Shown here piece after piece: positions 1 through 64,000 of a stretch of DNA of 64,000 nucleotides. The notes beneath the pieces were generated by a model that was given only the letters and a program-made list of their open reading frames with translations, ran no database searches and was not told the origin of the DNA. The DNA is taken from the NCBI GenBank assembly GCA_965214835.1, contig CBDCCK010000002.1, positions 2,144,001 through 2,208,000 on the forward strand. Direction: 5' to 3'. Numbering within the stretch: the first letter of the stretch is position 1; each line of letters opens with the position of its first letter. The translations under genes and the position numbers were made by a program. Origin of the DNA: Nitrosopumilaceae archaeon (GTDB lineage: Archaea > Thermoproteota > Nitrososphaeria > Nitrososphaerales > Nitrosopumilaceae).

Positions 1-994
1 GCGCATAACCGTATTGCGGGAGGCGCGCGGCGCAGAGCCCGTCGTTGATCCCAACGCGTCTGCCGAGGAGCAAAAAAAATCCCTCGATCAGCAGGAGGCA
101 AACAACGACTTTGAGGATCTGATCATGAAGGAAAAGCCGGACATCAGCTGGACCGAGGTCATCGGGCTGGATGATGCCAAAAACGCACTGCGCGAGTCAA
201 TCGTGTATCCGACAAAGCGCGCCGATCTCTTTCCGCTTGGCTGGCCCCGCGGCATACTCCTGTACGGGCCTCCGGGCTGCGGCAAGACAATCCTGGCTGC
301 AGCGACTGCAAGCGAGATTGACGGATATTTCATCAACGTTGATGCGGCATCCATGATGAGCAAGTGGCTTGGCGAGGCAGAAAAGAACGTATCGAAGATA
401 TTTGCCATGGCAAGGGGCTATGCAGACAAAGAAAACAAGCCCGTAATCCTTTTCGTTGACGAGGTCGACTCCCTCCTAGGATCCCGCAACAGCGAGGTGG
501 GAGGGGAGGTCAGAACCAAGAACCAGTTCCTGACCGAAATGGACGGGATCAACGCCAAGGGAAAGGATCTAAAGCTGTACGTAATTGGCGCCACAAACAA
601 GCCGTGGAGCTTGGACTGGCCGTTTTTGCGTAGGTTCCAAAAAAGAATCTACGTCAACCTTCCAACCCTGGAGGCACGTGAAAACCTGTTTGACCTGTAT
701 ACTGCACCGCTACGCAAGGACGTCAAGGTCAGCTCGACGGAGCTGGCCAGACTGTTTGACGGGTACAGTGCAAGCGACATCAAGGACGTGTGCCAGAGCG
801 CACAGCTGCATGCCGTCCACGAGCTGTTCAGCTCGCCTGACTATCACGAACCCGTGGACGGGGAGGAGCCCCAGCATCCAAAGAACCTTACCATGACTGA
901 CTTTAAGAACATCATGGAGGAAAGGAAGCCCAGCGTTTCGACGGACATGATAAGGGCGTATCACAAGTGGAGCAACGAGTTCAGGGCGCTCTGA
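1..994 (+). CDS. cdvC: Vps4-like AAA ATPase CdvC (5' end lies before the window)
   Basis: Walker A GPPGCGKT, Walker [18 protein letters not shown] pore loop, [15 protein letters not shown]; Vps4-type C-terminus. Confidence 0.85.
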
Positions 995-1064
995 TCCCCT
1001 GCGATCAGCGATCACCCCTCATAAAATTTAAATCACAAGTCAAAAGCAGTCCACGAGGGTCACA

Positions 1065-2222
1065 ATAACTACGAGGAAATCCGAGCACGCAAACAAGCTT
1101 GCAAAGCTGATCCTCGATGATGGCACCGTCATTGAGGGAATGGGCTTTGGCTATCCGACGACGGTTTTCGGCGAGGTCGTATTTAACACCGGAATGGTCG
1201 GATACCCTGAGACCATGACTGACCCGTCCTACAGCGGTCAGATCCTCACGCTGACTTATCCACTGGTGGGCAACTACGGGGTTCCTGATCCCTCAGAGAG
1301 GGACGGCGACGGCATCCCCAAGTCCTTTGAATCGGACAGGATCCAGGCTCGCGGACTGGTAGTCCATGAGCTGTCCCTGACTGCCAGCCACTGGAATGTA
1401 TCTATGACCCTTGATGAGTGGCTGTACAACGAAAAAATTCCGGGAATCTCCGGGATAGACACGCGGGCACTGACCAAAAAGCTCCGCTCAAAGGGCGTAA
1501 TGATGGGCGCACTGGCCGTCTCTGATGCCCCCATTGATGACGGCAAGGCAAGGCGGCAGCTTGCAGGGGCCACGCCGTACAGCTCCGAGCGGTTCATGGA
1601 TGCAGTGTCTACAAAGTCCGCCAAAGAGTATGGGGACCGGCCCGAGTCCGTAGTCGTAGTCGACACCGGTGCAAAGAATGCCATACTGAGAAATATCCGG
1701 GACATTGGCTACCGGGCAGTCAAGGTTCCCTGGAATGCCCCGGTCGAGGAGATCCTGTCCTACAGCCCAAAGGGGGTGGTAATCAGCAACGGCCCCGGCG
1801 ACCCCGAGCACTGCCCTGCAACGATTGACACTGCCAGGGCACTGATGGAAAGAGACGTACCCACCCTGGGCATCTGCTTGGGCGCGCAGATCATCGGGCT
1901 TGCCGGCAATGCCAGGACGTACAAGCTAAAGTACGGACATCGCGGCCAGAACAAGCCCTGCGTTGACCTGGACACAGGCCAGGTCTACGTTACCAGCCAA
2001 AACCACGGCTACTGCATAGACCCCGACTCGCTGGGCGACTCTGAGTTTGACCTGTGGTTTACAAACGCAGACGACAAGACGGTCGAGGGAATAAGGCACA
2101 GGAGGAAGAGAACCATCGCAGTACAGTTCCACCCAGAGGCCTCCCCCGGACCATATGACTGCAGGTTTGTCTTTGAAAGGCTCAAGCGACTGATGGAGGA
2201 GGATCGTCCTGCCAAAGAGTGA
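1065..2222 (+). CDS. carA: Carbamoyl-phosphate synthase small subunit (start uncertain: ATA 1065 or CTG 1107)
   Basis: GEVVFNTGMVGY, SNGPGDP, GICLGAQ, SQNHGY, QFHPE; conserved KLILDDGTVIEG lies upstream of the first ATG (1140). Confidence 0.95.
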   Translation: MTTRKSEHANKLAKLILDDGTVIEGMGFGYPTTVFGEVVFNTGMVGYPETMTDPSYSGQILTLTYPLVGNYGVPDPSERDGDGIPKSFESDRIQARGLVVHELSLTASHWNVSMTLDEWLYNEKIPGISGIDTRALTKKLRSKGVMMGALAVSDAPIDDGKARRQLAGATPYSSERFMDAVSTKSAKEYGDRPESVVVVDTGAKNAILRNIRDIGYRAVKVPWNAPVEEILSYSPKGVVISNGPGDPEHCPATIDTARALMERDVPTLGICLGAQIIGLAGNARTYKLKYGHRGQNKPCVDLDTGQVYVTSQNHGYCIDPDSLGDSEFDLWFTNADDKTVEGIRHRRKRTIAVQFHPEASPGPYDCRFVFERLKRLMEEDRPAKE

Positions 2223-5200
2223 GGATCTGGCCAAAATCCTCGTTTTGGGCAGCGGCGCAATCAAGATCGGGGAGGCAGGGGAGTTTGACTATTCGGGCAG
2301 CCAGTGCCTCAAGGCCATACGTGAGGACGGCCTCAAAAGCGTCCTGATCAACCCCAACGTGGCCACAATCCAGACCGATACCAGGTTTGCAGACCGGGTG
2401 TACATGGTTCCAGTCAACCCGAAATATGTAGAATCCGTAATCGAAAAGGAGAGGCCCGACGGCCTGATGCTTGCATATGGCGGGCAGACGGCCCTGAACT
2501 GCGGCGTAAATCTGGAGGAGGCGGGAGCCTTGAAGAAATACGGCATCCGCGTTCTGGGTACACAGGTGCCGGGCATTCAGAGGACCGAGGACAGACAGCT
2601 CTTCAAGGACTCGATGACCCAGTGCGGCGTCCCCGTCCTGAAAAGCAAGACCGTGACTAACTTTGAGGATGCAAAAAGGGTGGCAGAGGAGCTGTGCTAT
2701 CCTGTGATAGTCAGGGTCGCCTATACCCTTGGGGGCAGGGGTGGCGGCATCGCCCACAACGAGATTGAGCTGCACGAGATTGTAGAGCGGGGAATCAACG
2801 CATCGCTGGTGGGTCAGGTGCTAGTCGAGGAGTACATCGGGCGCTGGAAGCAGATTGAGTATGAGGTGATGCAGGACTGTGTAGGCAACAGCGTGATTGT
2901 CTGCAACATGGAAAACGTCCTCTCGATGCGCGCGCATACGGGCGACAACATCGTCGTTGCCCCCTCCCAGACGATAGACAACTGCGAGTACCACATGCTG
3001 CGCTCTGCGGCGCTGCGCGCAACAAGGCACGTAGGCATCGTCGGCGAGTGCAACATACAGTATGCCATGGATCCGGACTCTGACAGGTACGTGGCAATCG
3101 AGATCAATCCCCGGCTCTCGCGCTCTTCAGCCCTTGCAAGCAAGGCGACCGGATACCCGCTTGCATACATGTCTGCCAAGATCGGCCTGGGCTATACCCT
3201 GCCCGAGCTGGAAAACCGCATCACGAGGTCGACTACTGCGTGCTTTGAGCCCTCCCTTGACTACATCGTGTGCAAGCATCCCAGGTGGGACTTTGGCAAG
3301 TTTGAGCTTGTGAACCGAAAGCTCGGCCCCACCATGAAGTCCGTAGGCGAGGTCATGGCCGTCGGCAGGAGCTTTGAGGAGTCTATACAAAAGGCCGTCC
3401 GCATGCTAGACATAGGGGACGATGGGCTCGTACTGAATCGCGCCGGCGGGGGGCCCCTTGCCGCAGAGGAGATTGAAAACCGCCTCTCGGACATGGATGA
3501 CCGCATTCTGTACAACGTCGCCGTCGCCCTCAAGATGGGGATCCCGGTGGAAAAAATCCATCAGCTGTCCGCAATAGACCCGTGGTTCATAGAAAAAATC
3601 AAGAACATCGTCGAGGCCGAGTCCGAGCTGAGGGCGGGGCCGCTGGGACCTGCACTGCTAAGGGAGTCAAAGCGCCTTGGATTCTCCGACGGCCAGATTG
3701 CGCGGGCAGTCCAGAAAACCCCTGCAGAGGTCAGGGCGCTGAGAAAAGAGCACGGCATCGTGCCTGCAGTAAAGCAGATTGACACCCTGGCAGCCGAGTG
3801 GCCTGCCAGGACAAACTACCTGTACCTTACCTATGGCGGGGCGGGACACGACGTTGCCATACCTGAGGCCGGAAGGGGGATCCTCGTCTTGGGCGCCGGC
3901 CCGTACAGGATTGGAAGCAGCGTGGAGTTTGACTGGGGGACCGTCAACATGGTCTGGTCGCTGCAGGGCAGGGGCGAGAAGAACATCTCCGTGGTAAACT
4001 GCAATCCAGAGACCGTCTCCACCGACTATGACATCTGCAGCAGGCTGTACTTTGAGGAGCTGACCCACGAGCGCATCATGGACATCACCGAGTTTGAGTC
4101 ATCCAAGGGAGTCATAACGTGCGTGGGCGGGCAGACTGCAAACAACCTGACCCCGGAGCTTGCCGATGCCGGCGTCAGCATAATCGGCACGCCTGCACGC
4201 GACGTCGATCGTGCAGAAAACAGATCCGTCTTTAGCGGCGAGCTGGACAAGCTGCACATACAGCAGCCTAGGTGGCAGGCGTTCTCGACGATGGCCGAGG
4301 CCAAGCGCTTTGCACAGGATGTCGGGTATCCAGTGCTGGTGAGGCCCTCGTACGTGCTCAGCGGCGCTGCCATGAAGGTGGTCTGGACTGCCGGCGAGCT
4401 CAAGACGTATGTGGAGAACGCCACCAGCATGTCCCCGGATCATCCTGTGGTCATATCCAAATTCATGCTAAACTCGCTGGAGCTTGACGTCGACGGCGTC
4501 TCTGACGGCAGCAACGTGGTGATCGGCGCGATCATAGAGCACATCGACAGCGCCGGCGTCCACTCCGGCGATGCAATGATGTGCATCCCCCCTTGGAGGC
4601 TCAACAACAGGATCATCGAGACCGTGACGGACTATACGAAAAAGATCGCAAGGACCTTCAACGTGAGGGGACCCTTTAACCTGCAGTTTTTGGTAAGCAA
4701 CAACCAGGTATATGTCATCGAGCTGAACATCAGGGCCTCCCGCTCGATGCCCTTTGTCTCAAAGCTGGTCAGAATCAACCTGATCGACCTGGCAGCGCGC
4801 GCCGTCCTAGGGGAGCGGCTGCCTGCGGTTCCGGACGACGCCTGGAAGAGGATACCCAACTACGGGATCAAGGTGCCGCAGTTCTCGTTTATGCAGCTGG
4901 ACGGCGCAGACATAGTGCTCGGCGTCGAGATGCAGTCGACCGGCGAGGCCGCCTGCTTTGGGACCAGCTTTTATGACGCGCTCTCAAAGGGCCTGACCTC
5001 GGTGGGATACAACCTTCCCTCCGAGGGGACCGCGCTGATTACCGTGGGCGGTGCCGAGAACAAGGGGAAGATACTGCACACCGTTGCCACCCTCAAGGAT
5101 CTCGGGTTCAAAATCCTGGCAACGGAGCACACTGCGGAGTTCTTTGAAGAAAAGCTCGGGGACGTGGAGATCGTCCATAAGATCAGCGAGCCCGAAAGAA

Positions 5201-5451
5201 AGCCAAACATATCGGACCTGCTCTACCAGAGAAAAATCGACTTTATAATCAACATCCCGGGAACCTCGACGCTTGAAAAGTATGTCGGGATGCTAAATGA
5301 CGAGTACCAGATCAGGCGCAAGTCCATCGAGCTTGGCATCCCTGTGCTGACCACGATGGAGCTTGCAGAGTCCTTTGTCAAGACACTCGAGTGGCTCCGG
5401 GACAACGAGACCACCAAGCGGCCTCTAGAGCCGTACCGCGAATACGACTAG
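2209..5451 (+). CDS. carB: Carbamoyl-phosphate synthase large subunit (probable CTG start)
   Basis: MPKSEDLAKILVLGSG N-terminus, GEAGEFDYSG, duplicated ATP-grasp domains, C-terminal MGS domain; GGAGGA upstream. Confidence 0.95.
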   Translation: MPKSEDLAKILVLGSGAIKIGEAGEFDYSGSQCLKAIREDGLKSVLINPNVATIQTDTRFADRVYMVPVNPKYVESVIEKERPDGLMLAYGGQTALNCGVNLEEAGALKKYGIRVLGTQVPGIQRTEDRQLFKDSMTQCGVPVLKSKTVTNFEDAKRVAEELCYPVIVRVAYTLGGRGGGIAHNEIELHEIVERGINASLVGQVLVEEYIGRWKQIEYEVMQDCVGNSVIVCNMENVLSMRAHTGDNIVVAPSQTIDNCEYHMLRSAALRATRHVGIVGECNIQYAMDPDSDRYVAIEINPRLSRSSALASKATGYPLAYMSAKIGLGYTLPELENRITRSTTACFEPSLDYIVCKHPRWDFGKFELVNRKLGPTMKSVGEVMAVGRSFEESIQKAVRMLDIGDDGLVLNRAGGGPLAAEEIENRLSDMDDRILYNVAVALKMGIPVEKIHQLSAIDPWFIEKIKNIVEAESELRAGPLGPALLRESKRLGFSDGQIARAVQKTPAEVRALRKEHGIVPAVKQIDTLAAEWPARTNYLYLTYGGAGHDVAIPEAGRGILVLGAGPYRIGSSVEFDWGTVNMVWSLQGRGEKNISVVNCNPETVSTDYDICSRLYFEELTHERIMDITEFESSKGVITCVGGQTANNLTPELADAGVSIIGTPARDVDRAENRSVFSGELDKLHIQQPRWQAFSTMAEAKRFAQDVGYPVLVRPSYVLSGAAMKVVWTAGELKTYVENATSMSPDHPVVISKFMLNSLELDVDGVSDGSNVVIGAIIEHIDSAGVHSGDAMMCIPPWRLNNRIIETVTDYTKKIARTFNVRGPFNLQFLVSNNQVYVIELNIRASRSMPFVSKLVRINLIDLAARAVLGERLPAVPDDAWKRIPNYGIKVPQFSFMQLDGADIVLGVEMQSTGEAACFGTSFYDALSKGLTSVGYNLPSEGTALITVGGAENKGKILHTVATLKDLGFKILATEHTAEFFEEKLGDVEIVHKISEPERKPNISDLLYQRKIDFIINIPGTSTLEKYVGMLNDEYQIRRKSIELGIPVLTTMELAESFVKTLEWLRDNETTKRPLEPYREYD

Positions 5452-5527
5452 AATGCACCCTGATGCGGCCGGACTCGCGGAGGCGCCAGGCCGCAGCGCG
5501 CGGATCTGCGGGCTGCCCGGAACCGTC

Positions 5528-6298
5528 CTACGCGGCGCCACTGGGAAGGCCGATAACCCTATCCAGCATGCCCTCGTCGCCTATGATCGAGCCGTCAAGC
5601 GTGATGATTCTTGCCGACTCAAACCCCCTGACCCTCTGTATTATCGGGGAGATCGACCTTTCGCGCCTCTGCCTGTGCGTTGCATAAAGGTACCGGTTAA
5701 ATGACGGCACCAGCAGCAGCTCGATCTGGCCCCTGGCCGAGGGGAACAGATCCTCCTTTCTGGCCCTTGCGGAGACCCAGACCCTCTGCCCGTTGAGCAC
5801 AGAGTCCTCGTCAAGGAATACCGGATGCATGTGCCCGGCTATGATCCTGTCGACGTGTGAAAGGTTCTCTGACGGCATCGCATGTCCGTGCGTCAGCAGG
5901 ATGTTCTCTAGCACCAGCCCGGACGGCCCGGTCAGGGTTATCTCGCTTGGGATCAGTCTCCGGATGTTGGCATCATGGTTTCCGGGAACCAGGGTTACGT
6001 CTGCCAGCCTTCCCATCTCCTCAAAGAAGAGCGGGACGTCGCTCCACTCAGCCCTTGAGATCGTCTTAGTGCCGGACTTGACGTCTCCGAGCAGGATCAG
6101 GGACTCTATTCCCTCGTCCCTGATTATTCCGGATATCTCGGATATGACCTCGTCCACTGTGGAGTTCCTTCCGACGAACACGTTGTTTGCTGCCAGCTGC
6201 GACTCAAAGCCGATGTGGAGATCCGCCACTGCCAGGTGCCTTCTCTCCCCCTCGATCACCAAGGCCGGCCTTGAGGGCACCATCCTAGTTGTGACCAT
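5528..6298 (-). CDS. Calcineurin-like metallophosphoesterase
   Basis: DLHIG, LGD, PGNHD, HGH, GHMHP motifs. Confidence 0.85.
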   Translation of the reverse strand: MVTTRMVPSRPALVIEGERRHLAVADLHIGFESQLAANNVFVGRNSTVDEVISEISGIIRDEGIESLILLGDVKSGTKTISRAEWSDVPLFFEEMGRLADVTLVPGNHDANIRRLIPSEITLTGPSGLVLENILLTHGHAMPSENLSHVDRIIAGHMHPVFLDEDSVLNGQRVWVSARARKEDLFPSARGQIELLLVPSFNRYLYATHRQRRERSISPIIQRVRGFESARIITLDGSIIGDEGMLDRVIGLPSGAA

Positions 6299-6332
6299 CA
6301 AGAATATACCCTGCATGCGTGATTAATCTATT

Positions 6333-6632
6333 GTGAAAGATACCGGGAAGGTCAGGAAGATCGTGGAGCAAGGGCGTGTAAAGCTGCACGTCTTTGAGCC
6401 TAGCAACCGGGGCATATGGACCGTCGTCGGTAGCGGGCGGGAGTACTGGGTCGAGCCGGACCTCGAGTTTTGCTCATGCGCCGGGTTTTACTTTGCGCGC
6501 CTGAGCGGAAAGGTGGGATGCTATCACCTCGAGTCCCTAAAAACTGCCATTGCCGAGGGGCAGTACGAGGCAGTAAGGTTTGCCGACGACGAGTACGGAG
6601 ACTTTATAACGTCGCTAGTAGCCGATCTGTGA
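6333..6632 (+). CDS. Small SWIM zinc-finger-like protein
   Basis: CSC...CYH motif. Confidence 0.65.
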   Translation: MKDTGKVRKIVEQGRVKLHVFEPSNRGIWTVVGSGREYWVEPDLEFCSCAGFYFARLSGKVGCYHLESLKTAIAEGQYEAVRFADDEYGDFITSLVADL

Positions 6633-6675
6633 GCCTACCGACACCCAAATAAACACCGGGGTTTTTACCTTTGTA

Positions 6676-7053
6676 TTGGTCAAAAAGCAAGCCGACCTGC
6701 AGAAGGTCGTCGATGAAATCGTCAACCTCAGCCCGAAGATGCGCTTTGTAGGAATCATCGATCTGAGGGGAAACATCGTAGAGGGGATCATGAAGGAGGG
6801 CAAGACCTCACTTGAATCCCAGAGGGAACAGGAGCACTTTTGCCAGCAAATCGCCGAGCGGCGAAGGATGCGAAAGGAGTTTGACAGAACCCTGGGCAAG
6901 GTAAGATACGTGCATGTGGAGCGCGACAATGTCAGCCAGCTGGTGGTGTATACGCCCAAGCGCACGATTTTTGTCACCTCCGAGCCCGACCTTGGCATCA
7001 ACAAGAAAATCCAGATAGTGACCCGAATCAAGAAGATCATTGCAGGCCTCTAG
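6676..7053 (+). CDS. Roadblock/LC7-like thaumarchaeal protein (DUF6659-like)
   Basis: MRFVGIID.RG...G..KEG..SL and LGKVRYVHVER pattern. Confidence 0.65.
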   Translation: MVKKQADLQKVVDEIVNLSPKMRFVGIIDLRGNIVEGIMKEGKTSLESQREQEHFCQQIAERRRMRKEFDRTLGKVRYVHVERDNVSQLVVYTPKRTIFVTSEPDLGINKKIQIVTRIKKIIAGL

Positions 7054-7312
7054 GGTGTGGGGATTGGCCGGCTCTGAGTACCAAAGACAAATCAGGGCAA
7101 TATCCTCCGCGATGAGCTCCGACGGTATCTCCCCTGACGAGACAGACCCTGACGTACTCTCAAAATATCATGACTTTGCCAAGTCGGAGTTTCGCACAAG
7201 CGACGAGGCCGCCGCGCAGCTGGTCTTTGAATCCCTCGTGTACCTCAAGCTGCAAAATGCAGACCTGGATCCGCTGCCTGAGGGGGAAAAATTTGGAGTG
7301 GGGTTCAGCTAG
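7040..7312 (+). CDS. Hypothetical protein (start uncertain)
   Basis: ORF filling the gap, protein-like composition. Confidence 0.5.
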   Translation: MQASRVWGLAGSEYQRQIRAISSAMSSDGISPDETDPDVLSKYHDFAKSEFRTSDEAAAQLVFESLVYLKLQNADLDPLPEGEKFGVGFS

Positions 7313-7605
7313 AGCTGAACCGTAAACAGGTCGTCCTTTGAGACTCCCTTCCACAGTCCGATCATGCCCTCCGGCTCGACCTGCTCTACCTTTGTGATTG
7401 CCTGGATCCTGATGTGATCCGGACTGGGAGGCATCCACAGCATTGCCATATAGTCCCCCACGCTGCCGACCTGCGTCGGAACCGCATCGACTATCTTGTC
7501 CATGGAAAACCCCCTTGCCTTTAGGGCGGCAGCTGCCTTTTCCCTAAGATCGGCCCGTCCGTGGGTGAAAAGGTATACCGTCTTGCTTGCATCAACCTCT
7601 GACAT
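7309..7605 (-). CDS. Conserved hypothetical protein
   Basis: ATG ORF of 98 aa with host-like codon usage. Confidence 0.6.
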   Translation of the reverse strand: MSEVDASKTVYLFTHGRADLREKAAAALKARGFSMDKIVDAVPTQVGSVGDYMAMLWMPPSPDHIRIQAITKVEQVEPEGMIGLWKGVSKDDLFTVQL

Positions 7606-7787
7606 GCTTGACCGTCGTTCCTCATTCTAAATCAACGTTTCTAAGGTCTCATCGTATGAGTTTACCCCTTCACCTACTTGGTGAATTCTTCCTGACCACC
7701 CGATCTATAAGATAGCATTACCTAGAAAAACGCATGTCATCAGGCTCGGAGGTCAAGATACTGCGCGACGAGATAGCCCGCCTCATA

Positions 7788-8893
7788 TAGCAACGAGCAT
7801 AAGTCTTTGAGCCAAAACAAGGTCATTCGAAAGGTATAATGATCACGTAACTGGCGCAGTATGTATGACAAAAGAAACAGACATTCTGTCAGAGGCCATG
7901 CGCAAAGAAAAGGATGTCAAAGTCTACAAGAAGATCATGGCGCTGATGTTTGTGCTAGAAGACGACATGGGCGTACCCGAGACTGCAAGAAAGATCCGGT
8001 GCAGTGAGAATTCCGTGCGCAACTGGCTGGCGAGGTTTTCGGAGGGCGGCATAGACGGTCTCCGGGATCTTCCCCGTTCCGGATGCAGACCAAAGGTGGA
8101 CAGAGAAAGTATTGCAGCCATAATGGATCTGTCCACTGCATGCAAAAGTACCGATGTCATGACGGTACGCGATGACATAAGGAATGCCACCGGGATAGAA
8201 TACAGCATAGAGCATGTCCGAAGACTGATGTGCCAGCACGGCCTGTCGCGCCGCAAGGTGCAAAACATACATGTCAACCATGCCACCCCAAGCTCGGTAT
8301 ACTCGTGGCAGCGATACCTTGAAAACGTGCGGATTCCGTGCCTGAAAAACGACGGTTTTACGCTGGTGTCATCTGATGAGGCGTTCTTCGTGCAGGGCGC
8401 ATACGACAGATACGTGTGGGGTCCGGTCGGCACCAGAAGCGTGGCATCGTATTCGGGGGACCACACAAAGGTGGCCGTGTTTGGAAGCATCGCAGAAGAC
8501 GGCAGAAGGCTATTCAGGACGTTTACGGGATCGTTTACGTCGGTGCAGTTCATAGAATGTCTGGAGGCGCTGCGCATCAAGTTTGGCAAGGTTGCAGTCT
8601 TTTGCGATAGGTGGAGTGTGCACAGATCTACTGATGTCGCAGAATATCTGGCGGGCCATCCCGACGTCAGACTGATAATGATTCCGAAAGGATCGCCGTA
8701 CCTCAATATCGTGGAAGAATGCTGGAACCTGGGCAAACATTTTGTTTTCAGGGGGATAGTGTACAGAAGGATCAGCGAGCTGCGGCACACCATATCCGAA
8801 TATTATAGGACGGTGTCATTTGCCCACCTTTGCATGTACAAGTACATTTACAGATCGCCGGTCAAAGCCCTCAATTACTTGTGACCGTTGCTA
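7788..8893 (+). mobile_element. IS630-family element inserted at TA
   Basis: Imperfect TIRs TAGCAACGAGCATAAGT / ACTTGTGACCGTTGCTA; TA duplicated at 7786-7787 and 8894-8895. Confidence 0.9.
7865..8884 (+). CDS. IS630 transposase (intact single ORF)
   Basis: N-terminal HTH, SDEA / CDRWSVH / LNIVEECW DDE motifs. Confidence 0.9.
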   Translation: MTKETDILSEAMRKEKDVKVYKKIMALMFVLEDDMGVPETARKIRCSENSVRNWLARFSEGGIDGLRDLPRSGCRPKVDRESIAAIMDLSTACKSTDVMTVRDDIRNATGIEYSIEHVRRLMCQHGLSRRKVQNIHVNHATPSSVYSWQRYLENVRIPCLKNDGFTLVSSDEAFFVQGAYDRYVWGPVGTRSVASYSGDHTKVAVFGSIAEDGRRLFRTFTGSFTSVQFIECLEALRIKFGKVAVFCDRWSVHRSTDVAEYLAGHPDVRLIMIPKGSPYLNIVEECWNLGKHFVFRGIVYRRISELRHTISEYYRTVSFAHLCMYKYIYRSPVKALNYL

Positions 8894-10286
8894 TAGCGGA
8901 GATTGGCAAGATGAAAAGGGAGTTTGCCACAAGAAACGGGGAGCTGGCCACACAGCTGGCCGAGGCCATGGCACGAATCGCGATGCTGGAGGCAGAAAAC
9001 CTGCAGCTCAGACAGCACATCAAATATTACGAAAACCCGCACACCCCACTCCTCGCAGAACTCGATTCCGACCAGGCAGAAAAAGGCCGCCGCCGCAAAG
9101 GCATCAGGCGGCGTGCCCGCACCTGCAAAGGCAAAACCGGGCCGCAAACCGGAACACGAGGGGGTATCACACAAGAGAAAGCCGACCGAGTTTGTAAAGC
9201 ACTGCCCCAAAAAGTGCGGCAAGTGCGGCGGCACCAACATGAAAAAGCCCGAAAAGATGTTCTCCAAGCTTGTGACCGAGACCCCCAGGAGGCCCGAGCC
9301 GGTCACGACACAGCACACCGCATACAGGCGCAAATGCGCCGACTGCGGCCACGAGTCCGTCGAGGACGACAGGTCATGGAACGTGCCGGGAACAGAATTT
9401 GGACCAAACATCACGGGGATGATGACTGCAATACACGTGGCACCTGCCTCCATACAGGCCACGGCCACGCTGTGCTCTGAGATCCTGGGCATGGACGTCT
9501 CAGAGGCAGGCGTGCTGCAGTGCCTGAGGGCCGGCGCCAATGCGATAAAGCCCGGCGTAGAGAGCATCAAGCAGGCCATCAGGGATTCTGATTATCTGCA
9601 TATTGACGAGACTGCCATGCCATACAACGGCAGGACGGCCCGCATATGGGTGGTCGTGGGAAGAAAAGGTGACGGCACCGTCACCGGGATCCACACGCTG
9701 GCCGCACCCAGCAGGGGCAGGGCCGTAGTTGACATGAACTTTCCATATTATGACAAACCGGTCACAGTCGACGGGTACGGCGTATACGCCGCATTCAAGA
9801 TCAGGCAGTGGTGCCGGATCCGCATACTCCGGGAGGCCAGGGAGGCCGGCAAGGTTTCCCGGCAGGCCCACGCGCTGTATGTGGCCCTCAAGAAAAAGTT
9901 TATCCATGCCAAGGGGCTGGGGCCACCGGAGGGCGCCGCCCAGCACGACATGCTGGTGGCAGAAACGCGCGGGCTGGCCGAGGCATTCGGCAGGGAGGCC
10001 GGATGCGAGAGCTTTGCCACAAAGCTTGGGAACGCCTCGGAATACCTGTACACGTTCGTGCTATACCCGGGCATGGAGCCCACCAACAACCTGGCCGAGC
10101 GCATGCTGAGGCCGTCCGTAATTGCACGCAAGATATTCCAGGGACTCCGTACCATGGAAGGCATGGAGATGTTCACCGTACTGATGACATGCGCGATGAA
10201 CTGGCGCGCCCGGGGATGCGGCGTGAGGGAGATGGTCGTCAAGACCCTGACTGGCAGCGTCGCCTGAGGGGTAAACTCTTACGTCT

Positions 10287-10385
10287 CATCTAAGTGAAGT
10301 GTGGATGGGACCTTTGCCTTGTCATTGAGGCACCATGGCTCCTGCCCAGTTTCTGTTCTTGCTCGATTTTTTTGGTACGCTTGTA
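10287..10385. repeat. Degenerate copy of MITE family B
   Basis: Aligns by eye with 47877-47987 (TAAGTGAA...TGCCCAGTTT...GATTT...GGTAC). Confidence 0.55.
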
Positions 10386-10739
10386 TGGATCTCAGCCAAG
10401 TGGAGGGTACCCCAGCCAGGCAGAAAACCGAGGGGTTCAGGTAGCAGCTTGGACTAGAAGATCAGGCGTGAATTTTGGTGCCCTGAAGGACTCACTGGCA
10501 GCACCTTGACGGTAGAAAGATTTGGAAAAACCACAATACACAAAGATCACAGTGCCTGCCTTCCAAGTATTGGCTGGGGATCTTGGCACTGCGGATATGG
10601 ACTGGAACAGTCCCTGCGTGCGTTGCATGTTTGAACACAAAGCCGGGGATGGAAAAGGCTGGAAAAGAGAGCCAGCACCTGCAAGGCAAGCACCAACAGA
10701 TGCAAAACAAGCACCAGCAGCTGCAAGAAGAGAAAGAGC

Positions 10740-10833
10740 GTATAATGTCACGTCCCCTTTGCTGGCCATGCATGAAAACCATATCTATACATGCCAATTC
10801 GTGCCTGATTGGCAGGGCTAGGTTGCCTCGTAC
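10740..10833. mobile_element. MITE family D (IS66 type-2 ends), degenerate
   Basis: Similar to 21449-21540; ends in CCTCGTAC. Confidence 0.7.
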
Positions 10834-10878
10834 TAAGTTTGTATCAAAATCCAGCTTTCGAACCCGATCAAGCAGATC

Positions 10879-10969
10879 CGTGCCTGAAATCAGGAACGGT
10901 TTAGCCCGAGCTGTTACCACAAAAGATCGGTTGTTTTTACGCGTTCAGGCACGGCTGTGCGACAGACCA
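10879..10969 (-). repeat. Degenerate end of MITE family G
   Basis: Reverse complement TGGTCTGTCGCACAGCCGTGCCTGAACGCGTAAAA resembles the reconstructed left end at 34162/35618. Confidence 0.6.
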
Positions 10970-11126
10970 ACATTTGCCTTCCCAGCTTCCCGTAATGCGG
11001 TCAATCTTGTAGTTCAAGCTGACTGCCTGCAGATCCGCATGTGCCTGTCTGCTCCATGAGTCGGCTACATTTGGGAGTACTGCATTTGGAGTAAATTTTT
11101 TAAGCCCTTTGCAGGCCCTCTCAGAT

Positions 11127-11792
11127 ATGAAGAAGACCGGACTGATCGCGGCCGCCGTGGTAGCCGCCGTGATCATCGGGATAGCCGCCTCATATGCGTC
11201 ATTTTCAGGCCCGGACGATGCCAACCTGGATGTGCAGAGGCGGCACGGTGATATCTCCACTGCCATGGGATCCCCAATACTGGGAAATCCAGATGCGCCT
11301 GTCACCATCGTTGAGTTTGGCGATTACCAGTGCCATGCATGCCACGCGTGGTTTCTAAACTCCGCCCCTGCAATCAAGCAAGACTACATCGATACCGGAA
11401 AGGCAAACCTGGTTTTTGTCGACCTTGCGTTTTTGGGACGCGACTCCCCGAGGGCCGCACAGGCAAGCTACTGCGCCGAGGATCAGGGAATGTACTGGGA
11501 GTATCACAATCTGATGTACCTCTCCCAGGAGGAGGAAATCGACAGCTGGGCAGGATCCGAGCGCCTAAGGGCCTTTGCGTTCAGTCTGGGACTGAACATG
11601 GGGCTCTTTGAGAGCTGTCTGGACTCTGGAAAATACTCTGAGCGCGTCCAGTTCAACGTCGGCGAGGGGCGCAAGGCAGGCGCAAGCAGCACCCCCACGT
11701 TCTTCATAGTGGGTCCTGACGGTCAGCAGCAAAAGATTGTCGGCGCGCAGCCCTACTCTGTATTCAAGCAGGTTCTTGATTCGATGGTCTAA
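11127..11792 (+). CDS. DsbA-family thioredoxin-fold oxidoreductase, membrane anchored
   Basis: N-terminal TM, GNPDAPVTIVEFGDYQCHAC, STPTFF, GAQP. Confidence 0.9.
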   Translation: MKKTGLIAAAVVAAVIIGIAASYASFSGPDDANLDVQRRHGDISTAMGSPILGNPDAPVTIVEFGDYQCHACHAWFLNSAPAIKQDYIDTGKANLVFVDLAFLGRDSPRAAQASYCAEDQGMYWEYHNLMYLSQEEEIDSWAGSERLRAFAFSLGLNMGLFESCLDSGKYSERVQFNVGEGRKAGASSTPTFFIVGPDGQQQKIVGAQPYSVFKQVLDSMV

Positions 11793-12266
11793 ATGGCATC
11801 CGTGCTCAGGCTGGTGTTTTCAAATCCCCTGTATGCTACAATTGCCGGCATGATCTTTGCCGGCCTGGCCATCCCGTTACTGATAATCTCCGAGTATGTG
11901 TTCCTAGAGCCGTATGTGGTGGCACACCTGCCTAGGGATGCCGAGCTTGGCTTTTCCCTGATTATAGTCCTGTCTGCGCTATCGGGACTTGTAATGTCGA
12001 TGAACGTCTATAGGATCCGCATGCTCCGGGGATCGTCTAAAAAGATGGGAGGCGGCGTGCTTGGAACAGTGGTTGGCGCAGCTGCCGGCGCATGCGGCTG
12101 CGGCCCCGTCGGATTCGCGATAATCTCCACCTTTGGCTCTGCCGGCGCAGTTGCGTCCTCGTTTGTAACAAACTACGAGATCCCAATCCGCCTGGCATCC
12201 ATTGCAATACTGTGCGCTGTTTACTGGACCACCACCAGATCCCTCAAGTCCGAGTGCAGGATCTGA
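11793..12266 (+). CDS. Membrane protein with GACGC motif, co-oriented with DsbA gene
   Basis: About 4 hydrophobic segments; abuts upstream stop. Confidence 0.7.
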   Translation: MASVLRLVFSNPLYATIAGMIFAGLAIPLLIISEYVFLEPYVVAHLPRDAELGFSLIIVLSALSGLVMSMNVYRIRMLRGSSKKMGGGVLGTVVGAAAGACGCGPVGFAIISTFGSAGAVASSFVTNYEIPIRLASIAILCAVYWTTTRSLKSECRI

Positions 12267-12418
12267 TCCCTAAAATCAGCTCGATATTGCCAAAAGGGCC
12301 AGCTTTTCCAGATCGAGCTTCCCATGTGCGTAGTATTCACGGCTACCAATTGATTACAAAAAGGACAATTTTTCTCAACCAAAGGATCCAAGATCCTGCC
12401 AAGCACATACAAGCACAT

Positions 12419-13835
12419 CAGTAGTTCCTCGATGTACTTTTGCAGGCACGATAATTACGCAATTTGCCGAGATTTTTTGACCATCATACTATAGATCAGG
12501 TGGTGTGCCAACCATCATCATGATACCAACACAAAACGACGTGTTTGCACACCAGTTTGACATAACATCGAGACAGTTTAAAACATTGCGACGGCGGTTT
12601 CCCAAGCTCGGGCTGGCCGTCTCAAAGAGTCGCAACGCAGTGTATGACCACATCGACGCACTGCGCGTTCTATATTTCATGTCTGAGAGGAAGATGTTTG
12701 CAGAATCTGCCGTGACGCACCTTCGCAGGCGGGCCTCAAAATGCAGCAGGCAGCAGCATGACGACGGGGCTGCCTCCAAGGGCGGCGCGTATAGTTGCCG
12801 TACGCCTAGTTCGGACTGGATCCTAAAGGCGATCCGGGGCGTCAGCCTGGATGATGCGCAAAAGTGGTGCAGCTCCATGCTGCAGCATACGGTAAGGTGC
12901 GCCCGCAGGTCAGGCATGCTGCACAACACGGACATCGTGGCAGTGGACGTTACCGACGTGGAATACTATGGCAAGGGCCTGGAGGATATCACCAGAAAGT
13001 CAAAGCCCAAGAACGGCACGTCGACGTTTCTCTCGCACATTACCATGCACGGAATAGGATCAGATGACGGGTCTGACCTCGTGCTTTCCTCGCTGCAGCT
13101 TCCAAAAGAGGCAAAACTGGCCGATTTCGTGCCTAAAATGATCCGCAAGGCGTCCAGATCAGGGATGAGGATCAAGACGTTCCTGTATGACCGCGGGTTC
13201 TTTAACGTGGACTGCATGAGGGCCGCAGAAACAAGCACGGGCAGCTACATCATGCCTGCCGTCAAGAACAGGAGGATAGTGGCGGCAATAGAGGAGCATG
13301 ACCGCGGAGAACGCGGTGCGGTATCAAAATATACAATGACCAACAAGGACGGCAAGAGCGCCACATTCAGGCTGATCATTGTGGAAAAGGACGAGGTAGA
13401 AAAGGACGGCACGGCAGCAGCAAAGAAGGACAAGGCAGAGGAGACCATAGCCGACAGGTACCAGGGTCTTTGCCACCAACATGTCTGCTAAAAGTGCAGA
13501 GGCAGTCATTGAGCAGATGCCGGAGGAGTACCGCAGTCGGTGGGGAATCGAGACGGGGTTCAGGGTGATCAAGGGGATAATGGGCAAGACGTGCAGCAAC
13601 TCCCCGGCAGTCAGGCTGCTGCTGTTCTATATGTCTGTCATACTGTACAACCTGTGGAGGACTGCCGTGTTCATAGACGTGGAATCCAAGTGGGACGGAT
13701 TTGCAGGAGGGAAGGGGTTTACCATGGCGCTGTTTGTAGAGTGCATCGTAGATGCGGCCGACTCGTTTGTAAACGATCGCGGAAAGTAGCGGAGGTGCCG
13801 TGCCCGGTCTGCAAAAGTACATCTAGGAAGTACTG
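12419..13835 (+). mobile_element. ISH3-like (IS4 superfamily) element
   Basis: 27-bp TIRs CAGTAGTTCCTCGATGTACTTTTGCAG / CTGCAAAAGTACATCTAGGAAGTACTG with 2 mismatches. Confidence 0.85.
12505..13789 (+). pseudogene. ISH3-like DDE transposase with +1 frameshift at GGG 13464-13466
   Basis: AVDVT..YYG, YDRGFF, YRSRWGIETGFR; removing one G restores YQVFATN. Confidence 0.85.
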
Positions 13836-14073
13836 ATCTGGTTGTACTGCTCTAACTATGGTAGCGATCAAAAGTTTGAGCACATGTGGGTATAAACTAC
13901 GCAGGAAGGCGATTTTGATCAGCCGATCCCAGTCATCATGATGAGCAACGATAGAAAGAACACGGGCTATTACCGACTCTACGAGCAAAAGCTCATCGGG
14001 ATCGTCAGTGAAATCGGTCAAAATGACGGGGCCGCCGCGGCATCCTGAGTCATCCGCGAAACAGATATTTGTC

Positions 14074-15123
14074 ATGCAGGACGGAGTGACAGCATTGTCA
14101 AACGCAGAGCCAGAGGTGGGATTGAAGTTGTGGGGGGGGGGTACGGCTCTGGCATGCAATAGCGGCAGGGTGTCGCTTCTAATCCGGGTCTACAACGGGG
14201 AAAAGTACCTGGTGCCGTGCATAGAGTCCGCGCTTGCACAGACGTACGGCAACATCGAGGTCATAGCCGTAAACGACGGCTCCACGGACGGGTCAGCCGA
14301 GATACTGGGGCGGTACTCTGACAGGATCAGGATAGTCGACACAGAGCACGCGGGACGCTCGGCTGCCTACAACGCGGGGATCGCCCACATGACCGGGGAG
14401 TGGCTTGCAGTCCTGGACTATGACGACGTAATGTATCCTGACGCCGTAGAGAGGCTCGTCGGGGCCGCCGAGGGGCTTGACTCGTCATCGGCTACCAGGG
14501 TAATACCGTTCTTTGATCTGCAGATGCTGGGATCCGACGGAAGGCCAAACGGCAGGACGCAGTCGTACCACATGGACAACTCCATGGACGCGCTGGAGCA
14601 GGGCGCCTCGATGTTCATCATGTACTTTGGACAGATGTATGTCTCCATACTTCACAGATCGATTCTTGAGGACGTCGGGGGATTTGACGAGAGCCTTGGC
14701 CGAGGCGAGGACATAGAGTTCGGCATGCGGCTGACCGTAAACCACGGGTACAGGTTCCACCACGTTCCGGGCATCATATACGGGTACAGGCAGCACGGCG
14801 GGCAGGGCAGGCTGGGCTCAAGGGAGAGGAACGCCATGAGGCGCAGGATCCTGGAGCTGACCGTAGACAGGCTGGACGGGCCGGACAGGAGGAGATACGC
14901 CGAGGCCAGCAGGAGGATCGGACGCAGGTTCGTCGTCACATCTGCGTGCCGTCGCGCCGATCACACTCTGAGCTCGTTTGCGTACGGCGCCCATGAGGGT
15001 ACGGCGGCACGGCTTGCGGCCAGAGCGCTCGGGGCCCTGCTTGAATGCGGGCCCGCGCGCCGTCTCGCGGGCCTGCTGACGTACCGCCTGAGAACCGCAA
15101 GGATTAGGCCGCGGGAGGGCTGA
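14074..15123 (+). CDS. Family-2 glycosyltransferase (start uncertain; G10 tract near 5' end)
   Basis: YNGEKYL..CIESALAQTY, VNDGSTDGS, LDYDD, GGFDESL..GED. Confidence 0.88.
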   Translation: MQDGVTALSNAEPEVGLKLWGGGTALACNSGRVSLLIRVYNGEKYLVPCIESALAQTYGNIEVIAVNDGSTDGSAEILGRYSDRIRIVDTEHAGRSAAYNAGIAHMTGEWLAVLDYDDVMYPDAVERLVGAAEGLDSSSATRVIPFFDLQMLGSDGRPNGRTQSYHMDNSMDALEQGASMFIMYFGQMYVSILHRSILEDVGGFDESLGRGEDIEFGMRLTVNHGYRFHHVPGIIYGYRQHGGQGRLGSRERNAMRRRILELTVDRLDGPDRRRYAEASRRIGRRFVVTSACRRADHTLSSFAYGAHEGTAARLAARALGALLECGPARRLAGLLTYRLRTARIRPREG

Positions 15124-15219
15124 GCCTGCCCACTACGGCCTGATGCTTCTGATCCAGTAATGTGACTTGCAGTCAAAGCTGAGCGGGAGGGCTGAGCCTG
15201 CCCACTACGGCCTGATGCT
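15111..15219. repeat. 37-bp perfect direct repeat flanking a 35-nt insert
   Basis: GCGGGAGGGCTGAGCCTGCCCACTACGGCCTGATGCT at 15111-15147 and 15183-15219. Confidence 0.95.
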
Positions 15220-15227
15220 GCGCCTGA

Positions 15228-15590
15228 GAGGCGGCTCACGATTGGCAGGCTATGACCCACGTGAGCACGAATCCATGCCTGCAGGATCAAAACACCCAAA
15301 GCCCGGCACAGATCATGCGTCTAATCTACAGACTGGCAAGAAACCTACCGGTGCTCCGGATGTTTGAGGGAATGGCCGGGCTCGGCCTGTTGTGCGCCGG
15401 GATGCAGGAAAAGCAGAGACCAAGAAGATGATGCCCCCGGGAAGAGTGATCCGTCAAAAGCCGCGTGGGTGCCCGGATCTTGCTGTCATCTTGTTGAGCA
15501 GCCTAGCAGGGTGGTTCTTGCAGGCATTCTGAACCGTTTGGCGCACATCCGCATGCGCGTGATCAAAGCCTGCCAATTGTGAATCGCCTC
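15228..15590. mobile_element. Non-autonomous element with about 35-bp imperfect TIRs
   Basis: GAGGCGGCTCACGATTGGCAGGCTATGA vs reverse complement of right end GAGGCGATTCACAATTGGCAGGCTTTGA; no clear TSD. Confidence 0.6.
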
Positions 15591-15623
15591 CCTGCCACAG
15601 GGCGAATCACAGGTGTAGCCGCA

Positions 15624-16511
15624 CTACCGGAAGTTCTTCCAGGGAAGCCTGCGCCCCAGGATCCTCTCCGTCTCAGACACGTCGTCCCGGAGAAAGTCCC
15701 GCAGCCGGTGCCTGTCTGACGGGCTCATCTGCGGTTTTGGCCTTCTTTGTCTCAGGATTCTTTCGGTAGCAAACGTCCTGATGGGGGATGGGATGCGCTT
15801 CTGGGCTGACAGCGGTATGAGATCTATGACTTTGAGCAATGCATGAAAGCGGTGGACATGAAAGCTGTTGTGGGCCTTGAGAACGAACGAGTCAAGGTCG
15901 GCAGTACACCCCCTTCCCACAAAGTCCAGCAGGCCGGCCACAGTATCCCTCGGGTTTTCGACCAGATCCTCGAGGAGTATCACCTTGACGTTCTGCCTCC
16001 CAAAGGCAGAAATCCACATGGACAGGGGCTCAGAATAGTAATACTTGTTTGACTTTCTGAGATCCAGCAGATCGCTGTCGTTGTTGATGTCGTTGCGGCA
16101 TATGTCGCCATAGTTGCCGTCGACGAAACGGCCAACTGTTTGTGCAAAAGTTGCGGCAGTCCTTTGCCATGTCAGGATCTCAAACAGGAACCGCGAAAAC
16201 AGCTGCTCGACGGGATCCCTCAGGGTGATCAGGATTTTTGCGTCCGACCGGACTGCACGGATCCGCCGGCACGCCGTACTGCTAAAGTAATATTGCGAGG
16301 GGTCGACAATCACCCTCTCGTCTCTGACGCCACTGTAACGCGAAAGGTACTGCCTCTTGGTGATATTGCGCAGAAAGTAGCTCGTATCCTTCACTGAAGG
16401 AACGTACATCCCACGGATCCCCCTCAGAATGTGATACATCGTAGTCGTTCCTGTTTTTCCGGGGCCGACATAGAAGAGGTTGGGCCACCTCACGGCATCA
16501 GCCTTGCGCAT
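15624..16511 (-). CDS. Sulfotransferase family protein
   Basis: PAPS loop PNLFYVGPGKTGTT, AKILITLRDPVEQLFS. Confidence 0.88.
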   Translation of the reverse strand: MRKADAVRWPNLFYVGPGKTGTTTMYHILRGIRGMYVPSVKDTSYFLRNITKRQYLSRYSGVRDERVIVDPSQYYFSSTACRRIRAVRSDAKILITLRDPVEQLFSRFLFEILTWQRTAATFAQTVGRFVDGNYGDICRNDINNDSDLLDLRKSNKYYYSEPLSMWISAFGRQNVKVILLEDLVENPRDTVAGLLDFVGRGCTADLDSFVLKAHNSFHVHRFHALLKVIDLIPLSAQKRIPSPIRTFATERILRQRRPKPQMSPSDRHRLRDFLRDDVSETERILGRRLPWKNFR

Positions 16512-16646
16512 CAGATAGTCTCTTGATCAGCCAATTGAAATACGTGTTGGTTGGGACAAAATCCCGGAGTGCAGACGGAGTAGCGAAAATCCGGTCTCGC
16601 CTCTTTGAAAGTCCAGATTCCATGTCCTCTCATTGAAGGAGCAGTC

Positions 16647-16877
16647 GTATGTGGTCACGTCCCCCTGAGAGTTGATTCGAAATTAGCAAACTCATTATTT
16701 GTGAACGAATTTGCATAAAGCAGCTCAAAACACCAACAAAATACAGATTATCTGTGAAATTACTTGAAAAATTCGTACGGTCTCTAATTTCGGATCACCT
16801 CTCTGTTGACTAGGCATGAAAATCATAGTCATAGATGTCAGTTCGTGCCTGATTGGCAGGGGTAGGTGACCTCGTAC
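16647..16877. mobile_element. MITE family D carrying a nested MITE E
   Basis: Ends GTATGTGGTCAC / GTGACCTCGTAC; internal sequence matches 21449-21540 once 16667-16803 is removed. Confidence 0.8.
16667..16803. mobile_element. MITE family E, AT-rich, 137 bp
   Basis: 20-bp TIRs GAGAGTTGATTCGAAATTAG / CTAATTTCGGATCACCTCTC with 2 mismatches. Confidence 0.75.
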
Positions 16878-17178
16878 AACATGTGGATGCCCCTTCGATT
16901 GGAAAAGGTGACCACGCTCCCACCCGCGTCCTCGCCTACGTAAACTGGTATGTTGTGTTTTGCAGCCATGTCCAAGGCGTCCTCAAACATGCTCCTAGCT
17001 TTTGCCTCATCCCATGAAGAATCAACACACCCGTAGGATTTCATAACTTTCATGTATGTTGACTACCTATTAAAAGTCGGCAGATTGCTACATGACCGTA
17101 CCTGAAGGGCAGGAAACCTAGCAAAAATTACCAGCATGATTAACGGACTCAAACCAAAATGATCCAAGACCGTGAGGG

Positions 17179-17268
17179 GTACGAGTTTACTCCCTCCTGA
17201 AAATATGGTGTGGCAGGCATGGTGATCAAGGTTCTGACCGGTAGTGTTGTTTAGGGGCAGACTCTTAC
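17179..17268. mobile_element. MITE family A (IS66 type-1 derived), diverged
   Basis: GTACGAGTTTACTCCC...GGGGCAGACTCTTAC. Confidence 0.75.
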
Positions 17269-17317
17269 CTGATCCTGCGTGTAAAGTATAATAACGATGC
17301 ACCACATACGTAACAGC

Positions 17318-17887
17318 ATGCGGCAGGCTGCACGGATACTTGTAAGCGGAATCGTTCAAGGCGTCGGCTTTCGCTATCTGGTCAGACACGAGGCAGACAA
17401 CCAGAGAATCGTCGGACATGTCGAGAACCTTGATGACGGCACGGTTCTGATAGAGTGTGAGGGCAAAAGGGAGGATATTGAGGGACTTGTCGCCTCGATA
17501 AGGGACAGTAAAAAGCCAGTGCAAATACGTGATATCGACGTACAATATTCAGAGGATGTCGGAAGGTTCAAGGTATTTAGGATAGTTCCGGGAAAGATGG
17601 AAAACGAGCTTGTAGAGGGCTTTGCCACCGGTGCTATGTACCTGAGGAGCATTGACACAAGGCAGGATCAGATGCTAGACAAGCAGGATCAGATGCTAGA
17701 CAAGCAGGATCAGACCATAACGGAGATCCGAGATCTTTCATCTGGCATCCGCGAGATGCTTGACTCTTGGTTTGAGAGGATAGAGAACGACATATCCAAG
17801 ATAAAATCAAAACTGCAGATATGCCCAGCCTCCGCCGGTGCTGGCAGAGTCATATCGCAAGAATTTGCTCACTCGCCCACAAAGTGA
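17318..17887 (+). CDS. Acylphosphatase with C-terminal coiled-coil extension
   Basis: SGIVQGVGFR, GHVENLDDGTV; 21-bp tandem repeat encoding QDQMLDK. Confidence 0.88.
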   Translation: MRQAARILVSGIVQGVGFRYLVRHEADNQRIVGHVENLDDGTVLIECEGKREDIEGLVASIRDSKKPVQIRDIDVQYSEDVGRFKVFRIVPGKMENELVEGFATGAMYLRSIDTRQDQMLDKQDQMLDKQDQTITEIRDLSSGIREMLDSWFERIENDISKIKSKLQICPASAGAGRVISQEFAHSPTK

Positions 17888-17947
17888 CCTTGTGACGCTT
17901 CGGATCTGCAGTGGCGAAAGTCTTTGATAATCAAAAAGCGCCTTCCT

Positions 17948-18058
17948 CAGCTAAGTGAAAAGTACCAAAAAATCGAGTAAAAACAAAAGCCGGGCAAGAA
18001 ACACGACGCCTCAACAATAAGACAAAAAGAGCGGTTCCGTTTACATTTCACTTAGCTG
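17948..18058. mobile_element. MITE family B, 111 bp
   Basis: TIRs CAGCTAAGTGAAA / TTTCACTTAGCTG; 5-bp TSD TTCCT. Confidence 0.88.
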
Positions 18059-18075
18059 TTCCTGCATAGCTCATA

Positions 18076-18160
18076 GTGCGCATAGTTGAAAATGGGGGTA
18101 TTTTCTTACCGAAATATGCACGATGTGTCAAAATTATGTTGCAATTTTTGATGTGTGTAT
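18076..18160. mobile_element. MITE family H, about 85 bp
   Basis: Reverse-complement match to 62619-62703. Confidence 0.75.
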
Positions 18161-18255
18161 TACACTCGGCGTGTCCCGGGGAGAATTACCACTCATGAAT
18201 ATCCCAGTTCTCCACAAGCAGTGTGCTTAAATAGAAACCCTGCAAGCAGCCATCA

Positions 18256-18684
18256 TTGGGAAAAAAGATACTGATAGTGATCATTGGCGTCGCCATAATT
18301 GGCGCCCTGTTTACCCTGCTTGGCCAGATCTCGACGGACGTAGAACAGAACCAGGCTTTTGCCGACGTTGCATACTGCGGCCATGGGGTGGATCTGGACG
18401 GCCTTGACCTTCGTGTCAGCATCTGCATGGAAAACCTCGGCAACGTCGAGGCGGTTCTGAACCGTGCCGACGTGCGGTTTTATGATGGTGACAGTGAGGT
18501 TGGAACCGTTGACCTGCCTTATGACATGCAGATTGCGCCGGGGGAGGTCGTATGGGCAGATGTAGATCTGACATCCTCGGGACTGGTGGACGTGATACGC
18601 GAGGTTGGAGCTGATAACATGATAGTTCATTATTGCGCCTATTATGATAGTGCTGCAGGTCCATTTGAGAGCTGCAGTGCCTGA
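18256..18684 (+). CDS. Membrane-anchored/secreted beta-rich protein (LEA-2-like)
   Basis: N-terminal TM; acidic beta-strand pattern. Confidence 0.6.
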   Translation: MGKKILIVIIGVAIIGALFTLLGQISTDVEQNQAFADVAYCGHGVDLDGLDLRVSICMENLGNVEAVLNRADVRFYDGDSEVGTVDLPYDMQIAPGEVVWADVDLTSSGLVDVIREVGADNMIVHYCAYYDSAAGPFESCSA

Positions 18685-18907
18685 TCCTGCAGCGGTTAGC
18701 TGCTATCCCCTCATTTTTGGATAACGGACAGATCTGGGTGACCTGATTCCTTTTGTTTAGAACCGCCTACGGCTGCCTGGTGGCAAAAGTGGGTGCACTG
18801 TCCACCTTGAGGGATCTGCTTCGAACTGCCAGTTTGCGGTACAATCTGCTGGAGTCCCATCCCGGGACAAACCGATAACTTTTGTACTGCCGCAAGAAAA
18901 AAACCAC

Positions 18908-20065
18908 ATGCCTCAAAACTCCAGCGAGATCAGGGCTGCAATCGAGGCAAAGTGGAGGGAATATCTCTCAAGGTACGGAAACCTCTTCTCCTCGGACAGT
19001 CTGAGCGGGGCCAGCCCACCGTCCGTCTTTGTCGGATCCTACAACTATCCAAATGTTCTGGTCGGACCCATGGTTCCACCTGTGCATGGCGACACAACCC
19101 TGTTGGATGCCCCCGAAAGATGGGTGGGAAAAACCCTTGAGGAGATTGTAAATTATAGGCTGAGTCTTGTCCGGGGAACCCAAAAAATTCCAGTCGAGAA
19201 CCCCTCGGGGAGGTACATTGAAAACCTGCAGGAGGTCGCCATGGCCTCCGGACCCACCGACTCTGAAATCCAGTTTACAAAGTCCACCGTGCCGATAGCC
19301 TCGATTGACGGAGAGAGCGCGCCGTTTGGGCCGGTCGGGGAGGTAAAGTCTGCAAGATATGCCGGCACCACCTCTGAGAAGCAAATCGAAAGGACGTACT
19401 ATGACCGAGACCTCAAGGCAAGGGATGCCGTCCTCAGCCTGTACAACTCCGGAATAGAGATCTCAAAAATACAGAGATGCCTCAGCCTTGGGATGGTGGG
19501 GCAGAAAAGGAGGCTGGTTCCAACCCGCTGGAGCATAACTGCCACCGATGACATGGTTTCAGACTCTTTGGTCGCGCAGGTTCTGGATCATCCTGTCATT
19601 GACCACTATCGCGTGTTCGGATTCGAGCACCTGGGGAACCTCTTTTCGGTGATACTGTTCCCCCACAGGTGGCTGTACGAGATGATCGAGGCGTGGTATT
19701 CCGGCGGCGTACTGGGGTTTGGCTCCGATCATGAGGATGCAAGGGGAATTGATCACCCGCCTGAAATAGCAGGCGCGTATTTTGCCGCAAAGCTTGGCGC
19801 CGCCGAGTATCTGGCAAGGAAGAAAATCCAGGCAGGCGTCTTGATCCTGCGCGAAATCAGACCCGAGTATGCAGTGCCGGTCGGCGTCTGGCAGGTCCGA
19901 GAGGGAGTCAGGGAGGCGATGAGGCAGGCCCCTGAGATTCTAGACGACTTTGAGGGGTCTTTGCAGTCCGCATGCAGCAAGATGAGCATAAGCGGGCACG
20001 AATGGCTTGCCCGGGGGAGCATATCCAGGCTCTTGAGGCAAAAGGCGCTTTCGGACTATTTTTAG
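18908..20065 (+). CDS. nreA: Archaeal DNA repair protein Nre
   Basis: SPPSVFVG..NYP, RRLVPTRWSITATD, PVGVWQVRE, C-terminal PIP box QKALSDYF. Confidence 0.92.
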   Translation: MPQNSSEIRAAIEAKWREYLSRYGNLFSSDSLSGASPPSVFVGSYNYPNVLVGPMVPPVHGDTTLLDAPERWVGKTLEEIVNYRLSLVRGTQKIPVENPSGRYIENLQEVAMASGPTDSEIQFTKSTVPIASIDGESAPFGPVGEVKSARYAGTTSEKQIERTYYDRDLKARDAVLSLYNSGIEISKIQRCLSLGMVGQKRRLVPTRWSITATDDMVSDSLVAQVLDHPVIDHYRVFGFEHLGNLFSVILFPHRWLYEMIEAWYSGGVLGFGSDHEDARGIDHPPEIAGAYFAAKLGAAEYLARKKIQAGVLILREIRPEYAVPVGVWQVREGVREAMRQAPEILDDFEGSLQSACSKMSISGHEWLARGSISRLLRQKALSDYF

Positions 20066-20152
20066 AACGCTTTTGTTTTTTTCAAAAATGCTGCGGGTCT
20101 TGCATCTTCCGGCACCCGTGTGCCTGTGTGGGGCCTTTGCCCTTCGCATCCC

Positions 20153-20243
20153 GTAAGAGTTTACCCCTCAGGCTGTACTACTGGCCGGAACCTTCATGGT
20201 CACGCCTGCCACGTCGTATCTTGGGGGAGGGGTAAACTCTTAC
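20153..20243. mobile_element. MITE family A, 91 bp
   Basis: Perfect 15-bp TIRs GTAAGAGTTTACCCC; 8-bp TSD CGCATCCC. Confidence 0.93.
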
Positions 20244-20365
20244 CGCATCCCAGCCATGCACTCGTTGCATGTAGATCCGCACCGCCATCAGTGTCTGGAT
20301 GATTGCTAGGTGGATGTGCCTCGTGCCTGTGCTTGGTTTAAAACTGGAGGGGGAAAACCATCATC

Positions 20366-21316
20366 ATGAAGGCAACAGTCTTTGATGGCAGGCAACTGCA
20401 GTATGATTCCAAATTCTCCGATCCCGAGCCTGGCGAATCGCTGGTCAAGGTAGCCCTGGCAGGAATCTGCGGAACCGACTTGGAGATCCTGCGGGGATAC
20501 ATGGGCTATCACGGAATACCGGGCCATGAGTTTGTCGGCGTGGTTGAAAAGTCAGAGAATCCGGGCCTAGTTGGCAGGCGGGTTGTGGGCGAAATCAATG
20601 CCGCATGTGGAAGATGCGACCGCTGCGCAAAAGGCCTGGGACGGCACTGCCCACATCGCACCGTCTTGGGAATTCTCAACAGGAACGGGGCCTTTGCGGA
20701 ATACCTGTCGCTTCCCGCAAAAAACCTGCATGCCGTACCTGATTCTGTCTCAGACGAGCAGGCAGTCTTCGTCGAGCCCCTCGCAGCTGCATTTGAGATC
20801 AAGGAGCAGGTCCGGATACGGCCTGATTGGAGGATCGGGATCGTAGGCGACGGCCGGCTTGCACAGCTAATTGCAATGGTGCTAAATCTGTCCTCCCCGG
20901 ACGTGACATGCTTTGGCCGCCACCAAAACAAGCTCCGGCGACTGGAAAAGCTCGGCATGCGGGTAAAAACAGGCATCGGCACGTCAGACGGGCATGGCTT
21001 TGACCTAGTCGTTGAGGCCACGGGCAGCCCCTCTGGATTCGGTGATGCCATGAGGATTGTAAGGCCCCGCGGCACCGTCGTACTGAAATCCACGACTGCG
21101 TCGCAAAAGAATCCGGATCTGACCCCTGCCGTCGTAAACGAGGTTACTGTAGTGGGCTCCCGCTGCGGCCCATTCCGGCCCGCGATCGAGGCGCTGTCCG
21201 GCGGGGCCATTCCCGTTGTCGACCTGGTTGATTCTGTCTATCCGCTAGAGGAATTCAGGCAGGCCTTTGAGCGTGCACAAAAGCCCGGGGTCATGAAGGT
21301 TCTTTTAAGACCATGA
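20366..21316 (+). CDS. Zinc-dependent alcohol dehydrogenase (MDR family)
   Basis: GICGTD, GHEFVG, CxxCxxC-x7-C. Confidence 0.92.
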   Translation: MKATVFDGRQLQYDSKFSDPEPGESLVKVALAGICGTDLEILRGYMGYHGIPGHEFVGVVEKSENPGLVGRRVVGEINAACGRCDRCAKGLGRHCPHRTVLGILNRNGAFAEYLSLPAKNLHAVPDSVSDEQAVFVEPLAAAFEIKEQVRIRPDWRIGIVGDGRLAQLIAMVLNLSSPDVTCFGRHQNKLRRLEKLGMRVKTGIGTSDGHGFDLVVEATGSPSGFGDAMRIVRPRGTVVLKSTTASQKNPDLTPAVVNEVTVVGSRCGPFRPAIEALSGGAIPVVDLVDSVYPLEEFRQAFERAQKPGVMKVLLRP

Positions 21317-21448
21317 GTCACGGGACTATTTGCAAGGCTGCGGGCGGCGTTTTATCTTGATTCGATGCAGAACCAGCTTGTATCCCCTGTAGACAATCCT
21401 GCAGGTATCGGTCAGTGCGGGGTTTTTAAAATGACAGGCTGTCGCCCT

Positions 21449-21540
21449 GTATGTGGTCACGTCCCCTTGTTAGCTAGGCACGAAAATCACAATCATGCAT
21501 CTAATTCGTGCCTGACTGATGGGGGTAGGTGGCCTCGTAC
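21449..21540. mobile_element. MITE family D, 92 bp
   Basis: Ends GTATGTGGTCAC / GTGGCCTCGTAC resemble the IS66 type-2 TIR; 8-bp TSD GTCGCCCT. Confidence 0.88.
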
Positions 21541-21763
21541 GTCGCCCTTTCATGCAGTCCACAAGGCACTCCTGTTTTTTGCGTCTTCACTGCCGGATCG
21601 GCGCGATTCTTGCAGGTACGCCATGGATTGTAACAGCTCGGATTCTGGAAGTTGTTCCTGATTTCAGGTACGAATATACTCAGGAGGCCTCCAGAGGTGG
21701 TAAAATCCACGCCTGAACTCCCAGAGCCCGACCTGTTACCATGGATTCCCTTATTTATCAGTC

Positions 21764-23188
21764 ATGCCTTGGTCTGTCATGTATCGTGTGGCAACAATGA
21801 TGCTGTCTGCGCTTGTCCTGTCGGGGCTGGCAGCGCCTGCCTTTGCCGCATGCCCGGCGATCTTCCCGCCTCTGGACTTTCATGTGATGCCAGACGACGA
21901 CGTCCAGGCCTTTGTCACGTATTCTGAGCCCCTCAGGATCCAGACACTGGTGGTGCAGCCCACATTTTCGGGAACCGCAACGGAGTTTGGGATGGTCATA
22001 CCCATCCCCGCTTGGCCCGAGATCAACGAGGCCCCCGAAGACATGTTCGAGGAGCTTTGGGAATACACGGGATTTCAAGAACATGTGGCAATGATTGCGA
22101 CAATCGAGGAATCTACTCTTCTCGGTGAATCGTCCGTAGTCGTGCTAGAGCAAAAGGCCGTGGGCGACTTTGAGACGACCCTGTTGACTGCAGGCGATGC
22201 CGGGGATCTGGTCGACTGGCTGAACTCGCACGACTTTCAGTTCGTAGGGGAGGATAAAGCAAACTTTGATTATTATGTGCAAAAGGGCGGGTACTATTTT
22301 GTAGCCATGAGGGTGAACATGGACGAGGCGGACGTCGGCGCCGACGGCATGATCAACGGAAAGCTGCGGCCGATAGAGTTTGTGTTCAAAAGTGAGCAGC
22401 CCATGCTGCCGTTCCGAATAATGGCACATGATATGGATCAGATGAGCTTTACACTGTACACGCTGGGCGAGATTCCCTATTATATCCCCGGGGTGAAAGT
22501 AACCTTTGCAGACAGGGTGCAGGACTGGCGCGGCGAACTCGAGTCGCTGGAAAGGTATCACCCAGCAGACCGGTGGCTGCTAAAGATGCACGTGGATTTT
22601 GATCCAAGGGCAATCGAGGGGAGCCTCATACTGCAGCGCTTCCACGACATTGGCGACTGGATTCCAATGCATCTGCCCGATATCGTGATCAACCCACACA
22701 TGTCCCTTCCGGGCTCCGGCATAGTGGTGCCCTTCCACCTGCTTGAGATGGACAGGGAGAGGATGGCCGGGATTGTGGAGGCAATCTCTGATGCCAAGTC
22801 ACTGGATTCAGAGTGTGATGACACAACACAGGCAATGCTCAGGCAGGACGGCAGCGGGCCCGTCTGCGTCGACGAACCGGCTGTGAGCCAGTACGCGCAG
22901 AGGGGCTGGGTGGAAATAGAGGCGCTGGCAGGAATGGATCCATGGAAGCGGGCGTTGGCGCTAGATGGGATCCTTCTGACGCCGAGCCTTGCATATTCTG
23001 CAACCCCGTTTGAGCAGGTACTCCTTGGCATTCCGCCTGAGAACATAGAGTGCAAGGACTACATGCAGCTGATGATCAGGCCTAGCGGAGGTTCTGCCTG
23101 CATCATGGAGTCAAGCGTAGACGGCCTTGCAGAGAGAGGGTGGACAAAGTCAACTATGGCTGCCGATGAGCTGCGACGGCTGTCATGA
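21764..23188 (+). CDS. Secreted DUF2330-like protein with two C-terminal Cys repeats
   Basis: Signal peptide; EFGMVIPIP, LVDWLNSH, YFVAMRV; repeats C...G..CV...RGW. Confidence 0.7.
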   Translation: MPWSVMYRVATMMLSALVLSGLAAPAFAACPAIFPPLDFHVMPDDDVQAFVTYSEPLRIQTLVVQPTFSGTATEFGMVIPIPAWPEINEAPEDMFEELWEYTGFQEHVAMIATIEESTLLGESSVVVLEQKAVGDFETTLLTAGDAGDLVDWLNSHDFQFVGEDKANFDYYVQKGGYYFVAMRVNMDEADVGADGMINGKLRPIEFVFKSEQPMLPFRIMAHDMDQMSFTLYTLGEIPYYIPGVKVTFADRVQDWRGELESLERYHPADRWLLKMHVDFDPRAIEGSLILQRFHDIGDWIPMHLPDIVINPHMSLPGSGIVVPFHLLEMDRERMAGIVEAISDAKSLDSECDDTTQAMLRQDGSGPVCVDEPAVSQYAQRGWVEIEALAGMDPWKRALALDGILLTPSLAYSATPFEQVLLGIPPENIECKDYMQLMIRPSGGSACIMESSVDGLAERGWTKSTMAADELRRLS

Positions 23189-23771
23189 CGGCACCGCAAA
23201 AAGGGCCGTGCCGTACCTCTGGCTGAATACTGCATCACCGCACCGTGGCACAAGGCCGGCTTCCCCTGACCAGATAATCATGAACCTGTGCCGTATCTGT
23301 GATTTTTATGCCTAGCCAGCAGGGGGGGATGTGGCCTCATACGCCGGATTGGCAGCAGCTCGGACTCGAAGCTTCGGCATGAATTTTACCGCCAAAGAGG
23401 CCTCCGCAGGTGTAACTCGTGCCTGAAATCACAAGTCGCTTCCAAAGCCCGATCTGTTGCCATTTTTGAAAGGTGGTGGGCTGTGGGGCATGATCCACCC
23501 TAATTTTTCAGTATTTTTTAGTTCTTTGGAGATTATCTGCAGTTCCCTTTCCATCTTGTATGCCCCTGCCTTCCTGCCTTTTTCATGCGCTGCATCAAAC
23601 GCGACAGGGGAGCGATTTGGCCGGACAAGCTTTTGATCCTCGGCAACCCCTGCCTCACCGTATAGGGTGGGACAGGGAGCTGCAAGCTTGGGAAATTTCA
23701 CCTTTGCCGTCTAGTTCACCGCACAGGAAGGTCTTTCTAAACGGCATGCAGACAAGAGCAGGTGAGATCTA

Positions 23772-24476
23772 TTGCCATCCAAGCTATATGTTTTACTATA
23801 TGATCTGAATCCCCGGTTGTGGCTTTGTCCATTTGCCAGCAGGTCGGTTTACCATATCGTGATGCTGGGGCTGTTTTACCATGTGCTGGGTCTGGTCTTG
23901 TTTGATGCAGGAAACAGGATCGCAGGCCACGCGGTTCCCGAATACGCCCCGTCCGGCCTGCCGGTCTCCATCGTCTCTGCACTGGCCTCGGGGCCGATAG
24001 AGGAGTCGATATTTTTTGGAATACCATACCTAGTGTTTTCCAGCCCGTATGCACTTCTGGCGGCAGGCTCTATTTGGTCACTGCTACACCTGTTCAACGC
24101 GGCCGCCCTTGATCCTGCCAGCATCTCATATGGCGCCTTTTTGTTTACGATTCCACACATCTTTTTTAGCATCAGGACCTGGACCTGCGGCCGGGGATGG
24201 ATTGCAATTGCCTTTCACTCTGCGTGGAATCTGGCCGTGCTGCTGTCTGCCTGCGGTACCGGCTCCGTTGCTTGCAGCGTGTTCGGGGAGGGAGACCTCC
24301 TCCCCAAGGACATGCTGCTGCTTGCAGTCTCGGTCACCGTCTCTGTCCTGATTTACATGTCATACAAGAGGAAGCAGGGACGGCCCTTCCCGCGGATCTA
24401 TTATGCAGCATCCCTGTCGGTTTTGATCCTGGCCGCGGCGGCCCTGATGATTTTAAGCCTGTGGCTACTTCCTTAG
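23772..24476 (+). CDS. CPBP/Abi-family intramembrane metalloprotease
   Basis: GPIEESIFFG, WSLLH, HSAWN; multiple TMs. Confidence 0.8.
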   Translation: MPSKLYVLLYDLNPRLWLCPFASRSVYHIVMLGLFYHVLGLVLFDAGNRIAGHAVPEYAPSGLPVSIVSALASGPIEESIFFGIPYLVFSSPYALLAAGSIWSLLHLFNAAALDPASISYGAFLFTIPHIFFSIRTWTCGRGWIAIAFHSAWNLAVLLSACGTGSVACSVFGEGDLLPKDMLLLAVSVTVSVLIYMSYKRKQGRPFPRIYYAASLSVLILAAAALMILSLWLLP

Positions 24477-25076
24477 CTGCCTTTGCAGCGCAACTAGGTT
24501 CCGTATGTTTGCATCTATTGCCCTGCGCAATCCCGGCAGATTCCTGTAGAGATACCTCCACTGCTCGACGAATTTTGGATCAGATGTAAGCAGTATCTCC
24601 CCGATGAAGACGAACATTTCATGGGATATGTCGCCTGGATTGCTCCTGAGCAGGGAAATCTGTTCCTCTATTGAAATCCCGTATTCTACGTATCTTCTGA
24701 AGACCGTCTTTGATGCCTTGGGGTTGACTGCAATTCTTTTCACGTCGAATCCCTCCCCGTTTAGCATTTCCAAAAACTCAGACCTTTGGCTCCATATCAG
24801 AAAGTAGTTCTCTAGCTTCTGGCGTATGGCCCTGTCAATTCTTGCAAAGTACACAATCCCGTAAAATGTCGGACCATACGCCTTTTTTTTGCGCCCGTCT
24901 GTTTTTTGCTCGTATACCTTCAGCCTTCCGGTCCCCTCCAGATCCTTAAAGTGCCTGTGAATCGTGCCCAGGGAAATCCGCGTGCCGGTACCTGTGGAGT
25001 ACAGGGTTTGCGGACCCCTGTCTAGTATGTGCCTGAATATATCCGCCGAGATCCTGTCCTTTCCTGATATGTCCAT
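24465..25076 (-). CDS. Winged-helix transcriptional regulator
   Basis: ISLGTIHRHFKDLE...GRKKKAYGPT. Confidence 0.7.
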   Translation of the reverse strand: MDISGKDRISADIFRHILDRGPQTLYSTGTGTRISLGTIHRHFKDLEGTGRLKVYEQKTDGRKKKAYGPTFYGIVYFARIDRAIRQKLENYFLIWSQRSEFLEMLNGEGFDVKRIAVNPKASKTVFRRYVEYGISIEEQISLLRSNPGDISHEMFVFIGEILLTSDPKFVEQWRYLYRNLPGLRRAIDANIRNLVALQRQLRK

Positions 25077-25131
25077 CTTATTCCATATATTTGGAAATAA
25101 TGGATATATTCATTTCTATCGATATATTACT

Positions 25132-26232
25132 ATGTACCGTGAACTTGCAATCATTCTGGCAGTATTTTGCACGGCCCCAGTATATGGCGTGCAGCTTGAC
25201 GCTAACATACTAGGAGATCAGATAGAGCCGGAGTTTAGGTTTCTAAGGGTGGTGACCATTGAACATCCTGCCGGCAGTCAGCTTGCAGAGGCGTTCAGAG
25301 ACGCAGACTCTGAGATTGCATTTGCCATCAACTCTACGGGCCCTAGCGGCCTGGTGGATACCTTCAACCGGGGCATACGGGAGGAGCTTAGCACCGCTGC
25401 CGTCGAAAGCATCGCATTAAAATACAGGGCAGTGATCTCGCCGCAGCCGCAGTCTACTACGATCGAATACAAGGTTGATGTAATCCCCGTGTTGTCTGGC
25501 ACTACAAGCTCTGATTTTGTGGACTTTCAGTGGAGGGGCTTTGACATTACCGAACCTGTAGTGGTTTCCACCCGGTACGGGGAGTATGACATCAACCATC
25601 CTTCATCTGCACTGCAGGCGCTTGCACCCCTGGCATACGAAAAGCTCGAAAAGACCGGTGCCGACAGGCTGCTGTCTGCCCATATGCTTGATGCCTCGGG
25701 ACTGCGGATCCCGCTGCCAGACTGGCACTTCCTGTTTGACCCCATAGGGAGGCTACTACCCGACATGGCAATCGATACCGTGGTATCTCAGTACAGCCTG
25801 GGCCAGTGCAAGATTACCGACAAGCAGATCTGCAGGGACAAAAGCCACAAAGTGGACGTACGTCTGGACGAAAAATACACGATCCACTCAACAGAATCAA
25901 AGGATGATGCGACCGTGATGCTCCTAGGATATACCATGGTGACATCAGTCCATGGGTTGGAATACTTTGAGCGCATTCCCGAGGCGGCCACCGGCCCGAT
26001 TGAGGATCTCTCCGTCATGCTGATATACGGCATGGCAGGCATAGCAGCTGCTGCAGGAGGGATATTCTTCGTCATCAGTGGAAGAAAATCACGCAAGGAG
26101 GAGGGAATGGGCCAGACAGGAATAGATCCTGCCAACCTGATATCCTACGATACCGCTGCAGGCAGCGGCGCCTATCACACCAACCGGGGCGAGTCCGTTG
26201 TGCGCGGGACTGTGGCGCGCTCGGCCGTATAG
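25132..26232 (+). CDS. Secreted, C-terminally membrane-anchored hypothetical protein
   Basis: Signal peptide, late TM followed by basic tail, TGIDP..L...YHTNRGE tail. Confidence 0.7.
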   Translation: MYRELAIILAVFCTAPVYGVQLDANILGDQIEPEFRFLRVVTIEHPAGSQLAEAFRDADSEIAFAINSTGPSGLVDTFNRGIREELSTAAVESIALKYRAVISPQPQSTTIEYKVDVIPVLSGTTSSDFVDFQWRGFDITEPVVVSTRYGEYDINHPSSALQALAPLAYEKLEKTGADRLLSAHMLDASGLRIPLPDWHFLFDPIGRLLPDMAIDTVVSQYSLGQCKITDKQICRDKSHKVDVRLDEKYTIHSTESKDDATVMLLGYTMVTSVHGLEYFERIPEAATGPIEDLSVMLIYGMAGIAAAAGGIFFVISGRKSRKEEGMGQTGIDPANLISYDTAAGSGAYHTNRGESVVRGTVARSAV

Positions 26233-26259
26233 TCCTGCACCGCAACCTTCCACCCACCT

Positions 26260-26360
26260 GTAAGAGTTTACCCTCCAGAAAATACGGTGTGGGGAGCATG
26301 GTGATCAAGGCCCTGGCCGGCAGTGTCGCCTGGGGGGGGGGGGGGGGGGTAACCTCTTGT
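26260..26360. mobile_element. MITE family A with expanded G18 tract
   Basis: GTAAGAGTTTACCC start; GTCGCCT-G18-TAACCTCTTG end. Confidence 0.8.
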
Positions 26361-26362
26361 CT

Positions 26363-26587
26363 TCACCCGTTGACAAAGGAGTATTTCTCCCCGCATTTGC
26401 CGCACCTGTCATGAACGCCCTCCTCCGGCTTTGTCATCCCGCAGGTGCTGCAATACCGCATGGCACTCCTTTCCATGATCTGCTGAGAGCAGCTTAGCAT
26501 CTCCTTGGGAGTATGCTGGCTTTTTGGTCTAGTGCAGATGGGACACAACTCGTCTCCTGTCATTGGCTTTGGTGGATCCGTCATCAT
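26363..26587 (-). CDS. Small zinc-finger protein
   Basis: CPIC...H...C, CSTC, CGKC motifs. Confidence 0.65.
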   Translation of the reverse strand: MMTDPPKPMTGDELCPICTRPKSQHTPKEMLSCSQQIMERSAMRYCSTCGMTKPEEGVHDRCGKCGEKYSFVNG

Positions 26588-26864
26588 GTTTTGTAGGTCG
26601 GCAATTTTTCCTTTTATTAATTACGCATAAAACCGGGGATTTGGCGCGTTTTTGGAGTCATTTGTAGGGTATCATGGCCCGTACGTGGCCTGCCGCACGG
26701 ATAATGTGGGCCGGCCCTGGGGTGCGCAAAAACCACCCTTGCACCGACGTCCGCAGTACTGCCGTGCGTTTGGCAGGCAGCCACCTGTTCCGATCCAGAC
26801 CATGGACAAAAGTCGGCCGAGTCAAATACTTTGAATATTTATTGATCTGCATTTCGCTTAATGT

Positions 26865-27797
26865 ATGCAGGACAGGAAGCTGCTGATTGGAATCGGCATG
26901 GTATCTGTCCCCTTCATCGTGGCCCTCTCCCTGCACCCTGACAGCTTTGGCTTTAGCTGGAACCAGGGACGCGGCGGCTTTATGTTTGCACTGGCATTTG
27001 TCATTGCCGAGCTGGTCGGATTAAAGCTGTCCGTCCCCAAGACGCGGCTGCTGTATGCCGTTCCAGTCACTGCTGCCATCATCGGATATTTTGTTGCCCT
27101 GGAGATCGGGCTCCGCGAGGCAATCAACGATGCGGCCTCCAGCTACGACGTCCAGCTGTTGGATTCCTGGACCTGGATGTGGGACTTTGTGCTTATGGCA
27201 ATCTATATGATTGCCGTGCTTTTCATCTTCTTTGGAAAAAGATGGATCCGCATCGGCCCTGCAGGCCCGATCTTTCTTGCAGGAAGCGCCGCAATTTTGT
27301 CCCTGGATGCGTTTTTCCCCTACGATACCCTGGGGCCGCTACAGTATGTCGTCCCATACCTGGTTCAGGCAAACGTCTGGGTGATCACCGCACTCGACCT
27401 TGGAACTGCGACTGCGCGGGACAATGTGATGTTCCTGCGAGGAGACTTTGGGCCGATGGTACTGCAGGTATTCTGGCCGTCTGCCGGCGTTCACAGTGTG
27501 ATCATCTATTCCCTTGTCATGATGGCATTTTTGCTCAAGATGCGGATTCCAAGAGGGCGCAAGTCGGTGTATTTTGTCCTGGGAATCCTGGGAACCATCG
27601 GCGTGAACATGATCAGGATCTTCTCCCTGTCCGTTTATGCGCTAAAGGTCACGACTGACGCTGCGCGGTGGGAGGAGTTCCACAAGATAGCCGGAGAGAT
27701 AATGTTCCTTCCATGGCTGTTTATGTTCCTGATGGCAGTCATGATAATAGAGTCTAGGCGCCTCAGGCGTGAGGAGGACTCTAAAAACAGTCCGTAG
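26865..27797 (+). CDS. Thaumarchaeosortase (archaeosortase/exosortase family, Ser at the catalytic position)
   Basis: Multi-TM; VFWPSAGVHS, NMIRI, FHKIAGE. Confidence 0.85.
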   Translation: MQDRKLLIGIGMVSVPFIVALSLHPDSFGFSWNQGRGGFMFALAFVIAELVGLKLSVPKTRLLYAVPVTAAIIGYFVALEIGLREAINDAASSYDVQLLDSWTWMWDFVLMAIYMIAVLFIFFGKRWIRIGPAGPIFLAGSAAILSLDAFFPYDTLGPLQYVVPYLVQANVWVITALDLGTATARDNVMFLRGDFGPMVLQVFWPSAGVHSVIIYSLVMMAFLLKMRIPRGRKSVYFVLGILGTIGVNMIRIFSLSVYALKVTTDAARWEEFHKIAGEIMFLPWLFMFLMAVMIIESRRLRREEDSKNSP

Positions 27798-27876
27798 TGA
27801 TGCGGGATCCCCTGACATCTGGCACCGGTGCCTAGACTGCAAGAAGGGCTCAAAACAGCTCACAATGCTGCGCCTG

Positions 27877-27902
27877 CAAGCTCATCGAACCAGATGAGCT
27901 TG
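27877..27902. terminator. Perfect 10-bp stem-loop between convergent genes
   Basis: CAAGCTCATC-GAACCA-GATGAGCTTG; terminator function is only inferred. Confidence 0.35.
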
Positions 27903-27925
27903 AGCCAGCGCGAGGGGGGGGGGCT

Positions 27926-29017
27926 CTAAAAATAACTAGTAATGCTGCTCTGTCCCTGGATTTCGGTCAGCTCTGAGACCTTCACGCCCAGCCTTCTGAC
28001 CGGGAGATCCTGGCCCTCTAGTGCTTCTGCCAGCAGTGACTCTGCTGTCTTTTCCAGCTCCCTTTGGCTGTTGGTCGGGTTTCTGAGCATCCTTGACTTT
28101 GTCCGGCTTGACAGATCCGACTGAAAAAACTGTATTCCTACGGACTTGAACATGCGGTTGTTCTCCAAGACCGTCTGGTGTAGCTGCCCGCAGATCTTCC
28201 TTAGCACTGGCAGCAAAAACCCGTACTCTTTGGAGTCCTGCCTTAGTGTGACGATCCTGCTGTATTGTATGCTGGGCTCCCGTTTTTTTACTGGTTCGTT
28301 GCTTATCCCCCTTGCAGAATTGTAGATGTATGCGCCGCTCCTTCTGCCAAAAACCTGGTTCAGCCTGAAGATATCGACTTGTCTTAGCTCACCGATGGTC
28401 TCCAGGTTCATCTCCGAGAACCTCTCCTCTGTCTTTTTGCCGATTCCCGGAATGTCCCTGATTTTCAGCTGATCCAAAAATCCCTCCACCTGTCCGGACT
28501 CTACGACCGTCAGGCCGTCAGGCTTTTTGAAATCCGACGCGATTTTTGAGACCAGCTTGTTCGGAGACACCCCCACTGAGCAGGTCATTTTCAGCTTTTC
28601 CCTGATTTGGTTTTTGATCTTCTGTGCTAGGTGGCTTGCAGTCTTAAAGTCACCTCCCGCCTTTTTTGTGACCTCCAGATACGCCTCATCCCGCCCCACA
28701 TACTCAAACACGTCTGCGTTCTCGCTCATAATTTTCATTGCCTGTTCTGAAACCTCCGAGTAAAAGTCAAAGTCTACGGGCAGAAAAACCGCATCAGGGG
28801 CCCCCTCCAGCCTGTTTTTTGCAAACCTTATCGGCATTCCTGACCTTACCCCGAAATCCCTGGCCGCATAGTTGGCAGTGGCAATGGCCCCACTGTCCTC
28901 CCCCCTGTCTGAAAACACACATACTGCAACGGGCCTTCCTTTCAGGGTGGGGTTTCGTATCTCTTCACATTGTGCATAGAAGTAATCAAAATCAATGTGG
29001 AAGATAATCCTGCCCAT
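27926..29017 (-). CDS. dinB: Y-family DNA polymerase IV (DinB/Dpo4)
   Basis: HIDFDYFYAQ, TANYAAR, DEAYL, KPDG, PGIGKKT, C-terminal PIP box QSSITSYF. Confidence 0.95.
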   Translation of the reverse strand: MGRIIFHIDFDYFYAQCEEIRNPTLKGRPVAVCVFSDRGEDSGAIATANYAARDFGVRSGMPIRFAKNRLEGAPDAVFLPVDFDFYSEVSEQAMKIMSENADVFEYVGRDEAYLEVTKKAGGDFKTASHLAQKIKNQIREKLKMTCSVGVSPNKLVSKIASDFKKPDGLTVVESGQVEGFLDQLKIRDIPGIGKKTEERFSEMNLETIGELRQVDIFRLNQVFGRRSGAYIYNSARGISNEPVKKREPSIQYSRIVTLRQDSKEYGFLLPVLRKICGQLHQTVLENNRMFKSVGIQFFQSDLSSRTKSRMLRNPTNSQRELEKTAESLLAEALEGQDLPVRRLGVKVSELTEIQGQSSITSYF

Positions 29018-29094
29018 GTTATCTGTTGCTGGAAATTACTTATTATAATATCGAGGGCAGCTCATCTAAATACTCCAATGGCCTGTCCTTGTAT

Positions 29095-29340
29095 GTGAGT
29101 GATCCTGTTACCGTAAGCGAAGGGGGCGTAAACCTCAAGCCCAATCTAATGGAAAAAGAGAGGCTCTATCACTGCTTTTTCCGTGATAGGCTAATGCTGT
29201 TCTTCAAAGATGCTCAGGACTTCCTTAACTGCTACGAGATTGAGGAGAGGGATCTTGTAGAGAACGCTCGGGGCGCCTCAGACGGTGACATTGAAAAAAT
29301 TTTTGAAGAGTATATTAGAACCCAAGACCTTAATAATTAA
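29095..29340 (+). CDS. Conserved hypothetical protein (start uncertain)
   Basis: ORF with LYHC...LFFKD..LNCYEIEE. Confidence 0.55.
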   Translation: MSDPVTVSEGGVNLKPNLMEKERLYHCFFRDRLMLFFKDAQDFLNCYEIEERDLVENARGASDGDIEKIFEEYIRTQDLNN

Positions 29341-29377
29341 ATAAAAGCAAATCAAGTTTTTGTAGCGACGATGCAAA

Positions 29378-29977
29378 TTGAGCGATCCAAGAAAATCTAA
29401 AGATGCTGAGGATATTTTAGCAGAATTTACTAGCAATAAGGAACCTCCGCCAGAACCAACTATGGAACCAGAACCTCCGCCAGAACCAACTATGGAACCA
29501 GAACCTGCGCCAGAACCAACTATAGAACCAGAGCCTGCACTGGAGCCAACTGCAGAACCAACAGAGCCAACTGCAGAACCAACAGAGCCAACTGCAGAAC
29601 CAACAGAGCCAACTGCAGAACCAACAGAGCCAACTGCAGAACCAACAGAGCCAACTGCAGAACCTGAACCAGCACCAGAAAGTCCTGATAACTCGGGAGC
29701 CAATCTTGAACGTAATGTTATCTTTGTTGGAACAAAACCCATCATGACATATGTGACTGCAACACTAACACAGCTGGCCTCGCAGAATGTAGTGACCATC
29801 AAGGCCAGGGGAAAAAGGATCACACAGGCAGTTGATGTATCGCAAATGATTGTAAAGCGCATGGATACTGTAGGATACGTCGTGTCCAAAGTCAGAATAG
29901 CATCTGACTCTTTGACCTCTCAGGATGGAAGAGAAAGAAACGTCTCCACCATTGAAATTGACATTACAAAAGCGTAA
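29378..29977 (+). CDS. albA: Alba chromatin protein with long Pro/Glu/Thr repeat N-terminus
   Basis: IFVGTKPIMTYV, IKARGKRITQAVDV, RNVSTIEI. Confidence 0.9.
   Translation: MSDPRKSKDAEDILAEFTSNKEPPPEPTMEPEPPPEPTMEPEPAPEPTIEPEPALEPTAEPTEPTAEPTEPTAEPTEPTAEPTEPTAEPTEPTAEPEPAPESPDNSGANLERNVIFVGTKPIMTYVTATLTQLASQNVVTIKARGKRITQAVDVSQMIVKRMDTVGYVVSKVRIASDSLTSQDGRERNVSTIEIDITKA
29441..29664 (+). repeat. Coding tandem repeats: 30 bp x3, then 21 bp x5 plus a partial unit
   Basis: GAACCTCCGCCAGAACCAACTATGGAACCA (third unit imperfect) and GAGCCAACTGCAGAACCAACA. Confidence 0.95.
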
Positions 29978-30200
29978 CACTAGAGGGATTGTTCTTGTCA
30001 TCGTAGTCTCTATTTCACTAGCGGGCCTGGCATCTGTGGCAATCGGAGACTCCTGCGAGATTCAGCACGTAGATCTGCTTGCCGACATCAACGAATACGA
30101 GCAGACCATGGATCCTGATTTTTGCTACTCTGTAGTTGAGCGGATTGGCTCATTTAACGACAAGTGTGATATTCATCTTGAAATACTAGATTGTGGGTAG
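29978..30200 (+). CDS. Small membrane-anchored Cys-containing hypothetical protein (start uncertain)
   Basis: Hydrophobic segment, then DPDFC...FNDKC...LDCG. Confidence 0.55.
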
Positions 30201-30809
30201 ATCTGCCAGGAAGGTCACCCCAAAGTAGATCAGCACACCGCTTACTGCGACTCCAGCGGCCTTGTAACTCCTGTCTGATAGAAATCTGCTGCCTTTTGAT
30301 GCCAGTAGCGCCGTGGCCCCCAGCCACGCAAAATCCATCCATATGTGCAGCGCAAACATGACAAGGATCCCGTAGGCTGACCACAGCTCCATTGAGTCTG
30401 AGATTAGCTTGGAGCCTATTGTAAGCCACCAAATTATGAAAAACGGGTTCAGGCCGCTCAGAATGACGCCTGCCAGTATTGGTCCGTGCCCGCGGTTTTT
30501 TGGCTCAGATGATTTATCCGCAATGACTGATCTGATCTGCAGCCCCGCAAAGGCAAACAGCCCAGCCGCACCCAGTACCGTAATGCTGGCCCTGAGCTGT
30601 GGGATCGCCTCAAGCGAGACAATTCCAGCTCCCAAAACCATGACCAGTGGCAGCTCGATGGCCGCGTGCCCAATCGCAATCTTTAGCCCCGCCCATGCCC
30701 CATGCCTGATTCCGTAGAAAAGGTTTGATGCAAACAGTGGGCCCGGAGACATGACCCCGGACATGGATATCAGCACAACTGCCGCTGCAAAGGCAAGAAA
30801 CTCCTGCAT
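30186..30809 (-). CDS. LysE-family translocator
   Basis: SGVMSPGPL, GHAAIE, LNPFFIIWW. Confidence 0.88.
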   Translation of the reverse strand: MQEFLAFAAAVVLISMSGVMSPGPLFASNLFYGIRHGAWAGLKIAIGHAAIELPLVMVLGAGIVSLEAIPQLRASITVLGAAGLFAFAGLQIRSVIADKSSEPKNRGHGPILAGVILSGLNPFFIIWWLTIGSKLISDSMELWSAYGILVMFALHIWMDFAWLGATALLASKGSRFLSDRSYKAAGVAVSGVLIYFGVTFLADLPTI

Positions 30810-30844
30810 ATGCCAAATCTTGGGGCCAAAGCCAGTTAATACGG

Positions 30845-31561
30845 TTATCCGTACATGCCGTCCTTTAGGTGCCTTGCCTCCTGTTCGGTCTCTTTGATTA
30901 TTTTTTCTGCCTTTTTTGCCTCGTCTTGCAGCAGCTCGATGTTGCAGGATGCCCCCGGAACCAGTTTTGACATGGCGCCGCATAGCTGGGCACTGGCCTT
31001 AAAGTCCGGCCCCTGGCTTACCGAGTGAAACAGGATAACCGCGACGTCCTGTCCGCGCAGCATCCCCTCATTGAGCAGGCATCCCGGAATTCCCGGAATC
31101 GTCCCCTGACTCAGAACGCTGATTCCCGCCTCCAGCAGTCTTTTTTTTGCACCGTCCGTGCTTGCTGCGGCCAGCACCCCATCACCGAGATCTGGAATCC
31201 TTACTGCAACGCTTGACACAATCAAGCCTACTTTGTGCTCCTTGGCCCAGTCCAGCATTGATCTTGCAATGATCCTGTGCAGTGATCCGTGAATCGTAAG
31301 ATATGACGAAAAGATCCCTACCTTGAGATCATTGTTTACAAATATTCTTGTGGGGTAGTTTGGCTTCCCGTCCCTCACTAGGCTTACCGGGGGAAAGCTG
31401 TCTGAATCGATGATCCCTGCCTGCCTGAACTGTGACGTGTGGATCATTGACTCTGTGGCAATCGCACTGGAGAATCCTACGGATGGAAAGCCGTCAATCA
31501 GGTAGCCGTCTTTGAGGTTGATTTGCTCTAGCTCCCTTATTGTGATTTCTGGCTGCGACAT
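30845..31561 (-). CDS. PAC2-family proteasome assembly chaperone
   Basis: LIDGFPSVG, FPPV, GIPGCLL, PDFKAS. Confidence 0.85.
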   Translation of the reverse strand: MSQPEITIRELEQINLKDGYLIDGFPSVGFSSAIATESMIHTSQFRQAGIIDSDSFPPVSLVRDGKPNYPTRIFVNNDLKVGIFSSYLTIHGSLHRIIARSMLDWAKEHKVGLIVSSVAVRIPDLGDGVLAAASTDGAKKRLLEAGISVLSQGTIPGIPGCLLNEGMLRGQDVAVILFHSVSQGPDFKASAQLCGAMSKLVPGASCNIELLQDEAKKAEKIIKETEQEARHLKDGMYG

Positions 31562-31603
31562 GACTGAACTGGCTCTGTAGTGGGTAATAGGTTTTGCCTG
31601 GTT

Positions 31604-32542
31604 CTAGCCTAGCCTTGCAGCCAGTGCCGCGTATATGAATGGCAAAATCGCCGTGGCCTCTGCGTGGATGGTTATCTCCCTTGCCTTGGTGGTGACCTTT
31701 CCCCATGATATTGCCTCCCTGACCAGCGCGCCGCTAAGGCTGCCGTCGAATTCCTGTGCCGTGGTAAGATATACCGCATAGTCAAGCCCCTCCCTGTACT
31801 GGTTCCACCACAGCGTGTGGTGCTTGGATATGCCTCCCCCTATCATCATCGCCCCCGACTTTTGCGCCTTGAATACGTGCCCGGATAACAGGCCCGCATC
31901 CGAAATCAGATCCAGTCCAAAGTCCGGGTGCTTTTGCGCAAACATCCAGACCTGGCTTCCCACTGCCCCGTCCATGATGCCTGGAACCACCACTGGGATC
32001 TCGTTTTTGTATGCCCAGTAGAGAAAAGAGCCCTCCCCAAGATGCCGTCCAATCATCCTTGTAATGTCTGCAGTGGACATTTCTCTGATGCCTTTTTGAT
32101 ACTCCTCCTCTAGAAACTCTTGCATTTTTTCCTCGATTAGCGGGCCGTAACTGTTCATTGGAACCAGAACGCTGCCCAGCCTGTGAATGTCCTGCTCTGC
32201 CAGCTCCCTGTCGTCCATTGTAAATGATCCCCCTATATAGTCTGAAAAATTCCTTGCAATGTCGTGATCCAGTGCGCCGCACGTTGTTATGACTATGTCA
32301 AACCACCTGTTTTTCATCATGTCCTTGATTATCCCCCTCAGTCCCGTTGAGACCACTGCGCCAACAAATGACACGAATCGCAGGCATTGCTTGTCTGAAA
32401 TCATTTCATGAAGGATCTCAAGTCCAGTAGACAGGTTGGTGGCCTCAAAACCGCCTGACTGCGACAGCTCCTCGAAGATTCTCCCAACGTCTGTATCCCC
32501 TGAAATGTCTATATCCCTTACGGGCCGGCCTGCCTCTGCCAT
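31604..32542 (-). CDS. dys: Deoxyhypusine synthase
   Basis: STGLRG, GGGISKHH, DGSLSGA..REAISWGK. Confidence 0.95.
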   Translation of the reverse strand: MAEAGRPVRDIDISGDTDVGRIFEELSQSGGFEATNLSTGLEILHEMISDKQCLRFVSFVGAVVSTGLRGIIKDMMKNRWFDIVITTCGALDHDIARNFSDYIGGSFTMDDRELAEQDIHRLGSVLVPMNSYGPLIEEKMQEFLEEEYQKGIREMSTADITRMIGRHLGEGSFLYWAYKNEIPVVVPGIMDGAVGSQVWMFAQKHPDFGLDLISDAGLLSGHVFKAQKSGAMMIGGGISKHHTLWWNQYREGLDYAVYLTTAQEFDGSLSGALVREAISWGKVTTKAREITIHAEATAILPFIYAALAARLG

Positions 32543-32628
32543 GAGTCAAGCTCTGGCTTGCACTATAAAATTCTAAAGTCTGCCTGATTTTCAGCAAGCT
32601 TTAAACCCCCAACGTCCCGCCTTTTGCC

Positions 32629-33732
32629 ATGGCAGGCCGGATAAGGGTGGGTCTTGTAGGCATAGGGAACTGCTTTTCGGGCCTGATTCAGGGCATCGAA
32701 TACTATAGAAAAAATCCCGAGCAGCGCGTTATTGGGATAATACATGACAGGCTAAGCGATTACGGCATTCATGATATTGACTTTGTGTGCGGATTTGACG
32801 TCGGGGAAAACAAGGTTGGCAAGACAATCAACGAGGCAATATACGAGTATCCAAACATGGTAGACTGGATCCCGCGGGAGCAAATGCCAGAAACCGAGGC
32901 CCGGGTCTACGAAAGCCCGGTCTTGGACGGGGTGGGCCTCTGGGTCGAAAATCGCGTGAGGCCGATCAAGAGCGAGAAGACCACCGAGCAGATAGCAGAG
33001 GAGTCTAAAAGGATAATCAGGGAGACCGGCGCCGAAATCATCGTCTCCTACCTGCCGGTGGGCTCTGATGATGCTACGAGGTTCTGGGCCCAGGTCTGCC
33101 TTGAGACGGACACTGCGTTTGTCAACTGTATTCCGTCGTTTATCGCATCCGATGAGGCCTGGGCAAAAAAATTCCGGGAAAAAAACATCCCGTGCATCGG
33201 TGATGACATAAAGGGGCAGGTCGGCGCAACCATCGTCCACAGAACCCTGGCAAAGCTGTGCAACGATCGCGGCACCAAGATTGAAAAGACCTACCAGATC
33301 AACGTCGGCGGCAACACCGACTTTTTGAACATGAAGGAGCAAGAAAGGCTGCTAAGCAAGAAAATCTCAAAGACCGAGAGCGTGCAAAGCCAGCTGGACC
33401 AAAGACTGGACGATGATCAGATATACGTCGGGCCATCTGACTTTATCCCGTTCCTAGGAAACACAAAGCTTATGTTCATGAGGATTGAGGGGAGGCAGTG
33501 GGCGAACATCCCATACAACATGGAGGTCCGGCTGGACGTAGACGACAAGGCAAACTCCGCTGGAATTGTAATTGATGCAGTACGGCTTGCAAAGATCGCA
33601 CTGGACAGGGGCATCGGCGGCCCGATAAGGCCTGCTAGCGCGTACCTGATGAAGCATCCGATCGAGCAAATGTCCGACGTTGCAGCCAAGGTCGCCTGCG
33701 AGGACTTTGTAGCCGGAAGGCAGCAGCCCTAG
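32629..33732 (+). CDS. ino1: Inositol-3-phosphate synthase
   Basis: GIGNC, SYLPVGS, GDDIKGQVGATI, GGNTDFLNM, DKANSAG. Confidence 0.95.
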   Translation: MAGRIRVGLVGIGNCFSGLIQGIEYYRKNPEQRVIGIIHDRLSDYGIHDIDFVCGFDVGENKVGKTINEAIYEYPNMVDWIPREQMPETEARVYESPVLDGVGLWVENRVRPIKSEKTTEQIAEESKRIIRETGAEIIVSYLPVGSDDATRFWAQVCLETDTAFVNCIPSFIASDEAWAKKFREKNIPCIGDDIKGQVGATIVHRTLAKLCNDRGTKIEKTYQINVGGNTDFLNMKEQERLLSKKISKTESVQSQLDQRLDDDQIYVGPSDFIPFLGNTKLMFMRIEGRQWANIPYNMEVRLDVDDKANSAGIVIDAVRLAKIALDRGIGGPIRPASAYLMKHPIEQMSDVAAKVACEDFVAGRQQP

Positions 33733-34207
33733 TCCGAAAGCATGCGCCCCTTGTACCGTGGAACGTCAAGACCTGCCGCATCTGGCGGGCAGCTCCCCAA
33801 TGCTACCGTAGCCATCACACCTTCCACGTGAATCAGGTTCGCGATCAGGGCACTGCCGCCTAACACCCTGCCCTCCATGCTAACATCCGCGATAGGGATT
33901 TCTGTTTGGCGCCTTGACCTGCGCGTGCGTGTACCGGGGATGGGATCTTGCCCCTCAGGCGACACCGGCAGTCTGGGGTCTTTACCACCGTATCCCCTGC
34001 GCCGTACCACGGGGTGCGCCATCTTGCCGCGCAGGCCATCAGGCACCGCAAGCGCCTTTATGCCTTCTGCGGTACGGGGCCTTGCGTATCTTGCTCGCAA
34101 TTACAGGGTGCCTCAGCATGCACTCGGCTAGACTGCTGGCAGGCTCCATGCCCGGATGCAGTAGCCTGTTGAACACATGATAAAAACGCCCCCGCCGTAG
34201 CTAGGGT

Positions 34208-34325
34208 GATGGATCAACCCCTCGTTATGCATGTGCTTCGCGCACTACCTGTTGAATGGGGATATCCGAGCTGCTGTGTTCCTGTGCTACGCGCACTGAT
34301 GGATGAATGCAGCTTCTGATCTGTC
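34208..34325 (+). ncRNA. Predicted bridge RNA with target-binding and donor-binding loops
   Basis: Two stem/internal-loop/hairpin modules; guides GTTATGCA + CCTGTTG match the target, TGTGTTC + ATGGATG match the donor junction; closing stem GATGGATCA/TGATCTGTC. Confidence 0.85.
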
Positions 34326-34358
34326 AAACCATATCCAAAAGGAGGTGAAAGAAAAGGA

Positions 34359-35436
34359 TTGAGAAGCATAGGAATAGACATTGGAAAGAGAAAATGCGCA
34401 GTGTGCGTCATCGACGCCAAGGGACACGTGCTAGAGGAGGGCTCGTATAACAACACGTACAAGGAGGCATCAAAGCTTGCTGCACGACTGAAAAAAGAGT
34501 ACAAAAAGTGCCAGGCCGCGTGCGAGTCAACGGGCAACATGTGGCTAAAGACGTTCAGGGCGTTTGAGGATCAGCATATCCCCATACTGCTTGCAAACAC
34601 CCTCAAGATGAAGATAGTATCAGAGACCAGTGTAAAGACTGACCCGATAGACGCAAGGAAGATAGCCGACACGCTCAGGGCCGGAATGATACCACGATGC
34701 TACGTGGCATCAGCAGAGCTGAGGGATGTCAGGGAGCTGATGAGGTACAGGATACGGATGGTACAGGAGAGGACCGCAGTCATAAACGGGCTGCACAGCT
34801 TGGCTTGACAAGTACGACATAGCCATAGATGCATCCACGATGTACTCCAAGAAGGCCATACGGAAGATCTCCGATACCAGGCTGAGCATGCCAAACGATG
34901 ACAGGATACTGGCAAGCTGCACTAGGAGGATTGTACACGTCACAGAGGAGATAGACCAAGCAGGGGAGGACATAGGAAGACAGGCAGGATCGAACGAGGA
35001 TGCCAAGCTGCTGTTGAGCATGACGGGAATAGACACCTTTGCAGCAATGCTGCTGATAGCAGAGATCGGTGACATAACCAGGTTTCCATCGCCGAACCAG
35101 CTTGTGTCCTGGGCCGGCATGTGTCCCCGGGTGTACCAGTCGGGGGATCGCGAGTACCACGGCCACATGAAAAAGGATGCAAACCGCAGGATCAACTGGC
35201 TGATGATCCAGATAGCCAACGTCGCCGTACAGCACGACGACAGGATGAGGGAGTTCTACGAGAGGGTCCGCAAAAGGAACGGCAACAACCACGTCATAGC
35301 GATAACGCATGTTGCAAACAAGATGCTCAGGATAATCTGGCACATGCTGACGACAAAGACTGCGTATTCATCGCGCAATGCTGCCCTGTACGACAAGAAG
35401 ATCAAGAGGGTGACAGAACTGGCGGGAACGGCATAG
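34359..35436 (+). pseudogene. IS110 DEDD recombinase with +1 frameshift at 34802-34803
   Basis: IGIDIGK, CESTG, KTDPIDA; C-terminal EIGDITRF, YQSG catalytic-Ser motif; GGAGGTG RBS. Confidence 0.88.
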
Positions 35437-35982
35437 GATTGCCACCTTCCTCCCCCACCCACCCACCCAATGATCCGCCCGCACCTCGGCAGGTGCGACA
35501 GGACTGGCTCATGCGTATTGCTAGCGTTAGCTATAAAGCACGGCCCGGCCGACTAGGCACGGATCAGAAGACGAAAGGAACGTCGCCATGTTACTGGCGG
35601 GCGTTTTACCATGGATGCATAACCGTGCCTGAACGCGTAAAAGTAGCCAGTTTTTCGTGCCTAAAATCGGGGTTATGCAACAAGCTAGGATGCAGCGAGT
35701 GTACATAAATCCCGATGCACCCTCAGGCTTTGGTAAAGCTCTTGCATCCGGCCCCTCATTTTTGCCGGATCTTCGGCCTGTCTTATTTTTTGATTGCATC
35801 GATGCCTGGCAGGCAGCGCTGCATCTGAGATGCCCCGATTCTTACCATGCGTGCCGCTTACGAGGGCGTCATGTGCCTGGGAGTGACTGCAACGAGAAAA
35901 TTACGAGCACTACAATAATTGTCATACTAGTCAATTAAACTTGTTCATAACTGATTATCAGCCCAAACTACAACCTTTATCA

Positions 35983-38900
35983 TTGGTACACGTCAAGAAG
36001 GTGGATATTTTTGGCTTCAAGTCGTTTGGGTTCAAGAACACCACCGTCAGTTTTGAGCCCGGCCTGGTGTCGATTTCCGGCCCTAACGGGTCGGGAAAAA
36101 GCAACATACTGGATGCCATTATCTTTGCAATGGGCGAGAACCGTCCCAAGGTCATGAGGGTGGACAGGCTTCGCTCGCTGCTGCACGATATAGAGGGGCA
36201 AAGACGCGGACCAAAGCTGGCCCGCGTAAACGTCACCTTTGACAACTCTGATCGCAAGATCCCCGTGGATTCTGATACCGTGGATATTACCAGGGAGATG
36301 GACGACAAGGGGGACAATACCTACTATCTTAACAAAAAACAGACCAACCGCAGCCGTATCCTAGACCTGCTTGATGTTGCAAACGCCGGACTCAACCAGC
36401 TAAATGCAGTACAGCAGGGAACCGTAACTAGAATCTCCGAGTTTTCTCCTGAGGAAAAAAGGCAGACCATTGAGGATCTGATAGGCCTTTCATACTTTGA
36501 TCAAAAAAAGACCGAGGCCGTAAAACAGCTTGACGAGGCTGACAGGCGGCTGGAGATTGCGCTGGCAAGAATGGGGGAGATCAAAAAGCAAATTGACGAG
36601 CTAGAGGAGGAGCGCAACCAGAAGCTTCGCTACGACGTGCTGGAAGGGGAGATCAGCAGGCTAAACGCAATATCTGCGGCAAGCCAACTAAAAACGATCA
36701 GGGCATCAAAGTCCTCCAAGGAACAGGATCTCGGCGCCGCCGTGGCCGACGGCAGGCGGCTTGATCAGGGGCGGACTGCAATCCGGGATGAGATCAAAAA
36801 ACTCGACGCGGAAAAATCCAGCTTTATGGAGGAGGTAAACGCATACAACCAAGCCAAGGCAACGATTGACTCTGAGCTTAGCGCTGCGATGCGGGCCTAC
36901 GAGGAGGTCAACAGCACCGTGGTGGCCGCAGAGAAAAGGGCCTCCCAAATCGCGCAAAGAGTCCCGGAGGTCAAGGACTCCGTCCAAAGACTGTGCGATG
37001 AGCGCGGCCGGATTGGCTCACAGGCATCTGAAATCAAAGACACCGTGTCTCAAATCGAGGCGTCCCGGGGGCAGATTGACTCTGAGCTCCGGGAGCTAGA
37101 CGACCTGCTCTCTGACGTGCTGGGCCGGCAGTCTGAGATCGCCAAAAAAAAGACCGAGGTTGACGGCAAGATTGGCGCACTGACTGAAAAGCTCAACGCC
37201 AGCAGGGTGGCGCTATCCGGTGCAGAGTCTGAAAAAAACGACACTGACAAGAAAATCTCGTCTACCGTGTCTGCCCAGTCACAATACAAAGACCAGTCAC
37301 GAAAATTCTCAGGGCTTTTGTCAAGCTTTGAGAGAAAGATTCGCAATCATACCAGCTCCATCCGCGAGATAAAGTCCCAGCTGTCCGCCTACGACTCCAA
37401 GCGCGCAAAAATCCAGGGCGAGATTGACGAGATCAATCTGATCTTGGAAAAGTCCACAAAGGCAGCTGCGCAGTATGACACGAAAATCCGCGTAGTCAAA
37501 AGCATAATGCACGAGGATTATTCCATTGCACAACTGCACGAGGACGGGCAAAGACTCGGAATAGACGGACTGGTCTATAAAATGATCTCATGGGATAAAA
37601 AATACGAGCGGGCCGTCCTGGCAGCCGGCGCCGACTGGATAAAGGCCTTCGTTGTCCAGGACTTTGCGACCCTTCTTGGCCTGGCAGAGGTGGCGCGAGA
37701 AAAGAGGCTTCCAAAGCTCAAAATCATCCCCATGGAGGCAATTCCAGACTTTGAGATGTCGCTGCCCGGGGGCGGGGGCGTTCTAGGCGTACTGTCTGAC
37801 TTTGTCAGATCCGGGCCCGAGCATGCAAAGCTGAGGACGTTTTTGTTTGGAAACGTCGTCCTAGTCGACTCGAGGGAGGCAGCCTACAGGGTCTCAAAGT
37901 CCGGTTATCGCGCAGTCACGATGGACGGCGAGCTGTTTGAGGCAAGGGCCAGCGCCGTCATAGTGGACATCAACTCCAAGATCTCAAAGCTTACAAAAAT
38001 CATAACACTGAGCTCGTCCGTTGACGGGTTGCTCCAGTCGATATCCCTGCTGAAAAAATACATAATCAAAAAGAGGCACGGGCTCAGGAGGATAGAGGAC
38101 TCCATCTCCTCTACTAGGGAACGCCTTGGGCTGTCCGAAAAGGAGCTGGCCTCGACTGAGCAGAGCTATTCTGACCTGATGCGGAAGGCAACTGAGATCT
38201 CCGAGATGCTTGCGACCTTTGAGCGCCGGCTGTCTGGATACTCCAAAAGGAGGGAGCTGCTCGTGGCAACTGCCACCAGGGAGGCGTCCGTCATCGAGTC
38301 GCTCGGTGAGCGCATTGCAATGATCCGGGCAGACTATGCAGACGGGGAGCCGTCCAGAGTTGCCAGCGAGCTGGAGAGGATCAGCGAGGGCAAGTCCTCG
38401 CTGGAGCGGAGGCGGACCGACATCCTTGCCGAGCTGGATCGCCACTCCTCGAGACTGGCAGCCGTTAATGCCAACGAGGCAAAGGCGCAGGGCCAGATTG
38501 CCAGCCTTGGGGATGAGATATCGTCCCTCGGGGAGGAAAAGGCCGAGCTGGAGGCCAAGATTCAGGACTCTTCCCGGCTCCGGGAGGAGCACAATGCAAG
38601 GCTCGTCCAGCTCAGGCAAAGGGAGCAGGATCTGATTGCCACCTCTGGAACGTCGGTATCGAGACTCAGGGAGTACGATGACCGGCTGCGTGAGCTAAAC
38701 GACCAGGACAGGGCCATGACACGGCAAATCGGCACCCTTGAGCGCCGATCTGACTCCCTGTCGCGTGATCTGAGGGATCTCGGCGAGCGCGAGGCCGGAC
38801 TGCTCAAAACCCTGGACTCTTTTGGATTTGACGAGAACACCGATACATTTGACGTCGGACCACTGCTGGCAGGCCTGCAGTCCGAGCAGCGCTCCCTTAC

Positions 38901-39504
38901 CGCACTCAACGCCAAGGCCCCAGAGACGTACCTTGAGGTCTCTACCGGGTACCGCTCGATGTCTACCCGGAAGAACTCGCTTGAGGAGGAACGCAACTCC
39001 ATTGTCAGGTTCATCGAGGAGATTGAAAAGGACAAGCGGCAGACCTTCCTTGACGCGTTTGACAGGGTAGACAAGGAGATCCGGAAGATCTTCACAAAGA
39101 TGACCGGGGGCAATGCGTGGCTTGAGCTGCAAAGCGAGGACGACATCTTCTCCTCTGGAATATCCTACCTGATTCAGTTCCCAAACAAGCCAAAGCGCGA
39201 GTCCACCTCGATTAGCGGCGGCGAGAAGACCCTTGCGGCCATCGTGTTTGTGCTGGCACTGCAAAGGCTCAAGCCATCGCCGTTTTACCTGTTCGACGAG
39301 GTAGACGCGCACCTTGACGCGCCAAACTCCGAGCGCCTCTCCAGCATTTTGGAGGAGCGGGCGAGGGAAAGCCAGTTCATCATGGTCTCCCTCAAGGACT
39401 CTGTAGTCCAAAAGGCCAGCCTCATCTACGGCGTGTTCCCAAAAAACGGCGTCTCAAACGTCGTGACCTACAAGGATCGACGCGTGCCCAAGGCCGTCCC
39501 ATAG
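35983..39504 (+). CDS. smc: Chromosome segregation protein SMC
   Basis: GFKSF, GPNGSGKSN, coiled coils and hinge, ISGGEKT, LFDEVDAHLD. Confidence 0.96.
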   Translation: MVHVKKVDIFGFKSFGFKNTTVSFEPGLVSISGPNGSGKSNILDAIIFAMGENRPKVMRVDRLRSLLHDIEGQRRGPKLARVNVTFDNSDRKIPVDSDTVDITREMDDKGDNTYYLNKKQTNRSRILDLLDVANAGLNQLNAVQQGTVTRISEFSPEEKRQTIEDLIGLSYFDQKKTEAVKQLDEADRRLEIALARMGEIKKQIDELEEERNQKLRYDVLEGEISRLNAISAASQLKTIRASKSSKEQDLGAAVADGRRLDQGRTAIRDEIKKLDAEKSSFMEEVNAYNQAKATIDSELSAAMRAYEEVNSTVVAAEKRASQIAQRVPEVKDSVQRLCDERGRIGSQASEIKDTVSQIEASRGQIDSELRELDDLLSDVLGRQSEIAKKKTEVDGKIGALTEKLNASRVALSGAESEKNDTDKKISSTVSAQSQYKDQSRKFSGLLSSFERKIRNHTSSIREIKSQLSAYDSKRAKIQGEIDEINLILEKSTKAAAQYDTKIRVVKSIMHEDYSIAQLHEDGQRLGIDGLVYKMISWDKKYERAVLAAGADWIKAFVVQDFATLLGLAEVAREKRLPKLKIIPMEAIPDFEMSLPGGGGVLGVLSDFVRSGPEHAKLRTFLFGNVVLVDSREAAYRVSKSGYRAVTMDGELFEARASAVIVDINSKISKLTKIITLSSSVDGLLQSISLLKKYIIKKRHGLRRIEDSISSTRERLGLSEKELASTEQSYSDLMRKATEISEMLATFERRLSGYSKRRELLVATATREASVIESLGERIAMIRADYADGEPSRVASELERISEGKSSLERRRTDILAELDRHSSRLAAVNANEAKAQGQIASLGDEISSLGEEKAELEAKIQDSSRLREEHNARLVQLRQREQDLIATSGTSVSRLREYDDRLRELNDQDRAMTRQIGTLERRSDSLSRDLRDLGEREAGLLKTLDSFGFDENTDTFDVGPLLAGLQSEQRSLTALNAKAPETYLEVSTGYRSMSTRKNSLEEERNSIVRFIEEIEKDKRQTFLDAFDRVDKEIRKIFTKMTGGNAWLELQSEDDIFSSGISYLIQFPNKPKRESTSISGGEKTLAAIVFVLALQRLKPSPFYLFDEVDAHLDAPNSERLSSILEERARESQFIMVSLKDSVVQKASLIYGVFPKNGVSNVVTYKDRRVPKAVP

Positions 39505-39582
39505 GATGATCCCCTCTGCATGGTGGATCCCAGACCAGCTGCCGCAATGGCACAGGCAGGATCCCCTGAAACGGACTGCATC

Positions 39583-40545
39583 CTACCTGGAAATATCCAC
39601 AAAGCAGGCGACCGACCTGCCATCCCTCTCCTCCAGGGCGGGCTCTGCACTGCATTTTTCAACCGCGTACGGGCACCTTGCCCTGAACCCACACCCCTGG
39701 CACGCGCCTGCCCCCGGGGACTCCCTGATCCGGATCTCCTTTCTCCTGAACCTGTTTTCGGGGTCTGGTTTGGAGAGCGCGTCAATTAGCGCCTGCGTGT
39801 AGGGGTGCCTCGGGGAGAGCAGGACGTCATCAATGCTGCCCATCTCCACGACCTTTCCCATGTACAGGATCGCAATCCTAGTGCCAAAGAACCTGGCAGT
39901 TGCAAGGTCGTGCGTGATGTATACAAACGTGATGCCGTGCCTCTCCTGCAGGCTCCTCATCAGCTCCAGCACCTCTGCCCTGATGGATACGTCCAACATG
40001 GAGACCGGCTCGTCTGCGATGATTATCTTCGGCCTGAGTGCCAGCGCCCTGGCAAGAACAACCCTCTGCCTCTGTCCGCCCGACAGCATGTGTGGGTACT
40101 TTTGGGCAATCTCCTCTGCCGGCTCCAGCCTTACCTCCCTTAGCACCTCTAGGATCCTGCCCCTGCGCCGGCCCCTGCCTCCAAAACCGTGAATCTCCAG
40201 GGGCTCGGAGACTATGTCCCCGACCCTCATTCTCGGGTTGATTGAGTCGTAGGGATCCTGGTGGATCATCTGGCACTGCAGGCGGATCCTCTCCAGGCTC
40301 CCCGCGTCATCTTTGATCTCCTGGCCCTCAAAGACTATACTTCCAGCGTCTGCCTCCATGGATCTTAAAATCAGCCTCGCAATGGTTGATTTTCCAGAAC
40401 CCGACTCGCCTGCAATCACGAATACCTCCCCCCGTCTGACAGAAAACGATATGCCGTCATTTGCCTTTACCGTAGTGGCTTTCCCAAAGACGGATTTTTT
40501 TATAAAGTATTTTTTTAGTCCCTCGACCCTCAGGATTTCGTCCAA
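39583..40545 (-). CDS. Oligopeptide/dipeptide ABC transporter ATP-binding protein
   Basis: GESGSGKST, LSGGQRQR, ADEP, HPYT, C-terminal Cys cluster. Confidence 0.92.
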   Translation of the reverse strand: MDEILRVEGLKKYFIKKSVFGKATTVKANDGISFSVRRGEVFVIAGESGSGKSTIARLILRSMEADAGSIVFEGQEIKDDAGSLERIRLQCQMIHQDPYDSINPRMRVGDIVSEPLEIHGFGGRGRRRGRILEVLREVRLEPAEEIAQKYPHMLSGGQRQRVVLARALALRPKIIIADEPVSMLDVSIRAEVLELMRSLQERHGITFVYITHDLATARFFGTRIAILYMGKVVEMGSIDDVLLSPRHPYTQALIDALSKPDPENRFRRKEIRIRESPGAGACQGCGFRARCPYAVEKCSAEPALEERDGRSVACFVDISR

Positions 40546-40587
40546 CACTGAAGGGTTGCTCCATGCCTGTATATCAAGAAGCTGCAT

Positions 40588-40673
40588 GGTACGTACAGTT
40601 GAAGACCGAGCGTTTTTTTATCAAGGCAGGCACGATGTGCCAAAATCATGGCCTGCATTTTTGATGTGCACAC
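40588..40673. repeat. Degenerate MITE family H copy
   Basis: CAGTTGAA...GCACGATGTGCCAAAATCATG...TTTTTGATGTGC similar to 18076-18160. Confidence 0.6.
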
Positions 40674-40685
40674 CAGCAGAAATCC

Positions 40686-40776
40686 GTAAGAGTTTGCCCC
40701 ATAGGCGACACTGCAGACTAGGTACTTGATCATCGTGCCTGCCGTACCGCATCCTCTGGAGGGGGCAAGCTCTTGC
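40686..40776. mobile_element. MITE family A, 91 bp
   Basis: GTAAGAGTTTGCCCC / GGGGCAAGCTCTTGC; 9-bp flanking direct repeat CAGAAATCC. Confidence 0.88.
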
Positions 40777-40829
40777 CAGAAATCCGCCCACAAGGCATTT
40801 ATCCTCAAAGGTAAGAGGGTACTAATCAC

Positions 40830-41855
40830 ATGATTCCCGGAACCTTCCAAAAGCACGCGCATCATCAAAGACACATGGTCAGCGACCGCCTGTGCTATCT
40901 CAGGCCCAATGACGGCCACAGGGAGCAGAGCATGGCAGACGAGCTGTCGCACAGCCTGCGGCAGAACCCCAAGTTCATCCCACCCAAGTTCTTCTATGAC
41001 CGGCGCGGCTCGGAGCTGTTCGAGAAGATCTGTGATCTGCCCGAATACTATCTGACCCGGACGGAGATTGGGATTTTGTCGCGTGTGCGGCACGAGCTGG
41101 CCGAGTTTTTGGACGGCGACTTTCGCCTCGTTGAGCTGGGCAGCGGCTCGTCGGTCAAGACCCGTTATATTCTAGACGCCCTAGAGCGATCCCAGGCATC
41201 ACTTGCGTACGTCCCGATTGACATCTCTGAATTCCTGGAGGCGGGGGCATCTGACCTGCTGGAAAGGTACCCCACGCTGGACATCACCGGGATAATCGAT
41301 ACCTATGAGGGCGGGCTGGGGTTCATCAGGGATCATGATGACTCGCAAAACCTGATTGCGTTTTTTGGCTCAAGCTTTGGCAACTTCCCGTTTCGGGAGG
41401 GCAGGCAATTTCTCAGAACCGTTTGCGACTCCATGGGGGACGGTGACCTCTTTTTGATAGGACTGGATCTGGTAAAGGAGCGAGGCGTGCTGGAGAGTGC
41501 ATACAATGACGCACAAGGCATAACGGCGCAGTTCAACCTCAATGTCCTTGAGCGGATCAACCGCGACCTAGATGCGAACTTTGACCTGGACGGCTTTTCA
41601 CACCATTCTGTCTACAACGAAGGAAAGCAGCGAATCGAGATGCATCTAAGATCCCTGAGGGAGCAAAGCGTTACGATCCCGGGGGCGAACCTTTCCCTCC
41701 GTCTTGGGAGGGGCGAGCTGATCCACACTGAGAACTCGCACAAGTTCTCAATTCCACAGATCGACTCGCTGATGACCCAGACCGGCTTTGAAATCATAAG
41801 GCTGTGGCAGGACTCTGGCAGGAGGTTTGCCGTGCTTTTGCTTGCCAAAAACTAG
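40830..41855 (+). CDS. egtD: L-histidine N-alpha-trimethyltransferase
   Basis: PKFFYDRRGSELFEKICDLPEYYLTRTE, ELGSGS, AYNDAQGITAQFNLN, IHTENSHKF. Confidence 0.93.
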   Translation: MIPGTFQKHAHHQRHMVSDRLCYLRPNDGHREQSMADELSHSLRQNPKFIPPKFFYDRRGSELFEKICDLPEYYLTRTEIGILSRVRHELAEFLDGDFRLVELGSGSSVKTRYILDALERSQASLAYVPIDISEFLEAGASDLLERYPTLDITGIIDTYEGGLGFIRDHDDSQNLIAFFGSSFGNFPFREGRQFLRTVCDSMGDGDLFLIGLDLVKERGVLESAYNDAQGITAQFNLNVLERINRDLDANFDLDGFSHHSVYNEGKQRIEMHLRSLREQSVTIPGANLSLRLGRGELIHTENSHKFSIPQIDSLMTQTGFEIIRLWQDSGRRFAVLLLAKN

Positions 41856-43159
41856 GCGTCCTGGGCGCACCTGAATCCGGAGAACAACCACCTCTCATCT
41901 GGCCTGAAAAAGTTCCTATAGCTGCCCCTGATTGACATTGCCGGCGTTGCAAACGAGCCCCCCCTGAGCACCCTTTGGCCGGTAAACCACTTGTCGTTGT
42001 ACTCCTCAAACCCCGTCTTGAATCCCGGATACCCCACAAACTCAGAGGCGGTCCACTCCCAGACATCGCCGATCATGTGCTGGCACCCATAGCTGCTCGC
42101 CCCGCCTGGATAGCCTCCCAACTCGGAGCACTTCCACAGGTATGACTCTAGCAGGTTGCAGTTTTCCCCCGCCGGCCTTTGGCTCCCCCACGGGAATACG
42201 GTCTTTGACCGGACCTGCCTGTCCCAGCATGCGGCCTTTTCCCACTCGGCCTCCGTCGGCAGTCGCCACCCAGCCCACCTGCAAAACGCGTCTGCCTCAT
42301 AAAAACTCACGTGGATAACCGGCTCCCTGGGGTTGACCCTCCTTTTTCCCTCAAAGTCTCGCGTGTGCCACTGCCCGTCGATTCTCTCCCAGTACATGGG
42401 GGCCTCCCAGCCGTTTTCCCTCACCTTCTCCCATCCGTCTGACAGCCAGTACCTAAAATCCCCGTATCCGCCGTCCTCGACGAACTTCAGGTACTCCCCG
42501 TTTGAGACCGGATACTTGCCTATCTTGTAGTCATTGAGGTACACCCTGTGCTCGGGCAGCTCTATGTCATAGCAGAACCCGTCCCCGGTGCTGCCTAGGT
42601 TGTAGATTCCACCCGGAATCGTGATCATGGAGTTTTCAACCCGCGCCTGTCTGCTCGGTTGGTTCTTGTGGGCAGGCATGTACCTCTCTGCTAGCAGGTG
42701 CTGAAGATCATATACCAGCAGCTCCTGGTGCTGGCACTCGTGATGAAGCCCCATGACAAGCAGCGCCCGGGCCCTCTCGTCGATGGTGCTTTTCTCCAGG
42801 AACTCCCTTACGCGCCGGCTTGTCGTGTCAAAGTACTCGAAGATCTGATCCAGGGTCGGGCGTGAAACCACGCCCCTTTTGTCCTTGTCGTGCGGCCGGC
42901 CGAACTGGTTATAATACGAGTTGAGATACTCTGAGAACTCCTTTGAGTAAAACTCGTACCCCTCGTCGAGCTTGCTCATGATCACCTCATACAGCCAACT
43001 TACGTGGCCTATGTGCCACTTTGGGGGGCTGGTGTAAAACGCAGTCTGCACTACAAAGTCATCCCTTTCTAACGTCTTGACCAGCTGAAGCGTCCGGTCC
43101 CGCGTCTCGTTGAACTGCTCAATCAGCGACCTGTTGCCTTGCTCTGAGACGGTGGTCAT
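41852..43159 (-). CDS. egtB: Ergothioneine sulfoxide synthase (DinB_2 + FGE-sulfatase domains)
   Basis: SPPKWHIGH, HECQHQEL Fe motif, RLPTEAEWE, YNDKWF, YRNFF, FSGFR. Confidence 0.9.
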   Translation of the reverse strand: MTTVSEQGNRSLIEQFNETRDRTLQLVKTLERDDFVVQTAFYTSPPKWHIGHVSWLYEVIMSKLDEGYEFYSKEFSEYLNSYYNQFGRPHDKDKRGVVSRPTLDQIFEYFDTTSRRVREFLEKSTIDERARALLVMGLHHECQHQELLVYDLQHLLAERYMPAHKNQPSRQARVENSMITIPGGIYNLGSTGDGFCYDIELPEHRVYLNDYKIGKYPVSNGEYLKFVEDGGYGDFRYWLSDGWEKVRENGWEAPMYWERIDGQWHTRDFEGKRRVNPREPVIHVSFYEADAFCRWAGWRLPTEAEWEKAACWDRQVRSKTVFPWGSQRPAGENCNLLESYLWKCSELGGYPGGASSYGCQHMIGDVWEWTASEFVGYPGFKTGFEEYNDKWFTGQRVLRGGSFATPAMSIRGSYRNFFRPDERWLFSGFRCAQDA

Positions 43160-43196
43160 TTTGCTATCGTGATGGTACACTCGGAACTGCTGATGT

Positions 43197-43430
43197 CTAT
43201 GTCTGGATTGTTTTGGATGCTACCGGCTCATCTTTTGCCCTGTTGTGGGTATGCTTGATTGTGTATGCTGAATTTTTTACCTTGACTAACATGCTTGGTT
43301 TTCTAGCGTTGAAAAGTCTTGTAGCTGCTAAAGACATTTTTTCTGCTAGAATAAGATTCCCTAAAACTATCTTGGCCCCTGCTTCTCCCGCTAGAACCAA
43401 CTGATCTTTAAAAAGTGAGGTGCGCTTCAC
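43197..43430 (-). CDS. AT-rich hypothetical ORF, possible remnant of a foreign operon
   Basis: Compositional shift; GTG start overlaps an upstream TGA. Confidence 0.3.
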   Translation of the reverse strand: MKRTSLFKDQLVLAGEAGAKIVLGNLILAEKMSLAATRLFNARKPSMLVKVKNSAYTIKHTHNRAKDEPVASKTIQT

Positions 43431-43478
43431 TCAGAAAGTTCCCTGGATATCTCTTTTATAGCTTTCCTTGCATTGGAG

Positions 43479-45141
43479 GTACGAGGTCACGTTCCTAAAC
43501 CAGTTTCATGGCCTTGTCTGCTACGGATCTGCCCCTTGCACTCCATGTCAGTATGCACGTCATAAACTGCGACCACCTCCTCATCCAGAGTTCCCCTCCC
43601 TTGATCTGCCCGCTTATCTTGCGGAAGACGACGGCGTAATGGAGGGCACGCTCTGCGGCGTTGTTTGTGGGATGCACGCCGTCGTGCTCCGGGAACGTAA
43701 ACAGGTGCGGCAGCGAGCTTGTCAGTCTGCGCAGTACCGGGCCCAGGACGAAGTCGTCCGTGCCTTCCCGGTACCCGGACAGTATGTTGCGCAGCCAGGA
43801 CTCGAACCTTCTGCGCAGATCCTTGCCCCTGTCCTTCCTCCTTACCCTGACGGCGCTGCAGTACAGCTGCCGAAGCTGCTCGTACAGTATTCCCGCAAAC
43901 AGCGGGGCGCCCTGCTTTTGCGCCGCGTATTTTGATACGCGCAGCTCGTGCGACCAGCACAGCTGGTGCCTGTCCTCCCCGTTGAACCTGTCATACACCG
44001 AATACTTGTCAGATGGGGGTTGTCGCCTAATTCGCTAGAATCCCCGAAAACCGTTGAGATGCCCATATGATTAGGCGTGCAAAAGGGCGGAAATTCAGAA
44101 AAACGTGCAGATTGGGTCAAATAAGTGGAATTAGGCGACAACCCCTGTCAGATGTCGCTATTCCGCCATACCCCCTCCATGTGCCTGTCCAGGAACAGTG
44201 CGTCCCTGCTCGTATTGTACTTGACAAACACGCCGTTGTCCGTCTCGGCAGTCCATGTCCATATGCGGCTGCCGTTCATGTTGGCCGCAGTCTCGTCTAT
44301 TCTGACGTTGGATGATCTCTTGATGCCGCCTAGGATCGCGCCTGACGGCTTTTGCATAGAGTCGCATACCTCTCCGATCATGTTGATTACGGTCGATTTG
44401 GCGATGCTCCTGCCGGTAAGATCCTTGAGCGTGTCTGCCACGGACTGCAGCGGCATGTGCCTTGCGCGCAAGGCAGACACAAGGGAGATCATGTGCTTGC
44501 CGTACCTGCCCCTCCTTGGGAGTCCGTCGTCTGCTGATATCGTAATGCCGCACAGTCTGCATGTGGCACGCTCGGTTATGTGCCGCGTCTCTGTCATCCT
44601 GACCGGTTCAAAGTCGATGATGTCCCGTATCAGGGCAGTTATGTCCATGGCCCTCCCGCACATGCACACCGGCGAGCACGTCCCGTCGTTGTCCTGGAAC
44701 GTGTGAAGCACCGTCTTCTGTGGGTCGTGTCTTCTGGATGTCCCCTTGTGGCCCCTCTGGCCTCCCGGCTTTTTGCCGGTGCCACTACTGCTGCCGTTGC
44801 TGCCGTTGCTGGCCCTCTCCCCTTTCCGCTGCGCCTTTTGCCTCTTGTACTCTAGTGATTCTGCAGACGGTGGCGAGTTCTCGTTCTCGTAGTACCGGAG
44901 CCGCCTGTCTTGCTCCTCGATTATCCTGTCCTTCTTCTTTATCATCCTGCACATTGCCTTTTGGCTATTTTCTAGCGTGTTTACTCTGTCTGTGAATGAT
45001 ACGATTGTGGCCTCTAGTTCCCGGTATGTGGGTCAACGGCCTTTCATGATGCTGATGCTATACAGGCATCGTATTTGATCAGCATGATCGCAATATGTTA
45101 AGCAGGTTGTCAAAACACGTCAAAACTAGGTTACCTCGTAC
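43479..45141 (-). mobile_element. IS66-family element (type 2); transposase disrupted by MITE C and a frameshift at 44171-44175
   Basis: TIRs GTACGAGGTCAC / GTTACCTCGTAC; 8-bp TSD CATTGGAG; KPGGQRGHKG, RIDET, CWSHELR, PTNNAAERAL. Confidence 0.9.
44016..44145. mobile_element. MITE family C, 130 bp
   Basis: Perfect 18-bp TIRs GGGGTTGTCGCCTAATTC; 9-bp TSD TGTCAGATG. Confidence 0.92.
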
Positions 45142-45150
45142 CATTGGAGG

Positions 45151-45239
45151 GTAAGAGTTTGCGTCCTGCAGCACTGCCAGTCAAGGCCTTGATCGCCGTG
45201 CACACAACACCGCACCTTCGGGAGGGGGCAAGCTCTTGT
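45151..45239. mobile_element. MITE family A, diverged
   Basis: GTAAGAGTTTGC...GGGGGCAAGCTCTTG. Confidence 0.75.
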
Positions 45240-45717
45240 CGTTCGGGTATGGGCAAGCTATAACATCTTTCACCCTTTTGAAGCCTGCTGGTTTTAGTAT
45301 TGTTGCCGTCTTGCGCCTTTTATTATCCTGTGGATGTCGCGTTTCTTCATAATCCATAGCTGAAAGCGTACACCTTGTGTGCCGCCTGTACTGTAGTACT
45401 TTCCATCCACGATCCCATGCGTGGAATTTTGCGTGTCGGGGTTCCATGAGACGGCGGCCACAAGGGGCGGCAGCACATTTTCAGCTAGATCTGCCGGACT
45501 GCAATGGAAGGTACAGATACGATCTAGCAGCTGGGGGCAAACATGAGGTGATCCACCACCACGGTTCTGGAGGCCGTTGAGGAAAAAACATGATCCGGCC
45601 AGAAAATCACCATCGGGATCCCGGGCTGAGACTCGGTGGACGTAATTGGCCTGATGTCATAAGAGCATCAGGGGGGTTTGGGCACCAGAATCACGGGCCC
45701 TCTTGACGTCGCCGGCA

Positions 45718-47163
45718 CTAGTATCCCCTTGCAAACAGCGGGGCCGACTCGCATTGCTCGTTGCAGCATACGCATCTTCCGGCAGCGTCCTCGCTGCCAA
45801 ACGGTATCACCCTGATCTCCGCCCCCGTATCCTCCTTGATTTTTTCCTCACACTCTCGCCTTCCGCACCAGCGCGCCCTCAGGAATCCTCCTGACTCGGC
45901 ACCCTTTTTGAGCTCGTCATACGACGGGATCTCGACAGTCTTTTCCTCCAGCAGCTTTTTTGCCCTTTTTAACATCCCGTTCTGGGCCGAGTCCAGGATC
46001 TCTTGCACTCTTGGCACAATCACGTCCAGTCCTACCTCTGTCTTTTCCTTGTTGTACCTGGTCGCAACAACTGCCTTGCTGTTTTGGATGTCCCGTGGAC
46101 CGATCTCGATTCTGACTGGTACCCCCCTCAGCTCCCAGTCGCTGAACTTGTACCCAGGCGTCAGTCCCCGCCTGTCATCTATGTGAACCCTCAGGCCTGC
46201 CTTTTCCAGCTCTGTCCTGATGCATCGGGCCTTTTCTAGGACATGCAGCTCGTCTTTTTCCTTGAGGATGATTGGCACGATTACTGCCTGAACCGGCGCA
46301 ACCTTGGGCGGCAGGACCAGGCCGTCATCATCGCCGTGGATCATTATCATTGCGCCTACCAGCCTCCATGAGACGCCCCATGACGTCTGCCACGCAAAAT
46401 GCTCCACATTGTCCCTGTCTGCAAACTTGACCTCAAACGGCCTTGAAAAGTTCTGTCCGAGAAAGTGAGACGTTCCCATCTGCAGCGCCTTTCCGTCAGG
46501 CATGACGGATTCCATGGTTGTCGTGTAGACTGCCCCTACGAACTTTTCCTTTTCGCTTTTCTTGCCTACCGTGACGGGAATTGCCAGCTCCTCCTCGACT
46601 GTCTGCCTGTATATGTCCAGAATCTCCATGACCTCTTTTTCTGCCTCTTCCCGTGTTGCGTGCACCGTGTGGCCCTCCTGCCATAGAAACTCCGAAGTCC
46701 GAAGGAACGGCTTTGTCGCCTTGATCTCTGCCCTCAGCGCGGTATTCCAAAAGTTGATCTTCAGCGGCAGATCCCTCCAACTCTGAATCCATTTTGAGTA
46801 CAGCGAGTATGCCAGCGTCTCCGAGGTCGGCCTCAGCGCGAGCCTGTCGCCGATCTCGTTTGCTCCTGAATGCGTCACCCAGAATACCTCCGGATCAAAC
46901 CCCGTAAAGTGATCCTCTTCCTTTTTTAGTAGCGATTCTGGAATCAGCACAGGCAGGAACCCGTTTCTGATTCCCCTCTTTGAGAACTTTTCGTCCAGCC
47001 TGCTCCTCAGTGACTCCCATACGGAGTATCCGTCAGGCCTTAGGACAATGAGTCCCTTTACCGGTGCGTAGTCTGCCAGCTCTGCCTTGAGAACTACCTG
47101 CGTGTACCACTCGCTAAAGTTCTCGCCCTTTGAAACCGTGATTCCGACCTCCTCTTTGTTCAA
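45718..47163 (-). CDS. proS: Proline--tRNA ligase (archaeal/eukaryal type)
   Basis: LRPTSET, FLRTSEFLWQEGH, QTSWGVS, C-terminal FARGY. Confidence 0.97.
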   Translation of the reverse strand: MNKEEVGITVSKGENFSEWYTQVVLKAELADYAPVKGLIVLRPDGYSVWESLRSRLDEKFSKRGIRNGFLPVLIPESLLKKEEDHFTGFDPEVFWVTHSGANEIGDRLALRPTSETLAYSLYSKWIQSWRDLPLKINFWNTALRAEIKATKPFLRTSEFLWQEGHTVHATREEAEKEVMEILDIYRQTVEEELAIPVTVGKKSEKEKFVGAVYTTTMESVMPDGKALQMGTSHFLGQNFSRPFEVKFADRDNVEHFAWQTSWGVSWRLVGAMIMIHGDDDGLVLPPKVAPVQAVIVPIILKEKDELHVLEKARCIRTELEKAGLRVHIDDRRGLTPGYKFSDWELRGVPVRIEIGPRDIQNSKAVVATRYNKEKTEVGLDVIVPRVQEILDSAQNGMLKRAKKLLEEKTVEIPSYDELKKGAESGGFLRARWCGRRECEEKIKEDTGAEIRVIPFGSEDAAGRCVCCNEQCESAPLFARGY

Positions 47164-47544
47164 ACTGTGAACGCTTTACAAAAATCATTAATGAGCCTTT
47201 CGTGCTTGCCGGAGGCCGACGAGATGACAGGGGCTCATTCTGCAGGGCGGTAGCATGCCATGTCTGGCGGGCAAGAGACACGGAGGGGATCACCGGATCC
47301 ACTGCGGCACGAGTCACGCTGGGGCGAGGAGCCGTTTCCGGTTTACGGGTGCATGGGGCAGGCATTGTTGGCAGCCTTCTGAAAAAACTGGCAGGCCCGC
47401 CATGATCCTGAAGCCGTGATCTCCTGAACTCCTAGGCAATCTGACCTGCCAGCTGACATGCTGCGGCACAAGTGGCACTCCAAGACAAGCCATATCCATT
47501 TCATTGCTGTGGAATCAAGAGAATTTCGCGATGCACTGGTAGCC

Positions 47545-47844
47545 TTAGAGGCTGTGGCCCTTGCACAGTACCCTTCCGGTAACCCTGCTCTGAAAGTTCG
47601 GACAGACAAAGCACTTGACAAAGTGCGTCTCCTCACCTAGAACCGGACACTCCACATACTCCTGCTTCATCCTCCTGAGCATCTTTGGACTGACACCCTT
47701 GAGCTTTAACTTTCCCTTGTCGTCCATCATTCCCGATGTCTTTAGCTCCGCCTTGGTCTCCTCGGGAATCTTTTGCCTTTTTTCGGTCTGTCTTACCTCC
47801 ACCTCGTACTTGTGTTCCAGCTCGTCGGACATATGTGATACCAT
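47545..47844 (-). CDS. Conserved hypothetical protein with Cys cluster
   Basis: VECPV...CFVCPNF...VLC. Confidence 0.65.
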   Translation of the reverse strand: MVSHMSDELEHKYEVEVRQTEKRQKIPEETKAELKTSGMMDDKGKLKLKGVSPKMLRRMKQEYVECPVLGEETHFVKCFVCPNFQSRVTGRVLCKGHSL

Positions 47845-47876
47845 TTTGAGGTCTGATTTATTACTAGCGGTAGGCC

Positions 47877-47987
47877 CAGCTAAGTGAAATGTAAATGAGA
47901 TTTGCTGTTTTGTCTTGCTGCTGAGGCGTTGCGCCTCATGCCCAGTTTTTGTTTTTGCGCGATTTCAGGGTACTTTTCACTTAGCTG
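47877..47987. mobile_element. MITE family B, 111 bp
   Basis: TIRs CAGCTAAGTGAAA; 5-bp TSD AGGCC. Confidence 0.88.
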
Positions 47988-47996
47988 AGGCCCGGA

Positions 47997-48087
47997 GTAA
48001 GAGTTTGCCCATTAGGCGATACTGCTGGTCAGAACCTTCATGATCACGCCTGCCACGCCGTATCTCAGGGGAGGGGTAAGCTCTTAC
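47997..48087. mobile_element. MITE family A, 91 bp
   Basis: GTAAGAGTTTGCCC / GGGGTAAGCTCTTAC; close match to 20153-20243. Confidence 0.85.
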
Positions 48088-48232
48088 CCGGCGCCAAGCG
48101 CGGTAGGCCGTGACTACACGCGTCGCATCCTGCATTTATCGAAGAACCATGCCAGGAGCCAGCCTGGTCTTTGAGGTGGGCGCTAGAGTCTGTATGGAAT
48201 CATGATGGCCGCACGCTGTCTTTTTTTTGACA

Positions 48233-48873
48233 TCAGGGTTTTCGTAACGTACCATCACCTGATAATTCGATTGTCCCGGTGCATGGATCAAGAAAACTTG
48301 TAAACTCATCAGGATTGCTAATTGTTCTCATTGCAGCAAACACACGTATGACTGAATTGGGAAACGCCTCTGCAATTCTGTTGGCCGCGCCCAGGATCGT
48401 GGCTCCCCGTGTTATCACGTCGTCTACTAGGACGATTTCTTTTGGGTTGGGCAATGACTCTTTGACCCTCATTGATTTGTGGTGATCAGACGCTTTGGGC
48501 CGGCTTGATGCTGGCACACTAGATGATTTTGGCAAAGGGGTGTCTCGAATCAAACATTCCTCATTTATCCCTAGGCCATTATTTGCTATGCGCTGATGCT
48601 ATGCGCTGTGGCACCCAAAGATCACCTTTTTGCGCCAAGGAACTTTTTGGAATGGGAACCAGCATGGTGGATTCCACGAAATAATTAGAGAAAGGGTACT
48701 CGTCAAGATTGTCTTTGATGTCCTGCGCAACAACCTCCGACATCAGTTTTTTTGACTCTAAAACTCTCATTTTTGAGGTTTCTCGTCATCATCCTTGATT
48801 GGCCATGTTCTTGTTGATCACCTCTTGGGGCATAAGTTAGCAGTGATCCAAAACCAATCCTTGTGACTCTCAT
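48233..48873 (-). pseudogene. ComF-like phosphoribosyltransferase, fragmented
   Basis: LVPIPKSS and PRPP-binding IVLVDDVITRGAT spread over three ORF pieces. Confidence 0.8.
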
Positions 48874-48984
48874 GTTAGACAATTCCCGAAATAGCTCAGG
48901 CATTTTGATGTCTGATGGCAGATTTGATCTGGACCCCGTATTTTCGAACCACTTTTTGGGCGTTTTTGCGTAGCTCTGGCATCA

Positions 48985-49821
48985 TCATTTGCCTGCCTCC
49001 CTTTGGTGCCGTACGACGAACTCCATCGGAGTGAGATATCCAAGTGAGGAGTGTATTCTGTCATGGTTATAGTCCCTAAATGCCTCCCTTATGACGTCTG
49101 AGGCGTCCTGGAAGGAGTCAAATTCATGGGGCCACAGGTATTCCCTCTTGATGCTTCCGTGAAACGACTCTATGTGGCCGTTTTGTTCTGGCGTCCTGTA
49201 TGCTATGAGCTCGTGTCTTATTCCCAGCTGTTTCAGGGACTCCCTGAACATGCGCGACGTATACTGAGAACCGTTGTCTGTCCGCAGGGTCAGCATGCTG
49301 CAGTCCGGATCTGCTGCCGATACCGCATCGAGTACGGCCTGAATCGCATTCTCCTTTTGCGCCGTGGTATCAAAGGAGTATGCAAGCCATCTGCGCGAAA
49401 AGGCATCAAGTACGTTGAAACAGTAGCACCAGCCGTCCCCGCCGCAGTCCACGTATGTAATGTCTGCCTGCCACAGCCGGTTGGGGGCATCTGGCCTTGT
49501 AAGCTTGCGCGAGGCCCGTATTATGTCGTTTTTGGTCTTTTTGGGCTCGATCCAGCCTATCTGGCGGTAGATTCGCTGTATCTTTTTGCGGTTTACGCGC
49601 ACGCCAGTCTCGCGCAATATCTGGTTTGCCATCCTCCGGGTTCCATACGTCGGCCTTTTCTTGCCTATGGTACGTATGATTGAGACCGTCCCAGAGTCGG
49701 CTTTTCTGGTCCGTCTGTCGACGTCCTTCCTGGCGTAATACCAGGTGCCCTTTGAGACGCCGCAGTATTTCAGGGCCGTGTTGAGGCTCATCTTCTGGTG
49801 GCAGATCTGTACGGCATTCAT
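48985..49821 (-). CDS. IS3 OrfB integrase-like transposase
   Basis: YGTRR, WQADITY, RTDNGSQY, NGHIESFHGSIKRE, RIHSSLGY. Confidence 0.93.
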   Translation of the reverse strand: MNAVQICHQKMSLNTALKYCGVSKGTWYYARKDVDRRTRKADSGTVSIIRTIGKKRPTYGTRRMANQILRETGVRVNRKKIQRIYRQIGWIEPKKTKNDIIRASRKLTRPDAPNRLWQADITYVDCGGDGWCYCFNVLDAFSRRWLAYSFDTTAQKENAIQAVLDAVSAADPDCSMLTLRTDNGSQYTSRMFRESLKQLGIRHELIAYRTPEQNGHIESFHGSIKREYLWPHEFDSFQDASDVIREAFRDYNHDRIHSSLGYLTPMEFVVRHQREAGK

Positions 49822-50105
49822 CCTTTGCTCAGCTCCATTGTTTTTTTTAAAGCGTCACAGGCCACTGCATACTCGCCTATGATGCGTTTGAGATTCTGGT
49901 TCTCCTTTTGCAGGGCAGCCGCTGCCTTGTCATTCCGGCCCAGGATGGATGCCTTGCCGCCCTCGACGAACCTGTCCATCCACCTGCCAAACGTGGTGGG
50001 CGCGATGTTGTGCTTGCGGCACAGCTCGGCAGTGCTGATGCTGGTCTTGATGGACTCCATCACTATGTCTGTTTTTTCGGCCAATGTGAACTTTTGTTTT
50101 TTCAT
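49818..50105 (-). CDS. IS3 OrfA (HTH + leucine zipper); A8 slippery site at 49841-49848
   Basis: AELCRKHNI..W; LQKENQNLKR; OrfB in the -1 frame. Confidence 0.9.
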   Translation of the reverse strand: MKKQKFTLAEKTDIVMESIKTSISTAELCRKHNIAPTTFGRWMDRFVEGGKASILGRNDKAAAALQKENQNLKRIIGEYAVACDALKKTMELSKG

Positions 50106-50175
50106 GCCCCGTATGCCCTCCTGTCACATACAAATTCTACGCATTTGGGTGGTTCGAATTTTATGGGGTCCTCAC

Positions 50176-50835
50176 CAGATTTTCCAAAATATCGACATGC
50201 TTGTCAAGCATCATTGCACCATAGTCGATCATCTTTTTTGGCCATCCAGGTTCCTTGTTTTCTGCCACGGCCTTGCAGATGGACAGTGGTCTACCTATCC
50301 TGAGTGTCTACCATCCCTGATGTAGCGACCCACTGGATTCTCCGGCCTCTATAATCACGGTTGCATCTGAGATTATTGCCATGGTTCGGTTTCGTAATAC
50401 AAAATCCTTTGGTGTTGTCTTGTGGCCTACAGGGTACTGTGAAATGGCCAGATGATTCATCATGATCTCTTCTTGTAGCGATGAATTTTCCTTTGGATAT
50501 GTCCTGTCTAGCGGGATCCCAAGCACTGCGATGGTTTTTCTCCGCATTCGATGGCGGTTCTGTGCCCCGCGATATCGATTCCACTGAAGCCCGCTTATTA
50601 TTGCCACATTGTTTTCAACCAAGAGCCTTGTGATTTCTCCGGCCTCTGACAGTCCATGTTCCGATGCGCCCCTAGAACCGATTACTGAAACCCTTGGGCA
50701 CGGCAGGGGAATCATCCCTGTGACCCCCCTCTAGAAAATCCCGTCCTTTGGAGAAAACTTTGACTCTACGTCGTTTAGCTGGTGTCCAAGCAAGTCTGAC
50801 ATCTGAATAGACGGATATTTCGTTTCACTATTCAT
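50176..50835 (-). pseudogene. dprA: DprA/SMF Rossmann-fold protein with frameshifts, internal stop and IS3 at the 3' end
   Basis: VSVIGSR, IISGL, GIDIAGH (shifted frame), KTIAVLG, FVLRNRTMA, IIEAGESSGSL. Confidence 0.85.
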
Positions 50836-51065
50836 CTGTTGCAACTCCTCCCGTTTGCATCCTAACACCTGCATCTGAGGCATACTGGCACAATGTAATC
50901 AGAATGATTGCACCCTTTTTTATTTTAGGATTCGCATGATCGCCTGGCTGGCACGACTGCGATCTTGCGTCCTGGGGGATCCTAAAGGTGGTGTGCGCCG
51001 CATACAGACGGACTTGACCTGAATCTGCCGGGTCGTGAGGCGGCGTATTGGGCACCAAATTTTCT

Positions 51066-51115
51066 AGAGTTTACCCCTTAGGCGACATTGTCAGCCGGGC
51101 CCTTGATCACCGTGC
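51066..51115. repeat. Half copy of MITE A / IS66 type-1 right end
   Basis: AGAGTTTACCCCTTAGGCGACA...CTTGATCACCGTGC. Confidence 0.7.
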
Positions 51116-51153
51116 TAGATGGTTTTTATAGAATACACTTCCAGTCAAACCCG

Positions 51154-51348
51154 ATGGCAATTCTAGAGGTACTAGTTATCACCGTGATAGTTCTTACAGG
51201 CGCCTACGTGGGATACCATGCATGGCAGGACTCACTCGGCGCTCCTGATAGCGAGCCGCACTCAGCTGACCCTGAACTCATGTATCACAACTCCCAGATC
51301 CTGCCTGCCGAGTCTCACCGGGCACTCATGCCGGTTCGATTCCACTGA
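51154..51348 (+). CDS. Small membrane protein
   Basis: ATG ORF with a single N-terminal TM. Confidence 0.4.
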   Translation: MAILEVLVITVIVLTGAYVGYHAWQDSLGAPDSEPHSADPELMYHNSQILPAESHRALMPVRFH

Positions 51349-51415
51349 TCGCGCAGTGCTTGATCTGAATCAGTAATTTAATATTGAATCGTTTGAGGGC
51401 AAAGTCAGAAATCAA

Positions 51416-52057
51416 TTGCTTGCCATTTTCGACGTTGAGGGAGTTCTTTTTGATGCAGAGTACCTTCCCCTGCTGGCCGAAAGGCTAAACAAGGAACAGG
51501 AAATCTGGGAAATCACAAAAAAGGGAATCCAAGGGACGATCAACTGGGAGGAGGGACTCAGGACCCGTGTTGACGCGCTGCGTGGCCTGGATTTTGATGC
51601 CTGCAAGCAGGTGGCAGACGACCTGCCAATCATGACCGGAGCAGAGACCGCATGCAGGACGCTCAAGGAGGCCGGCTGGAAGATCATGGCAGTCTCCGGG
51701 GGGTTTACCATAATGACTGACAGGCTAAAGAAACAGCTGGGACTGGATCATGTATACTCCAACGAGCTTGTCTTCAAGGACGGAAGGCTCGACGGCGTAA
51801 AGGTCAACGTTGACTCTGACAAGGCAAAATCCGCAAGAGTCAAGATTGAAGAGTGGGGTGTAAGGCGCGAGGATATCGTCGTGGTAGTTGACGGCGCAAA
51901 TGACCTGAAGCTATTCGACATCTGCGGGCTGGGCATAGCATACCGGGCACAGGATCAGGTAAAGGATCGGGCCGATGCGGTTTTAGAGGAAAAGGATCTC
52001 TCAAGGATACTTGGCATAATCAATCGACACTACAACCAATCCCAGCCCGTGGTATAG
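51416..52057 (+). CDS. serB: Phosphoserine phosphatase (HAD family)
   Basis: FDVEGVL, VSGGF, DGANDL; AE.L..LA and ITKKGIQG SerB pattern. Confidence 0.85.
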   Translation: MLAIFDVEGVLFDAEYLPLLAERLNKEQEIWEITKKGIQGTINWEEGLRTRVDALRGLDFDACKQVADDLPIMTGAETACRTLKEAGWKIMAVSGGFTIMTDRLKKQLGLDHVYSNELVFKDGRLDGVKVNVDSDKAKSARVKIEEWGVRREDIVVVVDGANDLKLFDICGLGIAYRAQDQVKDRADAVLEEKDLSRILGIINRHYNQSQPVV

Positions 52058-52087
52058 ACATAATTTCTAGTACCGTCCACTGCAACC

Positions 52088-52819
52088 ATGACCCTTGAGA
52101 TAATTCCCGTGTGCTTTGAGGATTATGTCGACGATAAAACCGATCTGGCCTCTGTAATCGAGCAAGGAATCAAGCTGCAAGACGGCGACATAGTCGTCGT
52201 ATCCCAAAAGATCATCTCAAAGCAGGAGGGCAGGGTCGTGCCCCTTGACTCTGTGACACCCTCACTGCTTGCGCAGGGGATTGCATCCCAGTATCAAAAG
52301 GATCCCAGGCTTGTCGAGCTGATTCTGTCCGAGTCCAGGCGCATTGTCAGGATGGAGAGGGGCGTCATCATCGTAGAGACGCACCACGGATTCGTATGCG
52401 CCAATGCAGGCATAGACCAGAGCAACGTATCCATGGGACACGCCACGCTGCTTCCTGTCGACTCTGATGCATCGGCACGCAGGCTCAGGCAGAGGCTTTT
52501 GGTAAAAACCGGAAGGTCCACGGCGGTAATAGTCTCTGATACCTTCGGACGCCCGTTTAGAACAGGACAGGCCGACTGTGCGCTGGGGGTGTCCGGGATA
52601 AATCCGATTGAGGACTATAGGGGAACAAGCGACTCTGCCGGAAGAAAGCTGCGGGTATCTGTTACTGCCGTTGCCGATGAGATCTGCGCCGCCGCCGAGC
52701 TAGTCAAGGGCAAGTCAGGCAACTGCCCGATTGCAGTTGTCAGGAACCTCGGGTTCACTGCCTCAGATGACTCTGTCAATTCACTGCTTCGCCCAGAAGA
52801 CGAGGATCTGTTCAGATGA
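52088..52819 (+). CDS. cofE: Coenzyme F420:L-glutamate ligase
   Basis: SQKIISKQEGR, CANAGIDQSN, SDTFGRPFR, EDLFR. Confidence 0.93.
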   Translation: MTLEIIPVCFEDYVDDKTDLASVIEQGIKLQDGDIVVVSQKIISKQEGRVVPLDSVTPSLLAQGIASQYQKDPRLVELILSESRRIVRMERGVIIVETHHGFVCANAGIDQSNVSMGHATLLPVDSDASARRLRQRLLVKTGRSTAVIVSDTFGRPFRTGQADCALGVSGINPIEDYRGTSDSAGRKLRVSVTAVADEICAAAELVKGKSGNCPIAVVRNLGFTASDDSVNSLLRPEDEDLFR

Positions 52820-52859
52820 TTCAATAGGATTATAATCTCGACGCCGACACCCACACCTG

Positions 52860-53777
52860 TTGACAATCAGAGCAGAGCTTCACTGCCATAACGTGTTTTC
52901 AAACTTTCATGTGGGCGAAAAGGAGCCCCCATATGATTGCAGCGTATCGATCCGGGATCAGCTGGAGCGGGCACTGGATCTGGGCATCAACTCGCTTTTT
53001 GTGACCAACCACAACACCATGGACGGATATGCGCAGCTGCGGGACTATCAGCATGATCATGAAAAGTTCAAGGGGATAACGATCTTTCCTGCCGAGGAGA
53101 TCACGATTGATACCGGGGCACATGTTCTGGCATATGGGATTTGCTCGGAGATAAGGCCCGGGATGACACTTGATGAGACGATCGACGAGATCCGCCGCCA
53201 GGACGGGGTCTCATCTGCACCGCACCCGTTCAGCCTGCTTGATGCGCTGCGGGCCGATGCGTCAAAATGCGACATGATAGAGGTCTTCAACAGCAACAAC
53301 GTTGACGTGATCTCAAACGCGCATGCCGCAGAGTTTGCCCTTGAGAACAACATGACAAAGGTCGCGGGAAGCGACTCACACGTGCTGTCGACGCTGGGAA
53401 GATGCGTAAACGTCATAGACGCCCAAAACACCCTGGATGACGCGCTGTCTGGGATGAGGCACGACCGCATCGACATCGAGCAGACGGGCTATGCGTGGGA
53501 GTCTGAGACCCTCGAGCACATAAAATACAAGATCGACAACTCAAGGGACTATCTGGCGCAGTTTATCAAAGACGAATATCCAAACGCTGCTTGGTTCCTC
53601 TCGTTTTTGCTGCGTATATACAGCTCCCACCAGAACAGCTACTTGTGGTCGATATTCTACAAGATTGCAATCCGGTTGATGAGGCGGCTTTCGGCAAAGA
53701 TCAACGACGGGGGCCTTGATCCAGGCTTTATGAAGGGCCGCAACCTAGGAGAGATGTTCAGGGTTGCAATATCATAG
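52860..53777 (+). CDS. PHP-domain metal-dependent phosphoesterase
   Basis: ELHCH, TNHN, AEEI, APHPF, GSDSH. Confidence 0.88.
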   Translation: MTIRAELHCHNVFSNFHVGEKEPPYDCSVSIRDQLERALDLGINSLFVTNHNTMDGYAQLRDYQHDHEKFKGITIFPAEEITIDTGAHVLAYGICSEIRPGMTLDETIDEIRRQDGVSSAPHPFSLLDALRADASKCDMIEVFNSNNVDVISNAHAAEFALENNMTKVAGSDSHVLSTLGRCVNVIDAQNTLDDALSGMRHDRIDIEQTGYAWESETLEHIKYKIDNSRDYLAQFIKDEYPNAAWFLSFLLRIYSSHQNSYLWSIFYKIAIRLMRRLSAKINDGGLDPGFMKGRNLGEMFRVAIS

Positions 53778-53898
53778 ATCCGGCCGGATGCGATGCCAAA
53801 ACTACGTGAAACAGCGTCCATAAGGGGCAGTAGCACATTTCCCAACTGCGAACCAGTCTTCCTAGAAGTAACCCGACTTATGGAGGTGCAGACGGCCA

Positions 53899-53977
53899 TG
53901 TGCGGATCTGTAGGCAGCCTGGCTTGAACTATTTCGAGCTTGGAACCGTTTTACGGGGAACTTTTGGGAAGACTGGC
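53899..53977. repeat. Dispersed repeat, second copy at about 57245-57321
   Basis: TGTGCGGATCTG...TTGGAACCGTTTTACGGGGAAC.TTTGGGAAG.CTGG shared. Confidence 0.65.
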
Positions 53978-54025
53978 GAGAACAACTAGATATTAATATA
54001 CAAATCAGTGCCTCTTACATGTAAC

Positions 54026-54256
54026 ATGCCTGAAGAAAAAAAACTGGACGCAACAGGACTGTTCTGCCCCGAACCGGTCTTTCGCACAAAAATCCAAATC
54101 GAAAGGATGCAGGCAGGCGAGGTTCTGACCGTAACGGCAGATGATCCCGCAGCCGAGGAGGACATCTCAAGATGGGTCCAAAGACAGGGCCACGAGCTGC
54201 TTGACGTGTCCAGGGATGGCGCAAAAATCACGCTTTCAATCAAAAAGGTAAAGTAG
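54026..54256 (+). CDS. tusA: TusA/SirA-family sulfur carrier
   Basis: LDATGLFCPEP, ADDPAA..DI..W. Confidence 0.9.
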   Translation: MPEEKKLDATGLFCPEPVFRTKIQIERMQAGEVLTVTADDPAAEEDISRWVQRQGHELLDVSRDGAKITLSIKKVK

Positions 54257-54689
54257 CCATGGGATGCGGCCCACCGGTGTTGTTGGCAGGATTGGAAACA
54301 CCCTACTTGAGCTCTGGCTCCTGTCCTGTGATGGTGCAAGATACTTTGCAAACATCTGCTTGGATATGGTGCCCTTTTTTGCGTTCTCCCATTCTGGTAC
54401 CTCATTGTGGCGAACTCGCTAGAGTCGTCAAGCAGCATCCCCCCCCGGCGTCTGCGCATGCCTGCGCTGCGAGCACGGATCTCAACACCTTCATATCCCA
54501 CGCGGCTATCTTAGTTGCTGTCGCATGCAGGGACGATTTGGATGGGATCTTTTTGAGCCTATACGTGTTGACAGAGCCCGGATGCAGGTACATGGTAATC
54601 GTTTAGGCTGAGCACAAGGCCAATTTTTGATTACCACTTGGATCTGTATGCTCCCAGATCACACCTAGATTCGTTGCCTGGCTAGGAAA

Positions 54690-55280
54690 CCAAGGTACTG
54701 CGCGACGAGCTGGTCCGCGTCATAGCGAAGCGTGATAAGATGAAAAGGGAGCCTGCTATACAGCTTGAGGAGCTTACCATACATCTGGCCGAGGCCATGG
54801 CACGAAACGCGATGCTGGAAGCAGAAAACCAGCAGCTCAGGCAGAAGGGGCCTGCCACCGAAAGTGCAGATGGCAGGCCCGAGGAGACAGCACCTTACGC
54901 ACAAACGGTCGGGCTTGCGGCAGAAAACAAGCAGCTCAGGCAGTACATCAAATACTACGAGAACCCGTACAACCACTCCTCGCAGAACTCGATTCCGACC
55001 CGGCAGAAAAAGGCCGCCGCGGCAAAGGCCTCAGGCGAGGTACCGGCATCTACAAAGGCAAAGCCGGGCCGCAAGCAGGGACGCGAGGAAGTATCACACA
55101 CCAGAAAGCCGACCCAGTCTGAAGGGCACCGCCCAAAAAGTGCAACAGGTGCGGCGGCACCAGCATGAAGGATCCGGGGAAGGTGTTCTCCGAGACTGTG
55201 ACTGAGATCCCCGAGATGCCCAAGGTCGTCACCACGCAGCATATGGCATACAGGTATACGTGCGCCGGCTGCGGCCGCAA
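54690..55280 (+). pseudogene. 5' fragment of an IS66 type-1 transposase
   Basis: Nucleotide similarity to 7760-7787 plus 8896-9350. Confidence 0.85.
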
Positions 55281-55367
55281 GTGCTTTACTCCCTCCCGAA
55301 AATGGGCATGGTGGGCACGGTGATCAAGGTTCTGACCTGCAGTGTCGCTTATGGGGTAAACTCTTAC
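55277..55367. mobile_element. MITE family A, diverged left end
   Basis: Ends GTGTCGCTTATGGGGTAAACTCTTAC. Confidence 0.8.
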
Positions 55368-55596
55368 GATCGTCTGAAGGTCACGTATATGCCGACTGCA
55401 ACGCAGCAGATCAGCGCCGTAGAAAATTATTGGGATCAGTCAAAGAGGGACATACTGGCCTCCGAGTATTATTCCATGTTTGAGGATATGAGGCGTATGC
55501 TGTCCGAATGCCTGAGGACTACCAGCTTCAACCACGATGTCATGGAGTACCTTGGAAGCAAGCCAAAATTTTCATGAACTTGTGTTCTTCGCTATG
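55368..55596 (+). pseudogene. 3' fragment of an IS630 transposase
   Basis: YMPTATQQISAVENYW..SKR resembles the IS630 P.LN..E..W motif; TIR-like ACTTGTGTTCTTCGCTA. Confidence 0.65.
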
Positions 55597-55699
55597 CGTC
55601 CCATTAAAGGATGACCTGCCGAAGGATATCACGGCAAAGATTATCGCCGATCCAACGGGCATGAAACATGCTCAGAATACACTGTACCTGATTTCCACG

Positions 55700-56191
55700 T
55701 CATTGGTCAGACGCGGTTCGTCTCTTAGCTGAATCCCCACTTTGCGTGATTTTGATTACTGGTTGCGAGTCAACATTGTAGATCGGCTCGCCGTTTTTAC
55801 TGAATCCGTCCAATTTACGCACTTGGCCTATCACTGATTTCACACTCATTATGTCCCCATTGCTCAGATCATACGTGTTGAATTCTTCTCTTAGGGTAAT
55901 GGTTTTGACATCATCATCTAATACGAATAATGATCCTTGCTGCCGTGGCGATTCAGCCTGTGGTTTCCGTCTGTTTCCGTCTACAAACACATGCAAATCG
56001 CTCACGGAATTGATTGCTATGCGACGCCTATCGGTGGGATCAATTACTAGATGGCTTATTCTGATTAGCAAGCTCAGTATTGAGCCGTCGGGAAGCTTGT
56101 AGAAGCTAGGCTGTAATGGTTTCTGAGGCGTCGCAGTCACATACCCCATGTTCTTTATGCTACCATAGATTTCTTGTATGGGAACGCTCAT
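55700..56191 (-). CDS. Hypothetical protein with an internally duplicated beta domain
   Basis: FYKLPDGSIL / TYDLSNGDIM repeats; NGEPIYNV. Confidence 0.7.
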   Translation of the reverse strand: MSVPIQEIYGSIKNMGYVTATPQKPLQPSFYKLPDGSILSLLIRISHLVIDPTDRRRIAINSVSDLHVFVDGNRRKPQAESPRQQGSLFVLDDDVKTITLREEFNTYDLSNGDIMSVKSVIGQVRKLDGFSKNGEPIYNVDSQPVIKITQSGDSAKRRTASDQ

Positions 56192-56382
56192 TTTACATCC
56201 TTGAATTTTCTACAGGTAATTTCACCGTTTTCTTTGCCGTGAAAGACCACCCATGATTTTTTAAACAGGTCGTCTCTCTCAGATATCAAGTGCTCACACG
56301 GCTTGAGTTTTGCTTGGGAGCGATACACCTTTTTGAATTTCCCACGCATCCCGAATATGGTGGCATCTATTTCATAACTCAT
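56188..56382 (-). CDS. Small hypothetical protein
   Basis: ATGA overlaps with both neighbours. Confidence 0.6.
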   Translation of the reverse strand: MSYEIDATIFGMRGKFKKVYRSQAKLKPCEHLISERDDLFKKSWVVFHGKENGEITCRKFKDVK

Positions 56383-56693
56383 TTTTCTGGCACGAATTTG
56401 TAAAAGTCAACATAGTCGTCGCTTTTTTTAACGATAAATTCCTCACCATTCCATGTTACACGATACGGTTTGTCAGTCTTCATGACTTTGGAATTGTATG
56501 CAACCTCTTCAATGCCATCCACCGTCCTGACATATACCGGCAGAGGGATATCCAGATCAAATATGCGTGATTTGGTGGTACACTTAATTTTTTCAAGCTT
56601 GATCTCATCATTAGAAATCAAGCACTGGGAATAATCACATGATGTGTGGCTATCATATGGTCTGTGATCATAATATTCTGATTGTCTGGCCAT
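56379..56693 (-). CDS. Hypothetical protein
   Basis: AT-rich ORF, first gene of a coupled trio. Confidence 0.6.
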   Translation of the reverse strand: MARQSEYYDHRPYDSHTSCDYSQCLISNDEIKLEKIKCTTKSRIFDLDIPLPVYVRTVDGIEEVAYNSKVMKTDKPYRVTWNGEEFIVKKSDDYVDFYKFVPEK

Positions 56694-56891
56694 AGAAATT
56701 TGCATAAAGTGACATCCGCAAATCATTACTTAAATCTTTAGACCTTGGCAGTAGACGGAAATGTACCCCACCCCAACTACTGGCAGGCAGCATGAAATAA
56801 TCCACCAAAGGTACAAGCAAATCTAGATCCACCCAATCTATCTACATGGCGCCCCTGCCCGCCATGTTGCGTAAACAAAAAGGCGAGCAGA

Positions 56892-57239
56892 AGCACCTTA
56901 CGCACAAACGGTCGGGCTTGCGGCAGAAAACAAGCAGCTCAGGCAGCACATCAAATACTACGAGAACCCGTACATCCACTCCTCGTAGAACTCGATTCCG
57001 ACCCGGCAGAAAAAGGCCGCCGCGGCAAAGGCCTCAGGCGAGGTACCGGCATCTACAAAGGCAAAGCCGGGCCGCAAGCAGGGACGCGAGGAAGTATCAC
57101 ATACCAGAAAGCCGACCCAGTCTGAAGGGCACCGCCCAAAAAGTGCGACAGGTGCGGCGGCACCAGCATGAAGGATCCGGGGAAGGTGTTCTCCGAGGCT
57201 GTGACTGAGATCCCCGAGATGCCCAAGGCCGTCACCACG
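56892..57239 (+). repeat. 348-bp near-identical direct repeat of IS66 fragment 54889-55236
   Basis: Direct sequence comparison; carries a premature TAG. Confidence 0.9.
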
Positions 57240-57538
57240 GCGGTGTGCGGATCTGCATGCAGTTTAACCTAAATTGTGTCAGATTTGGAACCGTTTTACG
57301 GGGAACCTTTGGGAAGGCTGGACAGGCAGCTACATATTCATGTCTGATGGCATCCACAAGGTAACGGTTAAGACATTCAGAGATTTCTATAATCCAAAAA
57401 GTAGTTCACCCCTTCTCCGAGGGTGTAAAGTCGGTAAGGATCAGATGCACGGGCCTCATGCATGCCACTGGAAACAAGGGTGTGTGGGTCTGGCGCAAAA
57501 GGGCTGGTAAATACGTCAGTCTTGCACGCCCCAACAAC

Positions 57539-58577
57539 ATGAATCTAAACAAGTCAGGCGTACAGTGGATAGTACGCCAAAAGCAAAAGGGAGACATGAC
57601 AAACGCCCAGATAGCCGAATCCATGAACGTCTCGGTCCGCTGGGTACAGAAACTGTGGGCCCGGCACAGGTCAGGCACCGTACAGGACATATCGCACCCC
57701 GCACGGATGGGAAGGCCCCAGAACGGCATGCCCGGGCGCAGGGAGCACTCGGCGGTCCTCTCGGTGCGACCTGGCGGATTCTGGACGTGGCTCAACGAGG
57801 CCGTCCTGGCGCAGGGAGCACTCGGCGGTCCTCTCGGTGCGACCCTCCGAGCACCTAGGCGCGGCATCACTGCAGGATCTCATAAGGGAAAAGACCGGGA
57901 TTAATATCCCGCGACATACACTGCACGGCATGCTAAAGGACGAGGGGATGGCCAGAGACGAGCCCAACGGGCGCAGAAAACGCAGGTGGCTGCGCTGGGA
58001 GATGGAGTATTCCAACTCCATGTGGCACACCGATTGGAAGCAGATACACGGCGGAATGCACGACGGCAGGTGGTTTTTGTGCTACGAGGACGACGCATCC
58101 CGGTTCGTGACCGGATACGGCATATTTGACAACGCGACTACAGAAAACGCCCTCAAGGTGCTTGACGGGGCCATGCAGAAGCACGGCAGGCCCGCCTCCA
58201 TAATGACGGACCACGGAAGCCAGTTCTATGCAAACGAAAAACAGGGTGCAAAGAGGGGGCACAGCGAGTTCGAGGAGAGCCTGGAGGCCCTAGGCATACG
58301 GCAGGTCCTTGCCGGGGTGCGCCACCCGCAGACAAACGGCAAGGTCGAGAGGCTGCACGGCGAGATACAGCGCAAGCTGCACGAGTTTGAGGATATCATG
58401 ATGAGAACAAGCGATCCCATGGATCTGTTCATGAAATGGTACAACTACGACAGGCCCCACATGTCCCTTGACCGGGAGAACCGGGAGACGCCGGCGCAGG
58501 CATATGAGCGCAAGATGCCTCCTGCGGGCGAAACGGTCATAGATGGGCAGACCAGGGAGGAATATCATGTCAGATAG
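57539..58577 (+). pseudogene. IS481 transposase frameshifted by a 73-bp duplication/insertion
   Basis: HTH N-terminus, WHTDWK, DDASR, TDHGSQF, PQTNGKVER, YNYDRPH. Confidence 0.88.
57735..57844. repeat. 37-bp perfect direct repeat flanking a 36-nt insert
   Basis: GGCGCAGGGAGCACTCGGCGGTCCTCTCGGTGCGACC at 57735-57771 and 57808-57844. Confidence 0.95.
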
Positions 58578-58930
58578 GGGGGGGGGGTGAACTACTTTTC
58601 GGATCCCACAAGACATTCAGAGATTGCAAAAGGAATTATACTATCGATAATCGTACAATCAGGATTGGGCGGGGAGATCTCTGTGAGATGATGCCTTTGT
58701 GGTCGTAAGGGCGGTATTTGGGAAGAACGGGCTGCTGATCAGCCCCCATTACTAGTCTATGCATCCATGAGAAAATACCGCATAGGGGCCGGATATACAG
58801 TGGGCATCTTTGCAGGCAACGGCAGAAAGTTCGGGAGCGTTTATGCGTCACACGACATAATGACTGGACAGGAGTTTGACTCTGCACTAGAGGATGCAAG
58901 GCACGTCTCGAGGCTTGTCTGTTGGAACCT

Positions 58931-59923
58931 TTATGGGTTCTCTTCTAGGTACCTGTTCACGTCAATTGCCGCCATGCAGCCATATCCTGCAGCGGTGACT
59001 GCCTGCCTGTACCTGTGATCGTGCACGTCGCCTGCCGCAAAGACCCCCTCGACACTCGTGCACGTATTCTCCGAGATCTTGATGTACCCCTGATCATCCA
59101 GATCAACCTGGCTTGCAAACAGCTCCGTATTTGGGGTGTGACCGATGGCTACAAAGACCCCGCCTGCTGTCAGCAATGATGTCTCCCTGCTCTTTGTATT
59201 CTTTAGCGTGACATTCTGAACCTTTTCGTCGCCTGCAATCTCCTCGATGATCGTGTTTGTATGGAACCTTATCTTTTCGTTGTCCAGTGCGCGCTCGTGC
59301 ATGACCCTGCTGGCCCTGAACACATCCCTTCTGTGGATGATGTGCACGGTGCTTGCAAACTTTGTAAGAAACGTGGCCTCTTCCATGGCAGAATCCCCTC
59401 CGCCGACTACGACTAGCTCCTGGTTTCTAAAGAATGGGCCATCACAGGTCGCACAGTACGAGACGCCCCTTCCTGCGTATCTCTCCTCGGACTCTAGGCC
59501 CAGCTTCCTGGGGCTTGCGCCCGTGGCGATGATGACTGCCCTTGCCTCGTATTCCTCGGAGGATGTCAGTACCTTGAACGGCCTCTTTCTGAAATCCACA
59601 TTGACTGCCACGTCGTCGACGATCGTGGTCCCCATCCGGAGAGTCTGCTCCCTTATCGTTATCATCAGATCCGGGCCCATGATCCCGTCCTTGAATCCCG
59701 GATAGTTCTCAACGTCCGTGGTGTTGACCAGCTGCCCCCCGGGGAGAATCCCCGACAGTATCAGGGTGTCGTGCCTTGCCCTTGAGCAGTAAATCCCCGC
59801 GGTATACCCTGCCGGTCCCGCTCCGATGATTATCACATCATACCTTGTTTTTTTCTTGTCCGGACTTTTCGGCGGTTCGTTTTTGCTTTCTAGCACCGTT
59901 CCCGAATCCGAGCTTGCCATCAT
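58931..59923 (-). CDS. trxB: Thioredoxin-disulfide reductase
   Basis: GAGPAG, CATCDG, GGGDSAMEEA, YRQAVTAAG. Confidence 0.96.
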   Translation of the reverse strand: MMASSDSGTVLESKNEPPKSPDKKKTRYDVIIIGAGPAGYTAGIYCSRARHDTLILSGILPGGQLVNTTDVENYPGFKDGIMGPDLMITIREQTLRMGTTIVDDVAVNVDFRKRPFKVLTSSEEYEARAVIIATGASPRKLGLESEERYAGRGVSYCATCDGPFFRNQELVVVGGGDSAMEEATFLTKFASTVHIIHRRDVFRASRVMHERALDNEKIRFHTNTIIEEIAGDEKVQNVTLKNTKSRETSLLTAGGVFVAIGHTPNTELFASQVDLDDQGYIKISENTCTSVEGVFAAGDVHDHRYRQAVTAAGYGCMAAIDVNRYLEENP

Positions 59924-60505
59924 AGAATGCCATCGGACACTTGATTAATTTAAGTTCTTCACCGCTTCATCCAGGCGAAACGTGCCACAGCTGGAGCCGA
60001 AAGAACAAGAGATGCAGGCTTGTCAGCCCTAGCAAGTGCAGGGGGGATAAATCAGGGTGTGGCTTATAATCAGCAAATTTTGGTCTGCGCGGGCACAAGT
60101 CTGCGCATGACGGATCAAAATACCCGCAAAATCCAAAGTCATGATCGCTTTTATGTGGGACGCAGACCCTTGGCAAAAAATGGGAAGGGAGTACAGACCG
60201 TCCATTTGACTAGGTGTTTTTCAAACCCCGTCAAGACATCCGGTGGACGCTGTGGCCAAACATGAAGCCGCAGATGTGGCTGTGCGACAAGTGGATCGCA
60301 GAGGCTGCTGCCGTGTAGGAACCGCGTGCCCGCCATGATCCGGGCGGATCGACTGGGCTCTAGTCGGAGTTATGCAGCAGACCATCACGCATCTGATCTG
60401 CAGTCGAGCCGGGCATAGCATACGCCGGTTTGGGTCAAGTCCGGCAGAACCGCAAGCACGTCAGGTACCCGGCCTGATGCGCATTTTGCATGGCCGGATC
60501 CGGCG

Positions 60506-61279
60506 CTAGCCCATTGCCGAATCCAGGATCCTTTGGTGCCTTTCACACAGCCTCCCGACCCTGATCTGTGCGTGAAGCAGATCCCTCTGCCAGTGTGCAT
60601 TGAACAGCCTGCAGTCCCGGTCATCACAAAAGGGCTCCCCTGAAATATAGTACAGTAGCGCCTGCAGAAAGTAGCCCTCTGCAACCATGCCCAGCCTCTT
60701 GTCGCCGTACTCCAGAAAGGCCCCTGCGTACTTTTTCCTGAGGGCCTCTACGTTTATCCCCATCCTTGAGTTTGTGATCAGCTCCGCATAGTATTCCCTC
60801 GGCTTTGCCGGCGCCTCGATCATTCCCGTCGTGGAGATGACTGCCGGATTCGAGCATATTACCGCACGCCCATGGTACCTGTAGTCCGAACAGTCAAACG
60901 TACAGCTCAGCTTGTTTGTGAAAATCACATGGAAGACATCCCGGACCAGCTCGCCCTTGGGAATCAGCTGCCCCAAGGCATTCTGCAGCTCAATTCCGTC
61001 ATAGTATATGATGTTGGGGTTGTCTGCGGTGCTTTTGATGTTTTTTTCCTCAAAGCGGATCTCCTCCTGTGTCGGGTCGTGTCTCACAAAGGGCTCGCTG
61101 AGCCTGAAGATTCTGGCGGCCGCCACAAGGGATGGCGTATCGGGCCTGCCGTACGAGAGGATGGGACCTCTTTTTTCCACGTCCACTTTGAGGTTTTTCT
61201 GGGCAAACTCGACTAGGCAGTCTAGGTTGATCTCGGGCACGGAGGGCTCGTCATAGAAGACTATCCTGGAGATCCTCAA
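60506..61279 (-). CDS. Putative metallopeptidase-like protein (DUF6775-like)
   Basis: RYHGR, STTGMIEAPAKP, CRLFNAHWQ. Confidence 0.7.
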   Translation of the reverse strand: MRISRIVFYDEPSVPEINLDCLVEFAQKNLKVDVEKRGPILSYGRPDTPSLVAAARIFRLSEPFVRHDPTQEEIRFEEKNIKSTADNPNIIYYDGIELQNALGQLIPKGELVRDVFHVIFTNKLSCTFDCSDYRYHGRAVICSNPAVISTTGMIEAPAKPREYYAELITNSRMGINVEALRKKYAGAFLEYGDKRLGMVAEGYFLQALLYYISGEPFCDDRDCRLFNAHWQRDLLHAQIRVGRLCERHQRILDSAMG

Positions 61280-61302
61280 TACCGTGATGGCGCCATGGTG
61301 TC

Positions 61303-62121
61303 TTATCTTCCCAGCTCTTCTATCTTTTGGGCGGCAATCTCCGCTGCACGCTTTCCAGAGAAAAGCATCGAGCCAAATGTCGGCCCCATCCTGGGAAGCC
61401 CGTGCGTCTCTGTAACCGACATTCCAGCCGCAATCAGGCCCGGATACACCTGGCCTGTCTTGAGTACCACCTGATCCTCGCCGGATTCCACGTGCATCGG
61501 CTGCATTCCCTTCCAGTCTGCCAGCCCCCTGTCAACGAGTCTCTTTACTGCGACCGAGTCGTGTCCTGACGCGTCGATTACGACCCTTGCCTCCAGGGCA
61601 ACCGGATCCACGCATGTGATGTTTCTTGGAAGCGCAGAAACCGGCATCCAGTTGACAACAATGCCCTCTACCCTCTCATTTCTTAGGACAAGATCATCGA
61701 ACTTTGTAAGGTTTAGGAACTTTACCCCCGCGTCGCATGCGCCTGCGATCAGTTTTGAGACAGCATGCGGTCCTGGTGTCAGGTATAGCCCCTCTCCGAC
61801 CTGCTTGTACGGCACCTCCAACTCGTCCCAGATCTTCTGGGCAGGGGCCCTCACCGTCACGGGATTCATCATGTATCCGCCCAGCCAGTAGCCTCCGCCG
61901 AGGTAGTTGTTTTGCTCGATGACCAGTATCTTGTAGCCGTTGAGTGCAAGCTCCCTGCTTGCCGTAAGTCCTGCCGGACCGGCGCCGATAATTATGACGT
62001 CAGAGCTTGCCCTGTCGATTAGAACCTTGTGAAACTCCTCTACAATCGCCCTTGTAATTTCAACCTCCCTGACGTCTGCAAAGATTTTTGACTCTGACTG
62101 CGCGCTGACTGCCTCTTGCAT
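61303..62121 (-). CDS. thi4: Thiazole synthase Thi4
   Basis: GAGPAGL, LGGG.W.GG, CVDP, ASGHD, PRMGPTFGSML.SG. Confidence 0.93.
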   Translation of the reverse strand: MQEAVSAQSESKIFADVREVEITRAIVEEFHKVLIDRASSDVIIIGAGPAGLTASRELALNGYKILVIEQNNYLGGGYWLGGYMMNPVTVRAPAQKIWDELEVPYKQVGEGLYLTPGPHAVSKLIAGACDAGVKFLNLTKFDDLVLRNERVEGIVVNWMPVSALPRNITCVDPVALEARVVIDASGHDSVAVKRLVDRGLADWKGMQPMHVESGEDQVVLKTGQVYPGLIAAGMSVTETHGLPRMGPTFGSMLFSGKRAAEIAAQKIEELGR

Positions 62122-62618
62122 GCTAGCACTGACCCCTAAAACACATTAAACCTTTCGCACATCTGGCAGTCGGGCGAAACGCGCTATAGATTAGATGCAA
62201 GGCAGGCTATAATCCCGTACTAGACCTTATGCATAATTGCCAAAAATGACGCAAAAGCTGCCTGATTTTTTTGACTTGCGCCGATTACGCATAAGGTCTA
62301 CTAGGCGAGGCCAAACCTTCGATGATCTGCCTGCGCCCCCACGGATTTTGATCGTCCACACACATTTTACTCGGATGATGCAGCCCAAGCCAAAAAAATC
62401 AGAGCGAGGAAAATCCGGGCTTCAAGACACGCTTGACGGATCTGGACAGCAAGGCAACAGTTCACACTCGAAGCCATTCCTGATTTTAGGCGCGGATTAT
62501 GCCCGATCAGGGTTTCCGGGATGGCAAAACTCACGCCTGAACTCAGTCCGAAATGTTACCATTTTGCTGTTTTTTCAGGTCGCAATCGGAACCGCCCTAG
62601 ACGCTATCTGCCATCCTA

Positions 62619-62703
62619 GTGCGCACATCAAAAAATGAATCATAATTTTGACACATCATGCATATTTCGATAAGAAAATACCCCGACTTTCAACTGTGCG
62701 CAC
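62619..62703. mobile_element. MITE family H, 85 bp
   Basis: TIRs GTGCGCACA / TGTGCGCAC; copies at 18076 and 40588. Confidence 0.78.
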
Positions 62704-62894
62704 CGTCAGGACAGGCGCGTCGTTTTGCCATGCCATGATGGCACAATCGGACTGCTGGTTTATACGGGGGTTAGTGGCACCTAACCCCGGAATGCGCATA
62801 ACATGAGGCAAATCGTGCCGCATTGCGCCTGCTGCTGACCCAAAATTACTTTATTCAAAAATTTATAACCAAATCCGAAGGAGGTTTCACTGTA

Positions 62895-64000
62895 TTGGCC
62901 TCTCAACAGCAGCAGAAAAACCGGGATCTCCAGCCCAGGATCGACTGGGCCCAGATTCAAGAGGCCGACAACTTTGCAAAGACTGTGAGGCTGTTCAGGG
63001 AGGGAAAATATCCCGCAGACAGCTTTAGGCGGCTCAGACTGCAGCACGGCGCCTATGGGACAAGGATGACCGGCGACTATGCGATGGTCCGAGTCAAGCT
63101 CCCCGCAGGAGAGGTCTACCCAAGGCAGCTAGAAAGAATCGCACAGCTGAGCGAGCAGTACTCCATCGGCAGCGCACATCTTTCGACCAGGGAGAACATC
63201 CAGCTTCACTGGGTGGTCCTCGAGGACGTATCTGAGATCTTCCGCTCCCTGGCCGAGGTCGGACTGACCTCGAGGGAGGCGTGTGGAAACAGCATAAGGA
63301 ACGTCATGTGCAGTCCGATGTCCGGCGTGTGCCCGAGCGAGGAGTTTGACGCAACGCCCTATGCCCGGGCGACTGCCAGGTTCTTTTTGAGAAACCCAAT
63401 GTCTCAGAACCTGCCCAGAAAGTTCAAGTTTACCTTTACCTGCTGTGAAAAACACGGCATGGTCAGAATGGTCGATGTCGGCTTGATTCCGCAGATCAAG
63501 GAGGTCGACGGCAGGCCGCAGCGGGGCTTTAAAATATTCCTAGGCGGTGGCCTGGGAAACAAGTCCTATGTCGGCCACGAGCTGGAGGACTTTACCCCTG
63601 AGGAGGACGTACTGTATACGGCAATGGCAGTAGTGAGGCTCTTTGACAGGCTGGGTGACAGGAAAAACCTTGCAAGAAACAGGATGCGATACCTGGTAGC
63701 CGACATGGGCTGGGATAATTTTCAAGGCCTGGTTCTAAAGGAGCGTGCCATAGTCAGGGCAACCCAGTCCGTCATCACCCAGCTGGATGTGGATCTGACT
63801 GAAAACGAGATTAAAAGGCCCATCAGAGTTACCGATAAAGGCCGCAGCGCGCCTGACGGCTATGCCCGATGGCTCAAAACCAACACGCTCGGACAAAAAC
63901 AGGGCAGCTACAACACCGTCTTTCTTACGCTGGAGGCAGGGGACATCACTGCCGCACAGCTGAGTGCGCTTGCCGAGATGATCCGAGACTATTCTGCCGA
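62895..64000 (+). CDS. Ferredoxin-dependent sulfite/nitrite reductase (siroheme); runs off the window
   Basis: Read manually from TTG 62895: RLQHGAYG, MVRVK.P.G, STRENIQLH, REACGNSIRN, LPRKFKF, RNRMRYLV; GGAGG RBS. Confidence 0.9.
   Translation, partial: MASQQQQKNRDLQPRIDWAQIQEADNFAKTVRLFREGKYPADSFRRLRLQHGAYGTRMTGDYAMVRVKLPAGEVYPRQLERIAQLSEQYSIGSAHLSTRENIQLHWVVLEDVSEIFRSLAEVGLTSREACGNSIRNVMCSPMSGVCPSEEFDATPYARATARFFLRNPMSQNLPRKFKFTFTCCEKHGMVRMVDVGLIPQIKEVDGRPQRGFKIFLGGGLGNKSYVGHELEDFTPEEDVLYTAMAVVRLFDRLGDRKNLARNRMRYLVADMGWDNFQGLVLKERAIVRATQSVITQLDVDLTENEIKRPIRVTDKGRSAPDGYARWLKTNTLGQKQGSYNTVFLTLEAGDITAAQLSALAEMIRDYSA

What the first reader, a model, noticed from the sequence alone, without database searches (positions are those of the whole stretch)
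15111..15219. 37-bp duplication plus 35-nt insert at the GT2 stop: candidate off-target CRISPR spacer integration (site 1)
Seen: a perfect 37-bp direct repeat of local chromosomal sequence, including the GT2 stop codon, brackets the unique 35-mer TCTGATCCAGTAATGTGACTTGCAGTCAAAGCTGA. The insert has no TIRs and is far too small for an IS, and the duplication is much longer than any IS TSD in this window. Established: Cas1-Cas2 duplicates a repeat-length target around each new spacer, off-target integration has been shown experimentally in E. coli, and 37-bp repeats occur in archaeal type I-B arrays. Inference: a fixed natural neo-CRISPR scar, or the footprint of an unknown integrase with a 37-bp ruler.
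Basis: partly seen in the sequence, partly recalled or inferred. Interest (0 to 1): 0.82.

Follow-up and report, generated by a model that had tools for sequence, protein, structure and literature searches.

The report
Off-target CRISPR spacer insertion scars
The 37-bp duplication around a 35-nt insert is real, and it is one of about fifty scars in this archaeal genome where the cell's own CRISPR spacer-integrating enzyme seems to have pasted a spacer into ordinary chromosomal DNA instead of into the CRISPR array.

Summary
Observation confirmed: window 15111-15147 equals 15183-15219 (37 bp, 100%), bracketing a unique 35-mer.

- **Length peak.** A genome-wide scan shows a sharp peak of exact direct repeats of 36-38 bp separated by 30-42 nt. 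Apart from two true arrays there are 46 isolated two-copy sites, 37 of them independent, plus about 12 diverged ones.
- **Matching system.** The genome holds one Cas1, fused to Cas4 (cas4g/cas1g), then cas2, a leader, 148 repeats of 36 nt with 36-37-nt spacers, and cas3g-cas8g2-cas7g-csb2.
- **Insert origin.** 14 inserts copy other chromosomal DNA. 8 of these 14 have the I-G PAM TTN beside the source.
- **Empty sites.** 13 independent sites have uninterrupted paralogous copies, and one has an orthologous empty site in a relative.
- **Relatives.** Three relatives with the same module show candidates; a 400-kb control from a genome without it shows none.

For site 1 itself, no source sequence and no empty allele were found. 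The mechanism is known (neo-CRISPR); its natural scale here is not.

The parts
15111..15147 (.). Site 1, first copy of the duplicated chromosomal target (37 bp as seen; 36 bp plus one base that matches by chance). It holds the last codons and the TGA stop of the GT2 gene.
   Evidence: Two GT2 paralogues elsewhere in the genome align through this copy and then lose homology, so this copy is contiguous with the native gene.
15148..15182 (.). Site 1 insert: a unique spacer-sized 35-mer (36 nt if the ambiguous base belongs to it), 43% G+C. Its source is unknown.
   Evidence: No other copy in the genome. No exact match in IMG/VR or in metagenome contigs. No match with up to 3 mismatches in 300 family genomes. 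G+C.
15183..15219 (.). Site 1, second copy of the duplicated target. It now lies in the 3' non-coding region between GT2 and a convergent sulfotransferase gene.
14008..15123 (+). Family-2 glycosyltransferase gene whose 3' end was the integration target. The reading frame and stop are unchanged because the first copy keeps them.
   Evidence: ORF; PF00535, E 5.7e-31.
15624..16511 (-). Convergent downstream gene (sulfotransferase domain). Context only.
   Evidence: PF00685, E 1.8e-09.
57735..57771 (.). Site 2, first copy of the 37-bp duplicated target, inside an IS-type transposase gene (rve integrase core).
57772..57807 (.). Site 2 insert, 36 nt. Period 73, so it shifts the frame and splits the transposase ORF.
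   Evidence: The open frame is 379 aa in the deduced empty form and 316 aa now.
57808..57844 (.). Site 2, second copy of the duplicated target.
   Evidence: Seven uninterrupted paralogous copies of this element span the deduced empty junction, the best at 99.1% over 437 of 437 nt.

Best explanation
Site 1 is the scar of a full-site spacer integration by the genome's own type I-G adaptation complex (Cas4/Cas1 fusion plus Cas2) into non-CRISPR DNA.

The complex captures a prespacer of about 36 nt. Normally it joins the two 3' ends of that prespacer to opposite strands at the two borders of the leader-proximal 36-bp repeat, and gap filling then duplicates the repeat. Here the same two attacks, 36 bp apart, hit the 3' end of a glycosyltransferase gene. 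Gap filling therefore duplicated 36 bp of chromosomal sequence, stop codon included, around the new spacer.

The gene product is unchanged. The insert and the second copy sit in the 3' non-coding region. The unit lacks the CRISPR repeat, so it is probably not processed into crRNA (inferred).

Shown here:
- the dimensions of the sites and their match to the array;
- the intact cas genes;
- that inserts of sister sites are copied from elsewhere, with the I-G PAM beside the source;
- empty-site copies for sister sites.

Inferred: that Cas4/Cas1-Cas2 did it, and that site 1 belongs to the class. Site 1 belongs by its dimensions only.
For: 1. **Dimensions match the resident array.** The repeat is 36 nt. 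Spacers are 37 nt (54), 36 (45), 38 (18), 39 (16), 35 (7) and 40 (4) of 147. The 37 independent isolated sites have duplications with a mode of 36 and periods of 72 (14 sites), 73 (9), 75 (5), 74 (3), 76 (2), 71 (2) and 69 (2). The median is 73 in both sets (Mann-Whitney p 0.35). Site 1 has period 72.

2. **One Cas1 in the genome** (1 match). It is a Cas4g/Cas1g fusion, followed by cas2 (TIGR01573, 32.1 bits against a cut-off of 24.5), the leader and the array. Beyond the array lie open cas3g (630 bits), cas7g and csb2.

3. **Inserts are all different, and 14 copy other chromosomal DNA.** This holds for 11 of 37 exact sites and 3 of about 12 diverged sites. 8 of the 14 have TTN next to the source on one side; one of the 8 depends on a 1-nt boundary call. 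Chance expectation is 12% (p 6e-5). TTN upstream, 36-bp spacers and about 50% TTN among unique spacers are what was measured for the Geobacter I-U (now I-G) Cas4/1 fusion (PMC6547450, passages read).

4. **Array spacers do not hit the chromosome.** Only 1 of 147 array spacers matches the cell's own DNA (contig C1, 36 of 37 nt), and 0 of 147 match the chromosome, against 11 of 37 inserts (Fisher p 6e-9). This fits selection against self-targeting in the expressed array, but not at silent off-target sites.

5. **Empty sites exist.** 14 of 43 listed sites (13 independent) have uninterrupted paralogous copies across the deduced empty junction, at up to 99.5% over 437 nt. At site C2:1668572 a congeneric genome (G002) has a single copy of the target and no insert.

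6. **Border preference.** The first duplicated base is G at 36 of 78 borders (p 1.2e-4), and T is nearly absent at -2 (2 of 78, p 2e-7). This recalls the guanine preference of off-target integration by P. furiosus Cas1-Cas2 in vitro (PMC6698737, passages read).

7. **Relatives.** 400-kb samples from relatives with the same module hold 6 (G055), at least 3 (G066) and 1 (G004) candidates. A 400-kb sample from a genome where no cas4g/cas1g was found (G043) holds none in this size class.
Against: - **Site 1 rests on dimensions alone.** No source of the insert was found, so no PAM could be read. No empty allele was found either: the GT2 paralogues lose homology at the end of the first copy, and the contig of the closest relative ends before the site.
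- **The reads cannot decide.** Logan contigs cannot distinguish filled from empty alleles at a 37-bp repeat.
- **Target sites barely resemble the repeat.** Mean identity is 12.3 of 36 against 10.4 for random 36-mers, and the comparison is inflated by trying several windows.
- **Short duplications.** 6 of 37 duplications are shorter than 36 bp (33-35), so the ruler or my boundary calls are not perfect.
- **PAM.** 6 of 14 sources show no TTN.
- **Orientation.** In the seven sites where the PAM side could be assigned, it did not line up with the GG|G border motif. This was my own inspection of the outputs; there is no count from a call.
- **Enzyme activity.** It was not and cannot be shown with these tools.
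Confidence: 0.88

Rival explanations
1. An unknown integrase or transposon-like system, unrelated to Cas1, inserts short DNA with a fixed duplication of about 36 bp.
For: The structure formally looks like a target-site duplication around an insert. Target sites hardly resemble the CRISPR repeat.
Against: - The inserts share no sequence, ends or inverted repeats.
- They are copied from scattered chromosomal places with the I-G PAM beside them.
- Duplication and insert lengths coincide with the repeat and spacers of the resident array.
- The footprint was seen in the sampled relatives that have cas4g/cas1g and not in the one sampled genome without it.
Confidence: 0.03
2. A replication or repair accident: a template switch or templated insertion that copied 35 nt from elsewhere and duplicated the neighbouring sequence.
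For: Some inserts are copies of other chromosomal DNA. Four sources lie next to the replication origin.
Against: Repair accidents give no reason for a fixed 36-bp duplication, a 35-40-nt insert or a TTN beside the source, in 37 or more separate places. The peak is sharp.
Confidence: 0.03
3. A decayed remnant of a true mini CRISPR array or a solitary repeat unit.
For: The repeat-spacer-repeat layout. A degenerate small array does exist elsewhere in the genome (C2:135.8-136.4 kb).
Against: The duplicated 37 bp is local gene sequence. It is homologous to the 3' ends of two GT2 paralogues, identical in both copies, and unrelated to the 36-nt repeat (11 of 36 matches).
Confidence: 0.02
4. An assembly artefact.
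For: Short direct repeats can be created by mis-joins. The contigs laid do not bridge the structure.
Against: - In 4 of 4 runs from 2 studies, contigs stop and restart inside the two copies, exactly as expected for a real repeat longer than 31 nt. The bins over the insert have depth, and no contig skips the 72 nt.
- The insert of a sister site (C2:1849910) appears in contigs of two runs (table 5c).
- An artefact would not produce 37 sites with unique inserts and the right PAM.
Confidence: 0.01

Closest known systems
Off-target ('non-canonical') spacer integration by Cas1-Cas2, giving 'neo-CRISPR' loci (Nivala, Shipman and Church 2018, Nat Microbiol). The paper is not held. I know it through citing texts and from recall.
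   Same: - A spacer-sized insert flanked by a repeat-length duplication of non-CRISPR DNA.
- The same enzyme family and the same two-step staggered integration.
- Citing text says off-target events were detected in E. coli over-producing Cas1-Cas2, with only 'circumstantial evidence' in two other species.
   Different: - Here the events are natural, fixed in a genome, and number about 50.
- They are in an archaeon with a type I-G Cas4/Cas1 fusion and a 36-bp ruler (the E. coli I-E repeat is 28 bp; recalled).
- None of the 37 sites has acquired a second spacer, so they are scars rather than growing arrays.
In-vitro off-target full-site integration by Pyrococcus furiosus Cas1-Cas2 (PMC6698737, passages read)
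   Same: Paired attacks on opposite strands one repeat length apart at non-CRISPR DNA, with a preference for guanine at the attacked positions.
   Different: That work used plasmid substrates in vitro with a 30-bp ruler, and its sites shared several bases with the repeat. Here the resemblance to the repeat is weak and the events are heritable chromosomal insertions.
Type I-U/I-G adaptation module of Geobacter sulfurreducens (Cas4/1 fusion; PMC6547450, passages read)
   Same: - Cas4/Cas1 fusion plus Cas2.
- Predominant 36-bp spacers.
- TTN PAM upstream of the protospacer, in about 50% of unique spacers. Here it is 8 of 14.
   Different: That study looked only at the array (PCR of expanded arrays); the word 'off-target' occurs 0 times in its text. 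The gene order also differs here: cas4/1-cas2-array-IS630-cas3g-cas8g2-cas7g-csb2.
Insertion sequences and MITEs with target-site duplications
   Same: An insert flanked by a direct duplication of the target.
   Different: There is no conserved element, no inverted ends and no transposase cargo. Each insert is unique and only 30-42 nt long, and the duplication is 36 bp.

Membership tests
Off-target Cas1-Cas2 spacer integration | The duplication has the length of the resident CRISPR repeat | tested here: met
   The repeat is 36 nt. Duplications have a mode of 36 and fit a model of 36 bp plus chance extension. Site 1 is 37, that is 36 + 1.
Off-target Cas1-Cas2 spacer integration | The insert has the length of the resident spacers | tested here: met
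   Array spacers are 35-40 nt with modes of 37 and 36. Inserts are 30-42 nt with a mode of 36. Periods have a median of 73 in both sets. Site 1 is 35-36 nt.
Off-target Cas1-Cas2 spacer integration | Apparently intact cas1 and cas2 in the same genome | tested here: met
   A single Cas1 hit, in an open frame, fused to Cas4. Cas2 is over its cut-off.
Off-target Cas1-Cas2 spacer integration | Inserts are unrelated captured DNA with the system's PAM beside the source | tested here: inconclusive
   Met for the class: 14 sources found, 8 with TTN. Not testable for site 1, because no source was found.
Off-target Cas1-Cas2 spacer integration | An empty-site form with one copy of the target and no insert | tested here: inconclusive
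   Met for 13 independent sister sites through paralogous copies, and for one through an orthologue in G002. Not found for site 1.
Off-target Cas1-Cas2 spacer integration | Integration catalysed by Cas1-Cas2 | not testable with these tools
   This needs expression of the module with defined prespacers and sequencing of the integration sites.
Type I-G CRISPR-Cas | Cas4/Cas1 fusion of the I-G kind | tested here: met
   NF049935 cas4g_cas1g, 754.8 bits against a cut-off of 560, residues 22-566.
Type I-G CRISPR-Cas | I-G effector genes (cas3g, cas8g2, cas7g/csb1, csb2) | tested here: met
   cas3g 630 bits (cut-off 400), cas7g 140.7 (38), csb2 210.7 (45). cas8g2 scores 100.8, below its cut-off of 125.
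Type I-G CRISPR-Cas | TTN PAM upstream of the protospacer | tested here: inconclusive
   TTN is enriched beside the sources of off-target inserts (8 of 14). The only array spacer with a match has TT followed by a mismatched first base. Interference was not tested.
Genuine CRISPR array | Three or more copies of a repeat that recurs between loci and is not local gene sequence | tested here: not met
   There are two copies only. The sequence is the 3' end of the GT2 gene. 0 of 37 sites have a third copy.
Insertion sequence / MITE | A conserved element with terminal inverted repeats, present in several copies | tested here: not met
   The insert is unique in the genome, and no inverted-repeat pair at its ends is listed.

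The most novel reading that the evidence does not exclude
In this lineage of ammonia-oxidising archaea the type I-G adaptation module acts as a chronic, low-fidelity insertional mutagen. It has written about fifty heritable insertions of about 72 bp into one chromosome.

These scars form a natural ledger of naive spacer uptake that interference has not filtered. About 30% are self-derived, there is a hot spot next to the replication origin, and about half carry TTN.

The scars also shape genes: some are 23-25-residue in-frame inserts in proteins, others split ORFs. In a relative they may seed shifted-register mini-arrays.
Probability: 0.45. Interest if true: 0.85.

Novelty: new member of a known kind. 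Interest (0 to 1): 0.72.

Why it matters
Off-target integration by Cas1-Cas2 has been shown under over-expression in E. coli and in vitro. How often it happens and persists in nature was left at 'circumstantial evidence'. My five literature searches found no paper reporting many natural events in one genome.

This genome offers dozens of dated scars, some exact and some diverged. They allow four things.

- **Site rules.** The ruler and border preferences of a I-G integrase can be read on natural DNA.
- **Uptake before selection.** The scars show what the adaptation machine takes up before interference removes self-targeting spacers: 11 of 37 inserts are self-derived, against 0 of 147 array spacers that hit the chromosome.
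- **Source hot spot.** Four of 14 sources lie within 6.3 kb beside the Orc1/Cdc6 origin.
- **Cost.** CRISPR adaptation has a measurable mutational cost and may be a source of protein insertions.

The scars also matter for annotation, because CRISPR finders could call such units false 'mini-arrays'.

Tried and rejected
**Empty allele or source for site 1**
- A DNA search of 30 relatives found only paralogues and a contig of G002 that ends before the site.
- The paralogues lose homology at the end of the first copy.
- Exact searches of the insert in IMG/VR and in metagenome contigs found nothing.
- A search with up to 3 mismatches in 300 family genomes found only the window itself.
- Contigs of 4 public runs could not tell filled from empty alleles, because the 37-bp repeat is longer than their word size.
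- A part of the stretch without a bridging contig is not evidence either way.

**Orientation and motif**
- An orientation search by expectation-maximisation on 15 sites gave no convincing motif.
- Resemblance of the targets to the repeat is weak.
- For the seven sites where the PAM side could be assigned, I compared it by eye with the GG|G border (outputs) and saw no consistent relation.

**In-frame bias**
- 21 of 37 periods are multiples of three, against 62 of 147 in the array (p 0.052). I treat this as a trend only.

**Clustering**
- 10 of 37 sites fall in 2.33-2.47 Mb, against 1.6 expected.
- I chose that window after seeing the data.
- It coincides both with the minimum of cumulative GC skew at about 2.35 Mb and with the region just upstream of the cas locus. 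The cause is therefore open.

**Sites dropped before the counts**
- 3 of the 46 sites were dropped as tandem or low-complexity repeats (C2:546457, 2212075, 3012002).
- 4 were dropped as further copies of the same event in repeated elements (1624026, 2343414, 2692095, 1966990).
- 2 repeated-element families whose relatives carry the same layout were set aside (1308256, 1736693). They may be old integrations that spread with a mobile element.

**Other**
- PF09707 was the wrong Cas2 family and found nothing. TIGR01573 found Cas2.
- The candidates in relatives were judged by dimensions only.
- Supplementary files of papers were not consulted. The supplements of PMC6547450 may hold repeat and spacer details that bear on the comparison.
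Full report
**The observation.**
Window 15111-15147 and 15183-15219 are identical 37-mers, 72 nt apart start to start. Between them lies a 35-nt sequence that occurs nowhere else in the genome. The first copy holds the last codons and the TGA stop of ORF 14008-15123, a family-2 glycosyltransferase (PF00535). The next gene (15624-16511, minus strand) has a sulfotransferase domain. The structure therefore sits at the start of a convergent intergenic region and leaves the GT2 protein unchanged. Two GT2 paralogues elsewhere in the genome align through the first copy and then lose homology. This shows that the duplicated sequence is native gene sequence, not a CRISPR repeat.

**The organism.**
The window is C2:2144001-2208000 of a 3.22-Mb, 52.6% G+C genome in two contigs. 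The organism is an archaeon. It has archaeal ribosomal proteins and a proteasome, Orc1/Cdc6 and the small subunit of polymerase D, and archaeal AmoA. It is thus an ammonia-oxidising archaeon.

I listed all exact direct repeats (14-nt seed) up to 200 nt apart.
- For gaps of 28-45 nt, lengths 36, 37, 38 and 39 occur 94, 55, 23 and 8 times. Every length from 19 to 35 occurs 0-6 times.
- After clustering, two loci are true arrays, and 46 loci are isolated two-copy sites, each with its own repeat sequence.
- I dropped 3 as tandem or low-complexity repeats, 4 as further copies of one event inside repeated elements, and 2 repeated-element families. That leaves 37 independent sites.
- Their duplications are 36 bp (15 sites), 37 (11), 38 (3), 39 (2) and 33-35 (6). 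A 36-bp duplication lengthened by chance matches at either end predicts 19.7, 10.6, 4.3 and 1.6.
- A scan that allows mismatches adds about 12 sites with 1-4 differences between the copies. These are older events.
- The window holds a second exact site at 57735-57844.

**The matching CRISPR system.**
- The genome has one Cas1. It lies in a 566-aa protein that matches the I-G Cas4g/Cas1g fusion model at 754.8 bits against a cut-off of 560.
- Next come cas2, a leader, and 148 repeats of 36 nt, read ATTTCCGCAACGATAAAGTTGCGGCCCCATTGAAGC.
- Spacers are 37 nt (54), 36 (45), 38 (18), 39 (16), 35 (7) and 40 (4) of 147.
- Beyond the array lie an IS630 transposase and open cas3g, cas8g2 (below its cut-off), cas7g and csb2.
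- The periods of the isolated sites (72 in 14 sites, 73 in 9, 75 in 5, 74 in 3, and so on) and of the array both have a median of 73.
- The ruler is therefore 36 bp and the subtype is I-G. Site 1 fits as 36 + 36.

**The inserts behave as spacers.**
All inserts differ from one another.
- Eleven of the 37 exact sites and three diverged ones have a full or nearly full-length match elsewhere in the chromosome.
- Beside 8 of these 14 sources there is TTN (TTC, TTG or TTT) on one side; one of the 8 depends on a 1-nt boundary. Chance expectation is 12% (p 6e-5).
- For the Geobacter I-U (now I-G) Cas4/1 fusion, the passages I read report an upstream TTN PAM, a predominant 36-bp spacer, and TTN in 50% of unique new spacers (PMC6547450).
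- By contrast, only 1 of 147 array spacers matches the cell's own DNA, on the small contig C1 at 36 of 37 nt. None matches the chromosome (Fisher p 6e-9).
- The simplest reading is that self-derived spacers are removed from the expressed array by self-targeting, but are harmless at silent off-target sites. This is an inference.

**Empty sites.**
- For 14 of the 43 listed sites (13 independent), uninterrupted paralogous copies span the deduced junction (left flank, one copy of the target, right flank). Examples are 99.5% over 437 nt for C2:717492 and seven copies, up to 99.1%, for window site 2. Window site 2 splits an rve-type transposase gene.
- The GT2 gene of the window is itself the uninterrupted counterpart of a sister site in its paralogue at C2:1849910. 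The insert of that sister site appears in contigs of two public runs (table 5c).
- At C2:1668572, upstream of rpl13, the congeneric genome G002 has one diverged copy of the target and no insert.

**Site 1 specifically.**
- I found no source of the insert in the genome, in IMG/VR, in metagenome contigs, or in 300 family genomes with up to 3 mismatches. I also found no empty allele.
- The insert is 43% G+C. Array spacers average 48% and the genome 52.6%.
- Contigs of 4 of 4 runs from two studies end at 15140 and restart at 15190 with no mismatches, and none skips the 72 nt. This fits a real repeat longer than their 31-nt words, but it cannot exclude an empty allele.
- Site 1 therefore belongs to the class by its dimensions, and I put 0.88 on the explanation.

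**Site and source preferences.**
- At the 78 borders of 39 sites, the first duplicated base is G in 36 and T in 6. T is nearly absent two bases upstream (2 of 78). A loose cAGG|G is visible. The canonical leader ends in GGG before the repeat.
- Otherwise the targets barely resemble the repeat.
- Four of the 14 sources lie at 900.2-906.4 kb. This is directly beside a 33% G+C stretch with repeats that look to me like origin recognition boxes (the ORB reading is recalled, not tested), orc1/cdc6, and the maximum of cumulative GC skew.
- Ten of the 37 targets lie at 2.33-2.47 Mb, where 1.6 are expected. I chose that window after seeing the data. It is near both the skew minimum and the cas locus, so I cannot separate the two causes.

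**Consequences for genes.**
- 21 of 37 periods are multiples of three, against 42% in the array (p 0.052). This is a trend only.
- Ten in-frame sites lie in frames that stay open. By Pfam these include a DNA methylase with the extra residues inside its domain, IS3 and IS630 transposases, a GT2 paralogue, a PMT-type glycosyltransferase, and the N-terminal parts of a sulfotransferase and an HtrA-like protease.
- Some of these segments may lie upstream of the true start codon.
- Other sites shorten the longest open frame. Examples are 390 to 220 aa at 717492, 294 to 134 at 1652870, and 379 to 316 at window site 2.

**Relatives.**
- Seven of 61 family genomes searched, this one included, have a cas4g/cas1g over the cut-off.
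- I scanned 400 kb (386 kb for G066) around the cas locus of three of them in the same way.
- G055 has 6 clean candidates. G066 has at least 3, plus two three-copy loci. G004 (same genus, 38% G+C, near-identical repeat) has 1.
- The corresponding 400 kb of this genome has 11.
- 400 kb of G043, where no cas4g/cas1g was found, has none in the size class; it has one 37-bp repeat with a 25-nt gap.
- These candidates were judged by dimensions only, and one control region is a thin control.

**Comparison with what is known.**
- Off-target integration and 'neo-CRISPR' loci were described for E. coli I-E by Nivala et al. 2018. That paper is not held.
- Citing texts say off-target events were detected under over-production of Cas1-Cas2, and that evidence from two other species was circumstantial. 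The species names I remember are recall only.
- P. furiosus Cas1-Cas2 makes repeat-length paired integrations at non-CRISPR sites in vitro, with a preference for guanine.
- Five full-text searches found no report of many natural events in one genome, nor of this in ammonia-oxidising archaea or type I-G.
- The kind is therefore known, and this is a new and unusually rich natural member. None of the 37 sites gained a second spacer, so 'scar' describes them better than 'neo-array'.

Noticed in passing
G000:C2:899800-906410 (outside the window): Probable chromosomal replication origin. The evidence is a 33% G+C stretch, a 35-nt repeat that looks like an origin recognition box (recalled resemblance), orc1/cdc6, the small subunit of polymerase D, and the maximum of cumulative GC skew. 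Four self-derived off-target inserts come from the 6.3 kb just beside it, which suggests an origin-proximal hot spot of spacer uptake.
   Followed up: partly
G000:C2:2330000-2470000 (outside the window): Ten of the 37 independent off-target sites fall in this 140 kb, where 1.6 are expected. The stretch lies between the minimum of cumulative GC skew (about 2.35 Mb, possibly the terminus) and the cas locus at 2.48 Mb. The window was chosen after seeing the data.
   Followed up: partly
G000:C2:1308256, 1624026, 2343414, 2692095; also 1736693, 2257292, 1995597: Two families of repeated elements carry the same repeat-insert-repeat layout (42 + 37 nt and 39 + 36 nt) in several copies. Diverged relatives elsewhere have the same layout. 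These are possibly old off-target integrations that then spread with a mobile element.
   Followed up: partly
G000:C1:6366-6401 and array spacer at C2:2485136: The only array spacer with a match in the cell's own DNA hits a giant GT2 gene on the 13-kb contig C1, at 36 of 37 nt. The mismatch is at the first base and TT lies upstream. C1 carries IS66 and IS110 transposases, glycosyltransferase, methyltransferase and laminin-G repeat genes, and no replication gene was seen. It looks like an unplaced chromosomal piece rather than a plasmid or virus.
   Followed up: partly
G000:C2:135800-136400 and 130078-131259: A second, small and degenerate array of the same repeat family, about 8 repeats with one spacer present twice. 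It lies beside a fragment of a cas3g gene (model positions 664-853 only).
   Followed up: no
G000:C2:2482178-2482275: The leader-proximal unit of the large array has an odd 26-nt spacer (period 62). One unit further in has a 51-nt spacer (period 87).
   Followed up: no
G066:C1:2939634-2939811 and 2989807-2989960 (loci L059, L061): Two three-copy loci in a relative. In the first, the 36-nt unit starts with the last 11 nt of that genome's canonical repeat and continues into neighbouring sequence. This looks as if integration had occurred twice in a shifted register near the array. It would be a real neo-array of two spacers.
   Followed up: no
window 14000-16000, and G000:C2:1060325-1061171 and 1849704-1850610: The GT2 gene of the finding has at least two paralogues at 76-87% DNA identity. 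One of them carries its own off-target insert at C2:1849910. The genome is rich in IS copies and in glycosyltransferase and sulfotransferase paralogues.
   Followed up: partly
G000:C2:2500868-2504002 (L014:7968-11102, minus strand): A 1045-aa UvrD/PcrA-like helicase with a C-terminal Cas4-like nuclease domain (TIGR00372, 67.5 bits) sits directly after the I-G effector genes. A similar frame lies near the cas locus of relatives G004 and G055.
   Followed up: no

Follow-up and report, generated by a model that had tools for sequence, protein, structure and literature searches.

Insertion sequences of the IS110 and IS1111 groups were recognised in 2024 as agents of RNA-guided recombination; the mechanism considered here is therefore not new. 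IS621 (PMC11208160; structures 8WT6 and others) encodes a DEDD and serine recombinase, and a 177-nt RNA in its left end, upstream of the gene, has an extra 5′ stem-loop and two stem-loops with internal loops, target first and donor second; the bottom strand is read for the left half of a site and the top strand for the right half, and repeated sequences are targeted. Elements of the IS1111 group with seekRNAs (ISEc11, ISKpn4 and ISPa11; PMC11187229), as well as IS4321/IS5075, contain sub-terminal inverted repeats, which are 7–17 bp by definition of the group. The RNA of this group lies downstream of the gene (with exceptions listed in PMC11187229), and donor guides within a multi-loop are reported for many members. 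Judging from the title of Partridge and Hall (2003), IS4321/IS5075 target the ends of other mobile elements. The closest named relative of the recombinase described below belongs to ISHvo10 (Haloferax volcanii pHV4, NC_013966.1; 30% identity over 335 residues, E 2e-49), an element with long non-coding regions on both sides (PMC11187229).

The analysed window, a 64,000-nt stretch, comes from the genome of an ammonia-oxidising archaeon (archaeal amoA, E 1.4e-115), in agreement with the thaumarchaeal host that the initial annotation had proposed. Very probably the sequence at 34172–35617 (plus strand, 1446 bp including the right-hand TG, ends paired) is an IS110-family insertion sequence with a bridge RNA in its left end, belonging to an archaeal branch nearest ISHvo10. 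This reading is based on the anatomy of the locus, the correspondence of guides and flanks in many independent elements, the covariation of the helices and the protein family.

TG was present at both junctions, GCCTGT-TG (34170–34171)/AACACA on the left and ATGGA-TG (35616–35617)/CATAACC on the right, as the proposed target and donor sequences had it, and these positions on both sides of TG define 34172–35617 as the element proper. The limits first assigned (34162–35687) are not the ends of the element; they are those of a small palindromic repeat around it. The insertion point is the end of that repeat: the left target (34164–34171, plus strand; GCCTGT and the TG core) lies within its terminal repeat, and the right target CATAACC (35618–35624) and the remainder of the repeat (…GGTTATGCAACAAGCTA) occupy 35618–35687 on the same strand. 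An uninterrupted copy of the palindromic repeat was located at G000:C2:3110700-3110785. The rejoined target CCTGTTGCATAAC occurred four times in the genome. TG was found once in each of these four empty sites and at both junctions of the element, as for insertion without target duplication at a shared core dinucleotide (TG here, CT in IS621).

The 187-nt left end, which contains the RNA, starts with AACACA (34172–34177, plus strand), which in a circular form would supply the donor site with its right half and is the reverse complement of the guide TGTGTTC described below. The 181-nt right end (35437–35617, plus strand) contains conserved GCTAGCGTTAGCTATAAAG (35520–35539) and GGATCAGAAG (35561–35570); it is nearly as long as the left end. 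In the IS110 group in the narrow sense the RNA is encoded in a long left end, as it is here, and the right end is short. A left sub-terminal inverted repeat AAAAACGCCCCCGCC (34182–34196, plus strand) is complementary to 35596–35607, where AAAACGCCC(CC)GCC pairs with the right sub-terminal repeat GGCGGGCGTTTT (plus strand), followed by CCATGGA and the TG core. Among 24 related elements these repeats differed in sequence between sub-families yet remained complementary over 8–14 nt. At 9–14 nt they contrast with the 2–3 bp of IS621, in whose group such repeats are either lacking or no longer than this, and fall within the range of the IS1111 group.

A blastn search of the element against its own genome revealed eight copies (family A, 97.7–100% identity) with differing flanks; the left flank was exactly that of the window in five of them, TCTGTTG in two and ACTGTTG in one. 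The circular junction ATGGATGAACACA was absent from the assembly (0 occurrences) and from the contigs of four public sequencing runs, which is weak evidence because rare forms drop out of contigs. Another candidate for a circle, a joint from 35687 to 34162 with eight letters between, proved to be the target repeat in tandem with another copy.

The bridge (seek) RNA of ~118 nt (34208–34325, plus strand), supported by folding, RNAalifold and a covariance model, consists of an outer stem (GATGGATCA, 34208–34216, with TGATCTGTC, 34317–34325) enclosing two stem-loops on the same strand. The target-binding loop (34218–34261) has a CCCC/GGGG base stem, a distal hairpin at 34233–34245 (GTGCTTCGCGCAC at 34233) and the guides GTTATGCA (34224–34231) and CCTGTTG (34248–34254). 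The donor-binding loop (34269–34314) has an AGCTGC/GCAGCT base stem, a distal hairpin at 34284–34296 (GTGCTACGCGCAC at 34284), a 5′ guide TGTGTTC (34275–34281) matching the left end of the element and a 3′ guide GATGGATG (34298–34305, with ATGGATG at 34299–34305) matching the right end. Every string quoted in the initial annotation was found at its given position. Taken as a set, the four loop strands cover the left and right target and the right and left element end, all with the TG core, and these four guides of 7–8 nt occupy equivalent positions of two look-alike loops. Among 20,000 shuffles of the 187-nt leader, none contained all four matches (at least 7 nt to the junctions) and 25 contained three.

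The architecture had been described as the bispecific one of IS621. A target loop followed by a donor loop is indeed present, and each half of a site is read on the same strand as in IS621, but the guide order along each loop is reversed: the 5′ guide reads the top strand here and the bottom strand in IS621 (PMC11208160), and a top-strand match 5′ of a bottom-strand match is the order of IS1111 seekRNAs (PMC11187229). The RNA is closed by its outer stem and is without the extra 5′ stem-loop of IS621, and both of its loops are simple internal loops, in contrast to the multi-loop of many IS1111 members. Sub-terminal repeats together with an RNA upstream of the gene are unusual, as had been remarked, but not unique, since ISMtsp17, ISHvo10 and ISAcp5 are listed as exceptions (PMC11187229). 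Nor is the size, previously called compact at about 120 nt, remarkable beside functional seekRNAs of 58–96 nt (PMC11187229).

Folding of 34204–34329 as a single sequence gave the structure that had been proposed (−41.7 kcal/mol, z = −2.16; 4 of 200 shuffles were equally good), and a longer stretch (34172–34360) was not significant alone (z = −0.85). Searching 33500–36500 against Rfam 15 in E-value mode detected no matching family, with three matches at chance level only (E 5–8.6), one of them merely the GUGCUUCGCGCAC hairpin. Of 151 genomes from this class, 20 contained the RNA according to the covariance model, with up to ~20 copies per genome. In the aligned helices, 94.1% of 538 cells were paired, 12 of 27 pairs had a compensatory change and none of 500 shuffles was as good, with slid controls at 29–49% paired. 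RNAalifold independently gave the same five helices as consensus, and compensatory changes were seen in every helix named in the initial annotation. Across the 53 aligned RNAs, TG ended nearly all 3′ target and donor guides and CA ended most 5′ target guides, indicating a family-wide TG core. Because this 53-row alignment was fitted to the model and its elements are related to each other, the statistics overstate independence.

Box-like strings are present at both ends of the RNA in the window, GUGAUGG (34206–34212) and CUGA (34316–34319), from which a kink-turn might form as in a C/D-box-like guide RNA. Such a reading would agree with a kinship that has been proposed between IS110 recombinases and Nop5, and a preprint (10.1101/2024.06.21.599552) puts forward a common ancestor for bridge RNAs and C/D RNAs. 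CUGA is replaced by CCGA in two other genomes (G010 and G004) and in other relatives, however, and the opposite strand compensates (GGAUCA/UGAUC to GGAUCG/CGAUC); at the column pair 20–130, 13 rows have A-U and 6 have G-C. The outer stem is therefore an ordinary Watson–Crick stem, and this covariation ruled out its reading as a kink-turn, leaving a C/D-box-like RNA highly improbable. A second candidate pairing, of GGATCAGAAG in the right end with the 3′ strand of the outer stem, was also discarded: 11–12 of 14 pairs (G-U allowed) can be formed elsewhere in 1.5 kb as well. Within the close sub-clade this complementarity ranked first and kept its position, and in the window copy another place tied with it; over 36 rows it was not above background save for two compensatory changes in family C.

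The guides followed the insertion sites, as the initial annotation had predicted, both between genomes and within this one, where three sub-families with differing target guides each sit in, or predict, a matching repeated site. Family A has guides CGTTATGCA / ACCTGTTG and flanks CCTGT-TG … TG-CATAAC; family B (three copies, 84–92% identical) has TCATTTTCA / CGTAGTTG, its intact copy being flanked by AGTAGT-TG … TG-AAAATG; and family C (~66% identical) has GTCTTCCCA / GACTTCTG and the left flank TTACTTC-TG. The sites predicted by the guides of A, B and C occurred 4, 23 and 61 times, respectively, in the 3.2-Mb genome, at the ends of other repeat families. Elsewhere, guides TTTGTG and GTCGTG of G004 were accompanied by flanks TTTGTG and GTCGTG, and TTCATTTG of G010 matched its own flank at 8 of 8 positions. 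When 75 nt upstream were scanned, the 3′ target guide matched its flank at 7 or more of 8 positions in 22 of 40 unique elements, mostly ending 23–30 nt before the RNA, against 42 of 1418 cross-pairings; the match was below 7/8 in the other 18 elements. Among 14 unique 5′ target guides, 8 matched the right flank at 5 or more of 7 non-core positions, compared with 13 of 289; because this second test used the donor guide to locate the ends, it gives no independent evidence on the donor. In a comparison with right ends set from multi-copy alignments, donor guides GATGGATG, GATAGATG and GATAGGTG paired with right ends CATGGATG, CATAGATG and CATAGGTG, respectively. Single copies departed from the rule: a family B copy (1519219, minus strand) had a right flank TG-GATGTC unlike its guides, and a family C copy (2665851, plus strand) and a locus of G010 (L034) each had a flank score of 2/9.

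These data bear on whether the internal copies of target and ends might act as DNA, as protein-binding sites or leftovers of end duplication, with no guide RNA involved. In favour of such an account, the matches are known here from DNA alone, and among public runs none from RNA was listed for the stretch. Against it, many elements with other flanks have guide strands of correspondingly different, unrelated sequence, while the flanking helices stay paired through compensatory changes, the signature of RNA structure with free guide strands, and this protein family has been shown by experiment to use such RNAs. We regard a role as DNA only as very improbable. The proposal that the leader encodes a guide RNA of two specificities for an IS110-family recombinase, one loop reading the target and the other the donor, is borne out by guide–flank covariation and by compensatory helix changes.

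This RNA is presumably made in the cell. The A-rich start of the left sub-terminal repeat (34180–34187) lies ~25 nt 5′ of the outer stem and may be an archaeal TATA box from which it is transcribed. The structure is located directly 5′ of a ribosome-binding-like motif GGAGGTGA (34341–34348, plus strand), which is conserved in relatives and lies 10 nt before a TTG start codon, and an oligo-T terminator was not found 3′ of the structure, indicating that the RNA is probably co-transcribed with the gene and perhaps made as the leader of the recombinase mRNA. The same facts would suit a 5′ untranslated structure serving only the translation or stability of that mRNA, its matches to the flanks being secondary. 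Such a function gives no reason for loop strands to track the insertion site, nor for retention of the structure in mini-elements of ~370 bp, which have no gene and keep both ends and the complete two-loop guide RNA; a location in the mRNA leader is, besides, compatible with guide function. A purely regulatory leader is very improbable, and a guide RNA is preferred. Since the mini-elements are gene-less, they must move in trans. For ISPpu9, an IS110-family element of Pseudomonas putida, solo modules of the small RNA Ssr9, apart from the transposase gene, are likewise reported to spread, as is supposed there, via the transposase in trans (PMC12288879). Ssr9 is encoded downstream of the gene and was dispensable for transposition, and, unlike it, the solo modules here retain their two ends as well as both loops of the guide RNA.

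The recombinase gene of the window copy is in two frames. ORF1 (34359–34808, plus strand, 149 aa) encodes the DEDD RuvC-like domain (PF01548, E 7.5e-29); ORF2 (34786–35436, plus strand), in the +1 frame, is open from 34786, with a first ATG at 34840 (198 aa), and encodes a Transposase_20 domain (PF02371, E 2.1e-26) with a conserved …PRVYQSG serine motif. An extra G at 34802/34803 (AGCTTGGCTTGAC versus AGCCT-GCTTGAC in the sole intact copy) brings ORF1 to an end at a TGA, and the +1 frame is open across this stop (34786–34808). The frameshift at 34802, noted previously, is real: contigs of four public runs (four studies) span 34671–34954 without an indel. It is common to 10 of 11 close copies. 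One intact recombinase gene was found elsewhere in the genome (G000:C2:513383-514459; PF01548, E 7.9e-30; PF02371, E 2.5e-24). Repair of the frameshift, recommended earlier for recombination tests, is thus unneeded, since the window copy and nearly all of its sisters are frameshifted and a natural intact copy exists. The only close relative in another genome (G002 L027) is truncated before the frameshift site.

The recombinase matched the NCBIfam model NF033542 “IS110 family RNA-guided transposase” with 234 bits (cut-off 140), the same Pfam and NCBIfam families as IS621. Alignment to the PDB chains of IS621 and ISCro4 revealed shared IGID, KTD..DAR and Y.SG motifs, with E in CESTG/EATG, KTDPIDAR versus KTDTVDAR, and GLCPRVYQSG versus GLTPRRYESG (YESG of IS621 and ISCro4); the window ORFs retain these strings. 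The DEDD residues and the serine of the G..P....SG motif are those that we take to be catalytic. In pairwise scores, to which the comparison of clades is confined, the protein was distant from IS621 (phmmer E 1.3e-8, partial alignment) and aligned over its full length with the IS4321 transposase (22% identity, E 2e-14), besides the match to ISHvo10 given above.

Does the two-frame gene still work? The window copy and all of family A could be non-autonomous relics, with a real RNA and a dead gene, spread in trans by the single intact sister. An uninterrupted frame is present in only 1 of 13 full-length copies; families A and B have identical donor guides, ends and RNA scaffold, so the family B protein could load family A RNA; and the mini-elements necessarily moved in trans. 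On the other side, comparison of the window copy with a family B copy carrying the same extra G gave dN/dS values of 0.29 for ORF1 and 0.28 for ORF2 (27.7 synonymous versus 30.3 non-synonymous changes in ORF2), a sign of purifying selection where a dead gene would be expected, although gene conversion between copies could mimic this signal. The +1 frame, open across the stop, also speaks against a dead gene. Relic status has a chance only a little short of even. The frameshifted copy may still be mobile, whether through recoding or with the help of the intact sister recombinase.

The likeness to haloarchaeal elements extends beyond the protein. The best matches among 72,556 plasmid records were haloarchaeal plasmids. 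In ISHvo10, as here, an outer stem (10 bp, GCGUGAAUCA/UGAUUCACGC) closes the non-coding region upstream, there are sub-terminal repeats (14 nt), the 3′ donor guide CAUAGGUG is identical to the right end CCATAGGTG, and a string identical to the left flank (GTGCTGACT) is located at the 3′ side of the first loop. Its RNA is longer (174 nt) with larger hairpins, and its host belongs to another phylum and habitat. This likeness of haloarchaeal RNAs comes from reading and single folds, a Haloarcula element being without a fixed core or an exact left boundary, and neither ISHvo10 nor haloarchaeal RNAs matched the covariance model (R1) at E < 0.001. No description of the RNA was found in the papers searched on ISHvo10, and no report of bridge RNAs in this archaeal group was found in those searched on bridge RNA or IS110 with archaea, Nitrososphaera, Thaumarchaeota and non-autonomous elements. 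The supplementary tables of PMC11208160 and PMC11187229 may already list RNAs for ISHvo10 or archaeal elements, which would lessen the novelty.

In the mechanism that we propose, the 187-nt left end would encode the ~118-nt bridge (seek) RNA, in which each stem-loop presents an internal loop of two guide strands. The two strands of the second loop would read the joined ends of the excised element (ATGGA-TG-AACACA), which would form a circle. The DEDD/serine recombinase would bind the RNA and, once loaded, draw the target and the circular element to each other; strands would be exchanged at the shared TG, leaving no target duplication. The targets are the ends of other repeated elements in the genome.

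A wider reading unites these features, and we hold it only as a speculative one that is rather unlikely to be right as a whole. It supposes an archaeal clade with a permuted, closed RNA, which would have an outer stem, the IS1111-type guide order and a location upstream of the gene. Within this clade, the most successful lineage would use two overlapping frames to produce its recombinase, which would arise through +1 recoding at GCU-UGA-C or consist of two polypeptides. Gene-less units of ~370 bp, each with its own re-targeted guide RNA, would use the recombinase in trans to enter sites of their own. Transcription from a promoter-like box in the right end would cross the circle junction and continue into the RNA, coupling guide production to excision.

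These results add to the known RNA-guided elements a well-populated archaeal branch, present in 20 of 151 sampled genomes of its class, with a layout that mixes defining features of two bacterial groups. Dozens of natural re-targeting events give the pairing rules (a TG core, about six variable positions per side, G-U tolerated), and a compact RNA of ~118 nt, a recombinase of 357 aa and three natural guide sets in one cell, all of them from an archaeon that is not a pathogen, are material for tests of programmability. Archaeal bridge RNAs are now available to proponents of a descent of C/D-box RNPs from IS110 systems. For the organisms themselves, the finding means that bridge-RNA elements shape thaumarchaeal genomes through insertion into the ends of other repeats.

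The limits first assigned to the element, 34162-35687, bounded a small palindromic repeat (TAGCCTGTTGCATAACC...GGTTATGCAACAGGCTA), but the element itself occupied 34172-35617 (1446 bp) and was inserted into the terminal repeat of this palindromic repeat. On re-reading of the window, every sequence string in the initial annotation was found at its position. The left junction was GCCTGT-TG/AACACA and the right junction ATGGA-TG/CATAACC, and an uninterrupted copy of the palindromic repeat was present in the same genome (G000) on contig C2, at G000:C2:3110700-3110785. By blastn against this genome, the flank 34110-34163 was itself repeated (~15 more copies, 84-87% identity), and the right-hand palindromic repeat (35618-35687) occurred in >25 copies at ~78-95%.

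The 187-nt left end contained an outer stem (34208-16 with 34317-25) and two stem-loops, the first with base stem CCCC/GGGG and internal loop strands CGTTATGCA and ACCTGTTG, the second with base stem AGCTGC/GCAGCT and strands TGTGTTC and GATGGATG. As initially described, the two loops were nearly identical, both being capped by an almost unchanged GUGC-hairpin. A GGAGGTGA motif and then a TTG start followed 3′ of both stem-loops. The 126-nt core adopted the described structure on folding (z = -2.16), and matches of at least 7 nt for all four guides were obtained in 0 of 20,000 shuffles of the leader.

As detected by blastn in the 3.2-Mb genome, the element formed three sub-families: A, including the window copy (8 copies, 97.7-100% identity), B (3 copies, 84-92%) and C (2 full-length copies, ~66%); element fragments were also found. 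Families A and B had an identical donor loop and ends but a different target loop. The target guides were CGTTATGCA / ACCTGTTG in family A, TCATTTTCA / CGTAGTTG in family B and GTCTTCCCA / GACTTCTG in family C, and the flanks followed them: CCTGT-TG...TG-CATAAC for A, AGTAGT-TG...TG-AAAATG for the intact copy of B, and TTACTTC-TG on the left of C with TG-GGAAAA on the right of one copy. Donor guide and right end were GATAGATG and CATAGATG in family C, and GATGGATG and CATGGATG in family A. The right flank was unlike the guides in one family B and one family C copy; we take these misfits, though unexplained, as later rearrangement or off-target insertion.

Target sites rebuilt from nothing but the guides occurred in 4 (A), 23 (B) and 61 (C) copies in the genome, compared with ~0.1 expected for a 13-mer. 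The predicted sites of family B (CAGTAGTTG followed by AAAATGTACCCC) and family C (GGTTACTTCTG followed by GGAAGACTG), e.g. at C2:506939, 717877, 8813 and 477305, coincided, as did the others, with the termini of different high-copy repeats, indicating that every sub-family directs its insertion to the ends of repeat elements that are probably mobile themselves. To judge from the titles of cited papers, IS4321 and IS5075 likewise target the termini of other elements.

Recombinase homologues were found by protein search in 13 of 41 related genomes. In G010, a genome of another genus (protein 61% identical), and in G004, of the same genus (49% identical), the RNA scaffold was retained but the guides had changed. 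In G004 the 3′ target guide had the variants TTTGTG and GTCGTG, and the left flanks differed correspondingly. At two G010 loci (L022 and L041) the left end was shortened by its initial 8 nt, and the guide-identical left flank TTCATTTG ran straight into GAAAAAC, the pattern that deletion of TGAACACA between two TG dinucleotides would leave; these loci shared a longer flanking repeat and may reflect one event, duplicated later.

Twenty diverse RNAs were aligned and five helices were scored. Pairing was found in 94.1% of cells, with changes on both sides in 12 of the 27 pairs; this score was equalled in 0 of 500 shuffles, and sliding the partners left 29-49% paired. RNAalifold, unaided, gave the identical structure. 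When this alignment was turned into a covariance model, 24 copies were detected in the element's own genome. Across a sample of 151 genomes of the class, 20 (12 of 48 genera) gave hits; one of these 20, the unpublished G157, was left out of further use.

The four guide strands were read from 53 aligned hits of this model. TG was the final dinucleotide of nearly all 3′ target and donor guides, and CA that of most 5′ target guides, indicating that a TG core is common to the family. The target guides were otherwise highly diverse, and the 3′ donor guide was conserved (GATRGRTG). For the left flank, 40 elements were compared after excluding same-genome duplicates with the same guides, a single RNA whose guide was only 6 nt long, and those with <75 nt of upstream sequence. 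A match of the 3′ target guide at 7 or more of 8 positions within 75 nt upstream was found in 22/40 versus 42/1418 cross-pairings, and a full 8/8 match in 5/40 versus 5/1418; the match mostly ended 23-30 nt before the RNA. Right ends were located in 24 of the 53 hits by the donor guide and sub-terminal repeat, giving 14 unique 9-nt guides, eight of which (8/14) matched the right flank at 5 or more of 7 non-core positions, versus 13/289 cross-pairs. Several of the mismatches fell at G-U positions. Because the elements are related and the alignment is model-fitted, these flank figures are illustrative and not exact probabilities, but the pattern of correspondence is unambiguous. Covariation of guides with insertion sites among homologues, put forward initially as a check, was borne out by the G004 variants and by both flank comparisons.

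The recombinase gene was split into an ORF at 34359-34808 (PF01548, DEDD_Tnp_IS110) and an ORF at 34840-35436 (PF02371, Transposase_20). Its intact sister protein P0001 (359 aa) scored 234 bits with NCBIfam NF033542, "IS110 family RNA-guided transposase" (cut-off 140), and could be aligned, as a distant relative, to the ISCro4 and IS621 recombinases of known structure, with IGID, KTD..DAR and Y.SG among the matching motifs. The host's assignment as a thaumarchaeon agreed with an archaeal amoA gene in the genome. Genes of the IS110 family ~30% identical to that of the element were also present among 45 protein matches (e.g. C2:311780-312847, 1472973-1473965, 1547883-1548872 and 2027714-2028556), indicating that several distinct lineages of the family coexist there.

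Comparison with the intact copy placed the frameshift, annotated near 34802, at an extra G at 34802/34803. This G was present in 10 of 11 copies (8/8 of family A and 2/3 of family B), C2:513383-514459 being the only one without it. An assembly error was ruled out: the site was spanned with no indel in contigs assembled from four sequencing runs, which came from four separate studies. Between the window copy and a family B copy with the same extra G, dN/dS was 0.29 (ORF1) and 0.28 (ORF2). The +1 frame was open from 34786 and overlapped ORF1 as far as its stop at 34806-08, and the site, GCU-UGA-C, would yield ...HSLA-DKY... on a +1 shift, compared with ...HSLL-DKY... in the intact copy. This overlap context may resemble known +1 recoding sites. 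Three readings are considered: the shared frameshift may be bypassed by recoding, the frameshifted gene may encode a two-piece enzyme, or the frameshifted genes may be dead and mobilised by the one intact sister, in which case gene conversion would have obscured the signal of selection.

At least four complete mini-elements of 367-373 bp, gene-less and comprising left end, RNA and right end, were found (L006-L009: G000:C2:639991-640363, 2955616-2955986, 3124154-3124520 and 2139579-2139947), together with truncated ones. Each retained the whole two-loop guide RNA, but with its own target guides. In the mini-element at 2955986, these guides matched the flanks at 13/17 positions by hand count, and no full-length family of this genome had guides that matched as well; those of families A and B were clearly worse by hand comparison. 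For the remaining mini-elements the guide-flank fit was ambiguous or the ends had decayed.

The right end of the close sub-clade (181 nt) contained, within 35520-35570, a conserved, TATA-like GCTAGCGTTAGCTATAAAG and, ~24 nt past it, GGATCAGAAG, which could pair with the outer stem's 3′ strand. In family C both partners of this complementarity were changed (GAGA with TCTC); in a scan, it showed no excess over background. These motifs may serve as a promoter and as a competing strand for pairing, both acting only in the circular form; transcription from such a promoter over the circle junction is conjecture.

In each loop the 5′ guide strand could pair with the right half on the top strand, and the 3′ guide strand with the left half on the bottom strand; in IS621 (PMC11208160) it is the 5′ strand that pairs with the bottom strand. 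In PMC11187229, IS1111-family seekRNAs have the order seen here, whereas that of ISEc21 (IS110-type) is the opposite. The element also contained sub-terminal inverted repeats, by which the IS1111 group is defined (AAAACGCCC(CC)GCC with GGCGGGCGTTTT; 34182-34196 and 35596-35607), but the RNA preceded the gene, an IS110-group arrangement. These repeats differed widely between sub-families (AAAACGCCC, AAAACATCC, TAACCACCCC and others) and stayed complementary at 8-14 nt, which points to base pairing, of RNA or DNA, rather than a conserved protein-binding sequence.

A protein search of 72,556 plasmid records gave haloarchaeal sequences as its top hits, including the annotated ISHvo10 transposase (BLASTP 30% identity, E 2e-49, versus 22%, E 2e-14, for IS4321 of the IS1111 group). 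PMC11187229 lists ISHvo10, with long non-coding regions on both sides, among a few exceptions of this kind. In ISHvo10 the upstream region was closed by an outer stem of 10 bp and contained a 3′ donor guide that reproduced the element's right end; the first loop carried, in its 3′ strand, 9 nt that recur unchanged in the left flank. The sub-terminal repeats of ISHvo10 were 14 nt. A Haloarcula relative also had the outer stem. The combination of sub-terminal repeats with an upstream RNA, initially called unusual, was present, but as the hallmark of an archaeal branch with ISHvo10 as its one named member so far. No description of the RNA of this branch was found in the searchable literature.

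Comparative evidence, namely guide-flank covariation and compensated helices, gives good support to the interpretation that the element encodes a candidate bridge RNA guiding insertion. The mechanism is as expected for the family and already known; this variant joins IS1111-type guide order and repeats with an IS110-type RNA position and a predicted closed two-loop RNA. Elements of this type are widespread in ammonia-oxidising archaea, and their natural guide series, shared frameshift and guide-carrying mini-elements are worth following.

Follow-up and report, generated by a model that had tools for sequence, protein, structure and literature searches.

The window examined here is a stretch of 64,000 nucleotides from the genome of an archaeon, as judged by the presence of Orc1/Cdc6, the small subunit of PolD and the ribosomal proteins S4e and L19e. 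It contains an insertion sequence (IS) element with perfect terminal inverted repeats, whose transposase gene is present as two open reading frames. The break between them coincides with a direct duplication of transposase sequence around a short insert, termed site 2. A unit of the same kind, termed site 1, is present elsewhere in the window. Positions are given in Table 1.

Table 1. Positions in the window of the IS element, its transposase fragments and the two duplicated sites
Feature	Position	Strand	Remarks
IS element	57397-58599	+	1203 bp, unit included; 16-bp terminal inverted repeats (perfect) at 57397-57412 and 58584-58599
Transposase, N-terminal fragment	57458-57904	+	Out of frame past the 73-bp insertion; no Pfam domain
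Transposase, C-terminal fragment	57837-58577	+	DDE integrase core, rve and rve_3 (Pfam)
Site 2, target copy 1 (duplicated)	57735-57771	.	37 nt identical; real duplication probably 36 bp
Site 2, spacer-like 36-mer (inserted)	57772-57807	.	37 nt with a 36-bp duplication; no second copy in the genome
Site 2, target copy 2 (duplicated)	57808-57844	.	Identical to 57735-57771
Site 1, unit of the same kind	15111-15219	.	37-nt repeats, 15111-15147 = 15183-15219; insert of 35 nt at 15148-15182

A BLAST search of the whole genome with the IS sequence shows five other full-length copies of 1119-1126 bp, i.e. six full-length copies in total, plus fragments. Each of the five has one intact transposase frame, with longest open frames of 329-368 codons. 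An intact copy encodes a single open reading frame of 348 aa, which reads ...GRREHSAVLSVRPSEHLGAA... across the position of site 2; this bears out the claim of a preliminary description of this DNA that the two fragments in the window are parts of one frame. A unit is also present in another copy of this IS, a partial one, at a different position.

The preliminary description had named the element IS481. The IS481 family (NF033577) is indeed the best NCBIfam match of the intact transposase, but the score of 178.2 bits does not reach the curated cut-off of 224, and the element is therefore called IS481-like. The terminal inverted repeats and the multiple genomic copies of an IS481 element are present, as is the rve/rve_3 DDE core.

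A repeat search of the window confirms the perfect 37-bp identity around a 36-nt insert at site 2, with a start-to-start spacing of 73. The match widens to 40 nt at 98% identity (positions 57732-57771 and 57805-57844). An alignment of the IS copies shows that the 73 bp are absent, and the 37-mer is single, in all five of the other full-length copies, as had been predicted. Through the added 73 bp the frame is shifted and the transposase is divided in two, and this IS copy has very probably been inactivated.

The insert at site 2 has a G+C content of 64%. No second copy was found in the host genome (blastn-short, E-value up to 0.01), and with no match elsewhere in the genome it does not stem from adjacent sequence, an origin that would have spoken against the earlier interpretation. 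Viral contigs, metagenome contigs and genome contigs show no exact match, 150 other genomes of the order show none at three or fewer mismatches, and phage records yield only a 19-nt match, which is at chance level. Logan contigs of public reads (X1, X2, X7, X8) were searched as well. A joint of the empty form, with position 57734 followed by 57808, is found in X2 and X7 (73 letters are skipped and 37 letters fit either side). Such a joint is expected from the other IS copies, and is thus uninformative on polymorphism at the site-2 locus.

Site 1, which is confirmed as first described, has a spacing of 72 and is situated at the 3' end of a family-2 glycosyltransferase open reading frame. A paralogue of this region (G000:C2:~1060300) displays the homologue of the repeat once, and then diverges. 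A source of the site-1 insert was not found in the host genome. There are five direct-repeat families within 150 bp in the window, and sites 1 and 2 are the only pairs of this type; the other three are tandem coding repeats or are imperfect.

The type I-G CRISPR-Cas system of the host

The host genome has a large CRISPR array (G000:C2:2482178-2492954) of 148 identical 36-nt repeats with a period of 72-76, and a small degenerate array at 135893-136367. Array spacers are mostly 37 nt (54) or 36 nt (45) in length; others are 38 (18), 39 (16), 35 (7) and 40 nt (4). A 566-aa Cas4-Cas1 fusion and Cas2 are encoded directly upstream of the large array, and the gene order at the locus is Cas4g/Cas1g, Cas2, leader, array, Cas3, Cas8g2, Cas7g/Csb1, Csb2.

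Cas4g/Cas1g matches NF049935 with 754.8 bits (cut-off 560) over positions 2-546 of the 546 in the model, and the Cas2 match has an E-value of 3e-16. NF049935, TIGR02570 and TIGR02165 are all above their own cut-offs. Cas8g2 (TIGR04106), with 100.8 bits, is under its cut-off of 125; the helicase and HD domains of Cas3 are present according to Pfam. The locus displays the features of type I-G: a Cas4-Cas1 fusion together with Cas3, Cas8g, Cas7g/Csb1 and Csb2, a TTN protospacer adjacent motif (PAM) and spacers of about 36 nt. From its sequence, the Cas1-Cas2 integrase of the host appears to be intact. The genome has one Cas1 only, the Cas4g/Cas1g fusion inside the I-G locus. Over-expression of cas4/1 by read-through from the ribosomal-protein cluster directly upstream was considered; a small open reading frame and a tRNA-like gene intervene, and the idea was dropped.

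The dimensions of site 2 are those of this system. The 37 nt of identity correspond to the native repeat, which is 36 nt long, and the insert of 36-37 nt is inside the range of host array spacers (35-40 nt, with a mode of 36-37). This agreement supports the ruler mechanism that was proposed earlier. Site 2 is nevertheless not a canonical CRISPR array, which has repeats of the host consensus, at least three of them in series, and an adjoining leader. Its “repeats” are transposase sequence, present in two copies only, with 18 of 51 in-register identities to leader plus repeat.

Solitary units in the genome

The genome was scanned outside the arrays for perfect direct repeats with a length of 20-46 and a period of 68-80, which gave 70 candidate pairs. 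Of these, 43 were kept, namely those of length 31-40 and period 69-76 without a tandem flag. Two of the 43 were dropped: unit 1966990 is a segmental duplicate of 1921439, and unit 1736693 belongs to a repeated-element family, its “source” having the same flanks. A related four-copy family, with a 42-bp repeat at a period of 79, is excluded by the length filter. A cluster at G000:C2:34441-35722, a candidate multi-unit neo-array with a spacing of 72-73, was rejected; it consists of a 22-nt palindrome at irregular spacings of 72-253.

There are thus 41 distinct isolated units in the genome, and the two sites first described are not alone. The perfect repeats are 31-39 bp long, mostly 36-37, i.e. 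36 (15 units), 37 (11), 38 (3), 39 (2) and 31-35 (10). The periods range from 69 to 76 and are 72 (16 units), 73 (9), 75 (6), 74 (3), 69 (3), 71 (2) and 76 (2).

The numbers of repeats of 36 bp or more are close to those expected from a true 36-bp duplication that is extended by chance-matching bases (17.4, 8.7, 3.3 and 1.6 for lengths 36 to 39; chi-square p = 0.78). Because the lengths fit this model, the 37-mer and 36-nt insert at site 2 most likely represent a 36-bp duplication and a 37-nt spacer. The 37-bp duplication of the preliminary description therefore holds as a stretch of identity, but the real length is probably 36 bp. In the E. coli events described by Nivala, Shipman and Church, the duplicated target is reportedly as long as the native repeat. 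The inferred spacer lengths of the units differ somewhat from those of the array (chi-square p = 0.02): three 33-nt inserts have no array counterpart, and 36 nt is commoner, and 37 nt rarer, in the units than in the array.

The spacing of the repeats was examined with a control. In the 3.2-Mb genome there are 45 perfect direct-repeat pairs of 31-40 bp at a spacing of 69-76. Other spacing bins of the same width (8) have 0-11 pairs, except for two bins (34 and 10 pairs), which represent tandem-repeat families of period 156 and 165. A scan that tolerates mismatches gives 9, 4, 2 and 2 windows with a 36/36 match at periods 72-75, and 0-1 at other periods from 40 to 120; a smaller set that matches at 33-35 of 36 peaks again at 72 and 75. 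The structure of site 2 is not due to chance.

An uninterrupted, empty-site paralogue is present in the genome for 13 of the 41 units (14 of the 43 rows), and nine targets have at least three such paralogues. At these sites, too, the insertion is thereby demonstrated directly.

A local duplication with filler DNA might also arise by replication slippage, by template switching or as an assembly artefact. Slippage can yield perfect short direct repeats, and the public runs exist as contigs, in which read-level support cannot be checked. However, one repeat length and a period of 69-76 are common to all 41 events, with almost none at other spacings; the site-2 insert has no other genomic copy and does not come from the adjacent sequence; and several of the inserts stem from loci that are hundreds of kilobases away, where they are flanked by TTN. 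An origin of this type is extremely improbable.

Origin of the inserts and choice of targets

A chromosomal source (at least 30 nt with at least 90% identity) was found for the inserts of 10 of the 41 units, and two more inserts have weaker or partial matches. Three of the sources are located within a 4-kb stretch beside orc1/cdc6. Nine sources are full-length. Six of these display TTN directly 5' in one orientation (chance 0.11 per site; binomial p = 1e-4), two have TTN at an offset of 1 nt, and one is without it. All inserts differ from one another. The G+C content of ectopic inserts without a source averages 52%, compared with 48% in array spacers (p = 0.02).

Spacers in the array show a different origin. 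None of the 147 matches the host chromosome, versus 10 of 41 in the units (Fisher p = 9e-8). One array spacer matches a 13-kb contig (C1), and has TT at positions -2/-1 there, with a mismatch at the next base. It is plausible that autoimmunity purges self-derived spacers from the array, and that these would be harmless in units that are not processed. The tolerance of self-derived inserts in the units, and their absence from the array, suggests that the units are not used for interference.

This has a bearing on the idea that site 2 gives rise to a guide RNA, either as a working mini-CRISPR array or as a solitary repeat unit that arrived on a mobile element. The layout is that of repeat-spacer-repeat, and mini-arrays on mobile elements are known. 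Yet the “repeat” is IS coding sequence that is single in the five other copies, and it has no likeness to the host repeat that the I-G processing protein is expected to recognise. In addition, none of the 41 units extends beyond one spacer (a collagen-like coding repeat is the one multi-copy case of comparable size that was flagged), and the presence of self-derived inserts in the units, with none in the array, suggests that there is no use in interference. A guide-producing array is thus hardly credible as an explanation of site 2.

It is very likely that the 73 bp at site 2 represent an off-target integration of a spacer, at a site that is not CRISPR, by the Cas4/Cas1 fusion and Cas2 of the host type I-G system. 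The interpretation as ectopic spacer acquisition, given in the preliminary description, is supported. For site 2 we infer the link to Cas4/1-Cas2 from the geometry of the unit and from its sister sites, some forty in number.

The following course of events may be envisaged. The complex would be loaded with a processed prespacer of about 36-37 nt. Two staggered strand-transfer attacks would then take place in the IS transposase gene, 36 bp apart, which is the distance normally measured across the CRISPR repeat. Gap repair would leave a copy of the 36-bp target on either side of the spacer, and the outcome would be a solitary repeat-spacer-repeat unit in which the “repeat” is transposase sequence. 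Catalysis by Cas4/1-Cas2, as well as the order of the two attacks, is presumed here.

Target duplication by staggered strand transfer and subsequent gap repair is also a property of transposons and casposons, and casposases are relatives of Cas1 that also make target duplications. A mobile element or integrase other than Cas could accordingly have inserted a short cargo, about 36 nt in length, and duplicated 36 bp of the target, the match to CRISPR geometry being a coincidence. The targets are not CRISPR repeats and their similarity to the leader-repeat junction is weak, as such an element would have it. On the other hand, no cargo or terminal sequence is conserved, since every insert is different and 10 of 41 are copied from the host chromosome. 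The units differ from transposon and casposon insertions in that each site has a different fragment of 33-40 nt next to a 36-bp duplication, with no terminal repeats and no transposase-coding cargo. Furthermore, the lengths of duplication and insert coincide with those of the host repeat and spacer, a TTN PAM is present at 6 of 9 sources, and the single Cas1-family gene of the genome is inside the I-G locus. A non-Cas element is therefore very improbable, and off-target integration by Cas4/1-Cas2 is preferred.

The targets of this integration show a limited sequence preference. The preliminary description stated that the repeats begin G-rich. Across the 41 units this is in fact a weak preference for G or C at both junctions, at position -2 in 68 of 82 half-sites and at +1 in 66 of 82, with T depleted. 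In the eight units that can be oriented by their PAM, the repeat begins with G in seven (p = 5e-4). The canonical repeat starts with A, while the ectopic targets prefer G or C at +1.

A comparison of targets with the host leader-repeat junction, also proposed earlier, gives a similarity that is significant but weak. When aligned in register with the last 15 nt of the leader plus the repeat, targets have 16.6 identities of 51, versus 14.6 in random genomic DNA (p = 5e-5). The excess is at repeat positions 30-32 and at leader positions -2/-1. The polarity inferred from this similarity agrees with that inferred from the PAM in only 3 of 6 comparable sites, with one tie, and a recognition motif is therefore not claimed.

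Comparison with known systems and effects on the genome

Off-target integration that forms “neo-CRISPR” units has been described for the type I-E system of E. coli (Nivala, Shipman and Church, Nat Microbiol 2018), according to papers that cite this work (10.1101/148544, PMC6698737, PMC7054753 and PMC9456107). In these papers, the E. coli events are rare and were detected with overproduced Cas1-Cas2 (PMC7054753), IHF-like motifs favoured the off-target sites (PMC9456107), and “circumstantial evidence” only is mentioned for natural occurrence in two other species (10.1101/148544). The units described here are similar in that the spacer is outside any array and a repeat-spacer-repeat unit is left. 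They differ in being natural and fixed in the genome, in their number (about 41), in the system, an archaeal type I-G Cas4/1 fusion, and in having self-derived spacers with a TTN PAM; no strong motif comparable to that of IHF was found in the targets.

The type I-U (now I-G) Cas4/1 module of Geobacter sulfurreducens has a TTN PAM and a predominant spacer of 36 bp, and about 30% of its unique new spacers in a heterologous host are chromosomal (PMC6547450); the chromosomal share here is 10 of 41. Canonical I-U/I-G adaptation, as in G. sulfurreducens and Methanosarcina barkeri (PMC10504553), resembles the present case in the Cas4-Cas1 fusion with Cas2, the TTN motif, the 36-bp spacers and a repeat that ends in AGC. 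Canonical integration, however, is at the leader-repeat junction of the array, whereas here it is in ordinary genomic DNA with no leader. The term “ectopic” has also been used in Streptococcus thermophilus, where PMC7999890 and a review (PMC8047081) describe acquisition away from the leader-proximal repeat but still in the array. Those events use a genuine CRISPR repeat, whereas the duplicated sequence here is non-CRISPR.

A full-text literature search in a limited collection did not turn up any natural genome in which such units are numerous, or any type I-G system that forms them. The kind of mechanism is already known from E. coli, where off-target integration has so far been shown mainly with overproduced Cas1-Cas2; new are the natural scale, the type of system and what appears to be a record of unselected spacers. 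The units would attest, in vivo, to a Cas4/1-Cas2 ruler of 36 bp that does not depend on a genuine repeat. The 41 sites also provide a catalogue in which recognition by the integrase can be viewed apart from leader and repeat. For annotation of genomes, solitary 36-bp direct repeats about 36 bp apart may be regarded as CRISPR footprints and not as random duplications.

The units are not evenly distributed. The 150 kb upstream of the array contain ten of the 41, as against 1.9 expected (binomial p = 1.5e-5; p = 0.003 by permutation when any window of 150 kb is considered), and the 150 kb downstream hold one unit. The clustering could reflect nearness to the place where the integrase is made or acts, or the tolerance of insertions in a dispensable region.

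After removal of the unit, a stop-free frame of at least 150 codons extends across the site in 26 of the 41 units. An equally long frame is still open in 12 of these 26 and is broken in 14, and this is a visible fitness cost of adaptive immunity. A Pfam analysis was performed with 20 of the 26 target open reading frames, and 5 of the 20 are without a family. The families found include transposases (DDE_Tnp_1, two Transposase_20 and rve), enzymes (a family-2 glycosyltransferase, a sulfotransferase, an NAD-dependent epimerase, a DNA methylase and an HtrA-like protease), and others, i.e. a PMT-like membrane protein, a TPR protein, CobA/BtuR, GlmS and an open reading frame that contains ribosomal protein L13.

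At least six units are in transposase genes or IS copies, when site 2 and the partial copy of the same IS are counted. This supports the earlier proposal that ectopic acquisition can inactivate mobile elements; spacer integration can evidently disable IS copies as a side effect.

Periods divisible by 3 are found in 25 of the 41 units, compared with 42% in the array (p = 0.012). Units outside long open reading frames display the excess as well (11 of 15), and it is therefore not ascribed to selection.

On a wider view, adaptive immunity appears also to mutate its own host, with about forty misplaced spacers in this archaeal genome. The chances seem about even that the I-G Cas4/1-Cas2 is promiscuous to the extent of being a genome-wide mutagen, with at least 41 fixed units that have disrupted or extended genes and IS elements, and that the units, being unused for interference, form an unselected record of naive adaptation. 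Such a record would show that about one quarter of spacers come from the host chromosome, that their sources have TTN, and that integration is concentrated near the cas locus. The spacers of the units would then be a sample unfiltered by autoimmunity, with 10 of 41 self-derived as against 0 of 147 in the array. If true, two quantities that selection otherwise hides, the mutational cost of CRISPR adaptation and its rate of self-sampling, could be measured directly in a natural genome.

Related genomes were searched for the same system. Cas4g/Cas1g is above the cut-off in 3 of 21 genomes: the host (G000), G003 and G004. Solitary units were sought in parts of the G003 and G004 genomes. G004 has a near-identical 36-nt repeat, yet 396 kb upstream of its cas4/1 gene are without a solitary unit; possession of the system is thus not sufficient. 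The I-G repeat of G003 is near-identical as well; here, two solitary units, with repeats of 37 and 39 bp and a period of 72, are present on the 78-kb contig with the cas locus, and none in 200 kb of a further contig. The phenomenon is thus not unique to the host genome.

Solitary units near the cas genes and in a related genome

The solitary units are not spread evenly over the host genome (G000). Ten of the 41 (G000:C2:2332658-2466942) fall within the 150-kb stretch on the upstream side of the cas4/1-cas2-array locus; the expected number there is 1.9. Nearness to the cas locus and the presence of an island of dispensable genes are both possible causes of this clustering.

Solitary units are also found in G003, a genome of the same genus with a near-identical type I-G repeat. 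The two units present (37 and 39 bp, period 72) are both on a 78-kb contig, the same one that bears the G003 CRISPR-cas locus. A scan of 200 kb of G003 contig C1 gave no solitary units.

A family of repeated elements was excluded from the catalogue of solitary units. Within its members, direct repeats of 25-42 bp, at a period of 72-79, flank a conserved insert of ~37-47 nt (Table). The family might represent an old unit that was mobilised later, or an unrelated element.

Features associated with spacer sources, solitary units and the excluded repeat family
Feature	Position	Remark
orc1/cdc6	L013 7127-8338	adjoins 4.2-kb spacer-source stretch
PolD small subunit gene	L013 8335-9768	adjoins 4.2-kb spacer-source stretch
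Target of array spacer 41	L014 (contig C1, 13 kb) 6365-6401	in giant family-2 glycosyltransferase gene
G003 solitary unit	L063 position 5305 = G003:C4:5305	
G003 solitary unit	L064 position 5372 = G003:C4:25372	
Repeated-element family copies	G000:C2:1308256, 1624026, 2343414, 2692095	
Repeated-element family, further copies	G000:C2:608098, 1995606, 2707231, 1736693	

Spacer matches in the host genome

Of the ten ectopic spacers that are self-derived, three have their sources within a single 4.2-kb stretch (G000:C2:902180-906409; L013 9180-13409), and all three match one common strand. The neighbourhood of orc1/cdc6 and the PolD small subunit gene is likely a replication-origin region. The 4.2-kb stretch may be a hot spot for naive spacer sampling.

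Among the spacers of the array, number 41 is the only one that matches the host genome. There is a mismatch to the C1 target at spacer position 1, and TT is present immediately 5′ of the target. The match could represent an escape variant or tolerated self-targeting.

Setting of the type I-G locus

The host CRISPR-cas locus (L001 4878-16400 = G000:C2:2470878-2482400) comes immediately after a ribosomal-protein gene cluster (L3, L4, S3, L14, L24, S4e, L5, S8, L6) and a tRNA-like gene; L19e is distant from this region, at G000:C2:320 kb. The CRISPR-cas genes may form an island that was inserted beside the tRNA gene.

The CRISPR repeats of G000, G003 and G004 are nearly identical despite large differences in G+C content between these genomes of the same genus (sampled stretches: 37.6% in G004, L043-L062; 63-65% in G003, L063-L076; 52.6% in G000). 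This hints that the type I-G locus has spread horizontally.

Flanks of the IS481-like element and other repeats

A 16-nt direct repeat surrounds the IS481-like element (window positions 57370-57385 and 58610-58625), 11 nt beyond its left end and 10 nt beyond its right end. Contigs from runs X2 and X7 show window position 57369 joined to 58650 with 40 other letters in between, which suggests that the locus is arranged differently in other samples.

A perfect 22-nt palindrome is present in 13 copies at G000:C2:34441-35722, followed by 84-bp tandem repeats. Its spacings are irregular (72-253 bp) and a CRISPR-related reading was rejected; the cluster looks like an array of protein-binding sites. 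Separately, units of 21 and 30 nt are repeated in tandem at window positions 29441-29685, where there are nine copies in the 59-nt register; this is presumably repetitive coding sequence.
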